Of a DNA stretch of 24,938 nucleotides, positions 1 to 24,938 are shown one piece after another. The notes under the pieces are model-generated. The model ran no database searches. It saw only the letters and a program-made list of their open reading frames with translations, and had not been told where the DNA came from. The stretch is from positions 1 through 24,938 of the forward strand of contig JASHUK010000040.1 in NCBI GenBank assembly GCA_030040055.1, in the 5' to 3' direction. Made by a program: the position numbers and the translations under genes. This stretch comes from Nitrososphaerales archaeon. GTDB taxonomy: Archaea > Thermoproteota > Nitrososphaeria > Nitrososphaerales > Gagatemarchaeaceae. Positions within the stretch are counted from its first letter, which is position 1. The number at the start of each line of letters is the position of its first letter.

Positions 1-6
1 AAGTTG
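1..6 (+). other. Non-rRNA hexamer AAGTTG abutting 23S C2501; possible 3' end of an L2500 intron (or contig-edge artefact)
   Basis: The conserved CGATGTCGGCTC (E. coli 2501-2512) starts at nt 7. The expected preceding (C)TACCT is replaced by AAGTTG, ending in G. Confidence 0.4.
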
Positions 7-432
<426 letters not shown>

Positions 433-622
433 GATGAGGTATTCCCGGCGGAGGCGCAATGAACCCTATGCACGGCGAAGGTTCCCATGTCAAGTGGGCG
501 GCCCACGCGGCCCGTAGCAGGATTCGAATTTTCGAGGAGGAACAGTCCTGGTGAGTTGGAGAGGGCGCCGCCTGTACCTTGACTCGTACGGCGCAACCAA
601 AGGATTAGGTGATAATCGTTAT

Positions 623-700
623 ACCCAACGCGCCGATTTTACGGCGGTCTCCTCCGCCTTTCCGCGGAGACGAGTTTTTCTGATTACTCCACTGTTGGGT
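623..700. ncRNA. Candidate structured RNA: 7-bp closing stem with three internal hairpins (cloverleaf-like); strand uncertain
   Basis: Pairings: ACCCAAC(623-629)/GTTGGGT(694-700), CGCCG(631-635)/CGGCG(642-646), GTCTCC(647-652)/GGAGAC(666-671), GAGT(672-675)/ACTC(686-689). No canonical T-loop or D-loop. Confidence 0.4.
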
Positions 701-723
701 GACTTCTAGGACGCAGGATATCG

Positions 724-737
724 ATATAAAACTTCCG
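724..737 (-). promoter_or_regulatory. Archaeal BRE plus TATA box (minus strand CGGAAGT-TTTATAT); predicted TSS about 700
   Basis: Exact match to the cRnaANt BRE consensus directly upstream of TTTATAT. A C/A initiator lies at 701/700, 30 nt from the first T of the TATA box. Confidence 0.6.
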
Positions 738-787
738 CTCGGCTGCCCCTTACCCGTTCGTCCCTCTCAACAGAGAACGTGCTTTGC

Positions 788-1768
788 CTATCTGTGTCCC
801 AAGACCGGATGAGGCTTGTAGGGTTCCTGCAGCCTCTCGACGTCCTCTTTCTTGAGCTTGATTTCCGTCGCTTCCACCAGCTCCTCGAGTTGTGCGACGG
901 ACGTGGGGCCGACTATGGGGGCGGCAACCCCCTCCTTGCCCAGCAGCCACGCCAGAGCCAGCTGGGACGGACTCACCTCCTTCTCTGCCGCCATCTCGGT
1001 CAGCCTTTCTACCACGTCGAAGTCCTCGGGCCGGAAAAACCTCTCTCGGATCATCGCGTCCTTCCTGTACCTGAGCGAGTCCCCGCGCCCGTTTCTCTTG
1101 TACTTGCCGCTGAGGAAACCCCTGGCGAGCGGGCTCCAGGGAATCAAAGCTACTCCCTCTTCCCTGCAGAACGGGATCATCTCCCTCTCCTCTTCCCTGT
1201 AAGCCAAGTTGTAGTGGTTCTGCATCGTCTCGAACCTTCTTAACCCGAGCCTGTCGCTCGCGTATAGCGCTCTGCCAAACTGCCAAGTCCACATGCTGGA
1301 CGCCCCGAGGTGGTCGACCGATCCTGCCTTCACCTCGCCGGTCAAGGTCCTGAGCACGTCCTCTATCGGGGTTTCGTAGTCCCAGCGGTGAATCTGATAG
1401 ATGTCTACGTGGTCCGTCTTCAGGTGCCTGAGTGACTTCGCAAGGTTCGCCTTGATGTGCCTCCTGCTGAGGCCTCGGTCCCCGGGCCCGTCTCCCGTCG
1501 GCAAGCCCACCTTGGTGGCGATGACCAGATCGTCCCTCCTTCCTTCGAGAGCCCGTCCGACTATCTCCTCAGACTTTCCGAGAGAGTAGACATCGGCGGT
1601 GTCGAAGAAGTCGATTCCGAGGTCAACGGCCCTGTCTATCACCTTCTTGGCATCTTCGAAGCCCAGAGTCCACTCGAAGCCGTCAGAGTCAGGTCCACCG
1701 AAGCTCATGCAACCCAGCGCCAGCCGCGAGACCTTCAGGCCGGTCGTGCCCAGCGTGATGCGCTTCAT
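788..1768 (-). CDS. Aldo/keto reductase (YajO/IolS-like)
   Basis: Motifs LGTTGLKVSRLALGCMSFG, FFDTADVYSLG, IATKV, DIYQIHRWD, MQNHYNL, IPWSPLARG. Start moved to the ATG at 1768 (MKRITLG) to fit the TATA spacing. Confidence 0.95.
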   Translation of the reverse strand: MKRITLGTTGLKVSRLALGCMSFGGPDSDGFEWTLGFEDAKKVIDRAVDLGIDFFDTADVYSLGKSEEIVGRALEGRRDDLVIATKVGLPTGDGPGDRGLSRRHIKANLAKSLRHLKTDHVDIYQIHRWDYETPIEDVLRTLTGEVKAGSVDHLGASSMWTWQFGRALYASDRLGLRRFETMQNHYNLAYREEEREMIPFCREEGVALIPWSPLARGFLSGKYKRNGRGDSLRYRKDAMIRERFFRPEDFDVVERLTEMAAEKEVSPSQLALAWLLGKEGVAAPIVGPTSVAQLEELVEATEIKLKKEDVERLQEPYKPHPVLGHR

Positions 1769-1792
1769 CGCCCTTGTCCACAATCCGGCTCG

Positions 1793-1799
1793 ATTAAAA
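1793..1799. promoter_or_regulatory. Shared TATA-like element between the divergent AKR and SET genes
   Basis: ATTAAAA is the only AT-rich patch in the 57-nt gap. It is centred 28 nt from ATG 1768(-) and 30 nt from ATG 1826(+). Confidence 0.5.
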
Positions 1800-1825
1800 C
1801 CCCCCGTACTGCCCGCAGGCAGCCC

Positions 1826-2308
1826 ATGCGCGCCAGGATACTAGTAAGCGACGCCGGTGCCAAGGGAGTGGGCGCCTTCGCAGCGGCGCCCATGCGGGCG
1901 GGATCCAGAATCGCGTCCATGCGCGGGAAGGTGCAGTGGATATGGGACATACCCGAGGGTTTCTGGCCCTACGCGTTTCAGGTGGACTACGACCGGTATG
2001 TCGTCCCGAAGAGAGACAGCGCAGGCTGGGCCATGAACCACTCGTGCGAGCCGAACTGTGTCATCCTCGGGGCTTCCATAGTGGCGCGGAGGGCGATTCG
2101 GACCGGGGAGGAGCTGACCTTCGACTACTCGACGGACGTAGACTGGAGTGGCTTCAAGATGAAGTGCCTCTGCGGCGCGTCGGGATGCAGGAAGACAGTC
2201 CGCGCCTACAGGTTCCTTCCAGCCGCAGTGAGGAGCAGTTACGGCGATAACGTCGCTCCATACATCAGGAGGAGATATTCCGCCGTGGCTCGGCGACCCG
2301 CGCACTAG
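1826..2308 (+). CDS. SET-domain protein-lysine methyltransferase with post-SET Cys motif
   Basis: Motifs KGVGAFA, MNHSCEPN, GEELTFDY and post-SET CLCGASGCR. The upstream part of the 1457..2308 ORF is antisense to the AKR gene and is excluded. Confidence 0.92.
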   Translation: MRARILVSDAGAKGVGAFAAAPMRAGSRIASMRGKVQWIWDIPEGFWPYAFQVDYDRYVVPKRDSAGWAMNHSCEPNCVILGASIVARRAIRTGEELTFDYSTDVDWSGFKMKCLCGASGCRKTVRAYRFLPAAVRSSYGDNVAPYIRRRYSAVARRPAH

Positions 2309-2610
2309 GCCTTCGTCGTCTGGACAACGACCTCGTGAATGGTGAGGAAGCTCTTACCCCCGAACATCTCTCCGGACGGGGTGTTGGAGTGGGCCTGCTT
2401 GAACGCCTCACTCTTTGTCCACTGTTCGAAGCTCTCCATCGATTCCCAGTAGGTCCTGACTATGTAGTGCTCCCCCTTGATCGGCCTGAGGACCTCATTC
2501 CTCACGAATCCTGGGGAGTCCTGTACATGGCGGGTCCCGGACTTGAACCTCGCTTCGAACGCTTCGCCGAATTCCTTCTTCACGGGGATGTGGTTCTCCA
2601 CGGAAATCAT
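2305..2610 (-). CDS. ABM-family monooxygenase, IsdG/HmoA-like heme-degrading type
   Basis: PGF motif, YWES..F..W..S..F..AH, and Asn6/Trp64/His74, matching the IsdG Asn/Trp/His triad. Confidence 0.85.
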   Translation of the reverse strand: MISVENHIPVKKEFGEAFEARFKSGTRHVQDSPGFVRNEVLRPIKGEHYIVRTYWESMESFEQWTKSEAFKQAHSNTPSGEMFGGKSFLTIHEVVVQTTKA

Positions 2611-2711
2611 AGCCCCACGCGGGCCGACAGACCTAATGAATCTTTGGTCGAGGACGAAGCGATGCCGGCGGGCACCCCCATACAGGCTGGGTGAGAACTC
2701 TTTCCTCTGGC

Positions 2712-2735
2712 CGCGTGTGGCTCGCGTGTGGCTCG
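2712..2735 (+). repeat. Tandem 11-bp direct repeat CGCGTGTGGCT x2 (+CG)
   Basis: Read directly at 2712-2722 and 2723-2733, about 15 nt upstream of the TTTATAC box at 2750-2756. Confidence 0.8.
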
Positions 2736-2749
2736 ACGCCCCTGTCCCC

Positions 2750-2756
2750 TTTATAC
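2750..2756 (+). promoter_or_regulatory. TATA box of the wHTH-TM regulator gene
   Basis: TTTATAC lies 34-28 nt upstream of ATG 2784. Confidence 0.5.
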
Positions 2757-2783
2757 GAACCTACGACGGGAGCCGGCTCCAGG

Positions 2784-3266
2784 ATGACTTCCGATCCTGG
2801 CGAAGCGAGCAAGCCGCAGGCTCAGAAGGTGAGGGCGAAGCCGTCCGTCGAGGTAAGCGGCAACGCGCTCCGTGTGTACCTGTACCTTCTCAGGAACGGC
2901 CCCAGCGAGCTCAGGGACATCCAGAGGAGTCTGGGTCTTTCCACGCCGTCGCTGGCTTCGTACCACCTGAATAGATTGGCGTCGGGAGGATATGTCTTCC
3001 AGGACGAACACGGGAGGTACTGCGCCACTGTGGCGGCCGCCGGGGACATCCTGGACGGCTTCTCCAGACTAGGGGCGTTCCTCGTCCCGCAGCTCTTCTT
3101 CTTTGCGGTGCTCTTCACGCCGATCCTGCTCTACTTTTCCTACATGGCGGTCAGGTCGCCTTCCTACGTCCCTCTGCTGGTGGTCGGCTCACTGTGCTTG
3201 GTTGCCGTCATGTGGTTCGAGACTGCGCGGGTCTGGCGCAGGCTCGGCAGCTCAAGAGTTGCATGA
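2784..3266 (+). CDS. Membrane-anchored winged-HTH (ArsR-like) transcription regulator
   Basis: wHTH pattern LRVYLYLL..GP..LRDIQRSLGLSTPSLASYHLNRL..GGYV..DEHGRY, followed by two hydrophobic helices (LFFFAVLFTPILLYFSYM; LLVVGSLCLVAVMWF). Start chosen from TATA spacing. Confidence 0.85.
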   Translation: MTSDPGEASKPQAQKVRAKPSVEVSGNALRVYLYLLRNGPSELRDIQRSLGLSTPSLASYHLNRLASGGYVFQDEHGRYCATVAAAGDILDGFSRLGAFLVPQLFFFAVLFTPILLYFSYMAVRSPSYVPLLVVGSLCLVAVMWFETARVWRRLGSSRVA

Positions 3267-3277
3267 GACGCGGGACA

Positions 3278-3305
3278 TTCAGGACTCCTGAAAGCCGCTT
3301 CAGGA
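3278..3305. promoter_or_regulatory. Triple heptamer TTCAGGA / TCCTGAA / TTCAGGA; candidate operator (or hairpin terminator)
   Basis: Perfect copies at 3278-3284 (fwd), 3286-3292 (rev) and 3299-3305 (fwd), ending 8 nt before ATTAAC (3313-3318). Confidence 0.6.
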
Positions 3306-3346
3306 AGGTAGGATTAACTCCCTACGAAGAGCAGGATGGTACGGAA

Positions 3347-4648
3347 TTGTCGTTGGCAAGGAAGACGGCCACATATTCTGTGGCGGCCGCCGTCATCGCT
3401 CTGGCCGTGATCTTGGCGTCCTCCACGTTCGTCGGTCCGATGGCTTCGAATTCCTCGACCACGACTGGAAGTTCGCAGTCGTCGGCGTCGGGAAGCCAGA
3501 GCCAACTTCTGATTGAACTGACAGATCCTCCCTCAGTGCCTCACGGGACGACTTCGCTGAATCTGACTTACAGCTCGATTTCGCTTTTGGTTGGAGAGCC
3601 GGGGGCGGGCGGGCAGATCTCTGCCAGCACCATAACAGTGACTCCGTCGGGAGGTTCAGCCACGGTGAACCTCCTGAGCCTTGAGAACGTTTCGCAGACT
3701 GTGGCGTCTGCAGACCTCCCGACGGGGTCCACAATCTACTCCGTCACCTTTTCTGTGACGTCAATCGCGATAGAAGTCAACGGCACGTCATATCCCGTTG
3801 TCCTCGCGACGGCCGCTGCAAGTTTCAGTGTAGATCTCTTGGGCGCGAGCGTCGCTCAAGGGACGAACGCCCTGTTGCTCGACTTGAATCCGACAGTCAT
3901 AAGCACCTCCACAGGGTACCAACTCATCCCCTCTTCGACGGGAATAATGAGGCCCCAGTCAGAGATAGGACCATACGACTACAAGGTCGGTTCACGGGAA
4001 GGGTTGACCAACCAGGACTGGGACAGGTTCCACAGCGAACAGGGCCACATCCTGACCAGGCTCGTTTCACTCGGCGTATCTGGGAGCACAACCACGATGG
4101 TGGTCGAGGTAAACAACAGTGGCAGCGGCCCGGTGCAACTCGTTGGGATAACTGTAAGCGGGAACTTCACCGGAGCCACCACCACCTGCAGCATCACCTC
4201 GTTCACCTGGACAGCAACCGCGTCCTCCTCGTCCTCCGACACCGAGAATTTCCACGGCAGAGGTAACGGGTACACTAGCTGCAGGGGGTTCGCCGGAGAC
4301 CACTTCCCCCTGACGTTCATAGTGTCTGGGGGCAGTTCCTCGACCACGACATCGACGTCCTCTTCGACCTCGGGTTCGTGCGGCGACGGACAGATTTCCC
4401 AACTAACCCAGGTGTACTGGCGAAGCGCCAGCCAGCTGACCATCGCTCCTGGCGAGTGCATCCTTCTGACGTATACGGGGACGCTGGCCCAGTCCGAGGG
4501 GCCGTCGACGTTGACTCCTTCAACGGCGTCCGGCCAGTCCTATGTTCTCGGGGTGCTGGCTACCAACAGCCCGCTGGCGGTGGTCAACTGCACGCTCCCT
4601 CTGACGCCAACGAGCTGTAGTCCCTTCAGCGGATATCGCGGCTTCTAG
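3347..4648 (+). CDS. Secreted/membrane-anchored Ser/Thr-rich surface protein with DUF4382-like domain
   Basis: Basic then hydrophobic N-terminus (RK-TATYSVAAAVIALAVILA), Ser/Thr linker, LLIELTDPP motif, several N-x-S/T sequons and six Cys in the C-terminal third. TTG 3347 chosen from TATA spacing. Confidence 0.75.
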   Translation: MSLARKTATYSVAAAVIALAVILASSTFVGPMASNSSTTTGSSQSSASGSQSQLLIELTDPPSVPHGTTSLNLTYSSISLLVGEPGAGGQISASTITVTPSGGSATVNLLSLENVSQTVASADLPTGSTIYSVTFSVTSIAIEVNGTSYPVVLATAAASFSVDLLGASVAQGTNALLLDLNPTVISTSTGYQLIPSSTGIMRPQSEIGPYDYKVGSREGLTNQDWDRFHSEQGHILTRLVSLGVSGSTTTMVVEVNNSGSGPVQLVGITVSGNFTGATTTCSITSFTWTATASSSSSDTENFHGRGNGYTSCRGFAGDHFPLTFIVSGGSSSTTTSTSSSTSGSCGDGQISQLTQVYWRSASQLTIAPGECILLTYTGTLAQSEGPSTLTPSTASGQSYVLGVLATNSPLAVVNCTLPLTPTSCSPFSGYRGF

Positions 4649-4811
4649 CCGCCTCGGTCAGCCTTACCGCCAGAGTCGGGAGCCCGCCTTGCGACCGAGA
4701 GAAGCCCTCAAGTAGTCGCCCCTTTCCCGGAGCGCTAGTCCCTGGCTGTTAACTTGGTCATCCTAGGATACTCTTTCTGGAAGCCTGCCGAAGGGAGTTG
4801 AAGCCTGGCCT

Positions 4812-6704
4812 TTGAAGGACGAGTTCTCCTGGCTAGAGAAGGCCGACGACCCCCGAGTGGCACGCTGGGCACAAGAGCGTGACAGAGAGGCGCGCGCCTC
4901 CGTTAAGACGTACTCCGATGCCCTGTTCAAGAGGCTCGTTCCTTACTACAAGCGACCGATCATGCGTTCGGTCCAGCTCACCAAGGCTGGCGTAGTTCTG
5001 TTTCTTTCTGACCACCGGTCCTACAGAGTCGAGCTTCTACACGACGACGGCACGAGGGAGACGCTCGCCGACTCGTCGAAGCTCGGCAAGGATGTCGTGA
5101 TACAGGCGGCGCAGTCGAGGGAAGATGGTCAGGTGGTCGCCATCCACCAGTCGCGGGGAGGCAGCGACGAAGGGACCGTGTCGCTCCTCGACACGGAGTC
5201 TCACAGGGTCGAGGGGACGCTGCGCGGCTTCATAGGAAGCATCCTCTGGACGGGCGACTCCTACTATTACGTGAGGACGTATCGTAAGGAGCCGGCCCCT
5301 GACGGGGTGGCTCCCCCTACGGACAGGGTGATCCTTAGGCGCGGTGAAGAGGAAGAGGAGGTGTTCGGCGGGGGCATGCCGACGAACACGTTCGTCGGGC
5401 TAGCCGCGTCTCACGATGGGTCGAAGGCGCTAGTAGACACCTTCTTGGGGTTCACGAGCGGCAGACCGTACGCAGGCCCACTGACACGCCCCGAATCCTG
5501 GGCGCCGCTTTACCGGAAGACAGACTCGGTCGTCACAAACGTAGACTACGCCGAAGGAAGGCACTTCCTGCTGTCCTTCGAGCGGAGTTGCGGCGAGGTT
5601 CTATCCACTGGTCCGAGGGGGGTCAGGACGGTGGTCAAGGAGTCGAAGTGGCCGCTCCTGGCCACTGCCTTCGTAGGGAGAAACGGTCTGCTATGCCACT
5701 ACCTGGTCGACGCCCGCTCTGAACTGCGCCAGTTCGGTCTAGACGGCGCGCAGAAGGGGACTGTCAAGTTCGACCTGCCAGGGTCGCTTGTGGGAGAGCC
5801 TCAGATGAGCGCCCTCGGCGATGAAGCCGTGGTCGCCTTCAGTTCGTTCTGCCTTCCCTTCAGGGTTCTGAAGGTTCGAGGGGCTCGCGTGAGTACGCTG
5901 CTCTCGGAGGAAGTACCTGGGAGCTACTCCATCAGGGACGCCCACGCGAAGTCCGCGGACGGGACAGAGATCCACTACTTCACGACGAGCAGGAGGGACC
6001 GCCCGCGCAAGGACACCCTGCTTTTCGCTTACGGCGGGTTTCGCGTCTCCCTCGCGCCGTCCTTCAACCCCGCTTATCTCCCGTTCTTGGAAGACGGCGG
6101 GACCTTCGCGGTCGCGAATCTGCGTGGGGGGCTGGAGCATGGCGAAGACTGGCATAGAGCTGGCATGAGGGAGCGGAAGTTCAACGTCTTCGAGGACTAC
6201 CTCGCAGTCCTGGCTAAGCTGAAGAGGGAGGGAAGGAAGGTCGTGGGGTTCGGGAGGAGCAACGGCGGCCTTCTGATGGGCGCGACCATGAACGCCAACC
6301 CGGAGTTGTTCGCCGGGGTCCTGATCGGCTACCCGGTCCTAGACATGATGGCTTTCCATAGGTTGCTGGTGGGAAGGGCCTGGGTCCCCGAATACGGCGA
6401 TCCCGACCGTCCCCAGGACGCGAAGTTCCTCATCAAGTACTCGCCTTACCACAACGTTCTGTCGGGGAGGAGGTACCCACCAGTCTTCATCTACACTGGG
6501 CTGAAGGACGACAGGGTTCACCCGGCTCACGCCTTCAAGTTCTACTCCAGACTGAAGAAGGCGGGTGCGAGCGTAGCTCTCAGGGTCGAGGTCGAGTCAG
6601 GGCACATCGGTACTACCCCCGAGGCTAGGATGAGGGAGGAGGCGGACAAGCTTGCCTTCGTGTATGAGACGTTGGGGATGAAGCCCAGGCAGAATCTACG
6701 TTGA
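4812..6704 (+). CDS. Prolyl oligopeptidase (S9A)
   Basis: N-terminal D.F.WLE, YGGF, NLRGG.E.GE.WH, nucleophile GRSNGG, DDRVHP and GH triad residues. Confidence 0.96.
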   Translation: MKDEFSWLEKADDPRVARWAQERDREARASVKTYSDALFKRLVPYYKRPIMRSVQLTKAGVVLFLSDHRSYRVELLHDDGTRETLADSSKLGKDVVIQAAQSREDGQVVAIHQSRGGSDEGTVSLLDTESHRVEGTLRGFIGSILWTGDSYYYVRTYRKEPAPDGVAPPTDRVILRRGEEEEEVFGGGMPTNTFVGLAASHDGSKALVDTFLGFTSGRPYAGPLTRPESWAPLYRKTDSVVTNVDYAEGRHFLLSFERSCGEVLSTGPRGVRTVVKESKWPLLATAFVGRNGLLCHYLVDARSELRQFGLDGAQKGTVKFDLPGSLVGEPQMSALGDEAVVAFSSFCLPFRVLKVRGARVSTLLSEEVPGSYSIRDAHAKSADGTEIHYFTTSRRDRPRKDTLLFAYGGFRVSLAPSFNPAYLPFLEDGGTFAVANLRGGLEHGEDWHRAGMRERKFNVFEDYLAVLAKLKREGRKVVGFGRSNGGLLMGATMNANPELFAGVLIGYPVLDMMAFHRLLVGRAWVPEYGDPDRPQDAKFLIKYSPYHNVLSGRRYPPVFIYTGLKDDRVHPAHAFKFYSRLKKAGASVALRVEVESGHIGTTPEARMREEADKLAFVYETLGMKPRQNLR

Positions 6705-6766
6705 TTCTGCCTACTCTGCACGGTCGAAGCTCGGCGCGGGTCGGTACAGCATCGACTTCCTTCGCC

Positions 6767-7249
6767 TCAGGGATTAACGTCCAACGTCCTTAGCATCCGG
6801 CGGAAGTCTTCCTCTCCCACCCACTCGACCTTGAGGTACTCAGCGATCTGGCCATCCTTCATCCCGATCCTTCGAGCCTCCCTGACTGTCACCTGATACG
6901 CTTCGACTTCGGTCGGTCTGTCGACATAGGCGTAGCTTCTGTCGTACAACTCCCTTCCCTCCTGGTGCTGCCTGACGTGCACCAACTCGTGCACCAGGTC
7001 GAGATAGAACTGCCGTCTGTCGGCGGTCGCCAGGTAGGGCCTGGAGATTATTATGTCCCCGGTGTCGTTGTCGACACGGAGGTAGCCGTCCGAGTCGATT
7101 AGCCTGACCCTCGTGGTGGCCAGAATTCGACGAGACTGGCTCCCGAACAGGTCCCTGATTGGGGCCACCCTGTCGAACCCGTGGAAAATGTCGGTGAACC
7201 TGCACATGTCTTCCTTCGGGCCCCTCCTTATTCTGACGCCTAGGTCCAT
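6767..7249 (-). CDS. Small HEXXH zinc-metalloprotein (gluzincin-like), function unknown
   Basis: LVHELVH motif with a downstream EVEAY about 23 residues later; 160 aa, no signal peptide. Confidence 0.8.
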   Translation of the reverse strand: MDLGVRIRRGPKEDMCRFTDIFHGFDRVAPIRDLFGSQSRRILATTRVRLIDSDGYLRVDNDTGDIIISRPYLATADRRQFYLDLVHELVHVRQHQEGRELYDRSYAYVDRPTEVEAYQVTVREARRIGMKDGQIAEYLKVEWVGEEDFRRMLRTLDVNP

Positions 7250-7284
7250 GGCACGCCTTTTCGACCTGCCTTGTCTTCCGAGCG

Positions 7285-8055
7285 CTATGAGTCAGTACCC
7301 CCTCGCACCAGCACATCCTGAGAGTAAGCTCTGCTGAATCCTCTCTGGATATAGAAGCTCTCGACGCCATCCTGTGCAAAGACTTGGAGTATCACTCTCG
7401 CCCCCTCTTTCAGCGCGACGCTCCGGGCCTCAGCCAGAAGGGAGCTTGCCACCCCGTTTCCCCGCATCGAAGGGGTCGTTCCCAAACAGTAGACCCCTAC
7501 GTACCCGTGGCTGACGTGGAGCGCCGTGACTCCAGCGACCTCTCTGTCCCTTACCGCCAAGAGCATTCTGTTGCTCCGCCTCGCTTGAGACTTCGCGACG
7601 CACGGGAGGACCGTGCCTAGGAGGGTCTGCTCGCCATAGAACGCTTCCAGGTACGCGCGGGTCCACACCTCGACCTCGTTATTCGCGATTTCTCTGACAG
7701 ACGTTCCGGAGTGGCTCGATGGAGCGCTTCCCGTTAGGGCGAGCGTGACGAACTTGTCAGCGGGCCGAAGCCCGCGTGCCATGACCGCACTCCTCAGCGG
7801 GAGGAACGCCCGATCCTCTGTGACAAAGAAGGAGGGTCCCCCTCCCTTCCTCTCGAACTGCTCAAACACCCGACCGACAGAGGCTTCCGGGTCGTCCGGG
7901 GGGCGGAGAAACACCACCTTGTTGAACAGGGGCTCTTGGAACGCTTCCGAGAACAGGCCGTAAGCCCACTTCGCCGGCTTCAGAGGCTGAGCCCAGCATG
8001 ACCAGAACCCGAACTGGTTGAGCTCGTTGCCTGTCTCGATCGGCCTATTCGACAA
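7285..8055 (-). CDS. GNAT N-acetyltransferase with degenerate N-terminal GNAT-like domain
   Basis: Acetyl-CoA motif A VYCLGTTPSMRGNGVASSLL and FY..RGF lie in the C-terminal half. The N-terminal half ends in a similar ..RGL motif. Overlaps the upstream gene by 11 nt. Confidence 0.9.
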   Translation of the reverse strand: MSNRPIETGNELNQFGFWSCWAQPLKPAKWAYGLFSEAFQEPLFNKVVFLRPPDDPEASVGRVFEQFERKGGGPSFFVTEDRAFLPLRSAVMARGLRPADKFVTLALTGSAPSSHSGTSVREIANNEVEVWTRAYLEAFYGEQTLLGTVLPCVAKSQARRSNRMLLAVRDREVAGVTALHVSHGYVGVYCLGTTPSMRGNGVASSLLAEARSVALKEGARVILQVFAQDGVESFYIQRGFSRAYSQDVLVRGGTDS

Positions 8056-16161: not shown

Positions 16162-17187
16162 TTAGATGTACACGGGGTACAAGACGCAGAGGAGGAGGCC
16201 GATCACGTACAGCGCACCGAACCTCCTGTTATGGTTGAACACAAAGCCCAGATACCATATGGGCCACATTATGGCTCCCGGGGGAGCCTCTTTCGGCTTG
16301 GGCTTGGACAGAGTCCCAAACAGCTGGAGCGCCCGCGGCAGGGCGAGCAGGGTGATGAGTGACCAGACCGGGACGAAGCGGGTCACGACGAGCCCCACGA
16401 CGGCGGCGTAGGCGACCACTATCAGCGCCTTCAGGACCTTCTTGGTCGCCTCCTCGCCCAGCAGGACGGGGACTGTCTTGACCCCCAGCTTTGTGTCGTA
16501 GTCTATCTTGTCGATGTGCTTCCCGAAGAGCACCGTCGTGACGCTCACGGCGTAGGGGATCGACGCAACTATGACCCACCACGGCAGGGTTCCCGAGAGG
16601 ACAAAGTACGTCCCTCCGACCATCAGCGGCCCCCAGACCACGAAGACCGAGGGCTCGCCCAGCCCGACTCTCTTGAGCGGGTGCGGCCCGCCAGCGTACG
16701 CCAGCATGAAGAGAACACCCAGCCCGGCGAAGACAAGGACGAGCGGTCCCCTCAGTTCGACCAGGTATGCGGCAACAGAGACCATCAGCGCCAACTGGAC
16801 CAGGCCGAGCGAAAAGAGCCCTTGGGAGCTCATCATCCCCGACAGGGTCGGGTGCGGAAGGTAGGCGGGTCTGAAGTAGTCCTGACTCGTGTCTATGCCA
16901 TGCTTGGCGTCCCAGTAGTCGTTGAAGAGGTTGCTCGCGGCGTGCGCAGAGACGAGCCCCAGAACAACTAGGGCCAAGGGAAGCAGCAGGCCGTAGCTGA
17001 AACCGTACTTCAGCACGTAGAGGAGACCCCCTATTATCACCGAATTGACAGTCATTACGAAGACGACCGACCTGGTCGCGATGAGCCACCTGCTCACGGA
17101 GTCCAGGCTCTCCACGGGCTCCGCGTGCATGTCGTACGTCCCATTGAGAATCCTATACCACGTGCTCAGCCTACCCATGGCAGTCAT
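16162..17187 (-). CDS. menA: UbiA-family prenyltransferase, 1,4-dihydroxy-2-naphthoate polyprenyltransferase type
   Basis: W..ATR, N..NDYWD..HGID, LK..GLGE, second acidic motif D.ID.D.K.GVKT...LG; multiple TM segments. Start chosen from TATA (minus CTTAAATAA at 17216-17208). Confidence 0.8.
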   Translation of the reverse strand: MTAMGRLSTWYRILNGTYDMHAEPVESLDSVSRWLIATRSVVFVMTVNSVIIGGLLYVLKYGFSYGLLLPLALVVLGLVSAHAASNLFNDYWDAKHGIDTSQDYFRPAYLPHPTLSGMMSSQGLFSLGLVQLALMVSVAAYLVELRGPLVLVFAGLGVLFMLAYAGGPHPLKRVGLGEPSVFVVWGPLMVGGTYFVLSGTLPWWVIVASIPYAVSVTTVLFGKHIDKIDYDTKLGVKTVPVLLGEEATKKVLKALIVVAYAAVVGLVVTRFVPVWSLITLLALPRALQLFGTLSKPKPKEAPPGAIMWPIWYLGFVFNHNRRFGALYVIGLLLCVLYPVYI

Positions 17188-17288
17188 TCGGCGAGTCCAC
17201 AGTTCGTTATTTAAGATTGGCAACCGTCGTCGGGCGGTTATCCCTGATGGAAGGTTGAAATGCCCGAGAAGGTCTGACGCGCCCTCCT

Positions 17289-19316
17289 TTGTCCGTCAAC
17301 TGGTCCCTGCCCTTCGATGAAAGGGTGAGGACAGTCTCGCGTTCCACCACGATGACCCCTCGCGAATACGAAGCCATGCACGAGAGGAGCCTGGAGAACT
17401 GGCCGGAATTCTGGGAGGGGGTGGCGTCCGAACTACCGTGGCACAGGAGGTGGGACAAGGTCCTTGACGACTCGGCTCCTCCGTTCTACAGGTGGTTCGT
17501 CGGTGGGGAGCTCAACGCCTGTAGCATCTGCGTCGACAGGCACGCTGCAGGTCATCGGGCGAGCAAGCCGGCCATCATCTGGGAGGGCGAAGCCGTCGCC
17601 GACCGTGGGCCAACAGTCAGAACGATGACATATGCGGACGTGCACAGGGAGGTAAACAGGGCCGCATGGGTCCTGAAGCACAGGTACGGCGTCGCCAAGG
17701 GGGACACGGTGGGGTTCTACATGCCGATGGTCCCCGAGTTCCCCATCTTCATGCTCGCCGCCGTACGCCTGGGCGCAAAGTTCACGGTGGTTTTCTCTGG
17801 TTTCAGCTCCGACTCCCTCTCCGAGAGGCTGAATGACGCCGGTGCGAAGGTCCTCGTGACAGCCGACGGGGGGCGGCGGCGGGATTCCGTGGTCAGGCTC
17901 AAGGACATAGTCGACGGTGCCCTCCAGGCGTCATCCTCCGTGAAGTCCGTGCTCGTTCTCAAGAACGTCGGGAACTCCGTCAACATGGAGACAGGAAGGG
18001 ACGAGTACATCCACGACGCCTTGGCGCGCGCCCCGGCCGACGCCACGGTAGAACCTGTCAGTGTCAGGTCAGACGACCCGCTCTTCATACTGCATACCTC
18101 AGGGACGACGGGAAGGCCGAAGGGCCAGGTTCACGACGTAGGGGGCTACCTGGTCCTCCTGCACGCCACCATGAGGTGGGTCTTCGACCTGAACGACGAC
18201 GACGTTTACTGGTGCACCGCAGACATAGGCTGGGTGACGGGCCACTCGTACATCGTCTTCGGCCCTCTGATGGAGGGGGCGACGGTCCTGATGTACGAAG
18301 GAGCCCTGGACCACCCGTCGCCTGACAGATGGGCTTCGATTCTCGAGCGGCACAAGGTGAGCGTCCTCTACACATCGCCGACGGCAATCAGAAGCTTCAT
18401 GAAAAACGGAGACGCGTGGGCAAAGGCGCACGACACCAGCTCGGTCAGGGTGATGCACTCCGTCGGCGAGCCGATAAACCCGGAGGCCTTCCGGTGGATG
18501 CGGCGGAACGTCGGTGAGGGCCAGGTACCATTCGGCAGCACGTGGTGGATGACCGAGACCGGCGGGATAATGATCAGCGTTCTTCCGGGGCTAGGGTTGG
18601 TCCCGATCAAGCCGGGGACTAACGGGTTCCCCATACCGGGCGTGGAAGCTGCCGTCGTGGACGAACAGGGGCTCCCGCAGAAGCCCTTCACGCGGGGCCT
18701 GCTGGTCCTCAAGAGACCCTGGCCCGGCATGCCTCTGACCATCCATAACGACCCGAGCAGATACAAAGAGGTCTATTGGAGCCGGTTTCCGGGGAGCTTC
18801 TTCGCGGGGGACTACGCCGTCAGGGACGGAGAAGGTTACTTCTGGATTCTCGGCCGCGCCGACGAGGTGATCAAAGTCTCGGGGCATCGGCTCGGGACAT
18901 ACGAGCTCGAGTCAGCCCTCGTCCAGCATCCCTCCGTGGCCGAGGCCGCCGTCGTCGGCGTCCCGGACGAAGTCAAGGGCGAGGCTCCCGTCGGGTTTGT
19001 GATACTGAGGGTCGGAGCGAACGCCGATGCAGGGCTGGCGAGCGAGCTGAAAGCTCTCGTGAGGGAGAAGGTCGGTCCGATTGCGACGCCCCGAGAAGTC
19101 TTCTTCGTGGGGAAGCTCCCTAAGACTCGCAGCGCGAAGATCATGCGAAGGGTCATCCGGGCCGTGGCCGTCGGTCAGTCAGTCGGAGACGTGAGCACTC
19201 TCGAGGAGGAGGCGTCGGTGGACGAGATACGACGGGCCTACGCCGACTTCAGGGGGGAAGTCTCAGGGGCGCAAGACGTCGCAGGACGAAAGCGGACAGA
19301 TGGCCGGCCTCTTTAA
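17289..19316 (+). CDS. acs: AMP-forming acetyl-CoA synthetase
   Basis: Motifs HTSGTTGRPKG, WCTADIGWVTGHSY, SVGEPINPEA, TWWMTETGG, GRADEVIKVSGHRLG, PKTRSAKIMRR. The acetate-pocket Val/Val/Trp equivalents are present. Confidence 0.95.
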   Translation: MSVNWSLPFDERVRTVSRSTTMTPREYEAMHERSLENWPEFWEGVASELPWHRRWDKVLDDSAPPFYRWFVGGELNACSICVDRHAAGHRASKPAIIWEGEAVADRGPTVRTMTYADVHREVNRAAWVLKHRYGVAKGDTVGFYMPMVPEFPIFMLAAVRLGAKFTVVFSGFSSDSLSERLNDAGAKVLVTADGGRRRDSVVRLKDIVDGALQASSSVKSVLVLKNVGNSVNMETGRDEYIHDALARAPADATVEPVSVRSDDPLFILHTSGTTGRPKGQVHDVGGYLVLLHATMRWVFDLNDDDVYWCTADIGWVTGHSYIVFGPLMEGATVLMYEGALDHPSPDRWASILERHKVSVLYTSPTAIRSFMKNGDAWAKAHDTSSVRVMHSVGEPINPEAFRWMRRNVGEGQVPFGSTWWMTETGGIMISVLPGLGLVPIKPGTNGFPIPGVEAAVVDEQGLPQKPFTRGLLVLKRPWPGMPLTIHNDPSRYKEVYWSRFPGSFFAGDYAVRDGEGYFWILGRADEVIKVSGHRLGTYELESALVQHPSVAEAAVVGVPDEVKGEAPVGFVILRVGANADAGLASELKALVREKVGPIATPREVFFVGKLPKTRSAKIMRRVIRAVAVGQSVGDVSTLEEEASVDEIRRAYADFRGEVSGAQDVAGRKRTDGRPL

Positions 19317-20151
19317 CGAAGTCCTCGGCCGCGAGGTGGCCGTTCCGGACCGCCCGAAGCGAATAGTCAGCTTCAGCCCCGCGGCGACCGAGACGCTCTT
19401 CATGATAGGAGATGGCGAGCGCGTCGCTGGAGTGAGCGCATTCTGCGCGAGGCCCGCTGAGGCGAAGCAGAAGCGCAAGGTAGGGAGCTATAACTCCGTG
19501 AGGACGGAACTGCTCGAAGAGCTCGACCCGGACCTGATATTGACGGTCACCGGGTATCAGAGGGACTTCGCCCTGCAACTCTCGAAGAGGTGGCCCGTGT
19601 ACCCGCTCGAGCTTCCCGTCTCGGTGGCGGGGATCGTGGACTTCGTGGAGAAGGTCGGGCTGGTCTCGGGCTCCCCCGAGGCAGCAAGGGACTTGGCCGC
19701 GAGCCTCCTGCGAAAGGTGCCCGCCCGGCGGCCGGGGGGAAGGGCTCGAGCGTACGTCGAGATAGACTTGGGCGGGCCTGTGTCGTTCGGGGCGTACAGC
19801 TACATCACCGACGCGGTCAGACTCGTCGGCGGGTCCAGCGTGTTTGAAAGGGAGAGGTGCGAGTGGCTGGCCCCCCGGCTCGTGACTGTTCCAGAGATGG
19901 ACCCCGACGTCATCTTCTATGAGGCCAAGATGTTCTCAAGTTTCGGCCAGGAGGACCTGGCGATGCTCATGCGGTCACGTGGGTGGACCGGGATGAGGGC
20001 TGTCAAAGAAGGAAGCTGCCATCTGACCCCGCGCCCGTTGGACTTCCTCGCTCACCATGGCCCTAGTTTCATCACGGACGTCCTCCCTTGGTTGGATGCA
20101 AAATTGGACAGAGCGCGGGACAGCGCCCGCTCGGCGCCAGAAAAGACTTAA
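19300..20151 (+). CDS. Helical-backbone metal receptor (BtuF/TroA-like) protein lacking a signal peptide
   Basis: Motifs G..V.VPDRPKRIVSFSPAATETLF.IG...RV.GVS, L.ELDPDLI, DPDVIF, AVK.G, GP..I; no hydrophobic N-terminus. Confidence 0.85.
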   Translation: MAGLFNEVLGREVAVPDRPKRIVSFSPAATETLFMIGDGERVAGVSAFCARPAEAKQKRKVGSYNSVRTELLEELDPDLILTVTGYQRDFALQLSKRWPVYPLELPVSVAGIVDFVEKVGLVSGSPEAARDLAASLLRKVPARRPGGRARAYVEIDLGGPVSFGAYSYITDAVRLVGGSSVFERERCEWLAPRLVTVPEMDPDVIFYEAKMFSSFGQEDLAMLMRSRGWTGMRAVKEGSCHLTPRPLDFLAHHGPSFITDVLPWLDAKLDRARDSARSAPEKT

Positions 20152-20158
20152 CGCGATA

Positions 20159-21010
20159 GTGTTGCGTCTGGAGCTTGTGCTTAGACGCGACTCGGTCCTG
20201 TCTCCGTTGGTGTCAGTTGCGTCCGCGACTTCGGCGATAACTGTGTCAACAGTGGCGTACTACTACGCGGAAGGCTCCCCGCAGATTGCGGCTAGAGGAG
20301 GGCTGGACACCGTAGCCTTGCTTTACTCGGCGATACTTGTGGTCGCATGCCTCACCATCGCGTACGCCTTCACGAGACTGGCTATGGCAAAGGTCGGCAA
20401 GATTCGCTCTCAAGGGGTCGTGGGCCTCACCCCGGGCTCGCTGCTCCCGTACCTTCTGTCTGAACGAAGGTACCGGACGTACTTTGTCGTAGCCGCCGCG
20501 GCGTACGGCCTCTTGTATTGCTACATCACAGGTACGGTCGCGCTTGGTCCGATTCTCGCTCCAGCCTCAGGGATAACGCCCCCCACGACACTTCTGGCGG
20601 TCTGCTGCGGTCCTCCACTCTTCCTTCCAACCCTGACGGTGTATGTCACGGCGGAGCTCGGGCTCTACCTGGTCCCCCTGGTGTTGATGCTCCTGGTGTC
20701 GGTCTCGATCCTCGTCGGGCTCAACTTCACCCTTGCCGCCTTCGCATTCCACAGTCGCGCGAGAGGACTGTCGGGGACGTGGGTCATAGGGCTCGGAGCG
20801 GTCGTCGGCCTGTTCACGGGCTGCCCCACATGCGCCGGCCTCTTCTTTGGAGGCTTCTTGGGCGAGTTCGGGGCAATCTCTTTCGCGGCGGTGCTGACCA
20901 CCTATCAGCCCGCGCTGATTGCCCTGAGCGTCCCGGTCTTGTTGACGACACTCTATCTGACCTCAAGAAGTCTCTCCAAGGTCTACACTCAAGGCTGCTT
21001 GACAATTTGA
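20159..21010 (+). CDS. Polytopic membrane protein with CCG and CPTC motifs, function unknown
   Basis: About 6-7 hydrophobic segments; VCCGPP, FTGCPTCAG and a terminal GC. The start is uncertain; GTG 20159 follows the upstream stop. Confidence 0.75.
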   Translation: MLRLELVLRRDSVLSPLVSVASATSAITVSTVAYYYAEGSPQIAARGGLDTVALLYSAILVVACLTIAYAFTRLAMAKVGKIRSQGVVGLTPGSLLPYLLSERRYRTYFVVAAAAYGLLYCYITGTVALGPILAPASGITPPTTLLAVCCGPPLFLPTLTVYVTAELGLYLVPLVLMLLVSVSILVGLNFTLAAFAFHSRARGLSGTWVIGLGAVVGLFTGCPTCAGLFFGGFLGEFGAISFAAVLTTYQPALIALSVPVLLTTLYLTSRSLSKVYTQGCLTI

Positions 21011-21050
21011 TCGGGGTGGAAGCAAGGGCCTACGCTCGCGCGCCCTTCAG

Positions 21051-21060
21051 TTTTATAAAA
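21051..21060 (+). promoter_or_regulatory. TATA box of the FMN reductase gene
   Basis: TTTTATAAAA lies 33-24 nt upstream of ATG 21084. Confidence 0.65.
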
Positions 21061-21083
21061 TCGGGAAGCGCGGTCTGGCAGCA

Positions 21084-21680
21084 ATGTCCGAGCGCCCTGA
21101 TGTCCGTCCGGTCATGATACTCGGAATCTCTGGGAGCGGTCGAAAGGGGTCCTACAACTCCGCCCTCTTGGAAGAAGCGAGGAGGCTCATCCCACCAGGT
21201 TCGGTGCTGGTGACATACGATGTCTCCACCTTGCCGCTCTTCAACCAAGACCTTGAGAAGGCGATGCCTCCCTCCGCCAGGGAATTCAAGGAGAAGGTCA
21301 AGCAGGCTGACGCAGTCTTGTTCGCTGCCCCGGAGTACAACCACTCGGTTACGGCCGTCATGAAGAACGCCTTGGAGTGGGGAGACAGGCCTCCGGGCGA
21401 GAACTCTTGGGACGGCAAGCCCGCTGCGATCGTCAGCGCGTCGACCTCCATGACCGGGGGAGCGAGAGCCCAGGCACATCTGAGGCAGATCTTCGCGGAT
21501 GTGAACCTGTACGCCGTCAACCGCCCTCCGGTACTCATCCCTAGAGCGCAGGAAAAGTTCTCCCCCGAGATGAGGCTGACCGACGAGAAGTCTCTCGAGT
21601 CGATGAGGCTTCTTCTGGCAAAACTGGTGCAGTGGGCGCTGATGTTCCGCGGAGTCCGGGAAGGCGCCGGACAAGCTTAA
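21084..21680 (+). CDS. NAD(P)H-dependent FMN reductase (ChrR/YieF-like flavodoxin fold)
   Basis: Motifs ISGSGRKGSYN, PEYNHS...MKNALEW, GKPAAIVSAS...GGARAQ.HLRQ. Confidence 0.95.
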   Translation: MSERPDVRPVMILGISGSGRKGSYNSALLEEARRLIPPGSVLVTYDVSTLPLFNQDLEKAMPPSAREFKEKVKQADAVLFAAPEYNHSVTAVMKNALEWGDRPPGENSWDGKPAAIVSASTSMTGGARAQAHLRQIFADVNLYAVNRPPVLIPRAQEKFSPEMRLTDEKSLESMRLLLAKLVQWALMFRGVREGAGQA

Positions 21681-21705
21681 CTACGCGGGAGTAGCGTCGC
21701 GCGGT

Positions 21706-21885
21706 ATGCCGAGAATCGAGGTCTACGAGGGAGCCCAGAAGATAGCTGACGTCGGCCTGCCCGAAAAGAAGTTCAGCACAGGCTCGGTGGGCTACTGGGC
21801 CAGTCAGAAGATAGAAGTCAACGGAAGGAGATACCAGTGCCAGTTCCAGATGGTGGAAATAGGCACGAAACAGCCGAAGGAATAG
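21706..21885 (+). CDS. Small hypothetical protein, 59 aa (not in the supplied ORF track)
   Basis: Hand translation gives MPRIEVYEGAQKIADVGLPEKKFSTGSVGYWASQKIEVNGRRYQCQFQMVEIGTKQPKE*. It fills the intergenic gap, with a TTAAC box about 29-25 nt upstream. Confidence 0.8.
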   Translation: MPRIEVYEGAQKIADVGLPEKKFSTGSVGYWASQKIEVNGRRYQCQFQMVEIGTKQPKE

Positions 21886-21923
21886 GACTTCCTGAAACAG
21901 TTGCCCTCGCGCGGGGGCACGCA

Positions 21924-22283
21924 TCACCTGTGTCTCATGAACCCGGCAATCAGGTGGTCGAGCCTCTCGACGTCGCTGTTGTACTTCTCCATCTCTTGCT
22001 GGTCCGCCGTGATGCTCAGCTTGTGGCTCTCGATGTCTTTCTTGATTGAGGAGACCTCGCTGCCGGTCGCCGACAGGCTGTCCTTTAGCCCGCTCATTCG
22101 TTTGTCCATCTCCGACTTCTGGCGCTGAAGGTCGGACAGTCTCCTCTGACTGGCAGTCAGCTTCCTCTGGAGCTCTGCGACCTCACCCTCCTGCCTCCTG
22201 ATTTTGTCGTAGTATTGCTTTGCTCTCTCCTCGGCCTGCCGCTTTCTGCTGCGTGCGCTCTCGAGCTCGTCGCTCACGAGCAT
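21924..22283 (-). CDS. Hypothetical coiled-coil protein
   Basis: Continuous heptad pattern rich in E/K/R/Q/L/S; AT-rich box at about 22299-22308 upstream. Confidence 0.75.
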   Translation of the reverse strand: MLVSDELESARSRKRQAEERAKQYYDKIRRQEGEVAELQRKLTASQRRLSDLQRQKSEMDKRMSGLKDSLSATGSEVSSIKKDIESHKLSITADQQEMEKYNSDVERLDHLIAGFMRHR

Positions 22284-22381
22284 CTCGTCTCCCGGTCGTT
22301 ATTTAATTCTGAACGCCGTTCAGGCAGACGAGCGGTCGGTTCGGGCACCAACCTTAACATCGCGCAGAGGCCCGAGGAGGC

Positions 22382-22969
22382 GTGATATCGGAACAGGGCC
22401 GGAACCTGACCATCGCGATCGTAGGGGGCCTGGCCTTCGGCTCGCTGGCTGGGCTGGTGGCCGTCGACGGGGTCCCACTCACCTACTTCTTCCTACAAGT
22501 CAACGGGTGGGTCCAGATGGGCTGGTACTGGCAGCTATTCACTTCGCTCGTCGTGGCCCCTTGGGGCTATCTCGGTCTCATCGACGTGCTGTTCAATTCG
22601 CTCGCGGTCCTCTTTCTCGACGGTCTTCTGTCCACGGCGTTCGAGCCACGCCAATACTATGCAGTCTTCATCCTCTCTGGGCTGGCGGGGAACGTTTTGA
22701 GCCTCTTGAACGGCCCTTCGGAGATAAGCTTCGGCGCATCCGGGGGCATCTTCGGTCTCCTCGCGGGGGCTATAGCGCTCGACTGGGTTGTCGAGCGCAG
22801 GGTCGACTACGCAGTCGTGGCCTGGTTCCTGCTCGTCTTCGCGCTGAGCAGCTTCGGCCTTCCCTACGTGGATTGGCTTGCACACCTTGGGGGCTCGTTC
22901 TTCGGGCTTTTCGCCGGCTATGTCGTCGGGGTGACGCGCGACCAGGCTCCCGACTACTCAGCCCTCTAA
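22382..22969 (+). CDS. Rhomboid intramembrane serine protease (S54)
   Basis: W..FTS, catalytic GASGG and AHLGG; about 6 TM segments. Confidence 0.92.
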   Translation: MISEQGRNLTIAIVGGLAFGSLAGLVAVDGVPLTYFFLQVNGWVQMGWYWQLFTSLVVAPWGYLGLIDVLFNSLAVLFLDGLLSTAFEPRQYYAVFILSGLAGNVLSLLNGPSEISFGASGGIFGLLAGAIALDWVVERRVDYAVVAWFLLVFALSSFGLPYVDWLAHLGGSFFGLFAGYVVGVTRDQAPDYSAL

Positions 22970-23009
22970 CCCCCTACCTTTTATCGGACACCGGACACAA
23001 GAGGGAGAC

Positions 23010-23555
23010 ATGCTCCCCCTTGGCCAGACCGCTCCGGACTTCGACCTGCTCGGCGTGGACGGCGCCAGGCACTCCCTGCAATCCTTCAGAGATGCACGCG
23101 TGCTCGTGGTAGTCTTCTCATGCAACCACTGTCCCTACGTCAAGGCATACGAAGACCGCATGGTCTCGATCCAGAGGGAGTACTCAGCAAATGGCGTTCA
23201 ACTGGTCGCCATCAACTCCAACGACGACGCCTCCTACCCTGAGGACAGCTTCGACAACATGGTGAAGAGGGCCCGCGAGAAGGGGTTCAACTTTCCGTAT
23301 CTGCGCGACGACTCGCAGCAAGCCGTCGACGCCTTCGGTGCCGTCTGCACCCCTCACGTCTTCGCGTTCGACTCTGACAGGAAGCTGCGCTACAGGGGAA
23401 GGATTGATGACTCCAGAGACCCGGCGAAGATAACATCGGACGACCTGAAGAACGCGCTGGACGACCTGACTGAGGGCCGCCCGGTAAGGCAACCTGACAC
23501 CAGGCCCTTCGGATGTAGCATAAAGTGGGTGCAGACGGGGTCCCATCCCAGCTGA
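23010..23555 (+). CDS. Thioredoxin-fold AhpC/TSA family protein (PRX-like1)
   Basis: Motifs APDF.L, FSCNHCPYV, NFPYL.D..Q, CTPH.F, YRGRIDD, GCSIKW. Confidence 0.93.
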   Translation: MLPLGQTAPDFDLLGVDGARHSLQSFRDARVLVVVFSCNHCPYVKAYEDRMVSIQREYSANGVQLVAINSNDDASYPEDSFDNMVKRAREKGFNFPYLRDDSQQAVDAFGAVCTPHVFAFDSDRKLRYRGRIDDSRDPAKITSDDLKNALDDLTEGRPVRQPDTRPFGCSIKWVQTGSHPS

Positions 23556-23617
23556 GCAGTCTGGGAGTCTGCCGCTCAGCCGAAAACTAATCTACGAGAG
23601 GCGCTCCGAACTCCCCG

Positions 23618-24304
23618 TTGCCTTACTTCGAACTGGGCGACAGGAGGATTCCTTACCGGGTGGTAAAAGGAAGAAGCAGCCGATACACCTACCTGAGATT
23701 CGCGCGCGACATGACGCTAGAGGTCGTCGTCCCGCGGAGGTCGAAGGCAGACCCCGAGAGTGAAATCCGGAACCGGGCTGACTGGATAAGGCGGCAGCTC
23801 GACCAGATTGCTGAGAGCGAGGACGTTCTCGGAGCTGACCACCTGATGATAGGGGGGAGGAAGCTCAGAATCGTGGTCGAAGCGGGCAGGAAGGAACTGC
23901 TTCCTGACCAGGACAGAGGGATACTGCTGGTTGGGGACGACGACCGGAGGGAGGTCAGGGAGCTCGCCAGAAGGTGGTTCCTAACAGAGACGTCAAGGTA
24001 CGTCGTAAGGCGCGTTCGTGAGCTCTCTCCGCTCGTGGGCGTGAGGCCACGGGTCGTCGATGTCCGGGAAATGGACAAGTGGGGCTACTGCACCCGGGAA
24101 GGGAGGCTCTCTTTCAGCTGGCAACTGGCAGCGCTGCCCGAGAAGCTAAGGGAGTACGTCGTCCTTCACGAGCTGACCCATCTCAAGGAGTTCAACCACT
24201 CCAGATCCTTCAAGGCGGAACTGAGCGAGGTCTGCCCTGACTTCAGATCAAGGGAGGAGGAGCTCGGCAGGATACTGCCTTACGACAGGATGCGCTTGGG
24301 ATAG
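23618..24304 (+). CDS. YgjP/DUF45-like (M48/SprT-like) metal-dependent hydrolase
   Basis: Motifs V.VREM..WG.C, L.FSWQL, EYVVLHEL.HL..FNHS..F. Confidence 0.9.
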   Translation: MPYFELGDRRIPYRVVKGRSSRYTYLRFARDMTLEVVVPRRSKADPESEIRNRADWIRRQLDQIAESEDVLGADHLMIGGRKLRIVVEAGRKELLPDQDRGILLVGDDDRREVRELARRWFLTETSRYVVRRVRELSPLVGVRPRVVDVREMDKWGYCTREGRLSFSWQLAALPEKLREYVVLHELTHLKEFNHSRSFKAELSEVCPDFRSREEELGRILPYDRMRLG

Positions 24305-24316
24305 TGTCCGGGGCAT

Positions 24317-24691
24317 TCATGTTGGGAAGAGCCTCTCCCCCGTCGCCTCGTCCTCGAGTATTATCGCGTGGTACGGGCAGGATTGGGCGGCCCGGAATAT
24401 GTCGACCGCCTTCGCTTCCCTGTCCTCCCTCACTTCAAGGGGGGCCGGGTCGAAGACCGATTTTCTTCTGGACCAGTCTAGTCTGAAGACCTTGGGCGCC
24501 AGTTCCGTGCAGCTCGCCGCTCCCATGCAAAGGCTCCAGTCTGTCCTCACCCTGACCTTCCTCCCTTGCAGGATAGACCTGGTCCACCACCCCTCATCGT
24601 CCGCCGACATCCTCTTCATCTCGAGCAGCACGGCGAGTAGGACGACGGCACAGACTGCGGAGACGAGGGGAAGCGTCCATCCCGGGCTCAT
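24317..24691 (-). CDS. Single-cluster ferredoxin, probably [3Fe-4S], with N-terminal hydrophobic helix
   Basis: C-x2-A-x2-C (CMGAASC) plus distal CP (SCPYHAI); N-terminal WTLPLVSAVCAVVLLAVLL. Confidence 0.88.
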   Translation of the reverse strand: MSPGWTLPLVSAVCAVVLLAVLLEMKRMSADDEGWWTRSILQGRKVRVRTDWSLCMGAASCTELAPKVFRLDWSRRKSVFDPAPLEVREDREAKAVDIFRAAQSCPYHAIILEDEATGERLFPT

Positions 24692-24767
24692 CGCTCAGAA
24701 AGCGTGCTACCACACCTATTAGTTCTATCGCGCAGGGTGGCGACTGTTGGGCGTGCCGGCTTCCGGA

Positions 24768-24938
24768 ATGAGGTACTTCTTCGAGCCTAGGTCGATAGCC
24801 GTGGTCGGGGCCTCCGCGAACCCGGACAAAATCGGTTCCGTCATATTCTGGAACCTGCGCAAGAACATGGAAGCGGGGCTGCTGAAGGCCTCCGTCTACG
24901 CCGTAAACCGTGCTCAATCCCAGATAAGGGGGCTCCCG
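24768..24938 (+). CDS. ADP-forming acyl/acetyl-CoA synthetase alpha-type CoA-binding domain, partial (runs off window)
   Basis: Hand translation gives MRYFFEPRSIAVVGASANPDKIGSVIFWNL...VYAVN, the typical N-terminus of AcdA/Pat-type proteins. Confidence 0.85.
   Translation, partial: MRYFFEPRSIAVVGASANPDKIGSVIFWNLRKNMEAGLLKASVYAVNRAQSQIRGLP

What the first reader, a model, noticed from the sequence alone, without database searches (positions are those of the whole stretch)
623..737. Cloverleaf-like 78-nt element in the rRNA trailer with a consensus promoter aimed at its first base
Seen: a four-way junction (7-bp closing stem plus three hairpins) at 623-700. On the minus strand, BRE CGGAAGT plus TTTATAT (737-724) predicts a start at A700, exactly the edge of the closing stem, with no AUG following. 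The central arm can refold (CTCCGC/GCGGAG around GGAAAG), which suggests two conformers. It is not a tRNA (no TTC-R-A loop, no GG D-loop). Inference: either an unannotated small RNA transcribed head-on to the rRNA operon, or a tRNA-mimic processing/termination signal on the pre-rRNA strand. Two extra flanking G-U pairs favour the plus strand, and tRNase Z cleavage at a tRNA-like element is known for Haloferax 5S rRNA.
Basis: partly seen in the sequence, partly recalled or inferred. Interest (0 to 1): 0.62.

Follow-up and report, generated by a model that had tools for sequence, protein, structure and literature searches.

The report
Anticodon-less tRNA-shaped small RNA gene
The 78-base cloverleaf is a real small RNA gene on the minus strand with its own promoter; it belongs to an uncatalogued family in peat-soil Nitrososphaerales archaea that looks like a tRNA (most like the initiator tRNA) that has lost its codon-reading loop, and its job is unknown.

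Summary
Window 623-700 folds as a four-way junction, and a BRE/TATA box at 737-724 on the minus strand points at A700. Comparative data settle the strand. I collected 78 homologues (75 distinct) from 29 of 55 genomes of the genus, one sister genus and peat metagenomes. All keep the four helices: 93% of cells pair and 14 of 21 pairs show compensatory changes. A TATA box starts 28-31 nt upstream of the first stem base on this strand only. A purine and a T-rich run follow the last stem base.

The link to rRNA is incidental, because homologues lie in unrelated places. No Rfam family, ARAGORN call or paper matches it.

The shape is that of a tRNA: linkers of 2/1/4/0 nt, plus U8, G10-C25, A14, A21, G26, A44 and G53-C61 equivalents. 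The family model's only significant outside hits are real tRNAs, chiefly initiator tRNA-Met. The "anticodon" arm varies from a GAAA tetraloop to 40 nt, the T loop has 6 nt, and G19 and C56 are gone, so it cannot decode.

My best reading is a trans-acting, non-decoding tRNA mimic; the function is inferred. This scan has noted anticodon-less tRNA look-alikes in phages and CPR bacteria, but not this family.

The parts
724..737 (-). Promoter: BRE-like CGGAAG (737-732) and TATA box TTTTATAT (731-724)
   Evidence: Sequence read. A TATA-like box sits at the same distance (-31 to -28) in 63 distinct homologous loci, on this strand only.
623..700 (-). The small RNA (78 nt). The inferred start is A700. 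The last stem base is 623, followed by A622, which is discriminator-like.
   Evidence: Full-length match to family models R1 and R2 (105 and 85 bits). Covariation in all four helices. The transcript ends are inferred, not measured.
694..700 (-). Closing (acceptor-like) stem, 5' strand ACCCAAC (RNA 1-7). It is followed by bulged A693 and by G692, which can pair with C630.
   Evidence: All seven pairs of helix 1 show changes on both sides across the family. The G and C at the junction are each kept in 59 of 67 sequences.
690..691 (-). Linker U-G (RNA 10-11), equivalent to tRNA U8 and R9
   Evidence: The U is invariant in 67 of 67 sequences. The next base is G in 62 and A in 5.
672..689 (-). D-like arm: stem GAGU/ACUC (689-686, 675-672) and a 10-nt loop AAUCAGAAAA (685-676). 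The family consensus for the loop is AAYCAGAAYA.
   Evidence: Helix 2 pairs in 99.3% of cells, and 3 of its 4 pairs have double changes. The loop resembles the initiator-tRNA D loop AGCCAGGAUA.
651..670 (-). Central arm, in the place of the anticodon arm: stem UCUCCGC/GCGGAGG with loop GGAAAG. It is preceded by G671, which is G26-like.
   Evidence: The base of the stem is conserved and covaries. Length and loop vary from CCC-GAAA-GGG to about 40 nt. There is no 7-nt loop with U33.
647..650 (-). Junction AGAC, equivalent to the tRNA variable region 44-48
   Evidence: GGAGAM is conserved throughout the family. tRNAs hit by the model have AGAUC at this place.
631..646 (-). T-like arm: stem CGCCG/CGGCG with a 6-nt loop UAAAAU. 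The core CCG-UAAAMU-CGG is invariant.
   Evidence: Helix 4 pairs in 100% of cells; its outer pairs covary and its inner three pairs are invariant. It aligns to the tRNA T arm GGUUCAAAUCC with one base missing.
623..629 (-). Closing stem, 3' strand GUUGGGU (RNA 72-78)
   Evidence: Pairs with 694-700.
597..622 (-). 3' flank: A622, then a pyrimidine/T-rich stretch with no long T run in this copy. This is the presumed termination zone.
   Evidence: Across the family the base after the stem is A in 57 of 75 sequences and G in 12. In 44 of 63 loci at least 4 of the next 10 bases are T. The signal is weak in the window itself.

Best explanation
Window 700->623 (minus strand) is a free-standing gene for a 78-nt structured small RNA. 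Its own BRE/TATA promoter (737-724) starts transcription at or within a base or two of A700, the first base of the closing stem. Transcription ends in the T-rich flank just past the stem. The RNA belongs to a new family of 66-92 nt (mode 70-72), found so far only in one family of GC-rich, peat-soil Nitrososphaerales.

It is a tRNA derivative. It keeps the cloverleaf with tRNA-like linkers (2/1/4/0 nt). It also keeps the bases that build the tRNA core: U8, G10-C25, A14, A21, G26, A44-G45, G53-C61, and U54 with A58. Its sequence is closest to the archaeal initiator tRNA. It has lost the anticodon loop, one T-loop base, and the G19:C56 elbow pair.

It therefore cannot decode. I infer that it folds into an L shape and works in trans as a stable tRNA mimic, by occupying or being acted on by a protein that recognises the tRNA body rather than the anticodon. 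Candidates are end-processing or modification enzymes, an initiation factor, or an aminoacyl-transfer enzyme.

Shown: the gene, the strand, the structure, the family, and the relation to tRNA. Inferred: the exact ends, the L shape, the trans action and the partner. I put about 0.85-0.9 on the identity part and about 0.3 on the mimic mechanism.
For: Structure: z -3.6. Across 78 homologues 93.2% of cells pair, 14 of 21 pairs are compensatory, and 0 of 500 shuffles reach the covariation score.

Strand and autonomy: a TATA box starts at -31 to -28 in 63 distinct loci, with none on the other strand. The first base is A or G after a pyrimidine, and the 3' flank is a purine followed by a T-rich run. 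Neighbours on the two sides show no strand bias and no common gene. The roughly 200-bp promoter-plus-RNA block is inverted between the same flanks in G008 compared with G049 and G062.

tRNA relation: the junction re-reads as stem, bulge, G-C pair, then U-G. The closing stem and T-like stem together total 9-13 bp, mostly 10-12. Outside the family, model R2 significantly hits only real tRNAs: initiator tRNA-Met in 6 of 6 genomes of another genus (35-39.5 bits) and tRNA-Val in 2 of 2 of another. It hits one tRNA per genome and no other. The D arm UGGGGCAAUCAG compares with UGGGGAAGCCAG in the genus's own initiator tRNA. Subgroups A and C, which include the window copy, have A1:U72 and A73, as archaeal initiators do.

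Non-decoding: the central arm varies from a GAAA tetraloop to about 40 nt.
Against: There are no transcript data, so the start, end and stability are inferred. In this window the T-rich terminator is weak. The Rfam tRNA model and ARAGORN do not see the RNA, so the tRNA ancestry rests on my own model's hits and on position-by-position mapping.

The RNA is missing from about 40% of genomes of the genus, including closed or nearly complete ones (G011, G013, G006, G024). Its presence is scattered on a marker tree (13 changes, no better than shuffled labels). It is therefore dispensable, and could be a slowly decaying relic in some lines.

No partner protein was found by neighbourhood or co-occurrence. 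A1:U72 is absent from subgroups B and D (G1-C72), which weakens a specifically initiator-like role.
Confidence: 0.6

Rival explanations
1. It is a plus-strand element of the pre-rRNA: a tRNA-like processing or termination signal in the 23S trailer, cut by tRNase Z or RNase P, as for Haloferax 5S.
For: It lies 184 nt after the 23S 3' end, which is at 439. The plus strand folds equally well. In a few sequences G-U pairs fit the plus strand better, for example the outermost pair of subgroup A and the closing stem of G009.
Against: Homologues are not next to rRNA. G003 has no rRNA in its 3-kb locus. G059, G058 and G009 have none in loci of about 7-8 kb. Subgroups B-D sit among metabolic genes. The conserved promoter and T-rich tail are on the minus strand only. 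No plus-strand signal is shared.
Confidence: 0.03
2. It is a decaying tRNA pseudogene, a dead copy of the initiator tRNA with no function of its own.
For: The tRNA-like frame has a destroyed anticodon loop and T loop. It is patchily present and absent from complete genomes.
Against: About 35 positions in loops and junctions are nearly invariant across subgroups whose stems have been rewritten by compensatory changes. That pattern shows purifying selection on the structure and on the non-tRNA loops AAYCAGAAYA and UAAAMU. The promoter is kept in every copy. The central arm stays a stable hairpin however long it is.
Confidence: 0.07
3. It is a cis-acting leader, a riboswitch-like aptamer or an attenuator, for the gene downstream. 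The T run directly after the closing stem would be the switchable terminator.
For: A conserved junction and loop core is typical of aptamers. In 19 loci (subgroups D and B', and at a distance the G009-like subgroup) an M3 oligoendopeptidase (pepF) gene lies downstream on the same strand. In most it starts about 40-120 nt away by the ORF calls; in four loci it starts 0.7-1.4 kb away.
Against: In the window, in G003 and in many others the next gene downstream is convergent or absent: 35 loci same-strand against 25 opposite, with unrelated genes. In G008 the cassette is inverted relative to the same neighbours. No alternative pairing with the flank is conserved.
Confidence: 0.08
4. It is a structured protein-binding or catalytic small RNA whose likeness to tRNA is convergent, that is, a generic four-way junction.
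For: The Rfam tRNA model does not match. The T loop has 6 nt, and the loops are A-rich and unlike those of a tRNA.
Against: The model's only significant outside hits are tRNAs, one per genome. Linker lengths and at least ten core positions coincide with those of tRNA. The D arm nearly matches that of the genus's initiator tRNA.
Confidence: 0.12

Closest known systems
Archaeal initiator tRNA-Met (Rfam RF00005 tRNA)
   Same: It has the cloverleaf with the same linker lengths. It has equivalents of U8, G10-C25, A14, A21, G26, the AGA(U)C variable region and G53-C61. Its D arm is nearly the same as in the genus's own initiator. Subgroups A and C have A1:U72 and A73. It has a short-leader promoter and a T-rich trailer like the tRNA genes of this genome.
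   Different: It has no CAU and no 7-nt anticodon loop, and the arm is of variable length. It lacks the three G-C pairs of the initiator anticodon stem. The T loop has 6 nt (UAAAMU, not UUCAAAU). G19 is replaced by A. The acceptor stem carries a bulge and is 5-8 bp long. tRNA finders do not detect it. It has no introns, whereas the genus's initiator tRNA gene has two or three.
Non-decoding tRNA look-alikes: the tRNA-like domain of tmRNA, mascRNA, plant-mitochondrial t-elements, and the tRNA-like module of bacterial Y RNA (YrlA) (from my own knowledge)
   Same: These are stable RNAs that keep the tRNA body or its upper half, lack a working anticodon, and are handled by tRNA-recognising proteins.
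   Different: Those keep a canonical T loop and elbow, and are parts of larger RNAs or are cut out of precursors. This one is a whole cloverleaf made as a primary transcript from its own promoter, in an archaeal chromosome, with an altered elbow.
Non-proteinogenic tRNA-Gly of staphylococci and other tRNAs dedicated to non-ribosomal aminoacyl transfer (from my own knowledge)
   Same: They are tRNA paralogues with altered T arms that stay out of translation.
   Different: Those keep an anticodon and are charged by the normal synthetase. Here there is no anticodon, no encoded CCA and no linked transferase gene.
tRNA-like element 3' of Haloferax 5S rRNA
   Same: It is a tRNA-like fold near an rRNA operon.
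   Different: That element is on the rRNA strand and is a processing signal. This one is on the opposite strand, has its own promoter, and is not linked to rRNA in relatives.

Membership tests
tRNA (Rfam RF00005; ARAGORN definition) | Detected by tRNA gene finders or covariance models | tested here: not met
   ARAGORN finds none in the window or at 24 homologous loci. Rfam shows no tRNA hit at E<=10 in searches of 451 and 96 nt.
tRNA (Rfam RF00005; ARAGORN definition) | Cloverleaf with linkers of about 2/1/4-5/0 nt, and acceptor plus T stems stacking to about 12 bp | tested here: met
   The junction re-reads as stem, bulge, G-C, then U-G. Linkers are 2/1/4/0. Closing plus T-like stems total 9-13 bp, mostly 10-12. 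All helices covary.
tRNA (Rfam RF00005; ARAGORN definition) | 7-nt anticodon loop with U33 and a constant 5-bp stem | tested here: not met
   The central arm ranges from CCC-GAAA-GGG to about 40 nt. The loops have no common sequence.
tRNA (Rfam RF00005; ARAGORN definition) | T loop U54-U55-C56-R57-A58 (7 nt) and D-loop G18-G19, forming the elbow | tested here: not met
   The T-like loop is UAAAMU (6 nt). The D-like loop is AAYCAGAAYA, so G18 is kept and G19 is replaced by A.
tRNA (Rfam RF00005; ARAGORN definition) | Core bases U8, A14, A21, G10-C25, G26, G53-C61 | tested here: met
   The U is invariant in 67 of 67 sequences. The first and last loop bases are A. The first pair of the D-like stem is G-C in 71 of 75 distinct sequences and G-U in 4. 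The linker G and the CCG/CGG core are invariant. The mapping to tRNA numbering is my inference.
Archaeal initiator tRNA | A1:U72 pair, A73, three G-C pairs in the anticodon stem, CAU anticodon | tested here: not met
   A1:U72 is seen in the window copy and in subgroup C. Most other subgroup-A copies have A1 opposite C, and subgroups B and D have G1-C72. A follows the stem in 57 of 75 sequences. There is no CAU and no GGG/CCC stem. It is a relative, not a member.
Riboswitch / cis-regulatory leader | Constant position upstream of, and on the same strand as, the regulated gene | tested here: not met
   The downstream gene is on the same strand in 35 loci and on the opposite strand in 25, and the gene families differ. 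In the window the next thing downstream is the convergent 23S end.
rRNA-trailer processing element | Linked to, and on the strand of, the rRNA operon | tested here: not met
   It is on the opposite strand. There is no rRNA in the loci of G003, G058, G059 and G009.
Acceptor RNA of the tail-less CysRS paralogue (hypothetical) | Co-occurrence or linkage with the paralogue, and a U73 discriminator as in Cys identity | tested here: inconclusive
   25 of 29 genomes with the RNA hold the paralogue, against 12 of 26 without it. On a tree the independent-pairs sign test gives p of about 0.125. The paralogue occurs without the RNA in complete genomes. The two genes lie far apart except in this window, where they are 7.4 kb apart. 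The discriminator is A or G, not U.

The most novel reading that the evidence does not exclude
The RNA is a dedicated, non-ribosomal amino-acid carrier. On this reading it is an anticodon-less tRNA body that is CCA-tailed and charged by an enzyme that reads only the acceptor end. The obvious candidate is the anticodon-domain-less CysRS paralogue encoded 7 kb away, which is present in 25 of 29 genomes that carry the RNA. It would then feed an amide- or thiol-forming pathway, kept out of translation by its altered elbow and missing anticodon. A related variant is an initiator-tRNA decoy that titrates aIF2 or a tRNA-modifying enzyme as a regulator.
Probability: 0.08. Interest if true: 0.9.

Novelty: new variant of a known kind. 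Interest (0 to 1): 0.66.

Why it matters
Few structured small RNAs of soil Thaumarchaeota have been described, and I found none reported for the non-ammonia-oxidising, peat-dwelling lineages. This is a well-supported new RNA family. It has clear covariation, its own promoter and a defined phyletic range, and it shows a tRNA gene turned into something that is no longer a decoder.

If it is a tRNA mimic, it offers a natural handle on which archaeal proteins read the tRNA body without the anticodon and the elbow. If it carries an amino acid, it would be a new kind of non-ribosomal acceptor. It also corrects the annotation: the element has nothing to do with rRNA processing. Finally, it supplies a covariance-model seed (alignment A4, models R1 and R2) that could be submitted to Rfam.

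Tried and rejected
- Rfam, at the gathering threshold and at E<=10, and ARAGORN gave no family and no tRNA.
- C/D-box, H/ACA, hammerhead, K-turn, SRP-Alu and RNase P readings were considered from the sequence. I dropped them because the defining boxes are missing and Rfam is silent.
- G-U versus A-C counting did not decide the strand. The promoter and terminator settle it.
- I looked for an antisense target of the conserved 10-nt loop in the window's own genome. There was one match, inside a coding-like region, and nothing conserved.
- Conserved neighbours: clustering ORFs from 103 loci gave only subgroup-level synteny (ABC ATPase, GDSL lipase, pepF, aldo/keto reductase, MFS and others). There were no mobile-element or defence genes and no common partner.
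- Link to the tail-less CysRS paralogue: there is a positive trend, but it is not significant once relatedness is allowed for, and there is no linkage.
- A sensitive re-search of 26 'negative' genomes of the genus found nothing real. The best hit, in G018, lies inside coding sequence.
- An order-wide scan of 20 families found hits only in the window's own family.
- Three literature searches found no description.
- Two-conformer switch: rejected, because the slippery CUCC repeat is not conserved.

Full report
**What is at the coordinates**

The window begins with the last 439 nt of an archaeal 23S rRNA. Bases 623-700 fold, on either strand, into a 7-bp closing stem and three hairpins. The energies are -31.0 and -32.4 kcal/mol, with z about -3.6 against shuffles. 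On the minus strand, CGGAAG-TTTTATAT lies at 737-724, that is 24-31 nt before A700. An aldo/keto reductase gene (788-1783, minus strand) ends 88 nt before A700 on the minus strand, 51 nt upstream of the promoter box. ARAGORN finds no tRNA, and Rfam finds nothing even at E<=10.

**Homologues**

BLAST in relatives found four clear homologues (G058, G003, G059, G009), none of them provably next to rRNA. Record titles name the organisms as Nitrososphaerales MAGs.

A covariance model built from these five (R1) found one full-length hit in 29 of 55 genomes of the genus. Three of those genomes (G064, G067, G068) hold a second full-length copy. A second model (R2) and a pattern scan of metagenomes added 72 hits, from contigs I take to be peat and wetland samples on the strength of their JGI dataset prefixes; no tool named the habitats.

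An order-wide sample (151 genomes, 20 families) gave hits only in the window's own family, in two of its genera. A laxer re-search of the 26 negative genomes of the genus found nothing real. The RNA is therefore truly missing from closed or near-complete genomes such as G011, G013, G006 and G024.

**Structure**

On the 78-sequence alignment A4 (75 distinct):
- 93.2% of cells form standard pairs, against 28-56% when the 3' partners are slid.
- 14 of 21 pairs change on both sides.
- The covariation score is 0.432, against 0.153 in shuffles (0 of 500 reach it).
- All four helices are supported.

The near-invariant bases sit in the junctions and loops: N-G-U-G, AAYCAGAAYA, C-G-CC, GG-AGAM and CCG-UAAAMU-CGG. 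The central arm is the variable part, from CCC-GAAA-GGG to about 40 nt.

**Strand and gene limits**

G-U counting is inconclusive. The flanks are not.
- In 63 distinct loci with enough flank, TATA-like hexamers start at -31 to -28 from the first stem base on the RNA strand. None lies there on the other strand.
- The first base is A or G, after a pyrimidine.
- The base after the stem is A (57 of 75) or G (12 of 75).
- That base is followed by a T-rich run.

The tRNA genes of this genome show A/T-rich, TATA-like boxes about 30-37 nt upstream and T/C-rich trailers; I read these by eye, and the motif set scored only one of them.

The roughly 200-bp block of promoter plus RNA is inverted between the same flanking genes in G008 relative to G049 and G062. 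It therefore behaves as an autonomous cassette.

**Not an rRNA element and not a leader**

Neighbours differ between subgroups: aldo/keto reductase, ABC ATPase, GDSL lipase, M3 oligoendopeptidase, MFS transporters and others. Orientation is mixed: the downstream gene is on the same strand in 35 loci and on the opposite strand in 25. No mobile-element or defence genes are present. In 19 loci pepF follows on the same strand, which I read as subgroup synteny.

**Relation to tRNA**

The junction can be re-read as closing stem, a one-base bulge and a conserved G-C pair, followed by U-G. The linkers are then 2/1/4/0 nt, as in a tRNA. One subgroup has a continuous 7-position stem in this place. The closing stem and T-like stem together total mostly 10-12 bp, and the RNA is mostly 70-72 nt long.

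Mapped onto tRNA numbering (my inference), the family keeps:
- U8, R9, G10-C25, A14, R15, Y16 and G18
- A21, G26, A44, G45 and Y48
- G53-C61, U54 and A58

It has lost G19, one of positions 55/56, and the anticodon loop. D-loop position 16 and T-loop position 59 covary perfectly: U/A in 47 sequences and C/C in 20. From my own recollection, those bases are neighbours in the tRNA elbow. Shared ancestry could also explain the pattern.

A phylum-wide scan gave an independent check. Of the nine genomes outside the family that R2 hit at E<=0.001, eight hits are real tRNAs:
- the initiator tRNA-Met of another genus, in 6 of 6 genomes at 35-39.5 bits
- tRNA-Val(CAC) of a further genus, in 2 of 2 genomes

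The ninth (G296, 23 bits, E 6e-4) is not a tRNA by ARAGORN and looks spurious. In the five of these genomes rescanned at E<=10, almost nothing else matched.

The genus's own initiator tRNA gene carries two or three introns, which is why the model cannot hit it. Its D arm, UGGGGAAGCCAG, is nearly that of the small RNA, UGGGGCAAUCAG. The window's copy and subgroup C begin A1:U72, and most copies are followed by A, as in archaeal initiators; most other subgroup-A copies have A1 opposite C. Subgroups B and D have G1-C72. Alignment A6 shows the correspondences.

**Distribution and partners**

On a tree built from the canonical CysRS, presence of the RNA needs 13 changes, no fewer than shuffled labels. 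At a syntenic site in G024 the 1.4-kb segment that holds the RNA is missing. The gene is accessory.

The paralogue is present in 25 of 29 genomes with the RNA and in 12 of 26 without it. With relatedness allowed for, the sign test gives p of about 0.125. The two genes are unlinked in other genomes, and the discriminator-like base is not the U that Cys identity requires. The result is inconclusive and leans negative.

**Verdict**

This is a real, independently transcribed, tRNA-derived cloverleaf RNA that cannot decode. It is a new family restricted, as far as searched, to one family of Nitrososphaerales. The most likely mode of action is as a trans-acting tRNA mimic, but this is inference. I found no paper or Rfam entry describing it. 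Earlier notes of this scan describe anticodon-less tRNA look-alikes in phages and CPR bacteria, but nothing on this family or on archaea.

Noticed in passing
window 423-481 (+), just after the 23S 3' end; also L237 (G018:C26) and L238 (G019:C4): A repeat of about 55 nt, made of the last ~17 nt of 23S (CCCAACGCAGGATGAGG) plus the first ~37 nt of the trailer. It recurs many times in relatives' genomes: at least 13 copies on one contig of G018, plus runs in G008, G016, G019 and G005. Within each run checked the copies are on one strand and mostly 0.5-3 kb apart. In G019 one copy sits at the 23S end. The window copy matches the C/D-box sRNA family sR10 weakly (24.5 bits, below the gathering score of 45). 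I cannot explain it. Possibilities are a C/D-like sRNA family, a mimic of the processing site, or a cassette boundary.
   Followed up: partly
L248 about 1467-1604 (G056) and L256 about 1470-1603 (G011): The initiator tRNA-Met gene of this genus appears to be interrupted by two or three short introns, in the D loop, near the anticodon or variable region, and in the T loop. ARAGORN does not call it. I found no initiator tRNA in the window's own 74%-complete genome.
   Followed up: partly
L068 1387-1581 versus L076 and L072: The promoter-plus-RNA cassette is inverted relative to both flanking genes in G008, compared with G049 and G062. I did not look for flanking inverted repeats.
   Followed up: partly
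about -52 to -45 upstream of the RNA in many homologues (for example L068, L076, L077, L065); not seen in the window: A second conserved box, CTATAGAG (a palindromic core), lies about 20 nt upstream of the TATA box. It may be a second or divergent promoter, or a regulator binding site.
   Followed up: no
L028 about 1630-1670 (G059), roughly 60-100 nt upstream of the RNA's promoter side: A stretch that looks like a tRNA 3' half (GGGTTCGAATCCC followed by acceptor-like bases) lies near the G059 copy. It may be a relic of an integration site. G059 also carries a subgroup-A RNA although its nearest relatives on the CysRS tree carry subgroup D.
   Followed up: no
L002 1620-2000 (G003), next to the RNA's promoter: About 380 nt that, by eye (I did not list ORFs for it), hold no obvious long ORF on the strand shown and look GC-rich. 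Rfam gives no hit at the gathering threshold. I did not examine it further.
   Followed up: no
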